Below are positions 1 through 32,000 of a stretch of 32,000 nt of DNA, piece after piece. The position numbers and the translations under genes were made by a program. The DNA lies in NCBI GenBank assembly GCA_963718915.1, contig CAVRAI010000001.1:210001-242000 (forward strand), read 5' to 3'. This stretch comes from an uncultured Chloroflexia bacterium. Its GTDB lineage: Bacteria; Chloroflexota; Ktedonobacteria; Ktedonobacterales; JADMIN01. The notes beneath the pieces are model-generated. The model made no database searches. It saw only the letters and a list, made by a program, of their open reading frames with translations, and was not told the DNA's origin. Within the stretch, counting starts at the first letter, position 1. Each line of letters opens with the position of its first letter.

Positions 1-1422
1 TCGGTGCATGGTTATTTCTTCTGGAAGCACGCCAGTTCTCTCTAAGGCAAACAGTATTTGCAAGAAACCGGTATAATGATCCTTTCGCATATCGGCATAA
101 ATGTAAGGACGCAACTTAGCAGGGATAGACCTGCACGCCTTTACCATGACACCAATCACGGGCTTACCTAAGTCCAATGCCGTCGTATATTCTTCTTGAA
201 CGGCTTCAGAACGCATAGAATCAGGGGAAATGAAGACAGCGAGCGCTGAACACTGTTGGATAGCGGTTCGGATCTCCTGTTTCCACCGCTTCCCAGCCAA
301 TAGCCGACTACGATCAACCCATGGCTGCAAACCGTTCTCCCGGATTCCCCTTTCAGCGTCATCGACGACTTGTGGGTTACTGCGTGCATAGCTCAGGAAG
401 ATAAGTGGCCTGTGTTCACTAGGCTGATCACTTGTTCTGCTCTTCTGGGCGTGTCGGAACGCAACGACAATCCTTGCCGCGATCACTTGCGTGATTTTGC
501 TTAGCGAGCGTCCTGGCTGGAAATTGAATGTTGCTGGGATCATCACCGTCTTCCGTGTCCCATCATCCTCGACTACTGCTAACGAAGATCCGAAGAGATC
601 GGCAACACGAGCGGAGACTCCTTTTTTTAAGGACTTGTAATCGACACTTTCAAGCTCCAAAATCTGGATTGATTGCAGCTTTGCAAATGGATATGACACA
701 ACCCTTCCAGGCTCATTGATCAGAAATCCGTGCGGGGTTAGGACGATTAACGGGCCATATTTTACAACTTGCCAAATCTTTGTACGATAGGCTCTGAAGA
801 ATGAAATAGCAAATATAACTCCGAACACGAGATATACACCCGACTCGTAATAGGCTCGCTGAAATTGGTCAATCACAAATGCGAGAAACGAAATGATCAT
901 TACCAATGCAGCTGCGGTGAACGTTTCACGCGTGACGATGCGATACGAACGCGAGTGACGGCGATAGACCTGCCAATCAGGGGGAGTAAGACCATTCTGG
1001 GCCCGCACCAACACGACATCGGGATCAAACAGTGACGGATCATTAGGCCAGTGACTCAAGCCCTCCATATCAAGCGCAAGCAGCAATTCGCGCCACCCAA
1101 AATCAAACGACCGTGTAAAATCGCTCCACTGCAAGTCTCGAAGCGCATTGGGCAACTCGCGCCTTTTGTAAATAAGTAGCGGAAGAATTGGTCGTTGAGC
1201 CGTTGTAGCAACAGCAATTGCTTTATTTACAAGGGAGACATATTGCTTCTGCTCAGTAATGCCAATGCAGATTGCGGCAAAAGGCGACAGCCGCTGCAAT
1301 TGAGAGTTGTCGCTGACGAGCGAGATGCGTAGGCCCCGCGCAACCAATCCTTCAGCAATTCTTGCACCTAGCGTTTGCTCGGTTGTTGGTAAGCAAACGA
1401 TGATGTGAGGAGCATCAGTCAT
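1..1422 (-). CDS. Multi-domain TIR protein, C-terminus cut by the window edge: degenerate TIR-like domain, two TM helices, PH-like domain, TIR domain
   Basis: Missing from the ORF track because it has no stop inside the window. I checked all 474 in-frame triplets from 1422 down to 1 and found no minus-strand stop. An upstream in-frame stop (tca) lies at 1471-1473. The ATG at 1422-1420 is preceded by GAGGAGGGGG (reverse complement of 1425-1434). C-terminal part: RPLIFLSYARSNPQVVDDAERGIRENGLQPWVDRSRLLAGKRWKQEIRTAIQQCSALAVFISPDSMRSEAVQEEYTTALDLGKPVIGVMV. This fits the bacterial TIR pattern (FxSY, W.D, G..W, ISp.S..S.w..E). N-terminal part (HIIVCLPTTEQ...ICIGITEQ...PILPLLIYKRRELPNALRDLQWSDF) has the same layout but lacks the SY and Glu positions. 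The hydrophobic hairpin is FTAAALVMIISFLAFVI / VYLVFGVIFAISFF. Confidence 0.75.
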   Translation of the reverse strand, partial: MTDAPHIIVCLPTTEQTLGARIAEGLVARGLRISLVSDNSQLQRLSPFAAICIGITEQKQYVSLVNKAIAVATTAQRPILPLLIYKRRELPNALRDLQWSDFTRSFDFGWRELLLALDMEGLSHWPNDPSLFDPDVVLVRAQNGLTPPDWQVYRRHSRSYRIVTRETFTAAALVMIISFLAFVIDQFQRAYYESGVYLVFGVIFAISFFRAYRTKIWQVVKYGPLIVLTPHGFLINEPGRVVSYPFAKLQSIQILELESVDYKSLKKGVSARVADLFGSSLAVVEDDGTRKTVMIPATFNFQPGRSLSKITQVIAARIVVAFRHAQKSRTSDQPSEHRPLIFLSYARSNPQVVDDAERGIRENGLQPWVDRSRLLAGKRWKQEIRTAIQQCSALAVFISPDSMRSEAVQEEYTTALDLGKPVIGVMVKACRSIPAKLRPYIYADMRKDHYTGFLQILFALERTGVLPEEITMHR

Positions 1423-1740
1423 ATCCCCCTCCTCGTAGATATTCAGAGATGAGTGGAGCAGCGCAATACATCATTCTTGCTGCGAAAGAAGAGAGAGTGG
1501 TTATCTACCCCTTCTTCGAATTGTTCATATGCCATCGCATGACGCATGGCTGCGTGACAACGTTATCTACCCATGGTCAGCTTTGTGGCTTTCATCAGAC
1601 GCCTTTTAGCCCAGCACTGCTTCCTTAATATATCATCTCTGGCAATGGCTCCGCGAACTGCATTGCATGAAGTACTCGCTAGCAGAAGGAAGCGAATATG
1701 ATCAGCCCATATATTGGGTGAATTATAGCCCCTCAACTCT

Positions 1741-2517
1741 CTACCGTGTCCAGAAGCCCTGGGGGTCGCACTCGCGGATGATGCGTAGCTCGTCGGCGGT
1801 GGGTGGCGGCGTCTCGTGGGCGTCGGGGGCTACGCGCAAGTCCCAGCCGGTGTTCGCGCGCACCTGCTCCGCGCTGCTGCCGGGATGCCACGAGCGTAGC
1901 TCCATCTCGTGCGTATCGGCGGTGAAGCCGAGCACCGCCAGCGTCGTAATCACCGCTGCTGGGCCGCCACGCGGCAGCCCCACGCGCGCCCGCCAGTCGC
2001 CGCCATCGCCGTAGCCGGGGCTGGTGATGTAGCTGACGTGTTCGGGAAAGCGCTTCTTCTCGTGCGCCAGGATGATCGCCAGCCGCCCCGCCAGCGAGGC
2101 GATATCCGCGCCGCCACCGCTGCCGGGTAGCTTCACCGCCGGATGCGCGCGGTCGCCGATATATGACGTGTTGAGGTTGCCGAAGCGGTCTACCTCGGCG
2201 CCGCCGACGAAGCCCAGGTTGGCGAATCCCTGCGCTAGCAGGCCCATCAGCGCGCCCGTGCGGGTCGCCCACTCAGCCCCGGCGATATTCGGCGCGTCGC
2301 CCATCGTCAGCAGCAACTCGCTGGAAGGCGCGTCGCGCACCAGGCCGTTCTCGAAGAGGCCGATGGCGCTCGGCGCGTGGGTGCGCTTGGCCAGCGCGAA
2401 CGCCAGCAGCGGCAGCCGCATCCCTACGAAGACGACCTCGCCATTGTGAATCTCGCGGGCGGCGCAGACCACCATCAGCTCCTGCGGCGTATAGTCAGGC
2501 GTCATACTCTGCGACAT
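1741..2517 (-). CDS. CoA-transferase subunit B (glutaconate / 3-oxoacid CoA-transferase beta family)
   Basis: 258-aa ORF containing EVDRFGNLNTSYIGD and KLPGSGGGADIASLA, typical of family I CoA-transferase beta subunits. It lies directly downstream of the subunit A gene on the same strand. Confidence 0.9.
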   Translation of the reverse strand: MSQSMTPDYTPQELMVVCAAREIHNGEVVFVGMRLPLLAFALAKRTHAPSAIGLFENGLVRDAPSSELLLTMGDAPNIAGAEWATRTGALMGLLAQGFANLGFVGGAEVDRFGNLNTSYIGDRAHPAVKLPGSGGGADIASLAGRLAIILAHEKKRFPEHVSYITSPGYGDGGDWRARVGLPRGGPAAVITTLAVLGFTADTHEMELRSWHPGSSAEQVRANTGWDLRVAPDAHETPPPTADELRIIRECDPQGFWTR

Positions 2518-2568
2518 TGCTACATCTCCTGCATAGGAAGTCGTGTACGGACCACCCTGGCCTTACGG

Positions 2569-2591
2569 CCCCTCCCCTTTTAGGGGAGGGG
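2569..2591. repeat. G/C hairpin (cccctcccc-tttta-ggggagggg) in the intercistronic spacer between the two CoA-transferase genes
   Basis: Perfect 9-bp inverted repeat at 2569-2577 / 2583-2591, followed by gtagggggagagg. Same sequence style as the hairpin at 17520-17542. Confidence 0.6.
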
Positions 2592-2609
2592 GTAGGGGGA
2601 GAGGTCTGC

Positions 2610-3527
2610 CTACACCCCGTAATCCACCGGAGCGGCCAGCAGCGGCGTGCGGATCGCCAGCGCCTGCCAGCGTTCAGCCCCCAGCCGCTCCAGATAGGCG
2701 GCGCGGTCGGCCACGTCGAGCACCTGCTCTCGCAGCCATGAGGCGAAGCCCTCAGGCGTGCGGCTGCGCTCGTGATACTCGGCGAAGTAGGCGTGGTCGC
2801 GATTGTAGTAGCCCTGCACCGGCGAGGGATGAGCGCCGCCGGGCGCATGGACGACCGCAAGCGTCTTCTCGCCGGGAGCCAGCACGCGGTTGGGGTCGCT
2901 CAAAATGACCTCGGCCGGGACGATCTCTTCGGCGGTATAGATGACGCCGTGGGACGCCAGCGCCGCCTCCTCGCAGATGCCCAGGCTCCCCCAGGCATGC
3001 GCGCGCCCGGCAGCATCCGCCCGCTGCACGTGGATGATCGCCACGTCGGGCCGTAGCGCCGGAACCAGCAGCGTCGGCGCGCCATCCAGCGGCGAATCGT
3101 GCGGGCGCATCGTCGGATGGTCGCGGGCGATATCGCTGCCCAGCAGTGACCGTATCGGGATGTAGGGGACGCCGAGCGCGCCCGCCAGCAGCGCCATCGC
3201 GATGCTGTAGTTGCTGTGATCCTCGACGGTGATGGGGTGTGGCAGACCCTTCTCGGTGGCTCGGCGGTAGTTGTAGCCCAGTCCCTCGCTGACATTGCCT
3301 ACCCAGGCGGCGGTGACCTTCGTGACGCAGCCCGCGCCGAGCAGCTCATCGAAGAGGATATCGGAGATGGGGCCGATGAGCGTCAGATCGCGCCGCTGCT
3401 GGCGGATGATCTCGTGTCCGGCGGCGAAGGGGATCAGTGGCTCCAGCGCCAACCCCATCGCCACGCTGCTGCCGTCGGGCACGAACCGCTCGATGGCTTC
3501 CCGCATCGTCATCAGCTTATCGCTCAT
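2610..3527 (-). CDS. CoA-transferase subunit A (family I, GctA-like)
   Basis: 305-aa ORF (MREAIERFVPDGSSVAMG..., GVPYIPIRSLLGSDI, DVAIIHVQRADAAG) resembling CoA-transferase alpha subunits. It is paired with the subunit B gene. Confidence 0.9.
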   Translation of the reverse strand: MSDKLMTMREAIERFVPDGSSVAMGLALEPLIPFAAGHEIIRQQRRDLTLIGPISDILFDELLGAGCVTKVTAAWVGNVSEGLGYNYRRATEKGLPHPITVEDHSNYSIAMALLAGALGVPYIPIRSLLGSDIARDHPTMRPHDSPLDGAPTLLVPALRPDVAIIHVQRADAAGRAHAWGSLGICEEAALASHGVIYTAEEIVPAEVILSDPNRVLAPGEKTLAVVHAPGGAHPSPVQGYYNRDHAYFAEYHERSRTPEGFASWLREQVLDVADRAAYLERLGAERWQALAIRTPLLAAPVDYGV

Positions 3528-4467
3528 CGTCCGTCTCGTCCCTTCGCCGCTGTAAGTGCCGATGCAACAATTCCCAGCGCATCTGGGGATCGCCGTGTCG
3601 TATCAGGTCGTTGGTGAGCTGCGGCCCCGTCATCCACTGCTCCAGCAGGCCGCAGACGCAAAATCCCAGGCGCTCATAGAGATGCTGCCCCTCTGGTGTA
3701 GCCGTGAGTGTGGCGCAGGTGAAGCCCGCCACCTGGGCCTCGCGGAGCGCCAGCAGCAGCAGATTGCCCGCGATGCCGCGCCGCCGAGCATCGTGCATGG
3801 TCGCCACGTGATAGACGCCGATAGACTCGCCCAATGGCAGCGTCGCGACGGTGGCAACGGCCTGATGCCTCCAGTGCGCCAAATAGAGCGTGAACGCCGG
3901 ATTCTCGCTCGTCCAGCGCGACATTGGGAACGGCGGCGCGTCGAAGACCCGGCTGATGATATGCAGCGCGTCGGCCTGGTCGCCGTCCGAGGCGGTTCGA
4001 CGATAGCTGACTCCCGGCGGCGCCTGTGGATAGCTGACGTCCCACTCCCGCAGGTCAAGGTACATCATCGTCGCGCCGCCCCAGGAACGCATGCCGACAT
4101 CATAGAGGTGCTCGCGCAGGCCTGTGGGCGCGTCGTCGTAGGTGAGCCACCACTGGAACGGCAGCCCGTAGTAGCGAAATGGCTCGATGGCCTCTTCAAT
4201 CGCGTCGGCGGTGGCTGGCTCAGGCGAGCGATAGCGCATCACGATGTTCATCAGCGTCTCGGCGACGCCCGGCGTCAGCACCCGGAGCATGGTGGGCGTA
4301 TCGTCAACCAGCGCATATGGCTGGGAGGTAAGCGATCCCAGCGATGCCCAGGCGGCGCACCAGTTCGCCTCGACGGCGCGCGCCATCCGCAGCCGCCGCA
4401 CGTCAGGCTCGTCGTCATCGGTCGCGTCGTAGTTTCGCGGTGGCTGGGCCATCTCCGAGTGGTTCAT
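3517..4467 (-). CDS. GNAT family N-acetyltransferase
   Basis: 316-aa ORF with an acetyl-CoA binding motif (RRRGIAGNLLLLALREAQVAGF...LYERLGF). The RBS GGGAGG lies upstream of the ATG at 4467. Its 3' end overlaps the CoA-transferase A start by 11 nt. Confidence 0.75.
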   Translation of the reverse strand: MNHSEMAQPPRNYDATDDDEPDVRRLRMARAVEANWCAAWASLGSLTSQPYALVDDTPTMLRVLTPGVAETLMNIVMRYRSPEPATADAIEEAIEPFRYYGLPFQWWLTYDDAPTGLREHLYDVGMRSWGGATMMYLDLREWDVSYPQAPPGVSYRRTASDGDQADALHIISRVFDAPPFPMSRWTSENPAFTLYLAHWRHQAVATVATLPLGESIGVYHVATMHDARRRGIAGNLLLLALREAQVAGFTCATLTATPEGQHLYERLGFCVCGLLEQWMTGPQLTNDLIRHGDPQMRWELLHRHLQRRRDETDDER

Positions 4468-4552
4468 CCCTGTAAAACCTCCCGCCGCTACTGTCAGTAT
4501 CTAGTCCAAGTGTAGCACGCCATCGCCAGAGCTAGAGTCCGGGTTGGTGGGT

Positions 4553-5143
4553 CTATGATTGATTACGCCGCCTGAATTGTCTTCTGGTCTTCGAATGCTT
4601 TGGCTCTGCTCGAAACTGAACCTCATGGTAGTTGCGTATGAGACGTACCAATTCCTCTGCTCGAAGCGAGAGGGTTCCCAAATTGATGTCAAGTTCAATC
4701 GGCTGTTGATCTACATCTGTGAGGGCGTCGCGAGGTTTGAGCATGAATGAGAGCGTGAGAAAGGTAGCGCGCGTAAACAGACTGGTGTCTCTTTTCGCCG
4801 CAAAGGCAGAGATGAGGGCAACATCGGCCCAATAGATGGTGCGAGTGGGGAGTGGAAAAGGGTGGTAAACCAGCCGGGATTCGCTCAATTGCAACATCGG
4901 AATCGGCGTAACAGTCCAGTACAGGCCAAACAATACGAAAACCGCGCAAATCAGCAATACAACGATGAACAGTATTGTTTTGGTAGGCTCCTGATACTCC
5001 CACGGCGTGGCTGTGATAACTGGCGTGGGCCAGGCGAAATAAGCGAGCAGGTCGATTACTACCCCGCCAGCGAAGAGTATCGCCGCCAGAAATGGCTTCC
5101 ATCGTGTGGCATATAAGTTAACCGTTGGTGAAACAATGGCCAT
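4553..5143 (-). CDS. Small membrane protein: two TM helices followed by a PH-like soluble domain
   Basis: I place the start at the internal ATG 5143 (MAIVSPTVNLY...). The longer 5368 start would overlap the divergent HD gene. TM segments are FLAAILFAGGVVIDLLAYF and ILFIVVLLICAVFVLFGLYW. They are followed by PMLQLSESRLVYHPFPLPTRTIYWADVALIS..., the TM-TM-PH layout of bacterial PH (YdbS/STM3941-like) proteins. Low-GC patch (29/60 G+C in 4561-4620). Confidence 0.6.
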   Translation of the reverse strand: MAIVSPTVNLYATRWKPFLAAILFAGGVVIDLLAYFAWPTPVITATPWEYQEPTKTILFIVVLLICAVFVLFGLYWTVTPIPMLQLSESRLVYHPFPLPTRTIYWADVALISAFAAKRDTSLFTRATFLTLSFMLKPRDALTDVDQQPIELDINLGTLSLRAEELVRLIRNYHEVQFRAEPKHSKTRRQFRRRNQS

Positions 5144-5287
5144 GATAGATCTCGCTTCGCCCAGATTCAGCGTGTTTAGCAAACATTGTAGCATGCGAGC
5201 GGGCAGCGTGAGCGCAATAGCGGAATTGTCCAGCAATCGCGCAAACAGTCGCCCAGTGGGGCATCGTTGTACGGTATACTGACGAGT

Positions 5288-6730
5288 ATGACGACACCAC
5301 GCCCAGCACGCCGACGGGTAACTCAGCCCACCACAGATGCGGCGTTGGAAACAGCCGACGCCGGACACGCGACCCTCTGGGACGCCGCGCCGGTCAACGC
5401 GCCTGCCCTGCCGGATGACGCGCCGCGTACCATCGTGCGCGACAGCCTCTACGACACCATCCCCCTCGGCACGCTGGAGCTTGACCTGATCGGCACGCCC
5501 GAATTCGTCCGCTTACAGGGTATTAAGCAGCTTGGCTTCTGCTACCGTGTCTGGCCGGGCGCAACGCATACCCGCTTCGAGCATAGCCTCGGTGTCTACT
5601 ATCTGATGCTGCGCGGATTGCGCGCGCTCTGGGCGCAGGACTATGCCCGCGAGCGACTGCACGCCAGCGAGACTGACCTGCGCACAATACTCGCCGCCGC
5701 GCTGCTGCATGATATCGGCCACTACCCCTTCTCGCACGCCATCGAGGAGCTTGGCTATCCCATCGAGCCACACGAGCGGATTGGGCGGCGCATCATCGAA
5801 CAGGGCGCGGTGGCCGAGGCGCTCACCAGACACGAACTCTCGCCCCAGCGCGTCGCCGACGTGATCGACCCGCCGCGCGACCGCCCGTTGCCGCCAACCG
5901 ACATGATTCTGACGCGGTTGCTCAGCGGCCCGCTCGACGTGGATAAGCTCGACTACCTGCCGCGTGACGCGCGTGGCTGCAATGTGCCGTATGGTGGCGT
6001 CGACCTGACGCGGTTGCTCGGCTCGATCCGTCTGCTGGAGACGCCGCAGGGGCCGCGGCTCGGCGTCAGCAGCAAGGGCATCAGCCCGCTCAACTCGCTG
6101 CTCCACGCCCGCCAGGAGATGTTCGACAACGTCTACTGGCACCACACCAACCGCGCGATGATGGCGATGCTGCTACGGGCGGTGCAGGAGGCGCAGCTTG
6201 CCGGGGCAATCGCGCCCGATGACCTGGCCGGGCACGACGACGCCTCGCTGCTGGCCTATCTCTCCGGCGAGCGCATGCCAGCGGGCACGCGCGATCTGGT
6301 GGGCGCGCTCAAACAGCGCCAGCCCTATAAGGTGCTGCTGGAGGTCAGTTCGCGCGCGGGCCGTGTCTATAGCCAGCTCGACGCGCTCTTCTGGGATCAG
6401 GGCAAGCGGCGGCGGGTGGAACTGGCCCTGGCGGAGACGCTGGCGGTCGCGCTGGAAATTCCGGTCTCACCGCACGATGTCTTGATCGATATCCCCAAGC
6501 CGGAGAAGTGGGAGATGGATGTGCTGGTGCGCTTCGCCCATCCACCCGTCGGCATGTCGTCACTAATGACCTGGACCGAGGCGACGGGCCAGCGTCCGGG
6601 CGATCTGGGCATCTACGAGCAGCACCAGCGTCGCATCCGCATCGTCGCGCGCCAGCCCGTGCGTGACGCAGCCGACGATCTCGCCGAGGAGCTACTGCTG
6701 CCGGTCATCGAGCGCATCCCCACAATCTAG
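5288..6730 (+). CDS. HD-domain dNTP triphosphohydrolase-like protein (SAMHD1 / EF1143 / COG1078 type)
   Basis: Motifs RFEHSLGVYYL, LLHDIGHYPFSHAIE and DVDKLDYLPRDARGCNVPYG are diagnostic of the SAMHD1-like HD phosphohydrolase family. The track ORF starts at TTG 5267; I prefer ATG 5288. Confidence 0.85.
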   Translation: MTTPRPARRRVTQPTTDAALETADAGHATLWDAAPVNAPALPDDAPRTIVRDSLYDTIPLGTLELDLIGTPEFVRLQGIKQLGFCYRVWPGATHTRFEHSLGVYYLMLRGLRALWAQDYARERLHASETDLRTILAAALLHDIGHYPFSHAIEELGYPIEPHERIGRRIIEQGAVAEALTRHELSPQRVADVIDPPRDRPLPPTDMILTRLLSGPLDVDKLDYLPRDARGCNVPYGGVDLTRLLGSIRLLETPQGPRLGVSSKGISPLNSLLHARQEMFDNVYWHHTNRAMMAMLLRAVQEAQLAGAIAPDDLAGHDDASLLAYLSGERMPAGTRDLVGALKQRQPYKVLLEVSSRAGRVYSQLDALFWDQGKRRRVELALAETLAVALEIPVSPHDVLIDIPKPEKWEMDVLVRFAHPPVGMSSLMTWTEATGQRPGDLGIYEQHQRRIRIVARQPVRDAADDLAEELLLPVIERIPTI

Positions 6731-6752
6731 CGGCGAATCGAGGGAGTCATAC

Positions 6753-7838
6753 ATGGGAGCCCGTGCAAACTACGTTCTCATCGAAGATGGCGCAATTTCG
6801 ATCTACTATTCCCACTGGGGCGCGATGAGCGTTCCCGCAGTTGTCATTGATGGCCCCGACGCGACGATTGCATACATCCGGGAACTGGGGCCTGACGCTG
6901 TATTGATGGAGGATAACTGGGCGGAAGGTGGAATCCTGCTTGACGTCGACCGACGCGCGTTGCTCTTTTTCGGTGGCGAGAACATCATGTTCTCTCCTCC
7001 CTGGCAGCGGATATTCCTCCGCATGATGCGATTTGTCTGGCAGGGCTGGTCTGTTGCATGGGCAGGACGCGAAATTTTCGATATCGCATCGTATCCTGGT
7101 GTTGCGGATTCCCTTGAAATCAATCCTTCCAGTCTTATCATGTCCGTTGAACCTGAAACCTATCAACCATATTCTGAGGCGAAGATCCGTAATCCGCACG
7201 AAAATCCGTGGGTTTATACCGTCATCACCGTCACCTGGGAAGATGGGCGAGTCAGTGACTATACCTTCGATTCCGCGCTCGACGGTTATCTGCTGTTTGG
7301 ACCAAACCTGCTCGATGACTTGCGCGAGCGCGAACCCGATGAGCTGCCATGTGAAGAAAGCAGTGGGGAGATAATTTACTTCGATGCCCCAGACCAGGGC
7401 CTACGTGAGGGCGCATATATCGATACGGGCGCGCGAGCAATGTGGATCATGCACGACAAACCGGTGTATTCCGTAAAGCCGGAACGCATCGCGCAGATAT
7501 GGCCTGGTTGGAGTGTGAACGAACACTTTGAGGGTCTTGGCCGCCAGGTTGTGCTGTCTGGCCGTAATCCGTCCCTAGTTGCCGCTCCTTATGAACAGGT
7601 GGCACTCGAATTGATCGGCGATTTGATGACAGGCCATAGGGACGATAACGACTCAGTTTCGCGTTTGATCGCACAGGCGTTGGCCGACCGACCGACTGAG
7701 CAATCAACGCAGGATAACGAAATCGCGTATCCCACGCCTTTGCCTCCTCTTCTCCCAGCAGCAGAGCGACGCGCCCATCTCATTGCCCTGCTCCAGCAGG
7801 CGTTGCAGGATGACGCAGAAGCTAGAGCCAACAAGTGA
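6753..7838 (+). CDS. Hypothetical protein (361 aa), no family recognised
   Basis: The ATG at 6753 is preceded by GAGGGAG (6740-6746) and lies 22 nt after the HD gene stop. The long ORF is in a lower-GC patch (26/60 G+C in 7081-7140). The track start at 6663 would overlap the HD gene. Confidence 0.65.
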   Translation: MGARANYVLIEDGAISIYYSHWGAMSVPAVVIDGPDATIAYIRELGPDAVLMEDNWAEGGILLDVDRRALLFFGGENIMFSPPWQRIFLRMMRFVWQGWSVAWAGREIFDIASYPGVADSLEINPSSLIMSVEPETYQPYSEAKIRNPHENPWVYTVITVTWEDGRVSDYTFDSALDGYLLFGPNLLDDLREREPDELPCEESSGEIIYFDAPDQGLREGAYIDTGARAMWIMHDKPVYSVKPERIAQIWPGWSVNEHFEGLGRQVVLSGRNPSLVAAPYEQVALELIGDLMTGHRDDNDSVSRLIAQALADRPTEQSTQDNEIAYPTPLPPLLPAAERRAHLIALLQQALQDDAEARANK

Positions 7839-7993
7839 GAAGTATGAAGCGCCTCACAAATTCTCGCATTGCAGAGTGAGAACTCAGAAACTCCGCCCGT
7901 ATATTCTGTGGAAGGCTACCAGCCGATGGTGAATCTACTCGCCCCGGCTAGCTGTGTCGCTGGAGCGGATATGAGCGCGAGGGAGAGTGCGCT

Positions 7994-8197
7994 ATGGCTA
8001 AATCCCGAAGGAAACGAAGCGCGCTAAGGGCGCTGGTGGTGGCGCTGCTCTTCATCGCCGTCACCGTGGCGCTGATCGTCTTCATCCCCCGCGCCATCGA
8101 CTCCTCACATGCCACGCAGATACCCACGCCGGGACAGGTGATTCTGCCGCCGACCGCCCCAGCGGCGACCGCAGTGGCGACGGCCACGAACAAGTAA
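7994..8197 (+). CDS. Small single-pass membrane protein (67 aa)
   Basis: The ATG is preceded by GAGGGAGAG. The N-terminus is basic (KSRRKRSALR) and is followed by the TM segment ALVVALLFIAVTVALIVFI. Confidence 0.45.
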   Translation: MAKSRRKRSALRALVVALLFIAVTVALIVFIPRAIDSSHATQIPTPGQVILPPTAPAATAVATATNK

Positions 8198-8213
8198 CGA
8201 GGAGGCGGAGACG

Positions 8214-9092
8214 ATGAATCAACGGTATCGCACGCAACGCTCTCCTCGAACATGGGTAGGTGGCATCGTCGGCGGACTGATGCTTGCTTGCCGCGCTCGC
8301 GCTGCTGGCCGCGTGCGGCGGCTATAGCTCGCCATCAGCCATCTATACGCCGCATCCCGGAGGCACGGCCATTCCACGGCCGGTACCGGGCCAGCGGCCT
8401 ACGCCTATCTCTACTCGCGGATTGATTATCCATTGCAGTTGGCGGTCAACGCGGGAGGCGACGTCACACTGACCCTCTCGCCGCAGCAGAATCTGCTGAT
8501 CGCGACGCCGGGCGCGGGTTCGGGCGTGGGCACGGTGGGCGAGCCGATTCCGCTGCCGACGCGGCTGAACGATTATAACGACATCGGCGCCTCGGTCGAT
8601 ACGGAGTCGTCAGGCAACAGCCCCGTCGTCTGGCAGCTTGTCAGCGCGCCGCGCCAGTCGCTGCTCTCGCCGGGCGGTCCAGGCACAGACCGCGCGTATC
8701 TGGATGCTGTGCACTTCACCTGGCATGTGGAGGCCGTCGCGCCGGGACAGAATCTGGTGCGCATCATTCTCCATCTCTACTACATTTATCTTGACGGCAG
8801 CGAGCATGATGGCACGATCGAGGTCTCGTCGTTGCCGACGCCAATCGTCGCGGTTCAGTCCACCATCGCCAATACGACGCTGCCCACCTGGCTCCCGTCG
8901 TGGCTAACTGACCAACTCACCACATGGCGGATACCGCTAGCGGGCTTGAGCGGGCTGGCGGGCCTGCTGGGTGTGATACGTTTCCTGTGGGATATGTTCC
9001 AGAATGCGCGGGACGCCAGAGAAGCGGCGCAGGGCGCGGCCAAAGCGGCGGTGGCGATCCGCACGCGCGTCAACCAGCGACGGCAACGATAA
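8214..9092 (+). pseudogene. Lipoprotein-like / C-terminally anchored protein interrupted by two compensating frameshifts (or two sequencing errors)
   Basis: The ATG at 8214 (RBS GGAGGCGGAG) gives MNQRYRTQRSPRTWVGGIVGGLM and then stops at 8325-8327. The +1 frame from 8284 reads LLAALALLAACGGYSSPSAIYTPHPGGTAIPRPVPG, a lipobox LLAAC, with G/C-rich third codon positions. From about 8391 the G/C-rich third positions return to the original frame (PAAYAYLYSRIDYPLQLAVNAGGDVTLTLSP...), which runs to 9092 and ends with a TM helix (LAGLSGLAGLLGVIRFLW). Confidence 0.45.
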
Positions 9093-9129
9093 CCCCGATC
9101 ATGGAGAGCGAGCCGAGAGACTACCAATC

Positions 9130-10068
9130 ATGACACAACCCATCCGGCCGCCCGAAAACGAATATCTGCGCCTCGCGCCTGAGGTGCGGGATGCGCTCGC
9201 GGCTGGGCGTCCGGTGGTCGCGCTGGAGTCAACCGTTATCGCGCACGGTCTGCCCCGGCCCACCAATCGCACCGTCGCGCGCGAGATGGAGGCGGCGGTG
9301 CGGGCGGAAGGCGCGATCCCGGCGACAATTGCGCTGCTCGACGGCCACATCGTCGTCGGGCTGAGCGAGGCCGAACTGGAGCGGCTCGCCACGACCGATG
9401 AGCCGGTCGCCAAAGCCAGTCGGCGCGGGCTGGCGGTTGCCCTGGCCCAGCGCTCGCTGGCCGCCACCACTGTCGCGGGCACGCTGGCATGCGCGGCGCT
9501 GGCGGGCATCCGCGTCTTCGCCACCGGCGGCATCGGTGGAGTCCATCGTGGCGCGGCGCAGAGCTTCGACATCTCAGCCGACCTGATCGAGCTTGGCCGC
9601 GCGCCTGTCGTCACCGTCTGCGCGGGCATCAAGGCAATCCTCGATCTGCCACTGACGCTCGAATATCTCGAAACCCAGGGCGTGCCCGTCATCGGCGCCC
9701 AGACCGACGACCTGCCCGCGTTCTACTGTCGCACCAGCGGCCTGCGCGTCCCCCTCCGCGCCGAGACGCCTACGGAGATTGGCACGATTGCGCGGGCGCA
9801 GTGGGAAAGCGGCCTTGGCGGTGGGTTGCTCGTCACCTGCCCCATCCCCGAAGCGGACGCGCTGCCAGAAAGCGTCTTCGCCGACGCGCTGGCCCAGGCG
9901 GAACGTGACGCCGCCGACGCGCACGTGACCGGCCCGGCGATCACACCGTTTCTGCTGGCGCGTATCGGCGCGCTGACCGAAGGCGCGAGCGTCGCGGCCA
10001 ACCGGGCGCTGCTGCTCAATAACGCCACCTGGGCGGCGCGTATCGCCGTCGCGCTCGCTACCCACTGA
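9130..10068 (+). CDS. psuG: Pseudouridine-5'-phosphate glycosidase
   Basis: VVALESTVIAHGLPRPTN, GIRVFATGGIGGVHRGAAQSFDISADL, VCAGIKAILDLPLTLEYLETQGVPVIG and LPAFYCRTSG closely match E. coli YeiN/PsuG. The start is placed at ATG 9130 (MTQPIRPP...). The track start at 9004 adds an Arg-rich extension overlapping the upstream gene. Confidence 0.9.
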   Translation: MTQPIRPPENEYLRLAPEVRDALAAGRPVVALESTVIAHGLPRPTNRTVAREMEAAVRAEGAIPATIALLDGHIVVGLSEAELERLATTDEPVAKASRRGLAVALAQRSLAATTVAGTLACAALAGIRVFATGGIGGVHRGAAQSFDISADLIELGRAPVVTVCAGIKAILDLPLTLEYLETQGVPVIGAQTDDLPAFYCRTSGLRVPLRAETPTEIGTIARAQWESGLGGGLLVTCPIPEADALPESVFADALAQAERDAADAHVTGPAITPFLLARIGALTEGASVAANRALLLNNATWAARIAVALATH

Positions 10069-10230
10069 ACACTGAAGTACTATTTCGCTCACACACTCTC
10101 GTGCTCGTTCCAGAGAATTTCGAGGGTGTCTACCTTCTTGCTCAACAATAGGAAACATGGGGCAGGACCGTCTGGCTGTTGTATCCCCCCATACCAATAG
10201 GTGTATACTCGCCTCATATTTCTCGCGGTC

Positions 10231-10252
10231 CTCGCACTTATCTCGCACTTAT
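10231..10252. repeat. Tandem repeat (ctcgcacttat) x2 in a 5' leader
   Basis: Two perfect 11-bp units at 10231-10241 and 10242-10252, 18 bp upstream of the ATG at 10271. Confidence 0.8.
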
Positions 10253-10270
10253 TTGGAAGGAGTAGCAGGG

Positions 10271-10945
10271 ATGACTCAGGAATCGCCTACGAGCAACAGG
10301 GAAGGCGCGCTTGAATCGGAGAACAGCGGTATCAGGGCTACGGGCGCTCCAGCGCACATCGTCGCCGGGAAGCGGACGCTGCCACCGGGAAGCAGCGACA
10401 AATACCCGCTGCCCGGTCGCTGGCCGCAGCCTGAAGCGTGGCCGGAATCCGACGTCGCGCCCAAACCTGAAGCGGAACCACAGCCGCCCGTAGAGCAACC
10501 GGTCATGATTGAGATCGAGATCGGGTCGCGCCATTCCGCCGTGAAGCGCTCCAACTGGTTACAGGCGCCGGATTACTGGCTGGCGGATCATCAATCGGTG
10601 CCTCGTCCGCGGACACGGTCACTGCCGCGCCCCAAGCGCTTTGTACGCGTGTCGCGCGCGCGCAGTTCCATGCTGCTGTTCGTCGCCGTGGTGGGCATTG
10701 CTATCGTCGGCGCGGGCATGGTGTACGCAGGCCATCTTACCTACGACTATTTCAATACGCCCCTCGCGCTGCCGACGACCCATCCCGCGACCGCGACTGC
10801 GACCGATCTTCCGGCAACCGCCACACCAACCGATATCCCGGTGACTGGTACCGCGACCGATGGCTCCGATGCTCAGGGAACCGTCACGCCTGATATCACG
10901 CCCGATACGACGCCCGACGTCACTCCCGTTATCCCAACACCCTGA
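10271..10945 (+). CDS. Single-pass membrane protein with a Thr/Pro/Asp-rich repetitive C-terminus
   Basis: The ATG at 10271 follows GGAAGGAG. The TM segment is MLLFVAVVGIAIVGAGMVYAG. The C-terminal tail is low complexity (TATATDLPATATPTDIPVTGTATDG...TPDITPDTTPDVTPVIPTP). Confidence 0.6.
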   Translation: MTQESPTSNREGALESENSGIRATGAPAHIVAGKRTLPPGSSDKYPLPGRWPQPEAWPESDVAPKPEAEPQPPVEQPVMIEIEIGSRHSAVKRSNWLQAPDYWLADHQSVPRPRTRSLPRPKRFVRVSRARSSMLLFVAVVGIAIVGAGMVYAGHLTYDYFNTPLALPTTHPATATATDLPATATPTDIPVTGTATDGSDAQGTVTPDITPDTTPDVTPVIPTP

Positions 10946-11306
10946 CCGTCGGGAGCGCTCCGCAACGCCCAGGTACCAGCTACCTGCCCATCTGGCGAGA
11001 TACCGGCAGGCTGCATGGTATCATAAACGTTCACAGTATCAGTAGTCAGTGGCAGACAGCTGCGGCCATGTATGCCAAATTTGGCGAATATGATACACTT
11101 GAGCAATAAAGCTTAGGATCTGTGATGAACTCAACGCGCATGACCGGAGAGCGCCTGGAATATGTGACGGGAAGAGCGACAAACCAGCGCAAAAGGCTCG
11201 GATAGCACAACCGGGCGATACTATTAGCGGGTTGTCGCCTCATCGGTCTGCCAATCTGCCAATTCTAGCGCATGCAACACCATACAACACAAGGCTTTGA
11301 AGGCAG

Positions 11307-11342
11307 CAGGCACGCCAGGCACGCCAGGCACGCCAGGCACGC
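11307..11342. repeat. Tandem repeat (caggcacgc) x4 immediately upstream of tnpB
   Basis: Four perfect 9-bp units at 11307-11342. The array ends 12 bp before the tnpB ATG (11355). Confidence 0.85.
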
Positions 11343-11354
11343 AGGGAGACAGCG

Positions 11355-12563
11355 ATGCGGCTGGTTGAGCGACACGTCATCAAGCGGATTGACCGGCGCT
11401 TCAACGCGATTGACCGCGCGGCCTTCGCCTCGAAAAACCTGTACAACAAGGCGCTCTACGCCTCCCGGCAGGCGTTCTTCCAGGACGGCTCGTTCCCAAG
11501 CTACCTCGCGCTCTATCGTCAGATGAAGAGCGAGCCGGAGTATGCGGCCTTGCCCCGCAAGGTCGCCCAATGGGTGCTCAAGCAGGTGTGCGCGGCCTGG
11601 GACAGCTACCGTGAGGCGCTCAGAACCTGGGAGACGGATCCCTCGCAGTTCTTGAATCAGCCACGCATCCCCCGCTACAAGCACAAGGAGCAGGGGCGCA
11701 ACCTGTTGGTCTACACCACTCAGGCGCTGAGTCGCCCTGCGTTACGCAACCAGGTGATTTGTCCTTCGATGCTGGACATCACTGTCCAGACTCAGCAGTC
11801 TAATATCCAGCAAGTGCGCATCATTCCACGTAGCGGCTTCTACGTGGTTGAAGTTGTCTATGCGCGAGAACCTACCCCGGCAGCCGTCAATCCCACATTG
11901 CATGCTGGCGTAGACATTGGATTGAACAATCTGGCCATGCTAACTTCAGACAAGCCGGGCTTTGTCCCGCGCGTCGTCAACGGGCGACCAGTGAAGTCCA
12001 TCAACCAGTTCTACAACAAGCGACGCGCGGCGTTACAAAGCCAGTTAGGGGGCGTGGGTACCAGCCGACGCTTGGAGTGCATCACGACGAAACGCACGCG
12101 CCGCATAGAGTGGTACCTGCACACCGCCTCACACCGCCTCATCGAGTTGCTGGTGACGGAGGGGATTGGAACCCTCTGCATCGGTAAGAATCCCGGTTGG
12201 AAACAGGGAGCAACTATGGGCCGACGGGGTAACCAGAACTTCGTGAGCATCCCCCATGCGCGCTTCGTCGCGATGCTGGCCTATAAAGCCGAGCTGGTGG
12301 GCATCCAGGTGTGCATCACGGAGGAGAGCTACACCAGCAAAGCGAGTTTTCTCGATGCGGACCTCCTGCCAGTCTATGGCACGGCGAATGTCTCGGTTTT
12401 CAGTGGGCGGCGTGTCAAACGTGGGTTGTATCGCGCAGCGGATGGGCGGCACATCAACGCGGATGTGAACGGCTCCTACAACATCATTCGCAAAGTAGCT
12501 CCTAATGCCTTCGCGCAAGGGAGTAGAGGGTGCGTAGTTCACCCTATACGGCTCGCCGTATAA
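11355..12563 (+). CDS. tnpB: IS200/IS605-family TnpB (OrfB) RNA-guided endonuclease homologue, zinc-ribbon-less subtype
   Basis: 402 aa. RuvC-I is HAGVDIGLNNLAMLT. The C-terminal part is ITEESYTSKASFLD...RVKRGLYRAADGRHINADVNGSYNIIRK (RuvC-III NADVNG). The middle part, LCIGKNPGWKQG...GNQNFVSIPHARFVAMLAYKAELVGIQV, is typical of the TnpB branch common in cyanobacteria and Chloroflexi. No tnpA gene is adjacent. Confidence 0.9.
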   Translation: MRLVERHVIKRIDRRFNAIDRAAFASKNLYNKALYASRQAFFQDGSFPSYLALYRQMKSEPEYAALPRKVAQWVLKQVCAAWDSYREALRTWETDPSQFLNQPRIPRYKHKEQGRNLLVYTTQALSRPALRNQVICPSMLDITVQTQQSNIQQVRIIPRSGFYVVEVVYAREPTPAAVNPTLHAGVDIGLNNLAMLTSDKPGFVPRVVNGRPVKSINQFYNKRRAALQSQLGGVGTSRRLECITTKRTRRIEWYLHTASHRLIELLVTEGIGTLCIGKNPGWKQGATMGRRGNQNFVSIPHARFVAMLAYKAELVGIQVCITEESYTSKASFLDADLLPVYGTANVSVFSGRRVKRGLYRAADGRHINADVNGSYNIIRKVAPNAFAQGSRGCVVHPIRLAV

Positions 12564-12590
12564 ACTGGGTCTATGGTTGTCCATAGGTCA
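11355..12590 (+). mobile_element. Solo-tnpB insertion sequence (IS1341-like); minimal extent only, true left and right ends not determined
   Basis: Contains tnpB plus a hairpin, ctatgg-ttgt-ccatag (12571-12586), 8 nt after the stop. No second copy is in the window to define the ends. No Y1 (HUH) or serine TnpA ORF lies in the 409 bp upstream. Confidence 0.4.
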
Positions 12591-12635
12591 GGAACTATAC
12601 TGTCAGCAGATACAATCTGGCGAGGAGCAATTCAG

Positions 12636-13346
12636 ATGGCAGCATTGGGCATCGGCAAGATCGTCGGTTCGGAATCACATGTGCGCTACACTTGCCAGAT
12701 ATTCGGCCCCGGCGAGGTCGCTACGCCGCCGGATCCCTCCGCGCACGCTTTTGGCGGCTTCGTCCGCCTGCCACTGCGGACGGCGCTGGCCGCTCCGGAT
12801 ATCGCCGCGCTCGAACCGCGCCCAACCGCCGCGATACGTAGCGACGCGCTGGTACCCGCGCCAGCGCAGCCGCTCTGGGCGGTGGGCTTCATCTACGACA
12901 CGATACTGGTCAATCCCGCCTTTGGCACGCTGGGGCCGCGTCTCTCCAACGACGAGCAGCTTACCCTCTTCTCGCCGGACTACCTGGCGGAGCGCGCCGT
13001 CCTTGTCTCGATCCTGGTGCTGGGCACGATGAGCGGTGAGGGCGCGCCAGCGGGTAGAGTGACGCATGGGGTGCCCGCGCTTGCGCCTGATCTGGGCGCG
13101 GTGGTCGAGCCGCTCACCGAGACGCAGCTGCGCGCCTTTCACACGTTTGCCGATACGTCGCAGTCGCGTCCGTACCTGCACCTAGGCTACCTGCCCCATA
13201 CCGTCGCGCAGAACCACCCGCTGCTGCCGCTGGCAATGTTGCGGACGGTCGAGCGGCTGGAGGCGCTGCTTCCGGAGAACGCCTCGTTGCTGGCAATCGT
13301 CAAGCGCAATCTGGCCTGGCGGCTCAAAGTGCTGGCGGCAGGGTAG
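12636..13346 (+). CDS. Hypothetical protein; N-terminal two thirds resemble a stand-alone HAS-barrel (HerA N-terminal-like) domain
   Basis: The ATG at 12636 is preceded by GAGGAG (12622-12627). MAALGIGKIVGSESHVRYTCQIF..FGGFVRLPL...LWAVGFIYDTILVNP...RAVLVSILVLGTMSGEG...GVPALAPDLGAVVEPLTETQLRAFH follows the strand pattern of HerA N-terminal barrels (iGxVvg...f.f, G.fV.i, a.v.vlG, P.pG..V....el). This is an inference, not a verified match. The gene ends 41 nt before the HerA-like gene. Confidence 0.55.
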   Translation: MAALGIGKIVGSESHVRYTCQIFGPGEVATPPDPSAHAFGGFVRLPLRTALAAPDIAALEPRPTAAIRSDALVPAPAQPLWAVGFIYDTILVNPAFGTLGPRLSNDEQLTLFSPDYLAERAVLVSILVLGTMSGEGAPAGRVTHGVPALAPDLGAVVEPLTETQLRAFHTFADTSQSRPYLHLGYLPHTVAQNHPLLPLAMLRTVERLEALLPENASLLAIVKRNLAWRLKVLAAG

Positions 13347-13387
13347 GTTACGCGGAACACAAGAGAAACGCGAGGCGGAAAATCACT

Positions 13388-15145
13388 ATGAGTGGCGCGC
13401 AATCACCCCAAACATCCCGCCCGGTTGGCATCACCAAAGGCCCCGGCGAAGCAATCCACGAATACACGCTGATCTCACGCGATGAACAGCGGCTGCTCAA
13501 AAACGGCGAATACGTCTATTACGAACTGGATGAGACCGCCAGCGGCTCGCCTGGCGCAACGGGCGCAAATGGCGCGCATGCCGCCACGCCGCGCCGCGTG
13601 CTGGGACGCATCCTGCGACGGGCGCCGGTGCAGCCTTTCCCCGACACCTTCCTCTCGGAACCTGAGGTATCGCCCTCCCAGGTTGCCGCGCTCGTCGGCT
13701 ATGATATGCGCGCCAGCGATCTCTTCGAGCTTCACGTCGGCATCATGGGCTATTACGATGAGACGTTAGGCTCCTTCGTCAACCCCTGGATTCCGCCCAG
13801 CTCCGGCACGCCCATCTATCTGGCCGAGGACGCCTGGCTCGCCACCGTGCTCTCGCGCAAGCAGGGCGGTCAGGTTGGCAGCGCCATCGTCGGCTCGCTG
13901 CTGACACGCCCGCCAACCGCCGTGCCGGTGGTGCTGGATGTCAAAGAACTGGTAAGCACTCACCTCGCCATCATCGCCAGCACCGGCGCGGGCAAGAGCT
14001 ATCTGGCCAGCGTTATCATCGAGGAGATGATGCGCCCCTACAACCGCGCCGCCGTCCTCATCATCGATCCCCACGGCGAATACAACACCTTGCAGGAGAT
14101 CGCGAACGACGAGGAGTTCCGTGCCCCGGAGCCAGCCAGCCCCGCGACGCGGCGCCAGCCACGCTATGAGGCGCGCACGCGCGTCTATCTGCACGACCAG
14201 GTGAAGGTGCGCATGAACACGCTGACGCTCGGCGACCTGCGCTACCTGCTGCCCAACATGACCGACAAGCAGCACCACTTCCTCAGCCGGGCGTTCGAGG
14301 CGCTACGGGCCGAGAAGAAGGGGCAGCCATGGGGCGCTGCCGACCTCAAGCGCCATGTGAGCAACGTCGGCAAGTCCGCGAACGAGGATAGCGGCGACGA
14401 TAGCGGCAACAGCACCATCGCCGCGCTGCACTGGAAGATCGACGAGCGGCTGGGCGACAACACGATGGTCTTCGACCAGTTCCAGCATCTCAATCTGAGC
14501 GAGGTGCTCCAGCCGGGGCAATGCACCGTCCTCCAGCTCAATGAGATCGACGAGCGCGACCAGCAGGTGATCGTCGCCACGCTGCTCCGACGTATCAACC
14601 AGGCGCGGATGGACACCGAGAAGGGCAAGGTACAGGCGAGCGACGAGCGCTTTCTGCCGTATCCCGTCTTCATCCTGCTGGAGGAGGCGCACCACTTCGC
14701 GCCGCATGACGGCGAGGCGATCACGACGGGCATTCTCAAGCAGGTGCTGGCCGAGGGACGCAAGTTTGGCATCGGCGTCGGGCTGATTAGCCAGCGTCCC
14801 GGCAAGCTGGACGCTGACGTGCTGAGCCAGTGCCTGACGCAGTGCATCATGCGCATCGTCAACGAGGTGGATCAGAAGAGCGTCGCCAGCGCCGTCGAAG
14901 GCGTGGGGCATGATCTACTACAGAACCTGCCTGCCCTCTCGAAGGGGCAAGCCATCATCGCGGGCAGCGCCATCAATACGCCAGTCATCTGCCGCGTGCG
15001 CGAGCGGATTACGCCGCACGGTGGCGAGAGCAAAGACGCCCCAGCGGAGTGGCAGGCGCATTTCGGCGTGGATGCAGTGGCGGGGCGCGCCCGCGATGAG
15101 GCGCTCCCCCGGCGCAACAATCGCCCATTCAACATCATGAAATAG
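13388..15145 (+). CDS. HerA-like / DUF87 hexameric ATPase (FtsK-HerA superfamily)
   Basis: 585 aa. N-terminal barrel region (GITKGPGEAIHEYTLIS..NGEYVYYELDE..VLGRILRRAPV). Walker A is HLAIIASTGAGKSYLASV and Walker B is VFILLEEAHHFAP. GIGVGLISQRPGKLDADVLSQC is also present, and the end is GQAIIAGSAINTPVICRVRERITPHGG, typical of HerA/COG0433. Confidence 0.85.
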   Translation: MSGAQSPQTSRPVGITKGPGEAIHEYTLISRDEQRLLKNGEYVYYELDETASGSPGATGANGAHAATPRRVLGRILRRAPVQPFPDTFLSEPEVSPSQVAALVGYDMRASDLFELHVGIMGYYDETLGSFVNPWIPPSSGTPIYLAEDAWLATVLSRKQGGQVGSAIVGSLLTRPPTAVPVVLDVKELVSTHLAIIASTGAGKSYLASVIIEEMMRPYNRAAVLIIDPHGEYNTLQEIANDEEFRAPEPASPATRRQPRYEARTRVYLHDQVKVRMNTLTLGDLRYLLPNMTDKQHHFLSRAFEALRAEKKGQPWGAADLKRHVSNVGKSANEDSGDDSGNSTIAALHWKIDERLGDNTMVFDQFQHLNLSEVLQPGQCTVLQLNEIDERDQQVIVATLLRRINQARMDTEKGKVQASDERFLPYPVFILLEEAHHFAPHDGEAITTGILKQVLAEGRKFGIGVGLISQRPGKLDADVLSQCLTQCIMRIVNEVDQKSVASAVEGVGHDLLQNLPALSKGQAIIAGSAINTPVICRVRERITPHGGESKDAPAEWQAHFGVDAVAGRARDEALPRRNNRPFNIMK

Positions 15146-15149
15146 CGAA

Positions 15150-15371
15150 GCAGGCTGGCGACTAAAGTCGCGCCTGAACAGCCTGCGGCCACGAAGTCCG
15201 CCTGCGCGGACTGCAGGGCGCGCGTTTCTCGCTTTGCGGCCCACGTTGCTGCCTTGCGCGCCCAGGCGACGCCCCACCGTGCATATGGTGGATAGGATGT
15301 TTTTGCAACCCGCGCAGGCGGGTTTTGTGGCGGAGCGCAAGCGAGGCCCTTTAGGCGCGGTTTTAACCGCC
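15150..15371 (-). repeat. Dispersed multi-hairpin repeat, copy A (inverted relative to copy B at 21927-22126)
   Basis: The reverse complement aligns with 21927-22126. One end module is about 85% identical by hand alignment (ggcggttRaaaccgcgcctRaagggcctcgct...tccgccacRaaaccYgcctgcgcRggttgca). The other is about 80% identical (ctgcagtccgcgcaggcggacttYgYgg...cgccag). The centres diverge. Hairpins: gcggtt/aaccgc, aacccgc/gcgggtt, agtccgc/gcggact. Confidence 0.8.
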
Positions 15372-15415
15372 AGCCGTTCTGGCGTGCCACTGTAACACCT
15401 GAATTGGCATCAGGC

Positions 15416-16324
15416 TTAGTCTTGCCTCTGGCCAAAGGCGACGTAGAACGGCAGAATACCACGGCCCTGGCGCTGCGCGAACTCCTGTTGCGCGCGTGTA
15501 TAGAGCGCGTCGTACCGTTCCGCGGGCATGATGTTCTGGGCGACGACACCCGCGCGGAGCGCCTTGCCAACCGCCAGACAGTCGGTCGCGGAGGCGCGCC
15601 CAATCCGCCCACCCCAGTCGCCCATCGGGAAGTTGAGCACCCGCTGCTGCACGTTGGCCAGTCCACCATTGCTCAGCATCTGCCCAATGTACCTGCCAAT
15701 GGTGAAGTCGACATTGCGGGTATTCAGGAAGTCAATCCAGCTCTGCCAGAGGCCCATGTAGCCGGGGCCGCCATCCTGCGCCGAGCCGCATTCGGCCAGC
15801 TCCACCCACCCGCCGCGCCGGGTCACGCGCACCAGTTCCTGGATGACGCCCGGCCAGCGGTCGCGCGGAATCGCGGTGATAAGGAGGCGCTGGTGGACAA
15901 AATCGAAGCTCTGGTCGGCGAAGGGCAGCCCTTCGAGGATGTTTCCGGCGGAGAAGATATAGTTCGCTGGGCGCACGTCAAGCCCCTGCCCCAGGCTACT
16001 CGCATCATCGGGCGGTGGCACCAGATCGAGCCCGACGACGCGCGCACCGGGGAAGAGTGTCGCCATCTCCATTGCCCAGCGCCCCGAGCCACCACCCACA
16101 TCCAGGATATCGGATGGTTGATTCACTGGCGCCGCATAGTTGCCCCGCTGGCCCGTACGCAGGAGGAAATGCTGGAAGTCCAGCCGGTTGATCTCGCCCA
16201 TATCTTTGGGCAGTGGGTAGGGCATGGCGGCGAGGTGCTGGCGGCCGCCAAACAGGCGGAATCGCTGGTCGGGGACATTCTCAAGCACGACATCATGTCT
16301 CTGGCGGCGAAACGGCCACATCAA
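15416..16324 (-). CDS. Class I SAM-dependent methyltransferase
   Basis: 302 aa. Motif I is ILDVGGGSGRWAMEMA, followed by VVGLDL, then FDFVHQRLL and LVRVTRRGGWVEL (post-I to III motifs). Confidence 0.85.
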   Translation of the reverse strand: MMWPFRRQRHDVVLENVPDQRFRLFGGRQHLAAMPYPLPKDMGEINRLDFQHFLLRTGQRGNYAAPVNQPSDILDVGGGSGRWAMEMATLFPGARVVGLDLVPPPDDASSLGQGLDVRPANYIFSAGNILEGLPFADQSFDFVHQRLLITAIPRDRWPGVIQELVRVTRRGGWVELAECGSAQDGGPGYMGLWQSWIDFLNTRNVDFTIGRYIGQMLSNGGLANVQQRVLNFPMGDWGGRIGRASATDCLAVGKALRAGVVAQNIMPAERYDALYTRAQQEFAQRQGRGILPFYVAFGQRQD

Positions 16325-16351
16325 CGATACTCCCTTTCATTGCACGACAGG

Positions 16352-16417
16352 CACAGCACAGACACAGCACAGACACAGCACAGACACAGCACAGACACAG
16401 CACAGACACAGCACAGG
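16352..16417. repeat. Tandem repeat (cacagcacaga) x6
   Basis: Five perfect 11-bp units at 16352-16406 plus a sixth with one change (cacagcacagg). The array lies between the stop of the 68-aa ORF (16454) and the methyltransferase start (16324). Confidence 0.9.
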
Positions 16418-16453
16418 CAGCCATGCGCCAGTGCGAAGCTGGCAGAGTTCGCG

Positions 16454-16660
16454 TCACATCGGGTAAAATGGCAAGCCGGGAAGAAACTGGTCGGGCTGAT
16501 ACGGTTCAGGCAGGAAAATGCGCACGGTTATCAGCCCGGGGACATCGGTGGATAGCATCTCCACGCGACCGCCGATACGCTCGATATCCGGGCGAACAGC
16601 CCGAACGCGCGCCAGACTGGCGGGCAGAGTGAGTTGCGCCTGATAGGCATAGAGGCGCAT
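16454..16660 (-). CDS. Small hypothetical protein (68 aa)
   Basis: The ATG at 16660 is preceded by a strong AAGGAGG (reverse complement of 16670-16676). It is on the same strand as, and upstream of, the methyltransferase gene. No family recognised. Confidence 0.5.
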   Translation of the reverse strand: MRLYAYQAQLTLPASLARVRAVRPDIERIGGRVEMLSTDVPGLITVRIFLPEPYQPDQFLPGLPFYPM

Positions 16661-16760
16661 GATCTCGTTTTCCTCCTTGCATCCTTCTCCTTCATGGGGG
16701 GATACATCGGTCTGGAAACAACTCCTTTTATCGTGTGGTTGATTTTAGCACAGCCCCGCC

Positions 16761-16815
16761 CACGAGGCAACCACGAGGCAACCACGAGGCAACCACGAGG
16801 CAACCACGAGGCAAC
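16761..16815. repeat. Tandem repeat (cacgaggcaac) x5
   Basis: Five perfect 11-bp units at 16761-16815, in the divergent intergenic region between the 68-aa ORF (minus) and the cupin gene (plus). Confidence 0.9.
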
Positions 16816-16920
16816 GGGGAAATTCCTGAGTGGCTCGTCCGTCCTGGAAAACGATGTATCGCTCTCTATGAAGCATAGCAGGGAGAATCAATGCGAACGA
16901 GCGGAATGGTAGGCCTACGG

Positions 16921-16947
16921 ATGCATGCGATGCATGCGATGCATGCG
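16921..16947. repeat. Tandem repeat (atgcatgcg) x3
   Basis: Three perfect 9-bp units at 16921-16947, 30 bp upstream of the cupin GTG start. Each unit is alternating purine-pyrimidine and contains overlapping ATGCAT and GCATGC palindromes. Confidence 0.9.
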
Positions 16948-16977
16948 ATACGATAAGGACTCTGAAAGGAGGGTGAC

Positions 16978-17358
16978 GTGCGACTCTACAGCTTTGGCGC
17001 GGCGCGTGGGCGACCGATTACTGAGTTTGGCAGCGTGCGCGTGACGATCAACGGCATTGTCTACGTGCTGGAGGGCGACGTACAAGTCGGGTGTATGCGT
17101 CTCGCGCCGGGCGGACGTGTGGGCGCGCATCAGGCGACGACACGCCAGCTCTTTCTGGTGATGTCTGGCGAGGGATGGGTGCGCGGGCCAGAATCCGAGC
17201 GCACGCCCATTACAACCGGTCAGGCGGCCTTCTGGGAGACCGACGAGGAACACGAGTCGGGCAGCAAAACAGGCATGGTGGCGCTGGTGATCGAAGGCGA
17301 TTCACTTGACCCCGACCAGTTCCTCCATCTGCTCAGTGACCATAACAATCGAGAATGA
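16978..17358 (+). CDS. Cupin domain protein
   Basis: 126 aa. The GTG start follows AAGGAGGGTGAC. LAPGGRVGAHQATTRQLFLVMSGEGWV...AAFWETDEEHESG fits the two cupin motifs. Confidence 0.75.
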   Translation: MRLYSFGAARGRPITEFGSVRVTINGIVYVLEGDVQVGCMRLAPGGRVGAHQATTRQLFLVMSGEGWVRGPESERTPITTGQAAFWETDEEHESGSKTGMVALVIEGDSLDPDQFLHLLSDHNNRE

Positions 17359-17405
17359 GCGCTTCACGATTCATACCAATTTCGTTTGGATTGTTGTCCT
17401 TCGGG

Positions 17406-17457
17406 GGCAGGCCGTAGCGTAAACGCTACGGCGAATTTCTCCGCCCATTCGCCGGGG
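17406..17457 (+). repeat. Second dispersed repeat family, copy C1 (hairpin gccgtagcg-taaa-cgctacggc)
   Basis: ggcaggccgtagcgtaaacgctacggcgaatttctccgcc..cattcgccgggg aligns with 21813-21878. That copy carries an extra 18 nt. Confidence 0.75.
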
Positions 17458-17519
17458 CCTTCAGGCTACGGCGCGCTCGCTAACGACAACAACTTAGCCG
17501 GATTTAGTATCATCTGGCT

Positions 17520-17542
17520 CCCCTCTCCCACTGGGAGAGGGG
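17520..17542. terminator. G/C hairpin between convergent genes, likely a bidirectional terminator
   Basis: cccctctcc (17520-17528) pairs with ggagagggg (17534-17542). It lies between the cupin stop (17358) and the lipoprotein stop (17572). No clear U-tract. Confidence 0.45.
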
Positions 17543-17571
17543 CTGGGGGGTGCAGCCTGGGGTGAGGTCAG

Positions 17572-18819
17572 CTAGCTTCCGATGGTGTACCAGGGATTCG
17601 CGCCACCTGTTGCGCCGATGCTCCCCGCGCCAACACCGAGGCTGAAATGCTCCATGTTCCCGGTTGTGGGCGGGAAAACATCGTCGAGGTCTTTGGTGCT
17701 CGCCCAGAAGGTCGCGTTATCGGTCTTCCACACTGGATAGCTGCGGCCATCGGGCGTGTAGAAATGCAGGTTGGGATCACCAGAGAGGCCCGCCGAGGTG
17801 ACGCTCGCCGTGAAGACGCTGGGGGCTGGCTCCGCGCGCGCCACCGCGACCAGATGCCCATTCGGCGAGATTTGCATCTTGACCATCGATGCGGCTGTCG
17901 CGACGGTGGCGATTCGCGACGCGCCACTGCCGTCGGAGTTGGCATAGAAGAATCGTGAACTGGCCACACCCTCCTCGTCGCCACTCGTACCAGAGGCCGG
18001 CGCGGTCTTCTGGTAGACGATATGCGAGCTGTCCGGGGAAACGTCGAATCCAGGGGTTAGGGCGTCGTTCCGCGAACAGACACAGGGATTGGTCGTCCCC
18101 ATATTGACTGAGCCAGCCAGCACGGTGTGGCTGGTCATATTGAAGCGTTTGAGTGTGTAGCCGCTGCCTGAGCCAACGGTGAAGAAGAGCGTGTCGCCGC
18201 GCAGCACAGCATCATCCGTAAACGATGCGGTCAGCGTGCCAAGCACACTCGCGGCCCCGCCCACGACATACTGGTGGAGCTTCTGGCCGTCGATCCACCA
18301 GATGGTCGAGCTATCGATCCATCCCGCCTCGCGCAGTGAGAGTCTGATGTCGGCGGAAGGAACCGCGGTAGTCGAGCCGGTCGTCGCGTTGATCACGAAG
18401 AGCGGGCCGGTCTCTGGCCCGTCGGTGCAATCGGCGCTCCCCCACGCGGCGACGAGCTTGCTCAGGTTGGGCGAGAAGACCGGCGGACTCCAGTGTTCAT
18501 CGCGCGCGCAGTCCGCGCCGGACGCCGACATATGTGTCACCTGATGCGCCGCGCCGCCGTTGACGCTCGCCCAGATCTGGCCCACGTTGTGGCTATCCAT
18601 CTGGAACCAGGCCAGCGCATGCGGCGGGGGTGGTGGCGTCGGTGTGGCCGTGGCCCCGACGGACACCGGCGAGCCACCAGTTACCGTCGCTCCCGCCCCC
18701 TCGCCCGGAGTAGAGCTTGACGAGCCAGTGGCGCCTGGCAGACTGCACCCAAAGAGCACGATGATACAGGCAAGCAACGCACAGATGACTGTTGGCCACG
18801 ATTTCCGGTGGGATCGCAT
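17572..18819 (-). CDS. Lipoprotein with TolB/PD40-like beta-propeller repeats
   Basis: The start is placed at ATG 18819, after AGGAGGAG. Signal peptide MRSHRKSWPTVICALLACIIVLFGCS (lipobox LFGC). A Ser/Thr/Pro linker follows. Repeated motifs are FSPNLSKLVAAW, VSPDSSHIVYQK and ISPNGHLVAVAR. Confidence 0.75.
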   Translation of the reverse strand: MRSHRKSWPTVICALLACIIVLFGCSLPGATGSSSSTPGEGAGATVTGGSPVSVGATATPTPPPPPHALAWFQMDSHNVGQIWASVNGGAAHQVTHMSASGADCARDEHWSPPVFSPNLSKLVAAWGSADCTDGPETGPLFVINATTGSTTAVPSADIRLSLREAGWIDSSTIWWIDGQKLHQYVVGGAASVLGTLTASFTDDAVLRGDTLFFTVGSGSGYTLKRFNMTSHTVLAGSVNMGTTNPCVCSRNDALTPGFDVSPDSSHIVYQKTAPASGTSGDEEGVASSRFFYANSDGSGASRIATVATAASMVKMQISPNGHLVAVARAEPAPSVFTASVTSAGLSGDPNLHFYTPDGRSYPVWKTDNATFWASTKDLDDVFPPTTGNMEHFSLGVGAGSIGATGGANPWYTIGS

Positions 18820-19116
18820 ACCATTCTCCTCCTGCCAGCGGCAGAAATACGCACCCACCGCGCCCAGAACAATGAGATGAGAGCAAGGTTAGACGGAGAT
18901 GTGAGGTGCGTTGAAAGGAGTGTAGAGGATGCTTACTACAGATGCTATGATTGCCTTCACATAAGGTGCAAACTGTCGTGCTTGCACGCCTGAGATGCGC
19001 GCACGATAATTGCGCCATGTTCATCAAGAGATGTCCCCCTGTCACACTTGACCCTGGTCGCGCGATAGCATGATGTGGCTGACGATGATGTGGCGAGCAA
19101 TCCGCAAGGGGGGTAT

Positions 19117-19755
19117 ATGGGCTCACTCATTCCCTCATCGCGCTCTGCCAAAGCACGGTTCGCGCGGATGGTCGAACAGACCCAGGCGCAGTTGTATGTG
19201 TTTGTGCGCGGATTCATCGGCGATGATGAAGAGGCGCGGGATGTCGTGCAGGATACATACGTGAGCGCATGGAAAGCCGCACATCGTGGGACAGCGCCTT
19301 TTGCGCCCGATAGTGACGATAGTGACGATAGTGACGATAACGAGGCGCGCAAATGGCTCTTTCACGCGGCCTATTGTAGGGCGGTCTCCAACCTGCGCCA
19401 TCGCGGCGTGATCGCCTGGGAATCGCTGGACGCGACACTCTCGCCACAATCCGCGGAGCAGAGCGAATCACCGTTCGAGAATCGCATCGTCGACGCGGAG
19501 GTCGTGCGCGCCGCATTTGCTGAACTGGAATCCGCCGATGCCGTGTGTCTCATGCTGAGTGTCGTACAGGGCTTCACCTCCGTCGAGATTGCTCAGATAT
19601 TTGGCATTACTCCCGAGGCCGCCCGCAAACGGCTTTCGCGTGCGATGCAACGTCTGCGCGCCGCCTATTTCGCGCAAGATTCCGCGACTTCCGCGTCAGT
19701 CCCATCCCAGCTTGCGCGCCCGGTCGCCACCAGTGAGGAGGAGCTGCGCTCATGA
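19117..19755 (+). CDS. ECF-type sigma-70 family RNA polymerase sigma factor
   Basis: Region 2 is LYVFVRGFIGDDEEARDVVQDTYVSAWKAA. Region 4 is LMLSVVQGFTSVEIAQIFGITPEAARKRLSRAMQRLR. The alternative GTG start at 19075 is not excluded. The gene contains an acidic insert, DSDDSDDSDDNE. Confidence 0.85.
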   Translation: MGSLIPSSRSAKARFARMVEQTQAQLYVFVRGFIGDDEEARDVVQDTYVSAWKAAHRGTAPFAPDSDDSDDSDDNEARKWLFHAAYCRAVSNLRHRGVIAWESLDATLSPQSAEQSESPFENRIVDAEVVRAAFAELESADAVCLMLSVVQGFTSVEIAQIFGITPEAARKRLSRAMQRLRAAYFAQDSATSASVPSQLARPVATSEEELRS

Positions 19756-21188
19756 ATGGACATTTTCTGAACTCACACGCTGCTCCTGATCCTGTGTGCG
19801 ACGAACTTGAGGACATCCTGGCGCTGCTACCGCTGGGCGAGTTGAGCGCCGACGAAGAGGCGCCCGCGCGGGCGCACGCCGCCACCTGCGCCCGTTGCCA
19901 GCGGCGGCTCGCGGAATACAATCTGGTCTATACATCGTTACGCTATTCGCCGCCGACGTCTGTGATCTCGCGTCCGCTGTTCAACGTAGACGACATCATT
20001 CTCAGCGCTGCGCTAAGCGATGATGAGCATGAGGATGCAACCAGCGACACGTCCAGTGTGGCGACGCGCATCACAACCATGCCTTTCACCTACCGGCTCT
20101 CGCGACGGTCTACCGTGCTCTCCGGTATGGGCGCGCTCGCGGCCATGTTGCTCCTGACGCTGCTAGCCAGCACGCTATTCCATCTGCGCGGCGCTCCCAA
20201 CTCGACGACGAGGATAGTAAACGGTGGAGGCACGTGGACAGAGTACACCCTACCCTCGTCTGGGAAGCTGCCAGGGCATATCGTTACAGGCCCAGATGGA
20301 AACATCTGGTTTACCGAAACGGGGTCAATTGGACGCATCACTCCTGATGGCGTGGTGACCCAGTTTCCGTTACCAATACCCGCGGATGCCGTTTCCACCA
20401 TGCTCACCCGTGGACCGGGCAAGTCGCTATTAGTGATCGTCGACAATCAGATCCTCCGTGTCAGTATGACTGGTACGGTCACGCGAGTGCCGCTGCCAGC
20501 CAGCTATGGCCTCCCGATCGGATCTGTTCTGACAACGTCTGATGGAACCATCTGGTTCGCTGTGCCGAGTAACGAAGTTGTCCCAGCCAGTTCAACCAAT
20601 CACCCAATGATTGGGCGCATCAGTCCACTGGGTAGCCTAACTACCTACGACACGAGTCGAAGTCTCCTGGGCAATCAGATTGGAATCATCGCAGCGCTGC
20701 CTGATGGTAGTCTCTGGATTTACACAGAGTCAGCGCTTGGGCGTATAAGCCCGGACGGCAAAATCACGGCATATGACGCTTCCAGTCTGAATGGGTTGGC
20801 CTCCTCCGCGACGGTCGACGCCGATGGCAATTTATGGATGGTTGGTGGTTTCTTAACTGGTGGTATGGACAATTGTCCCAACGGGGGTGAGTACCCCGGT
20901 GGCAAGGTCGTGCGCATTGCGCCGAACGGCACGACCAAAGTCTGGCCATTCTCGGCGAGCCTGGGATGTCGGGACGGCGGCAACCTCTTCACCATTATGG
21001 GGCGAGATGGTACTCTCTGGACGGCAGGTATCGGTGTCATTCTCCGTACCACACTGGATGGGACGGTGACGGCGTTCCAGATGCCGAGCGATTTCAGCGT
21101 GAACGATATGACTGTCGACGCGCACAACAATCTCTGGGTGACCGAGACCGGCACGAACAAGATTGGTCGCATTCAACTCAAACCATAG
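19752..21188 (+). CDS. Anti-sigma factor (zf-HC2-like, single TM) with an extracytoplasmic Vgb/streptogramin-lyase-like 7-bladed beta-propeller
   Basis: ATGA overlap with the sigma gene stop. N-terminal HxxxCxxC (AHAATCARC). TM segment VLSGMGALAAMLLLTLLASTLF. Seven repeats of the type GPDGNIWFTETGSIGRITPDGVVTQFPLP, ending DAHNNLWVTETGTNKIGRIQL. Confidence 0.8.
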   Translation: MNGHFLNSHAAPDPVCDELEDILALLPLGELSADEEAPARAHAATCARCQRRLAEYNLVYTSLRYSPPTSVISRPLFNVDDIILSAALSDDEHEDATSDTSSVATRITTMPFTYRLSRRSTVLSGMGALAAMLLLTLLASTLFHLRGAPNSTTRIVNGGGTWTEYTLPSSGKLPGHIVTGPDGNIWFTETGSIGRITPDGVVTQFPLPIPADAVSTMLTRGPGKSLLVIVDNQILRVSMTGTVTRVPLPASYGLPIGSVLTTSDGTIWFAVPSNEVVPASSTNHPMIGRISPLGSLTTYDTSRSLLGNQIGIIAALPDGSLWIYTESALGRISPDGKITAYDASSLNGLASSATVDADGNLWMVGGFLTGGMDNCPNGGEYPGGKVVRIAPNGTTKVWPFSASLGCRDGGNLFTIMGRDGTLWTAGIGVILRTTLDGTVTAFQMPSDFSVNDMTVDAHNNLWVTETGTNKIGRIQLKP

Positions 21189-21450
21189 CGGCACATAGGC
21201 GCAGAGCGGGCTACTGGCCTCAGCCCGCATACCCTTTCCATCCCAGACAAACAGGCTCGACGCCACACTTTTGATCGAGTTGCGGGCCGCCTTGCGCCTA
21301 AATCACCGAAGGCAGATTCACCCCAGACACAGGAGGGCATGCCGTAGGTGTGCCCAAAAGAAAGAGAGGTCACTTGCCAGCAGATAGCTACGTCGCTTGT
21401 ATTTATCAGCTTTGGTTTGCGTGAGAGGCATCTCTGAGGGGAGAAAGATT

Positions 21451-21732
21451 GTGAAGAAGCTGAAGACCATCACATCGCTCGCGACGACCGGCGCGTTTCT
21501 TTTGCTCATGGTGAGCGGACTAGCCGCCTGCGGACAATCGGCGCAGAAGGGTGTCGCCTCGGCGCCGCAACACAGCGCATCCAGCGGCGGCGACGAACTC
21601 CAGCGCGCGAAGTCTCATATCATCACTACGTCAGCGAGTGATGAGCTACAACGGGCTGAGGCTCGTGTTGGCGCCACGCCAGAAAGTGACGAACTCCAGC
21701 GGGCAAAGGCGCGTATCGGCGTCGGCTCTTGA
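21451..21732 (+). CDS. Small lipoprotein (93 aa) with three DELQRA(K/E)A repeats
   Basis: The GTG at 21451 follows GAGGGGAG. Signal peptide VKKLKTITSLATTGAFLLLMVSGLAACG (lipobox LAAC). The repeats are GDELQRAKS, SDELQRAEA and SDELQRAKA. Confidence 0.55.
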   Translation: MKKLKTITSLATTGAFLLLMVSGLAACGQSAQKGVASAPQHSASSGGDELQRAKSHIITTSASDELQRAEARVGATPESDELQRAKARIGVGS

Positions 21733-21812
21733 GTGACGCCAGTTGCAAGTGAGTGAAGCGCTTGGCGCGTAATGGACTTTTTCCTCCGAACATCACGCGC
21801 AGTGGCGATGGA

Positions 21813-21878
21813 GGCAAGCCGTAGCGTAAACGCTCCGGCGAATTTCCCCGCCGTTCGCGCTCTGGCCCATTCGCCGGA
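21813..21878 (+). repeat. Second dispersed repeat family, copy C2
   Basis: ggcaagccgtagcgtaaacgctccggcgaatttccccgcc[18-nt insert]cattcgccggag aligns with 17406-17457. Confidence 0.75.
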
Positions 21879-21926
21879 GCTTTATGCAGTTTTCTTTTTT
21901 ACGAGGGACATCGCTGCGGCAGCGCG

Positions 21927-22126
21927 GGCGGTTGAAACCGCGCCTGAAGGGCCTCGCTCCACTCCGCCACGAAACCTGCCTGCGCAGGTTGCAGAGACCC
22001 CCCCAGCGCTGTCCCTTCTATTTTGGAAAACTGCACCAAGCTCCGGCATGGTCAGACGCGCTCTGCAGTCCGCGCAGGCGGACTTTGCGGCGCAGCCCTT
22101 AGACGCGGCTTCAGCCGCCAGTCAGC
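21927..22126 (+). repeat. Dispersed multi-hairpin repeat, copy B
   Basis: See copy A (15150-15371). Hairpins: gcggtt/aaccgc, aacctgc/gcaggtt, agtccgc/gcggact. Confidence 0.8.
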
Positions 22127-22219
22127 ATTGTTGGAATCTACCCCCATGGCCCATATACAGTGTACGTGGGCCATTCTGGCGTTCATGGGCGTTCAGCTTG
22201 TAGTTCGAGGAGTTGTGTC

Positions 22220-22759
22220 GTGATCAGCTTCATTGTGGACGACGTGCAATTCAACTTTCGCGCAGCGGCGGTTATCATTGATGACGGCTATGTGCTGTTG
22301 CATCGAGCGTCATACGAACCCTTCTGGGCGCTGCCAGGTGGTCGTGTGGAGGCAAGCGAGCCCTCGGCGGTGACGGTGGCCCGCGAACTGACTGAGGAGC
22401 TTGGGCCAGCGTGTGATGCGCAGGTGGGGCGGCTACTCTGGGTCGTCGAAAATTTCTATGGCGATGAGGATGCGCCATTCCACGAACTGGGCATGTACTA
22501 TCTTGTCACGCTCGGCGCCGCCAGCGCCTATCTCGCCAAGGATCGCGCCTACGATGGGATCGAAGATGCTCTGCCTCAGCACGAGAACGAGTATATACGG
22601 CTGATATTTCAGTGGTTCCCGCTGGACGCGCTGGCAGACTTGCCGCTCTATCCCACCTTCCTGCGCGAGCGGCTGGCCGCCTTACCCGCGACAACCGAAC
22701 TGGTGGTGCATACCGATCCACCGTTTGATGAGGCGGAGATTACTCTTCCTGAGTCGTGA
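22220..22759 (+). CDS. Nudix hydrolase
   Basis: Nudix box GGRVEASEPSAVTVARELTEELG. The GTG at 22220 follows GAGGAG (22207-22212). Confidence 0.8.
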   Translation: MISFIVDDVQFNFRAAAVIIDDGYVLLHRASYEPFWALPGGRVEASEPSAVTVARELTEELGPACDAQVGRLLWVVENFYGDEDAPFHELGMYYLVTLGAASAYLAKDRAYDGIEDALPQHENEYIRLIFQWFPLDALADLPLYPTFLRERLAALPATTELVVHTDPPFDEAEITLPES

Positions 22760-23810
22760 CCATCTGTAGCACGTAGGCGATTAGCTGCCGCTCCGCCTGG
22801 TCTATTCCGGCATCCACCGTGCAGCCTGACGCGCGCACGTGGCCGCCGCCGCCGAAATGCGCGCAGATCTTCGATGCGTCCCACGGCCCAGTTGTCCGCA
22901 CGCTCGCGCGCGTCTTGCCGTCGTCGCCCTCGCGCAGCAGGATAGCGATCTCAACGCCCTCAGTATCCAGCAGATAGCTTGGCAGGCCATCGTCCATGTC
23001 GGGGGTCGCGCCCGCCTCCTTGATATCGCGCTGGCGCAGGGTCGCCCAGATGACGCGCCCATCCGCCTCGCGCCCCACCGACGCCAGCACGCGCCCCCAC
23101 AGTTTCATCTTCGGGAACGGCTTCAAGCGATACATCGGCTTGATGATCGCCTCGGGTACTGCGCCGCGGCCCACCAGATAAGCGCCCGCCGTCAGCGTGC
23201 GCTCGGTGGTGGCGTCGAACTCGAACGAGCGCGTATCGGTGATGATGCCCGCCAGCAGGCACTGCGCGGTATCCTGGTTGATGGCGGCGTCACGATTCAG
23301 CAGCAGGAGCGTCAGTAACTCGGCGGTCGCGGCGGAGGCGGGATCGATGATATTGACAATGCCGCAGCCAGTCGAGGTGGCGTGGTGATCGATGTTGACG
23401 ATGCGCGCGCCATCGAAAAACGCTTTGTGACGCTCGTAGAGCGCGCCATAGCGCGAGAGATCACCCGCGTCGAGCGCGATGACCAGGTCGAAGTCTTCGG
23501 CGGGTAGCTCGGCGACGACACGCTCGCGCCCCGGTAGGAAGGTGAAGTTGGCTGGAACCGGGTCGGCGCACGCGACGACACACTGCTTGCCGTAAGCCTC
23601 CAGCGCGAATGCCAGCCCCAGCGCCGAGCCAAGCGCGTCGGGGTCGGGGTTGTGGTGCGCAATGAGCAGGATGCGGCGCGCCTCCATCATCAGGCGCCAT
23701 GCCGCCTCGGCAAGCTCATTGGCGATGCCCGCCGCTAGAATGGCCGCCAGCGCCTGCTGTCCGCTCGTTTCGTTCGTTGCCGCTGAGTCTTCCGACACCG
23801 CCACGCGCAT
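22740..23810 (-). CDS. nrnA: DHH/DHHA1 phosphoesterase (bifunctional oligoribonuclease / pAp phosphatase NrnA type)
   Basis: Motifs LLIAHHNPDPDALGS, LVIALDAGD, NIDHHATS and GGGGHVRASG. The 3' end overlaps the convergent Nudix gene by 20 nt. Confidence 0.85.
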   Translation of the reverse strand: MRVAVSEDSAATNETSGQQALAAILAAGIANELAEAAWRLMMEARRILLIAHHNPDPDALGSALGLAFALEAYGKQCVVACADPVPANFTFLPGRERVVAELPAEDFDLVIALDAGDLSRYGALYERHKAFFDGARIVNIDHHATSTGCGIVNIIDPASAATAELLTLLLLNRDAAINQDTAQCLLAGIITDTRSFEFDATTERTLTAGAYLVGRGAVPEAIIKPMYRLKPFPKMKLWGRVLASVGREADGRVIWATLRQRDIKEAGATPDMDDGLPSYLLDTEGVEIAILLREGDDGKTRASVRTTGPWDASKICAHFGGGGHVRASGCTVDAGIDQAERQLIAYVLQMVTTQEE

Positions 23811-24227
23811 CTCTCCTTCACCCGAAGCCCTATCGCCAGTCGTCAGGATTTATCCCAACATATATCAGGTAGTATACGAGGCAAATCCTCGTTATGCTCT
23901 CGTTGGCCTGTCCACAACCATATCACAGAAGCCCTCGATGAACGGCGGCATGGCCCGCACCTGCCAGTGCAAGCGCCAATATCTCCCGCTCCTCCAACAT
24001 GGGGGAGGCTGCGGCGCAAAATGGGGGCAAACCCCGATGAAGGCAGCATGCCAGGGTAGGTATGCTGCTGATATCTGGAGTGATCCAATCAAGCGCGCGG
24101 AAGTGAGAGCCAGCGCGCCATGTATCCAGATGTCGATAGATGAGCCGACAAGACCGCACGGAATTCCCGTCGATCACCGGCTCTGTTCGATCTTCATTTT
24201 TTACGAAGGAGCAAAGGAGGTAGCCGC

Positions 24228-24848
24228 ATGAAGGCTATCATGACGCAGTACCGACTCCCATCCCTGGCGAAGTTTGTGATTGGGATAGTCGTCCTTCCCG
24301 TCACGCTCACACTGCTGCTTGCCGGACCTGTGGCTGCCGCCTCTGGGAGCCATACCACCAGTAACCGTGGCCACGACGGCCACGACAGCCACGACAGTCT
24401 CATCAGCGTCATCCTCGCCACCGCGCGCTACAACAGTGTGGCCGTGGCGCAGGCGCACAAGTACGCGCTCTTCCCTGATGCTGCGGGAATCGCATGCATC
24501 GATAATCCAGGCGTCGGCGCAATGGGCGTCCATTACGTCAACGGCGACCTAGTCGGATCCGGGCAGGTTGTGCCCACCAAGCCGCAGGCGCTTGTCTATG
24601 AACCGGAGAAAAACGGCCGATTGCGCCTGGTCGCCGTTGAATATATCGCCTTCCAGCAGCAGTGGGACGCGACACACCATGCGCCGCCGATGCTGTTTGG
24701 CCAGCACTTCATGTTGTCGCCAGACGGGAACCGCTTCGGGATACCGGCATTCTACTCACTGCACGTCTGGATCTGGAAGTTCAATCCGAGCGGCCTGTTC
24801 TCGATGTGGAATCCGCTGGTGCACTGCGGCGCGACAACATCCGCATAG
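24228..24848 (+). CDS. Secreted hypothetical protein with a His/Asp-rich N-terminal repeat
   Basis: The ATG follows AAGGAGG. Signal/TM segment FVIGIVVLPVTLTLLLAGPVAAA, then GHDGHDSHDS. The conserved-looking core is GAMGVHYVN...LVYEP...FYSLHVWIWKFNPSGLFSMWNP. No family name recalled. Confidence 0.65.
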   Translation: MKAIMTQYRLPSLAKFVIGIVVLPVTLTLLLAGPVAAASGSHTTSNRGHDGHDSHDSLISVILATARYNSVAVAQAHKYALFPDAAGIACIDNPGVGAMGVHYVNGDLVGSGQVVPTKPQALVYEPEKNGRLRLVAVEYIAFQQQWDATHHAPPMLFGQHFMLSPDGNRFGIPAFYSLHVWIWKFNPSGLFSMWNPLVHCGATTSA

Positions 24849-24893
24849 CGCTCGCCTGACCGCAACATCCCAGGCAAACTCAATAGCAAGCAA

Positions 24894-24924
24894 TATGGGG
24901 GCGTACAAAGCGTTCGCCCCCATA
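24894..24924 (+). terminator. Stem-loop downstream of the secreted-protein gene
   Basis: tatgggggcg (24894-24903) pairs with cgcccccata (24915-24924) across an 11-nt loop, 46 nt after the stop. No strong T-tract. Confidence 0.45.
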
Positions 24925-25245
24925 ATCCTGGTTCACTCGCCGCGACACCCCCTGATTCCCTTCGCCATCACGCCATATACTGGATTATCGCCCGCCTGCG
25001 GAGCTACCGCGATTCTGACGCAGTGCGCTGCTATTGCCTGTTTGCGCGCATATCGTGTCGCGACTTTCCCTCCTCTGCCTGCGGATAGGCTGGAACTACC
25101 CTCGCAAACCCGCCTCTCGACTGTAGAAAGCGGCCAGATGTCTCCCTATGATCAAGATGCGGCCGGATGTGGCCTCTTATGACCTGTTTCACACCAGATA
25201 TGCATCCAATTGACGATACACCTATGGGGAGGCGAGAGGTCAACG

Positions 25246-28005
25246 ATGGCAACGCAAGAGCGCCAGCGACTTCAGGAAGCGCATGACAATACACATCACT
25301 GGAAGAAGTGGGGACCCTATTTGAGCGAGCGACAATGGGGGACGGTGCGCGAGGACTACAGTGCGAGCGGCAATGCATGGGACTATTTTAGTCACGAACA
25401 GGCACGTGCGCGGGCCTATCGTTGGGGGGAAGATGGCATCGCGGGCATTTCTGATGACCAGCAACAGCTCTGCTTCGCGCTCGCCTTCTGGAACGGCGCT
25501 GATTCCATCCTCAAAGAGCGCTTGTTCGGGCTTACGAATTCAGAGGGTAACCATGGAGAAGATGTGAAGGAATACTACTTTTATCTCGATAGTACGCCGA
25601 CCCATTCGTACATGAAATACCTCTATAAGTATCCACAGACGGCCTATCCCTATGCTGATCTGGTCGACACGAATCGACGACGAAGCCGCTCCGACCCGGA
25701 ATACGAATTGCTCGACACAGGCGTCTTCGACCAGGATCGCTACTTTGATATCGTCATCGAGTATGCCAAGCGCTCTCCCGAAGACATTCTCATTCAGATC
25801 ACCGTGTACAATCGCGGCGATAACCAGGCCTCGCTGTACGTGCTGCCGACACTTTGGTTTCGCAATACCTGGACCTGGACCGCAGGTACTCGCAAGCCAC
25901 GCATAGAGCAGGGTGAGCTGGATGGCACAGGATATGTGATGAAGGCCGCCCACGACGTGCTCGGCAAGAAATTCCTCTATTGTGAAGGTGCGGAGGATCT
26001 CCTATTCACCGAGAATGAGACGAATCTCCAGCGACTCTACGGCGTGGCGAATGCCTCGCCGTACTGCAAGGACGGCATCAATGATGCCGTGGTGGAGGGG
26101 AATAGCGCCGCTGTCAACCCTCAACACATCGGGACCAAGGCAGCAGCGCAGTACCAACTCACGCTGGGGCCCGGCGAGTCCCATACCATCCGATTGCGGC
26201 TGCGGGACATTCCTCCATCCAGAATCACCACAGGGAACGGTGCAAGCAGCATTGTCGGACGGGACTTCGATCAGATCATCCAGAGACGCCGCGAGGAGGC
26301 GGACCAATTTTACGCCAGTATTACGCCGTCGAGTGTGACGGACGATGCCCGCAACGTCATGCGTCAGGCGCTGGCAGGTATGTTGTGGAGTAAGCAATTC
26401 TACAATTACGATGTCGAGCGGTGGCTTGTCGGCGACGTGCCGGCAGAACCGGCCCCGCCGCCAGCACACGAACACGGACGCAATGCCGACTGGTACCACC
26501 TCCGCGCCGCCGACGTCCTCTCCATGCCTGACAAGTGGGAGTATCCATGGTTCGCCTCTTGGGATCTTGCCGTGCACACCATCGCGCTTGCCGTGGTTGA
26601 CCTCGACTTCGCGAAAGATCAGCTTCACCAAATGGTGCGAGCCCTCTACGAGCATCCGAACGGCCAGATACCCGCCTATGAATGGGCCTTCGGAGATGTC
26701 AATCCCCCGATCCATGCCTGGGCTACATGGCGCGTCTACCTGACCGAGCGCGAGCAGCGGGGAACAGGAGACATAGACTTTCTCAAGCGGATATTCAACA
26801 AGCTGCTTCTGAACTTCACATGGTGGGTCAACCGCAAAGATGCGTTTGGCAACAACATCTTCGAGGGTGGCTTTCTGGGTCTGGATAACATCGGCGTCTT
26901 CGACCGCAGCGCTCCGCTGCCGACAGGCGGCACGCTCGAACAGTCTGATGGCACGAGCTGGATGGCTTTCTACTGCCTGATGATGATGCAGATTTCCCTG
27001 GAACTCGCACGGGACGAACCGGCCTACGCGGAGATGGCAATAAAATTCTTGCAGCACTTCGTCTACATTGCTCTGGCAATGGACAAGATCGGTCCCCACG
27101 GCGACTCGCTCTGGGATGAGGAGGACGGATTTTTCTATGATCTGCTGCGCCTGCCAGACGGGAGCACCGAGCGCCTGAAGGTACGGTCGCTTGTAGGCCT
27201 CCTGCCGCTGTGCGCAATGGCGCTCATCCCACCGCAATCACTCGAAGAACTTCCCGGCATTCGCCAAGTCCTGGAGCTCTACGCTCAGGAGCATCCCGCC
27301 TTGAGAGAGATCGGACTCTTTACGCAGCCAGGCCAATACGATATTCGCTTGTTGGGCGTTCTAAGCGAGGATAAATTACGACGTATCTTGCGTCGTATGC
27401 TCGACGAAGAAGAGTTTCTAAGCCCGTACGGTATTCGCGCCATCTCGCGCTATCACAAGGACCACCCCTATCAGTTGTGGGTCGGCGGACAGGAATGGCG
27501 CGTTGACTATGAGCCAGCAGAGTCGTCTACGGGTCTGTTTGGTGGCAACTCAAACTGGCGGGGGCCGGTCTGGATGCCAGTAAATCTCCTGCTCGTTGAG
27601 GCGCTTGCGAAGCTCGGCTTCTACTTTGGCGAGACCTTCAAGATTGAGTTCCCTACTGGCTCTGAGAACCTCCTGACGCTTGGCCAGGTGGCCGACGAAA
27701 TCGGTAAGCGCCTTATTGGCGCCTTCCTGCGTAGTGAGGCGGACACGGTTGATAGTCAGCATCGAGGCCGTCGACCGATCTACGGAGGGACGGAGAAGTT
27801 CCAGAGCGACCCGTACTGGTATGACCTGATCCTGTTCTACGAATATATCCATGGCGACAACGGAGCCGGGATTGGCGCCAGCCACCAAACTGGTTGGACG
27901 GGGGCAGTCGCGGCACTCATCAAGGCAGCTGGCAACCTCCCAGGCCAGATCGACACCCTTGTCCAGGGAGCGAAGCTCCGACCAACCGCCGTTCATGCCG
28001 GGTAG
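25246..28005 (+). CDS. GH63-family / MGH1-like glycoside hydrolase (glucosidase)
   Basis: About 919 aa from ATG 25246. The N-terminus, HHWKKWGPYLSERQWGTVREDYSASGNAWDYFSHEQARARAYRWGEDGIAGISD, and later WEYPWFASWDLAVH and YEWAFGDVNPPIHAW are characteristic of this roughly 900-aa bacterial glucosidase family. Confidence 0.8.
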   Translation: MATQERQRLQEAHDNTHHWKKWGPYLSERQWGTVREDYSASGNAWDYFSHEQARARAYRWGEDGIAGISDDQQQLCFALAFWNGADSILKERLFGLTNSEGNHGEDVKEYYFYLDSTPTHSYMKYLYKYPQTAYPYADLVDTNRRRSRSDPEYELLDTGVFDQDRYFDIVIEYAKRSPEDILIQITVYNRGDNQASLYVLPTLWFRNTWTWTAGTRKPRIEQGELDGTGYVMKAAHDVLGKKFLYCEGAEDLLFTENETNLQRLYGVANASPYCKDGINDAVVEGNSAAVNPQHIGTKAAAQYQLTLGPGESHTIRLRLRDIPPSRITTGNGASSIVGRDFDQIIQRRREEADQFYASITPSSVTDDARNVMRQALAGMLWSKQFYNYDVERWLVGDVPAEPAPPPAHEHGRNADWYHLRAADVLSMPDKWEYPWFASWDLAVHTIALAVVDLDFAKDQLHQMVRALYEHPNGQIPAYEWAFGDVNPPIHAWATWRVYLTEREQRGTGDIDFLKRIFNKLLLNFTWWVNRKDAFGNNIFEGGFLGLDNIGVFDRSAPLPTGGTLEQSDGTSWMAFYCLMMMQISLELARDEPAYAEMAIKFLQHFVYIALAMDKIGPHGDSLWDEEDGFFYDLLRLPDGSTERLKVRSLVGLLPLCAMALIPPQSLEELPGIRQVLELYAQEHPALREIGLFTQPGQYDIRLLGVLSEDKLRRILRRMLDEEEFLSPYGIRAISRYHKDHPYQLWVGGQEWRVDYEPAESSTGLFGGNSNWRGPVWMPVNLLLVEALAKLGFYFGETFKIEFPTGSENLLTLGQVADEIGKRLIGAFLRSEADTVDSQHRGRRPIYGGTEKFQSDPYWYDLILFYEYIHGDNGAGIGASHQTGWTGAVAALIKAAGNLPGQIDTLVQGAKLRPTAVHAG

Positions 28006-28045
28006 GCTACATACTCACACTGGTTCGATGACCTAGGAGAACATA

Positions 28046-30166
28046 GTGAATCAGCCGACGCACGGTGTAACGGTCGTTCGCCAACCGCTGCTTCATTTCG
28101 GCCGGGAGGTCTGCGGCGACCTGGCGGCTGCTCTCCGTCGGGAGTGGCTCGTCACCAATGGGCTTGGTGGATATGCCTCCAGTACCTTGGCCGGAATGAA
28201 CACCCGCAGCTATCACGGACTTCTTGTCGCTGCCCTCAACCCACCTGTTGATCGGACGGTGCTGGTAGCTGGGTTGATGGAGTGGGTGACATACGATGGG
28301 GTCCGTTATCCGCTCTCTACCAACGAGTATGGCGATGGCACAATCGATCCGCATGGCTACCGCTACCTCGAATCCTTCGCACTGGAGGGCATGTTACCGG
28401 TGTGGGTCTTTGCCCTCGCCGATGCGCTGGTGGAGCGCCGCATCTGGATGGCTCACGGAACGAACACCACCTATGTGAGCTATCGTCTCTTGCGAGGCTC
28501 CCAGAACATCCACCTGGAGATTACACCGCTCGTCACCTATCACGGTTTTCATACGTTGTCCTCAGGCCAGGGATGGCAGCCAGGCGTCGAATCAGGCGCG
28601 CGAGACGCCACGATTCATGCATTCGAGAGCGCAGTTCCGTTCGCGCTGGTGGCCAGTGGTGGAACGTTTGCGCCAGGCGGTAGTTGGTGGTGGAACTTCA
28701 AATATCGCATGGAAACCGAGCGCGGGCTGCCAGATCATGGGGACTTATATGCGCCTGGTACGTTTTCCTCGGCGTTTTCGCTGGCGCAGGGTGATCCCAT
28801 GTACACTCTTACCCTCACGACCGAGACAAGCGCACCGCTCCTGGATGGCGCAACAGCGTTTGCCGCCGCACGCGAGCGGCAGTTGCGATTGCTGCGCCGC
28901 GCGGAGGTAATAGACGCTGACCCATTTGTGCAACAACTCACCCTCGCCGCGGACCAGTTTATTGTCGAGCGCAGACTCGCGCACTCCGTTAGTCCAGCTA
29001 ATATACCGAATTCGGCGCTGTCTCAGACACCCCGGCAAGCAGGGCATCGTCCAACGACGCAGAAGACCATTATCGCCGGATATCACTGGTTCAATGATTG
29101 GGGACGGGATACGATGATCTCGCTCCCAGGACTGACGCTTGCGACTGGCCGCGCCGACGAGATGGCGGATATCCTGAGAGGCTTTGCATCCTATATCTCC
29201 AATGGGCTCTTACCCAATAACTTCCCTGATCAGACAGGTCAGATCCCCGGTTACAATACCTGCGATGCCACTCTCTGGTACGTGCTTGCCCTGCGCGCCT
29301 ACGCTCTGGCAACTGGCGACGAGGCGCTCGTCGATGAGCTGCTGCCGGTCGTACGCGACATCGTCGCATGTCACATAGCTGGTACACGTTACTCGATCGG
29401 CGTTGATCCAGCCGACGGCCTCCTTCATGCTGGTGAGCCAGGTGTGCAACTTACCTGGATGGATGCCAGGATCGGAGACTATGTTGTGACGCCACGTATC
29501 GGCAAACCGGTGGAGATCAACGCTCTCTGGTACAATACACTCCGAACGCTTGCCGCATTATTGACGACACGAGAAGCTCGTGCAGCCGAGGAGTACGCGG
29601 CCCAGGCAGATCGTGTGCGCGAGTCGTTCGTCAAACGTTTCTGGCGAGCCAATCACACCACTCTGGCCGATGTGGTGGATGGCCCAGACGGCGATGACTG
29701 GACGGTGCGCCCGAACCAGATCTTCGCGGTCTCACTTCCATTCCCACTGCTGGAGGGAGCAGCTGCCGCCGCCGTTGTTGACGCGGTGGGGCAGACGCTT
29801 CTGACGTCGTACGGTCTGCGCTCGCTCAGCCCCAACGATGCTCGCTACCATGGCACATATGGCGGAAACCAATACCAGCGCGACTCTACCTATCATCAGG
29901 GGCCGGTCTGGACATGGCTGATGGGCGCCTTTGTCGAAGCGCACTACCGTGTCCACCACGACCTGGTCGCCGCGCTCGCATTTCTGCGCCCATTTGAGGA
30001 CCACCTGCATGATGCCGGGCTAGGAAGTATCTCAGAGATCCTGGACGGAGATCCCCCGCATCGGCCACGTGGATGCATCGCCCAAGCCTGGGGCGTAGCG
30101 GAAGTCCTGCGCATGTGGCGGCTACTCGAGCGAGACATCAAAACCGCTCAGGTGACTGTCGGCTGA
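28046..30166 (+). CDS. Glycogen debranching enzyme (amylo-alpha-1,6-glucosidase, archaeal/bacterial GDE type)
   Basis: The GTG start lies 40 nt after the GH63 gene. Motifs WLVTNGLGGYASSTLAGMNTRSYHGLL (GDE N-terminal domain), GYHWFNDWGRDTMISLPGL, CDATLWY and EILDGDPPHRPRGCIAQAWG. Confidence 0.85.
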   Translation: MNQPTHGVTVVRQPLLHFGREVCGDLAAALRREWLVTNGLGGYASSTLAGMNTRSYHGLLVAALNPPVDRTVLVAGLMEWVTYDGVRYPLSTNEYGDGTIDPHGYRYLESFALEGMLPVWVFALADALVERRIWMAHGTNTTYVSYRLLRGSQNIHLEITPLVTYHGFHTLSSGQGWQPGVESGARDATIHAFESAVPFALVASGGTFAPGGSWWWNFKYRMETERGLPDHGDLYAPGTFSSAFSLAQGDPMYTLTLTTETSAPLLDGATAFAAARERQLRLLRRAEVIDADPFVQQLTLAADQFIVERRLAHSVSPANIPNSALSQTPRQAGHRPTTQKTIIAGYHWFNDWGRDTMISLPGLTLATGRADEMADILRGFASYISNGLLPNNFPDQTGQIPGYNTCDATLWYVLALRAYALATGDEALVDELLPVVRDIVACHIAGTRYSIGVDPADGLLHAGEPGVQLTWMDARIGDYVVTPRIGKPVEINALWYNTLRTLAALLTTREARAAEEYAAQADRVRESFVKRFWRANHTTLADVVDGPDGDDWTVRPNQIFAVSLPFPLLEGAAAAAVVDAVGQTLLTSYGLRSLSPNDARYHGTYGGNQYQRDSTYHQGPVWTWLMGAFVEAHYRVHHDLVAALAFLRPFEDHLHDAGLGSISEILDGDPPHRPRGCIAQAWGVAEVLRMWRLLERDIKTAQVTVG

Positions 30167-30241
30167 CAGCCAACGCGAAGGCGCCACGCTCCGCCAGAGA
30201 TGGCGCGTGTCGTATGTGTCGCATATAGCGGGCAAGCCGCA

Positions 30242-30571
30242 CTACTGTCTGCGAAAGTCAAAGTGGACGACGTTGCGCTCTGGCGCCTCGCCCAGGAATG
30301 GTTCGGCGACAAGCCATGTCTCGCAACTGTTACGCACTGCGAGTGCCTCGGCAAGCTTCAGCGCAGTCGTGCGGTCAGTCGTATGATAGGCGCTGGTCGA
30401 GTCCCAGTCAGTGATACCTAACTCCTCTGCCTCAACGATGCGCCGCATATAGCAACCTGCAGGCTCGTCGGGCGGGTAGATGGTCACGCCGATGCGGATG
30501 AAGTACAGTGTTGTGTCAGATTGCGGCCAGCGAAGCCAGTGAGACCAGTCTTCATCGGGCACGGTGGACAC
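30242..30571 (-). CDS. Hypothetical protein (109 aa)
   Basis: The GTG at 30571 is preceded by GAGGAGG (reverse complement of 30581-30587). No family recognised. Confidence 0.5.
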   Translation of the reverse strand: MSTVPDEDWSHWLRWPQSDTTLYFIRIGVTIYPPDEPAGCYMRRIVEAEELGITDWDSTSAYHTTDRTTALKLAEALAVRNSCETWLVAEPFLGEAPERNVVHFDFRRQ

Positions 30572-30684
30572 GGCAATACCTCCTCAACCTTGCTCCGGCG
30601 TGTTCCGTAGCGCCAGAGCACCCCCACCGTAAGGTCTGCTTCGTCGCATGATGCGTGCCGTTATTAACGGCTGTCAGACAACAA

Positions 30685-30713
30685 GGGGGCGAACGCTGTT
30701 ATGCGTCGCCCCC
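30685..30713 (-). terminator. Stem-loop downstream of rbfA
   Basis: gggggcga (30685-30692) pairs with tcgccccc (30706-30713), 47 nt after the rbfA stop on the minus strand. On that strand it is followed by cttgttgtctg. Same GGGGGCG...CGCCCCC style as 24894-24924. Confidence 0.45.
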
Positions 30714-30759
30714 GCTTGCTACGCCATTATCACATGGTCAGCGCAAAACGCGCCGACAT

Positions 30760-31152
30760 TCAATCAGATTCTTCACGCTCGCTCTCGGCGCTTACGGGCA
30801 CGTCAGACTCCTGCTCAACCTGCTTGAGCAGATCCAGCACCCGCGCGCCACGGGCGATAGACTCATCGAGACGGAAAGAAATCTCAGGCACATGGCGAAT
30901 GGTCAGCCGTTGCGCAAGCTCGCGCCGCAGAAATCCGGTCGCGGAATCGAGACCGCGCATGGTCTCGCGCTGCTCCTCCGGGCTGCCCATCACACTCACA
31001 AAGACTTTCGCATAGCGTAGATCGTGTGACACCTCAACACCAGTGATGCTGGCAAAGCCAATACGCGGATCTTTCATGCGCGTGCGTATAAGGTCGCTCA
31101 ACTCGCGGGTGATTGCCCCGCTCAGTTGGTCTTCGCGTCTGTAGTTCCGCAT
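30760..31152 (-). CDS. rbfA: Ribosome-binding factor A
   Basis: 130 aa. LSGAITRELSDLIRTRMKDPRIGFASITGVEVSHDLRYAKVFVSV...LRRELAQRLTIRHVPEISFRLDES is classic RbfA. The RBS is GAAGGAGGTGAAGC. Confidence 0.92.
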   Translation of the reverse strand: MRNYRREDQLSGAITRELSDLIRTRMKDPRIGFASITGVEVSHDLRYAKVFVSVMGSPEEQRETMRGLDSATGFLRRELAQRLTIRHVPEISFRLDESIARGARVLDLLKQVEQESDVPVSAESEREESD

Positions 31153-31337
31153 GCTTCACCTCCTTCGAGCAAGTGAACGCGCCTGCGATCCCTGCCCGCC
31201 CATGGTCCATTCAGCCACAGCGCCGTTGCCGGGTTGCCGCCAGCATACGCCACTGATACCCCCGAGACAAGCCCCCCGGTACTCCGACCGACTCCGACCG
31301 GGTACCTGCATTCACTCTCCTGTACCCCCTATTTAAA

Positions 31338-31380
31338 GACTCCCCTCACCCAGACGCAAGACATCTGGACAAGGGGAGTC
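31338..31380 (-). terminator. Extended stem-loop just downstream of infB
   Basis: gactcccct (31338-31346) pairs with aggggagtc (31372-31380). An inner helix pairs ccaga with tctgg. On the minus strand the stem-loop is followed by TTTAAAT. It may be a terminator or attenuator. Confidence 0.4.
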
Positions 31381-31423
31381 CATGGATCCCAGTGCGCCGC
31401 CAGGGCGCCATGGGCCGTTCGGG

Positions 31424-32000
31424 CTATACCCGCACCTTGCTAAATGCCTCGACGATGTCGCCAACTTCCAGCGCGTTGTAGTCTTCGAGGATGAGGCCGC
31501 ACTCGTAGCCCTGCGCCACCTCGCGCACATCATCTTTGCCGCGCCGAATCGACTGGATCTGGCCGGTAAAGACCGTCTGGCCGCCGCGCTGGACGCGCAC
31601 CTGCGACGCACGGACAATCTTGCCATCGGTAATACGGCAGCCGCCGATAATGACCTGACGCCCGACCTTGAAGAGCTGCATCACCTCCGCGTGGCCATCT
31701 ACCTGCTCGCGATAGACTGGCTCCAGCAGACCCTTGAGGGCCGCCTCGATATCCTCGACGAGCTTGTAAATGATATTGTACGAGCGAATGTCCACGCCAT
31801 TGATGCTGGCGAGCCGCTGCGCCGCCGGATCCACCTTCACGTTGAAGGCGATGATGATGGCGCTGGATGCCGACGCCAGATAGACGTCGGTCTCGCCGAC
31901 ATTGCCCACGGCATCCTGAATCAGGCGCACCTTCAGGTTTTCCTCGGCGTGCTCCTCGCCGACACGACCCAGCGCGTGCCGGATCGCCTCCGCTGACCCC
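31424..32000 (-). CDS. infB: Translation initiation factor IF-2, C-terminal part (5' end outside the window)
   Basis: The reading frame stays open to the window edge. IIIAFNVKVDPAAQRLASINGVDIRSYNIIYKLVEDIEAALKGLLEP...GGCRITDGKIVR...IQSIRRGKDDVREVAQGYECGLILEDYN is the conserved IF-2 C2 domain. Confidence 0.95.
   Translation of the reverse strand, partial: GSAEAIRHALGRVGEEHAEENLKVRLIQDAVGNVGETDVYLASASSAIIIAFNVKVDPAAQRLASINGVDIRSYNIIYKLVEDIEAALKGLLEPVYREQVDGHAEVMQLFKVGRQVIIGGCRITDGKIVRASQVRVQRGGQTVFTGQIQSIRRGKDDVREVAQGYECGLILEDYNALEVGDIVEAFSKVRV

Follow-up and report, generated by a model that had tools for sequence, protein, structure and literature searches.

The window analysed here, a stretch of 32,000 nt from the genome of an uncultured soil Ktedonobacterales, opens with a TIR-protein gene that is cut by the left edge of the sequence. 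This raises three questions: what the complete protein looks like, how its gene came to lie at this site and whether the protein could act as an immune effector.

The TIR-protein gene and its reading signals

The original prediction had claimed an edge-truncated frame of 474 codons with a ribosome-binding site and an ATG, and each of these elements was found: the minus-strand frame 1422..1 is free of stop codons, begins with the ATG at 1422-1420 and is preceded by the sequence GAGGAGGGGG. The ORF track, which lists frames of at least 40 aa, has no entry over this region because the frame leaves the window. The gene and its surroundings on the right-hand side comprise the following features.

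1..1422, minus strand: TIR-protein gene, codons 1-474 of 634 (translation; 100% identity to P0001; entire gene on L001)
1425..1434, minus strand: ribosome-binding site GAGGAGGGGG, 2 nt before the ATG; its GAGGAG core is kept in homologues, as seen in the upstream alignment
1423..1740, minus strand: low-GC upstream spacer of the cassette, 318 nt, of which ~93 nt are conserved with a 61% homologue
1741..2517, minus strand: CoA-transferase subunit B gene (Pfam CoA_trans), whose stop codon marks the right edge of the cassette and anchors the hotspot

The window contains three quarters of a 634-residue protein. The complete protein (P0001) is 100% identical across the window portion and an independent assembly (L001) carries the entire gene at positions 337-2241; the frame is intact and identical in both assemblies, with no disruption past the window edge, and the predicted stop codon lies about 482 nt to the left of window position 1.

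The foreign composition attributed to the gene was borne out. A recount of G+C gave exactly the values reported before, 27/60 and 25/60 in positions 1-120 and 46/60 in 1801-1860, and the GC3 of the gene is 0.50 vs 0.65-0.88 in the neighbouring genes.

Within the upstream spacer, ~93 nt (roughly 1442-1533) are conserved upstream of the 61% homologue, with a local score of 36 vs 18 +/- 2 for shuffled sequences (maximum 26). This conservation makes it probable that the block acts as a promoter or a leader. A search of the gene regions and upstream spacers against Rfam yielded no RNA family, and a scan for sigma-70 promoter and terminator consensus sequences stayed at background level, with nothing convincing.

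The protein is a tandem duplication

The TIR protein, of 634 residues and located in the inner membrane, is the product of a tandem duplication; the duplicated unit consists of a TIR, a linker, a hairpin of two TM helices and a PH-like module. Its architecture is (TIR – linker – 2 TM – PH-like) x 2, with four TM helices, the PH-like part being supported at the level of fold. The TIR-TM-PH-TIR arrangement deduced previously gives way to (TIR'-2TM-PH)-(TIR-2TM-PH); it was incomplete because the missing 160 aa, located beyond the window, contain a further TM hairpin with its PH-like module.

Alignment of half 1 with half 2 by hhalign gave a probability of 97.8% and an E of 9.4e-13 over 277 columns. 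The single domains also matched their counterparts: TIR/TIR with E 2.4e-5 (116 columns), PH/PH with E 5e-9 and TM+PH/TM+PH with E 1.3e-10, as against a probability of 0.1-0.2% in cross-controls. The two-fold repeat is visible in the AF2 model (pTM 0.61). All soluble domains are predicted to be cytoplasmic, because of the four TM helices and the K/R-rich flanks of the hairpins. Literature searches on the TIR + bPH/TM architecture, on Ktedonobacter TIR proteins and on STM3941 returned nothing relevant.

The segments encoded inside the window are listed below.

1048..1422, minus strand: degenerate TIR copy 1, aa 1-125 (sub-threshold TIR_2, hhalign to copy 2, AF2 secondary structure)
931..1047, minus strand: juxtamembrane linker 1 (VVLxRAQNGLTPPDWQVYR), helix and short beta hairpin, aa 126-164 (conservation)
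778..930, minus strand: transmembrane hairpin TM1-TM2, aa 165-215 (hydropathy and AF2)
433..777, minus strand: PH-like beta-sandwich module 1 with long C-terminal helix, aa 216-330 (AF2, Foldseek)
25..417, minus strand: TIR domain copy 2, probably catalytic, aa 336-466 (Pfam TIR_2, PADLOC, PDB profile search, Foldseek)
190..192, minus strand: codon of Glu411, putative catalytic glutamate (invariant in the family, aligned to the known TIR Glu)

TIR copy 2 is probably catalytic and TIR copy 1 is degenerate

Copy 2, the C-terminal TIR of the window portion, had already been recognised from the letters of the sequence. It matched Pfam TIR_2 (PF13676) over aa 341-453 with 85.7 bits (E 4.7e-24), the curated gathering threshold of this family being 28 bits. 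The protein also scored above the cut-off of Pfam ThsB_TIR (29.8 vs 21.2 bits). The best PADLOC matches to copy 2 were the TIR parts of TIR-SAVED and the pAgo-associated TIR models, rather than ThsB; TIR-SAVED and pAgo-associated TIR proteins are NAD-depleting effector classes. The PDB profile search retrieved bacterial TIRs, Cat1, SARM1 and AbTir, and Foldseek retrieved SARM1, SPARTA and a B. cereus TIR.

The glutamate previously singled out within SEAVQEEY corresponds to Glu411, which is invariant across seven family sequences. In profile alignments it falls in the column of the Glu residues of SARM1 'HKEIVTAL', AbTir-type 'WTEYEL' and Cat1 'WCWDEL', which we take to be catalytic, and it occupies the position of SARM1 E642, the alpha-C-helix glutamate that marks catalytic TIR domains. 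The Trp of the WxxxE motif is replaced by Ala in the window protein and by Tyr or Asn in its relatives, so that the activity could be weak or altered. Judged by these alignments, copy 2 is probably catalytic.

The degenerate character of the N-terminal copy, described as lacking the SY and Glu positions, was recovered as well. In the AF2 model copy 1 has the beta-alpha-beta layout; VCLP is found where FLSYA is expected, Ala68 stands in the column of the catalytic Glu, residues 64-69 contain no Glu, and 11 residues are deleted opposite the BB-loop region of copy 2. Copy 1 reached 16.6-17.2 bits vs the 28 of the TIR_2 threshold, and six of the seven family members matched TIR_2 in this region below threshold (best 1.5e-4). 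Since copy 1 remains below the Pfam cut-off and its homology to copy 2 is detected by profile-profile comparison only, we term it a degenerate TIR paralogue and not a TIR_2 member.

Linkers, TM hairpins and PH-like modules

Linker 1 is the best-conserved segment of the protein (aa identity 0.74-0.77) and aligns with linker 2, YVLARGxxxxPLPDEQVF. The TM hairpin that follows, also part of the original prediction, was visible in the hydropathy profile, with maxima at aa 166-186 and 194-212 flanked by K/R-rich cytoplasmic segments, and in the AF2 model as long helices at 165-187 and 194-215. The TM helices are the least conserved segments (aa identity 0.27-0.57).

The PH-like module that had been proposed next to the hairpin was supported as a fold, by Foldseek only, and not through sequence. 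Module 1 has 6-7 strands followed by helix 307-327 in the AF2 model, and the top 50 Foldseek matches were almost all PH-superfold domains, the best with a weak E of 7e-3. Pfam bPH_1-6 gave no match at E<=10 to the module or to any of 11 module copies, a profile search with the module found no PHb structures, and a viral structure library gave no meaningful match to the TM/PH module. The sole sequence link of the PH-like modules to known families was a recurrent sub-threshold match to NCBIfam STM3941_fam. The models support modules that are PH-like at the level of fold only.

Two TM helices directly before a predicted intracellular PH-like domain, repeated along the chain, correspond to the layout of the YdbS/YdbT-type proteins; this is an architectural match only and not sequence membership. 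Two TM helices with an intracellular PHb domain, also as a repeated 2TM-PHb unit, are known bacterial architectures, in which the PHb domains form rings, and YdbT consists of 6 TM helices and 3 PHb2 domains built from such a unit (PMC2817789, PMC8657885). The PHb proteins (YdbS/YdbT, DUF304/bPH_2, DUF1200, DUF2244) and the window protein have in common the succession of 2 TM helices and intracellular PH-like domain, repeated in one chain, and a predicted fold consisting of a beta-sandwich with a C-terminal helix cap. They differ in that the window modules lack a profile match to the Pfam bPH families or to solved PHb structures, and in that none of these PHb families is described with TIR domains.

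The gene is a foreign cassette in a strain-variable hotspot

The TIR-protein gene is a foreign, single-gene, low-GC cassette of ~2.25 kb with its own upstream region, located in a strain-variable hotspot. Synteny with relatives (88-90% nt identity) ends exactly at the stop codon of the CoA-transferase B gene. The TIR-protein gene was absent from 80 of 80 syntenic Ktedonobacterales/Chloroflexota loci, some of them 94-97% identical in the flanking gene, which strengthens the accessory status suggested by its composition. At the same site, relatives carry other cargo (a DUF433-DUF5615 toxin-antitoxin pair, a Schlafen AlbA_2 protein or MazG) or nothing. Variable presence at a conserved site, together with atypical composition, identifies the gene as accessory cargo of a variable hotspot.

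The left junction lies inside the start of DUF5615: the PIN-like toxin gene is cut to MNFMRTY*, and the intact DUF433-DUF5615 pair is present in a relative (L019). Partner genes had been expected to the left of the window; the neighbour placed there by synteny with L019 is instead a convergent DUF433 gene, and L001 extends 103 nt past the stop of the TIR gene. No recognised defence gene flanks the window copy, the right-hand neighbours being metabolic and the left-hand data consisting of the end of the DUF433 gene.

A direct-repeat or att duplication around the cassette was considered and rejected: the two available flanks have 0 8-mers in common.

A small family under purifying selection

The family is tiny, with five 50% clusters among 1.84 billion representatives, and its members come only from Ktedonobacterales (MAGs) or (soil) metagenomes. 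The homologues, 611-644 aa long, have a common C-terminal end motif and keep length and architecture at 41-62% identity. Values of dN/dS were 0.15-0.45 in every segment, which indicates purifying selection throughout, the degenerate TIR included; in copy 1 they were 0.17-0.24, a constraint as strong as that on copy 2.

The neighbourhoods of the homologues, which the original prediction had proposed to survey for a defence context, gave a divided picture. The 41% homologue (L002) lies within a TIR-dense island that includes a TIR-NB-ARC-WD40 STAND protein and a large serine recombinase, whereas the 61-62% homologues are on short contigs beside unremarkable genes (GNAT, methyltransferase, unknowns). 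No conserved partner gene is common to the neighbourhoods examined.

A small upstream TIR partner gene of the kind seen in L002 and L006 was rejected as a component: the window locus has no remnant of it, and the L002 and L006 genes are not orthologous. The closer homologues, unlike L002 and L006, have no neighbouring TIR genes.

Comparison with known TIR systems and membrane effectors

Closest to the window protein in sequence and fold are the TIR NADase effectors (TIR-SAVED/Cap-type, SPARTA TIR-APAZ, AbTir and SARM1), with which it has the TIR_2 match and the catalytic Glu column in common. It differs from them in several respects: it has no SAVED, STING, APAZ, SAM/ARM or other known sensor domain; neither the window locus nor the loci of the closer homologues include a partner gene for a cyclase or an Argonaute; another residue stands in place of the WxxxE Trp; and TIR copy 2 sits between two TM-hairpin/PH-like modules, with a dead paralogous TIR in cis.

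In CBASS, Pycsar and type III CRISPR systems a sensor is fused to the TIR and a cyclase is present; here the SAVED_TIR match covered profile positions 4-94 of 404, and there was no cyclase gene among the neighbours in the window. The PADLOC Aga_TIR models, which represent SPARTA and short pAgo systems, matched the TIR alone, and no Argonaute was found in the window or on L001. Cap15/S-2TM-beta type effectors exemplify how the membrane effectors of nucleotide-signalling defence are generally built. Their TM hairpin with a small cytoplasmic beta domain, and the conflict-type context, are features in common with the window protein; it differs, however, in having no PADLOC match outside the TIR, no such protein among the top structural matches and poorly conserved TM helices.

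The likeness to Thoeris consists in the score above the ThsB_TIR cut-off and in the TIR genes that adjoin one homologue. The window locus differs in having no adjacent SLOG, Macro or other signal-binding effector gene, and in place of an operon of ThsB and effector there is the 318-nt spacer followed by the CoA-transferase gene upstream, and the convergent DUF433 gene downstream. Stand-alone TIR proteins were explicitly left out of a systematic TIR survey (bioRxiv 10.64898/2025.12.03.692087).

Proposed function and alternative explanations

From sequence, models and context we infer, with a probability of about 0.5, that the protein acts alone, as a membrane-anchored TIR effector in abortive infection or conflict, and that it does so by cleaving NAD+. 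Its TM-hairpin/PH-like modules would hold it at the membrane and mediate or gate its self-association, and the dead TIR would be an in-built partner or brake of the live TIR. A membrane or cytoplasmic trigger, for example phage infection or envelope perturbation, would lead to higher-order assembly, and this in turn to NAD+ hydrolysis or cyclisation. Characterised TIR NADases are active only once their TIR domains pack together; such a dependence on TIR-TIR assembly would explain the in-built second TIR. A role in defence is suggested by the context, and not by assignment to Thoeris, CBASS or another named system.

Immunity in bacteria, plants and animals draws on TIR domains as a shared enzymatic currency, and the systems differ in how self-association is controlled. 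The present family would represent an undescribed way of controlling a TIR: a single mobile gene encodes a dead TIR fused in cis to a live one, and repeated TM-hairpin/PH-like units anchor the two at the membrane. Should the protein prove active, it would be a compact model of TIR activation gated by the membrane and of pseudo-enzyme TIRs as in-built regulators, and would give bacterial PH-like domains a defined role.

A non-immune role is possible, at a much lower probability: the protein may be a membrane scaffold or NAD-linked regulator of the filamentous, sporulating Ktedonobacterales, engaged in programmed cell death, kin conflict or development and not in phage defence. The order is known both for its multicellular development and for TIR/STAND families that have expanded hugely, and the restriction of the family to Ktedonobacterales MAGs and soil metagenomes makes a non-phage role possible. 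The metabolic neighbours of the window copy point the same way, as does the island of L002, since TIR-rich islands with STAND NTPases in multicellular bacteria are also discussed as systems for conflict or apoptosis-like death. This explanation does not sit well, however, with the patchy, strain-specific distribution, the gene being missing even from syntenic loci 94-97% identical in the flanking gene, or with its foreign composition; and the toxin-antitoxin and Schlafen-like cargo that relatives carry in the hotspot characterises accessory or defence genes rather than a developmental core.

We consider it unlikely that the protein is an undescribed immune module complete in one polypeptide, that is, a membrane-embedded sensor-effector in which the pair of dead and live TIRs is held inactive by the two TM-hairpin/PH-like modules. 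Perturbation of the membrane or envelope by phage, or binding of an ADPR-derived product to the PH-like modules, would then rearrange the hairpins, with NAD+ cleavage and/or membrane permeabilisation as the outcome.

A Thoeris-like system in cis is improbable. Here the live TIR would make an ADPR-derived signal (a cADPR isomer, His-ADPR or similar), and the PH-like modules would bind it, so that the TM hairpins open or cluster and damage the membrane. The 2TM hairpin with its small beta-rich cytoplasmic domain does match the layout of membrane effectors, the ThsB_TIR cut-off is passed, and neither L001 nor the loci of closer homologues have a separate effector gene, so that an effector function could reside only in cis. 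A recent survey also reports TM-containing effectors that respond to TIR signals (bioRxiv 10.64898/2025.12.03.692087). Against this, the TIR part alone gave matches in PADLOC, none of the TM effectors, Cap15 and SLATT among them, showing similarity, and Cap15-type barrels were not among the top 50 structural matches. The poor conservation of the TM helices suits an anchor more than it does a precise pore, and a diffusible signal that is produced and sensed by one polypeptide offers no obvious advantage.

That the TIR protein is a substitute toxin for the DUF433 antitoxin-like gene, in place of the PIN-like DUF5615, is very improbable. With DUF5615 trimmed at the junction, the TIR gene has the DUF433 gene as its neighbour, and L019 retains the intact pair; but the two genes are convergent and without co-transcription, whereas toxin-antitoxin genes are co-oriented and co-occur, none of the TIR-protein homologues examined has a DUF433 neighbour, and the TIR gene brings its own conserved upstream region. 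Decay into a non-functional passenger, to which the foreign composition, the degenerate TIR copy and the loss of the WxxxE Trp might point, is largely refuted by the selection acting on all segments, in line with the intact 634-codon frame in two assemblies, the maintained length and architecture, and the conserved ribosome-binding site and upstream block.

A membrane-anchored, NAD+-cleaving effector is the preferred reading of this gene, and the CoA-transferase hotspot in which it resides offers a ready site for seeking further genes of accessory or defensive function in the Ktedonobacterales, a poorly explored order. Duplicated 3' ends of the CoA-transferase gene were observed in L016 and L025.

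Reading frame and base composition of the TIR gene

Translation of the minus strand (window 1422..1) confirmed the stop-free frame of 474 codons described in the original prediction. The gene starts with the ATG at 1422-1420, GAGGAGGGGG lies just before it at 1434-1425, and the ORF list omits it because the frame leaves the window. A protein of 634 residues (P0001), with 100% identity across all 474 window residues, is on record from two sources: a 509,910-bp NCBI contig and an independent read-set assembly (L001) carrying the entire gene. The frame is therefore uninterrupted past the window edge, where a disruption had been named as refuting, and its product is complete. The upstream spacer contains a 1-nt indel between L001 (~255-262, GGGGAGATAACC) and the window (~1497-1504, GGGGTAGATAACC), which leaves the protein unchanged.

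The earlier G+C counts were reproduced exactly (27/60, 25/60 and 46/60). The foreign composition read from them was borne out by a third-position G+C of 0.50 in the TIR gene, versus 0.65-0.88 in the neighbouring genes.

P0001 is a full duplication

The order TIR-TM-PH-TIR had been proposed from the part of the protein within the window and had to be revised. The 160 residues beyond it contain a second hydrophobic helix pair and a second beta-rich module, and the actual architecture is two units in tandem, TIR' – linker – 2 TM – beta module and then TIR – linker – 2 TM – beta module. BLASTP aligned residues 1-331 with residues 332-634 (E 2e-4), and hhalign aligned the family profiles of the two halves end to end (probability 97.8%, E 9.4e-13, 277 columns), as well as TIR with TIR (E 2.4e-5), beta module with beta module (E 5e-9) and TM plus beta with TM plus beta (E 1.3e-10); mismatched controls gave probabilities of 0.1-0.2%. 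P0001 is therefore a full duplication.

The two-fold repeat was recovered in an AlphaFold2 model built from the 7-sequence family alignment (pLDDT 69, pTM 0.61), which placed long helical hairpins at residues 165-187/194-215 and 504-523/528-552. K/R-rich segments flank the first hairpin; from these and the four TM helices, all soluble domains are predicted to be cytoplasmic.

One TIR domain carries the catalytic glutamate and the other is degenerate

The predicted C-terminal TIR was matched by Pfam TIR_2 at residues 341-453 (85.7 bits, cut-off 28) and also by ThsB_TIR (29.8 versus 21.2 bits). PADLOC models matched P0001 by their TIR parts only, the best being the TIR of TIR-SAVED and pAgo-associated TIRs, and the family profile of this domain, searched against solved structures, retrieved bacterial TIRs, Cat1, SARM1 and AbTir. 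The glutamate expected in SEAVQEEY is Glu411 (the second E), invariant in the family alignment. In the profile search it aligned with the Glu of SARM1 'HKEIVTAL', AbTir-type 'WTEYEL' and Cat1 'WCWDEL', which we take from published knowledge to be catalytic residues. The Trp column of WxxxE holds Ala in P0001 and Tyr or Asn in relatives.

The first 125 residues scored 16.6-17.2 bits with TIR_2, below threshold; such sub-threshold matches occurred in 6 of the 7 family members, and the best PDB profile match was the SPARTA TIR. As predicted, this copy lacks both SY (VCLP where copy 2 has FLSYA) and the glutamate: Ala68 occupies the catalytic column and residues 64-69 are Glu-free. It is also 11 residues shorter than copy 2 in the BB-loop region, a deletion common to the whole family. 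Most relatives have a Glu 2 positions ahead of the catalytic column, and in the SPARTA alignment this Glu falls on the catalytic position; the loss may therefore be specific to P0001.

The beta modules are probably PH-like

A PH-like module had been proposed, which is supported by the predicted fold but not by the sequence. No Pfam family matched the middle 187 residues, for which NCBIfam STM3941_fam was the only recurrent sub-threshold match. Each module has 6-7 predicted strands followed by a long helix, and Foldseek searches of the PDB with the isolated module returned nearly only PH-superfold structures (Rtt106/Pob3/SSRP1 PH, CCM2 and ICAP1 PTB, FERM F3, GRK2 and BTK PH), the best with an E of 7e-3 and none reaching 1e-3. 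The whole model retrieved TIRs and the Rtt106, Sin1 and GRK2 PH domains. The modelled modules are thus probably PH-like domains, an assignment that is soft.

The arrangement resembles that of bacterial membrane PH proteins, in which 2 TM helices precede an intracellular PH-like domain, at times repeatedly. This layout is found in DUF304, DUF1200 and DUF2244, whose PHb domains form rings (PMC2817789); YdbS has 2 TM and 1 PHb2, and YdbT 6 TM and 3 PHb2 (PMC8657885).

The TIR gene occupies a strain-variable hotspot

To the right of the TIR gene lie a 318-nt low-GC spacer, CoA-transferase B and A, genes for a GNAT, an HD-domain protein, a pseudouridine-5'-phosphate glycosidase-type protein and TnpB and, still further right, a HerA-type ATPase pair, a sigma factor and glycogen-debranching genes. 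None of these right-hand window genes is a TIR partner.

CoA-transferase B was used as anchor to obtain 80 syntenic loci, which placed the lineage among uncultured Ktedonobacterales (closest MAGs at 94-97% identity); none of the 80 encodes this TIR protein. Nucleotide synteny (88-90%) ends precisely at the CoA-transferase B stop codon. The 86 nt past the TIR gene re-align in the syntenic locus L019 just ~390 nt after CoA-transferase B, where they make up the last part of a DUF433 gene whose overlapping DUF5615/PIN-like partner comes next. This partner, intact in L019, is cut here to MNFMRTY* at the junction. Thus a cassette of ~2.25 kb (spacer plus TIR gene) stands in place of ~375 nt. Within this Ktedonobacterales clade a strain-variable hotspot lies directly behind the CoA-transferase B stop, and its low-GC cargo differs per close relative:

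Window 1741 leftwards: hotspot with the TIR cassette
L001 2242-2344 (about window -483 to -585): end of the orphaned DUF433 (antitoxin-like) gene, 34 nt past the TIR gene stop
L019 10775-11424: hotspot
L016 6488-8348 and L025 2885-4713: Schlafen-AlbA_2/HATPase_c_4 protein, duplicated CoA-transferase 3' end alongside
L018, downstream of the CoA-transferase B match: MazG protein
L033, downstream of the match: HEAT-repeat protein
L020/L052 (in L052 downstream of the match) and L021: unknown proteins
L017, downstream of the match: no cargo
Window ~1442-1533 (-): conserved upstream block, -112 to -20 from the ATG

The duplicated 3' end follows the cargo in L016 and L025 as 120 nt or 63 nt, which suggests site-specific insertion. 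The upstream block (~93 nt) is kept between P0001 and its 61% homologue P0011 (score 36, shuffles 18 +/- 2). Rfam gave no match to this block, which probably acts as a promoter or leader. Its conservation despite saturated synonymous sites indicates that the TIR gene travels with its own control region.

Family members and their genomic settings

An exhaustive phmmer search of 1.84 billion cluster representatives with the TM/beta module found 5 proteins, all of the P0001 family. With whole P0001 as query, a word-indexed search across 5.8 billion proteins found 4 relatives (41-62% identity), all other matches being unrelated TIR proteins. Full-length members (601-644 aa) share one architecture, and those named are recorded as 'TIR domain-containing protein [Ktedonobacterales bacterium]'.

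Contigs with the 61-62% homologues span <=5 kb, and the genes beside these homologues are unrelated (GNAT, methyltransferase, unknown proteins). The 41% homologue lies on 48-56-kb contigs directly downstream of a double-TIR protein; these contigs also encode a TIR-NB-ARC-WD40 STAND protein, a 1325-aa Clp_N-TIR protein, a ThsB-like TIR with a C-terminal TM helix, a weak HerA-like ATPase and a large serine recombinase. In the homologue locus L002 we located:

8945-9754 (+): double-TIR protein, 269 aa, two TIR domains
16761-17252 (+): ThsB-like TIR, 163 aa, terminal hydrophobic helix LIGILLLALCIGVAYYV

Tandem and membrane-tethered TIRs therefore recur in this island. The upstream TIR gene is not the same in two nearly identical homologue loci, and thus there is no conserved two-gene system; the settings share a recurrent conflict-island flavour only.

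Proposed function

The TIR gene is intact, constrained and horizontally mobile. Its four-TM product has a catalytic-Glu TIR and a degenerate TIR, and behind each of them come a TM hairpin and a domain that is probably PH-like. We infer that P0001 is a stand-alone, membrane-anchored, NAD+-cleaving TIR effector. Characterised TIR NADases need TIR-TIR packing for activity; in P0001 the TM/PH-like modules would control assembly, and the dead TIR would serve in cis as a partner or a brake.

Among the rival readings, a role in Ktedonobacterales cell biology outside immunity is unlikely, and an in-cis signal-and-pore device is more doubtful still. That P0001 replaces the lost partner and now acts as the toxin of the orphaned DUF433 gene is poorly supported, as is a dead passenger: dN/dS was 0.15-0.45 in all gene segments (Nei-Gojobori), 0.17-0.24 in the degenerate TIR, and the gene is therefore not in decay. 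Conservation was highest in the two juxtamembrane linkers and lowest in the TM helices.

Both building blocks, TIR effectors and membrane-anchored PH-like units, are of known kinds, and the phylum has highly diverse TIR fusions. The architecture was described neither in PADLOC, Pfam or full-text literature searches nor in a recent systematic TIR survey, which set stand-alone TIRs aside. It is noteworthy for its unusual layout, the clean duplication with a pseudo-TIR pairing and the well-mapped hotspot; against this weigh the tiny family and a function inferred throughout.

Other features of the window

Further features were observed to the right of the CoA-transferase genes:

3517-4467 (-): long ORF for a GNAT acetyltransferase, likely the real gene of an overlapping pair
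3556-4515 (+): long ORF overlapping it almost totally, probably a high-GC shadow ORF
4501-5000 and 7001-7500: low-GC patches (0.51-0.53)
4695-5102 (-), 6747-7199 (-) and 7948-8253 (-): small ORFs in low-GC patches, no Pfam or PADLOC match
11355-12563 (+): TnpB-type gene, OrfB_IS605 and Cas12f1-like TNB domain
12573-13346 (+): 257-aa protein directly after the TnpB gene, no Pfam match
13388-15145 (+): 585-aa HerA/DUF87 ATPase, next after the 257-aa protein (PADLOC HerA, E 1e-46)

The low-GC patches with their small ORFs may be additional foreign insertions. The 257-aa protein and the ATPase may form a HerA-partner two-gene module, a NurA-HerA-like or defence-type pair.

Follow-up and report, generated by a model that had tools for sequence, protein, structure and literature searches.

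A HerA-type ATPase encoded in the window (the whole 32-kb stretch of DNA analysed here) is paired with a 236-aa protein of the Pfam family DUF8166, which is predicted to resemble the N-terminal barrel of HerA itself. This partner is probably a non-catalytic accessory subunit that binds HerA in a NurA-HerA-type machine, the window version having been split from its nuclease. HerA-NurA is the main model for archaeal DNA-end resection, and HerA rings also drive several anti-phage systems whose structures have been solved recently. Because the same gene pair sits next to nurA in DNA-break-repair operons elsewhere, we regard the DUF8166 protein as a probable and so far undescribed extra subunit of the HerA-NurA machine. 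And because most members of the short form of the family are encoded between nurA and herA, we read the window cassette as a split or reduced system of this type and not as a separate kind.

The two genes of the cassette had been predicted from the DNA letters as co-oriented, 41 nt apart and each provided with its own ribosome-binding site, and that is how we find them, both start codons being preceded by a Shine-Dalgarno-like sequence (Table 1). Homologue N-termini align with the partner start given in the table and not with an upstream ATG at 12573. It is confirmed that both are real genes and not chance ORFs. In comparisons with three relatives both evolve under purifying selection, dN/dS ranging from 0.11 to 0.17 in the partner and from 0.04 to 0.07 in herA. 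In Ktedonobacterales the pair is chromosomal and stably syntenic, beside a pseudouridine-5'-phosphate glycosidase gene. Upstream of the partner gene the window carries tnpB (11022-12595), a lineage-specific insertion that four close relatives do not have; the TnpB element lies 40 nt before the partner start codon. An Rfam scan of 10900-13500 returned no match, and a promoter and terminator scan of 10900-15600 returned nothing above shuffle expectation.

Table 1. Features of the DUF8166-herA cassette, in window positions
Feature	Position	Strand	Details and basis
Shine-Dalgarno-like GAGGAG of partner gene	12622..12627	+	8 nt before ATG at 12636; read from sequence
236-aa DUF8166 (PF26500) protein	12636..13346	+	ATG start, TAG stop; ORF and translation
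Predicted barrel region of partner	12651..13115	+	residues ~6-160; AF2 strands and hhalign
Most conserved DUF8166 segment	12912..12992	+	residues 93-119, NPAFGTLGPRLSNDEQLTLFSPDYLAE; insertion between predicted barrel strands 4 and 5
Predicted C-terminal helical hairpin of partner	13224..13340	+	residues 197-235, LPLAMLRTVERLEALLPENASLLAIVKRNLAWRLKVLAA
Shine-Dalgarno-like GAGG of herA	13372..13375	+	12 nt before herA ATG; read from sequence
585-aa HerA-family hexameric ATPase/translocase, DUF87 central domain	13388..15145	+	ATG start; Pfam, NCBIfam, PDB
Putative N-terminal HAS-domain region of HerA	13412..13849	+	residues ~9-154; collinear with DUF8166 barrel (hhalign)
Walker A GAGKS	13985..13999	+	translation; G200, G202, K203, S204 invariant (16 HerAs)
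Walker B region LLEEAH	14675..14692	+	translation; E432, E433, A434, H435 invariant (16 HerAs)
SQRP motif (sensor/arginine region)	14789..14800	+	translation; S468, Q469, R470, P471 invariant (16 HerAs)

The 585-aa protein is the HerA that it had been taken for. It matches Pfam PF01935 (DUF87/HerA) over residues 168-403 (E 6.2e-37; 128.3 bits, the cutoff being 23.2), and the GAGKS, LLEEAH and SQRP motifs are all there, their invariance being judged on a 16-sequence HerA alignment. The solved protein most closely related to it is HerA from the T. kodakarensis HerA-NurA complex (E 1e-46 with the single sequence, 1e-71 with a profile). The NCBIfam model helicase_HerA (NF040819) recognises it at E 2e-59 with 201 bits and the equivalog cutoff of 970 is not reached; by the NCBI criterion its sequence classes it as a member of the HerA family and not as an equivalog of the archaeal repair HerA. 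Its residues 9-154 are conserved, in NurA-linked and NurA-unlinked HerAs alike, but give no match to the Pfam HAS-barrel model, and alignments to PDB sequences begin near residue 88-106.

The partner already has a place in Pfam, as PF26500 (DUF8166), an entry of uncharacterised function. The assignment comes from a precomputed match of an identical database sequence (P0001), the local Pfam copy holding no PF26500 model. The same precomputed match is carried by all of the partner homologues listed (at least 120), UniRef labels the homologues 'DUF8166 domain-containing protein', and in a library of 1.8 billion proteins they form 210 clusters at 50% identity. The original prediction of an undescribed arrangement stands in one respect and needs amending in another: the searchable literature mentions neither DUF8166 nor PF26500 by name or accession, nor a HAS-like protein encoded between nurA and herA, but the partner itself had been catalogued. 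By sequence it has no meaningful match in Pfam, NCBIfam, PADLOC, PHROGs or the PDB sequences, and we set aside an LtrA match (E 0.002, below cutoff) and a SoxY match (E 1.1) as noise.

Across the family, the linkage to herA is tight and spans phyla. In fact, herA lies directly downstream of DUF8166 in 81 of the 85 informative loci (42/45 for the short form, 39/40 for the long form), so the synteny expected of the pair in related genomes is borne out, and stop and start codons often overlap, a 4-nt overlap being the commonest spacing. Short-form proteins occur in Chloroflexota, probably including Anaerolineae, in one Asgard archaeon and on haloarchaeal megaplasmids, and NurA is encoded upstream of them in 30 of 34 informative loci. 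In most non-Ktedonobacterial lineages DUF8166 sits between nurA and herA, often in mre11-rad50-nurA-DUF8166-herA operons whose genes overlap by 4 nt. These five-gene operons are found in Chloroflexota (L008, L104, L021, L043, L071 and L097) and, in haloarchaea, on megaplasmids whose RefSeq annotation calls the neighbouring product 'DNA double-strand break repair nuclease NurA'; a Helarchaeota MAG carries nurA-DUF8166-herA. A homologue search with the NurA profile gave at least 120 matches; those listed are all close to the query, and the single one with a name is from Anaerolineae. The profile had no match among PDB sequences.

How does this compare with the HerA-NurA complexes known from S. 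solfataricus, T. kodakarensis and D. radiodurans, which are usually encoded with Mre11-Rad50? The window ATPase has its nearest solved relative among them, and most short-form DUF8166-herA pairs are embedded in nurA-herA or mre11-rad50-nurA-herA operons. However, those complexes consist of two components (HerA6:NurA2), whereas the DUF8166 family adds a HAS-like protein of 190-236 aa, and the window herA is linked neither to nurA nor to mre11 or rad50. None of these three genes is encoded in the whole 32-kb window, where the NurA HMM matches no ORF, and the relatives L001-L006, L010 and L018 are likewise without NurA within 7-10 kb. The earlier description of a cassette with no nuclease partner therefore holds for the window but fails for the family, in which the nuclease gene so often lies just upstream. 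That the effector of the pair may lie elsewhere had also been proposed, and the family as a whole points the same way.

Of the 32 informative long-form loci, which are Ktedonobacterial, 31 show no NurA within 7-10 kb. To explain this, one could propose that in these bacteria DUF8166-HerA has left end resection to become a nuclease-free pump for DNA or another substrate, possibly at the membrane, with DUF8166 as ring cap or adaptor. Ktedonobacteria are mycelial, spore-forming organisms, and chromosome or plasmid transfer, or segregation, would be possible roles for such a pump. In 17 long-form loci the gene directly after herA, in most of them overlapping its stop codon by 4 nt, encodes a protein of ~121 aa for which 3-4 TM segments are predicted, and this gene recurs in two Ktedonobacterial lineages, L010 and L018, whose flanks otherwise differ. 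Among the weaker matches of the window HerA are ATPases of DNA transfer that are associated with the membrane, namely CedD (E 4.5e-21) and the TraD and VirB4 families. However, the window's own clade (the window and L001-L006) has DUF8166-herA only, so that a conserved third gene, for which the original prediction had proposed a check, exists in sister Ktedonobacteria but is absent where the window belongs. Moreover, the window HerA matches repair-type HerA best, and the absence of NurA is known from the 7-10 kb around these loci. The HAS-domain alpha1 region, which together with the preceding loop makes the NurA contacts in T. kodakarensis HerA (PMC12977600), is equally conserved in NurA-linked and NurA-unlinked HerAs, which is consistent with a docking partner having been retained. 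We consider the pump unlikely.

A second alternative starts from the anti-phage systems. Like Sir2-HerA and DUF4297-HerA, the window cassette has two genes, a HerA ATPase and a partner, and the structural model of DUF8166 matches the HerA chains of such complexes (8sub, 8j4u, 8zir, 9c1m). The module, with or without NurA, could then be an anti-phage or anti-plasmid defence of the HerA-plus-effector kind, in which DUF8166 acts as sensor or regulator and foreign dsDNA is degraded. Several observations agree with it. The window HerA matches the PADLOC HerA models (best E 1e-46), and the haloarchaeal five-gene operon is carried by megaplasmids, beside a DEAD/DEAH-box helicase or phospholipase D family protein. 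Three loci carry defence-like genes between nurA and DUF8166, an OLD-family AAA_15+TOPRIM gene at L085, one for a 1491-aa sacsin/NOV_C protein at L079 and an RHH/PIN pair at L012, and a methyltransferase gene follows DUF8166 at L013. Finally, T. kodakarensis HerA-NurA has been suggested as a possible destroyer of foreign dsDNA (PMC12977600).

Yet the window cassette has no effector domain. Neither a Sir2 nor a DUF4297 effector is adjacent to its HerA, and the partner resembles HerA itself and not an effector, with no NurA, Sir2, DUF4297 or other nuclease domain according to Pfam, PADLOC, NCBIfam and PHROGs, in line with the lack of NurA, Sir2 and PD-(D/E)xK signatures claimed from its sequence. 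A conserved SPDYLxE(K/R) stretch that might recall a PD-(D/E)xK nuclease lies in a helical insertion of the predicted barrel, where predicted fold and spacing are wrong for such an enzyme, which would have its motif on adjacent strands of an alpha-beta-alpha fold. Two further points count against defence. The NCBIfam anti-phage HerA models give the window HerA 101 and 86 bits, half of the 201 bits of the repair model, and the stable chromosomal neighbourhood in Ktedonobacterales, with its slow evolution, is unlike that of patchy defence islands. The partner is also without a match in PADLOC or PHROGs, and its model finds no viral structure below E 0.1 in BFVD, on which ground we dropped a viral origin. 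All this makes a defence role quite improbable.

What, then, is the partner? The HAS barrel is the HerA-ATP synthase N-terminal barrel, as in the alpha/beta crown of F1-ATPase, and the partner had been read as a free-standing version of it followed by a helical tail. Structure prediction supports this reading. An AF2 model built on a diverse alignment of 73 sequences (pLDDT 88, pTM 0.82) suggests a HAS-like beta-barrel with a C-terminal helical hairpin; an earlier run was discarded because it reached a pLDDT of 47 on a shallow alignment of 37 close homologues. When the retained model is compared with the PDB by Foldseek, the best 50 matches are all HerA chains, taken from complexes of the NurA, Sir2 and DUF4297 types (E values between 3.5e-7 and 1.7e-3, over 161-241 aligned columns). 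There is no nuclease among these 50 and the partner has no match to Pfam NurA (PF09376), so we rejected the possibility that it is a NurA. The predicted fold shows a likeness to the N-terminal region of HerA, with identities of 9-16% and a query-normalised TM-score of only ~0.4. Profile comparison with hhalign places DUF8166 residues 15-168 collinear with HerA 9-154, a weak or marginal hit (E 0.0045, probability 7.7%), and the Pfam HAS-barrel sequence model gives no match at E<=1; it is on predicted structure only, through Foldseek and hhalign, that the partner is recognised as a HAS barrel. The likeness could also be one that small barrels share in general, or an artefact of modelling, with DUF8166 being for example a DNA-binding or regulatory protein merely co-transcribed with herA. 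This would fit these low scores, the poor first model and the few members that have no adjacent herA (L013, L019 and L102/L103), but we hold it to be very improbable, as no other barrel family appears among the best 50 matches, an independent profile alignment follows the HAS domain strand for strand, and the linkage to herA is nearly constant, with frequent 4-nt overlaps.

Several parts of the predicted fold can be distinguished. The model places strands at residues 7-12, 17-22, 42-47, 80-92, 121-133, 142-144 and 156-159. The loop at residues ~50-78 is poorly conserved, of low confidence and variable in length across alignments, and most of the length by which the Ktedonobacterial form exceeds the short one falls in it. 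As in the HAS domain of HerA, with which it is collinear, the predicted barrel has an insertion between strands 4 and 5, then a helix. This insertion is the most conserved segment of the family (residues 93-119). Hardly any variation is seen at P114 and D115, and the consensus NPxxGxxGPRLS...FxPDYLxE is kept among 73 diverse members. It sits where the HAS domain of HerA has its alpha1 region and is aligned by hhalign to HerA PFPDTFLSEPEVSPSQVAALVGY, which makes it a candidate docking site. The hairpin, also conserved in the family, is formed by two helices predicted with high confidence (197-211 and 213-235, pLDDT 95-97). The solved HerA chains matched by the model are built differently: their barrel forms the N-terminal part of the ATPase itself, whereas DUF8166 is a separate polypeptide, with a predicted barrel and a tail of its own.

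Structures of HerA-NurA complexes show the HAS domains of the HerA hexamer as the face to which a NurA dimer binds (PMC12977600; PMC9960219). We envision that the accessory subunit, built as a copy of the HerA N-terminal HAS barrel plus a helical hairpin, would bind at or beside the HAS-barrel crown of the HerA ring. Contact could be made through the conserved alpha1-equivalent insertion, the hairpin or both, and DUF8166 would thereby adapt or regulate the coupling between the ATP-driven translocase and the nuclease during dsDNA-end processing. The window would then represent a reduced layout, a DUF8166-herA core set apart from a nuclease gene that lies at another place in the genome or has disappeared from it. 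Against this accessory-subunit reading stand the marginal sequence similarity of DUF8166 to the HAS domain, the low TM-scores, the lack of NurA near the long-form loci and the few family members with no herA beside them; the small membrane protein with which sister Ktedonobacteria pair herA instead hints at a different job there. A bolder version seems doubtful to us: DUF8166 could be a true structural subunit, forming its own barrel ring or occupying positions in the HerA crown, in what would be a three-component machine in Chloroflexota and some archaea and, in Ktedonobacteria, a new nuclease-free translocation complex, tethered in some clades to the small membrane protein.

In two domains of life a separate, conserved gene for what is predicted to be a copy of the HAS barrel stands between nurA and herA. 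This points to a level of assembly or regulation that has yet to be studied; DUF8166 might form an adaptor ring, or serve as a decoy or as a loading factor. In Ktedonobacteria the layouts, with the pair alone or the pair plus a small membrane protein, suggest that the motor-barrel core can be redeployed without the nuclease. If our reading is true, a Pfam DUF with hundreds of members would receive its first functional annotation; under the bolder version, the textbook two-component HerA6:NurA2 would gain a third component in many Chloroflexota and some archaea.

The family also contains three apparent DUF8166 fusions (P0198, P0233 and P0244), in which half of a DUF8166 protein is joined to fragments of unrelated enzymes (RapZ/isochorismatase, an RNase D-like exonuclease and a Glu/Gln-tRNA synthetase). 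We take these to be chimeras of assembly or gene calling and not Rosetta-stone evidence.

The two genes of the cassette point in the same direction, separated by a 41-nt gap, and both are under purifying selection (dN/dS 0.11-0.17 in the partner gene, 0.04-0.07 in herA). From its sequence, the 585-aa product can be assigned to the HerA-family ATPases: it contains the Pfam DUF87/HerA central domain (E 6e-37), it matches the HerA models of PADLOC (best E 1e-46), and its top NCBIfam match is the repair-type helicase_HerA, at 201 bits (E 2e-59) and far under the equivalog cutoff. Its nearest solved structure is T. kodakarensis HerA from the HerA-NurA complex (single-sequence E 1e-46; E 1e-71 with a 16-sequence HerA profile). 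The motifs GAGKS, LLEEAH and SQRP lie where the original prediction placed them and are invariant among relatives.

Coordinates of the cassette and its surroundings in the window, and of genes in other DUF8166-carrying loci (L-numbers)
Feature	Locus	Position	Strand	Remark
TnpB-only IS200/IS605-type element	window	11022-12595		1574 bp
Tandem repeat CAGGCACGC x4	window	11318-11352		left end of TnpB element
tnpB	window	11355-12563	co-oriented with cassette	OrfB_IS605 + Cas12f1-like TNB domains
Shine-Dalgarno-like GAGGAG	window	12622-12627		before partner gene; sequence reading
Partner gene, 236 aa	window	12636-13346	+	ORF
Shine-Dalgarno-like GAGG	window	13372-13375		before herA; sequence reading
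herA, 585 aa	window	13388-15145	+	ORF
herA-methyltransferase spacer	window	15146-15415		270 nt
Repeats HRHSTDTAQTQ x2; PRGNHEAT x2	window	16330-16420 and ~16740-16800		seen in ORF translations
Sacsin/NOV_C protein, 1491 aa	L079	2457-6932		between nurA and DUF8166
OLD-family AAA_15+TOPRIM protein	L085	4919-6772		between nurA and DUF8166
RHH/PIN toxin-antitoxin pair	L012	1626-2278		between nurA and DUF8166
Split herA	L009	6582-8219		several short ORFs
DUF8166, Blastocatellia-like	L102	1701-2288		
DUF8166, Blastocatellia-like	L103	884-1471		
~121-aa TM protein gene	L010	12452-12811		
~121-aa TM protein gene	L018	12717-13091		
~121-aa TM protein gene	L038, L053-L098			

The partner sequence has no match in NCBIfam, PADLOC, PHROGs, PDB or the Pfam set used, which did not include the PF26500 model. 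An identical protein in a large collection carries a precomputed PF26500 match and the UniRef name DUF8166; our literature search found no paper that mentions either. The family comprises 210 clusters at 50% identity, with named members from Ktedonobacteria, other Chloroflexota, Blastocatellia, a Helarchaeota (Asgard) MAG and Haloferax, and it also occurs on four haloarchaeal megaplasmids. An initial model of the partner from a shallow alignment failed (pLDDT 47); aligning 73 diverse members yielded a confident model (pLDDT 88, pTM 0.82). This model predicts a beta-barrel (residues ~6-160) with a helical insertion separating strands 4 and 5, a low-confidence loop (~50-78) that accounts for most of the added length of the Ktedonobacterial form, and a C-terminal helical hairpin (197-235). 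Its best 50 matches in the PDB are HerA chains without exception (E 3.5e-7 to 1.7e-3, 161-241 aligned columns, query-normalised TM ~0.3-0.4), from HerA-NurA, Sir2-HerA, DUF4297-HerA and TdpAB complexes, 8xav (an unnamed anti-phage defence complex) and solitary HerA; viral structure models gave no match. When the DUF8166 and HerA profiles are compared, the alignment scores poorly (E 0.0045, probability 7.7%) yet runs collinear, strand for strand, between DUF8166 15-168 and HerA 9-154, the region of the N-terminal barrel (HAS) domain. Conservation in DUF8166 peaks at residues 93-119 (NPxxGxxGPRLS...FxPDYLxE), the insertion that aligns to the region of alpha1, a helix of that domain. The predicted structure thus supports the original view of a free-standing HerA-type barrel with a helical tail, in which no nuclease signature is apparent.

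In a wider survey, purpose-built HMMs for NurA, HerA, Mre11 and Rad50 were applied around 97 full-length DUF8166 members (80 metagenome loci plus loci from an exact look-up). Among informative loci, many of them from related organisms and hence not independent events, HerA lies immediately downstream of the short form (~192-205 aa) in 42 of 45 cases and of the long form (at least 215 aa, Ktedonobacteria-like) in 39 of 40; NurA lies upstream in 30/34 and 1/32, respectively. In the short form, the commonest spacing to herA is a 4-nt stop/start overlap, and in 24 of the 30 at most 150 nt separate the end of nurA from the beginning of DUF8166. A HAS-like barrel with a gene of its own accompanies herA almost without exception and, in most lineages other than Ktedonobacteria, nurA as well. 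The complete order mre11-rad50-nurA-DUF8166-herA is present in six Chloroflexota loci (L008, L104, L021, L043, L071, L097) and on plasmids of Natrinema zhouii (L100, NZ_CP084885.1) and Halobaculum marinum (L101, NZ_CP119991.1), where RefSeq labels the genes metallophosphoesterase, SMC family ATPase, "DNA double-strand break repair nuclease NurA", hypothetical protein and ATP-binding protein; this suggests that haloarchaea acquired the whole five-gene module horizontally. Both megaplasmids are non-mobilizable, and the gene before the operon encodes a DEAD/DEAH-box helicase or a phospholipase D family protein. The Helarchaeota MAG has nurA-DUF8166-herA.

Exceptions exist. The L013 locus reads nurA, zinc-ribbon ORF, DUF8166, methyltransferase, with herA missing, and L019 has a solo copy. 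In Blastocatellia-like L102 and L103, DUF8166 has a Wzt-type ABC transporter ATPase gene on one side and a SAM methyltransferase gene on the other, with neither herA nor nurA nearby, a context at odds with a HerA partner. In L009, a second contig from the sample of L008, the herA 3' of DUF8166 is broken, either as a pseudogene or through an assembly error. Three otherwise intact operons (L079, L085, L012) carry defence-like genes at the nurA-DUF8166 junction, and L026 and L052 have 3-4 kb inserted there; the junction seems to tolerate or attract insertions.

Five close Ktedonobacterales relatives share the order pseudouridine-5'-phosphate glycosidase, 262-aa ORF, DUF8166, HerA, followed in four of them by an opposite-strand methyltransferase; the more distant L006 retains glycosidase, DUF8166 and HerA. 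The sequence 3' of herA is variable in the window clade (the window and L001-L006), and no conserved ORF was found in its herA-methyltransferase spacer. This spacer, measured in the table from the herA stop to the convergent gene, is 22 nt in L002 and ~2.2 kb in L003. A third gene conserved where tnpB is absent, which the original prediction proposed to look for, is lacking in this clade; sister Ktedonobacteria do have one, encoding a ~121-aa protein after herA. This protein, with 3-4 predicted TM segments, no Pfam match and in most loci a 4-nt overlap with herA, occurs at 17 Ktedonobacteria-like loci that lack NurA (L010 of Thermosporothrix hazakensis, L018 and 15 from soil) and is missing from all 20 checkable short-form (NurA-linked-type) loci.

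How might DUF8166 act? In solved HerA complexes NurA docks onto the HAS-domain face of the ring (PMC12977600, PMC9960219), in T. kodakarensis through the alpha1 helices and preceding loops (PMC12977600). Conservation of the HerA alpha1 region is equal in NurA-linked and NurA-unlinked lineages. We lean towards DUF8166 being an accessory subunit that binds HerA within a machine of the NurA-HerA type; any specific geometry is far more doubtful. Such a non-catalytic subunit would bind at or beside the HAS crown, possibly as an adaptor ring, partial-occupancy loader or decoy for the nuclease, and would modulate the coupling of translocation to nuclease action on dsDNA ends. The window would then be a reduced layout, its nuclease gene elsewhere or lost. 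Among the matches listed, a NurA-profile homologue search gave close relatives of the query, with one named match, from Anaerolineae. Alternatively, the Ktedonobacterial core may have turned into a nuclease-free DNA pump, possibly membrane-associated, a reading supported by the TM protein coupled to herA in sister clades; we consider it unlikely, and the window clade lacks that gene. More improbable still is a defence system, even with haloarchaeal copies on megaplasmids, OLD-family, sacsin/NOV_C and RHH/PIN genes nested in operons, and the suggestion of the T. kodakarensis authors that HerA-NurA may destroy foreign DNA (PMC12977600): synteny in Ktedonobacterales is stable and chromosomal, the genes evolve slowly, no effector is encoded in the cassette and PADLOC does not match the partner. 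That the HerA fold match is spurious is hardly credible given its 50/50 consistency and the tight herA linkage.

The cassette is not a new category of system; it descends from the HerA-NurA family and putatively works likewise. It falls outside NurA-HerA proper because no nurA is linked to it, and it differs from the Sir2-HerA and DUF4297-HerA systems. The cataloguing of the partner as PF26500 is known already; the three-gene nurA-X-herA architecture and its two-gene remnant in the window are new, and the HerA/NurA literature we searched describes no third operon gene. For researchers of HerA machines, this would be a useful and somewhat surprising lead.

The TnpB insertion is missing from four close relatives (L001-L004). 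Its right end lies 40 nt 5' of the DUF8166 start codon and therefore displaces the native upstream region by 1.6 kb; the cassette may have come to rely on read-through out of the element. Rfam detects no RNA family within this region. A short tandem repeat lies just 5' of tnpB, and two further tandem repeats fall within the methyltransferase-cupin interval.
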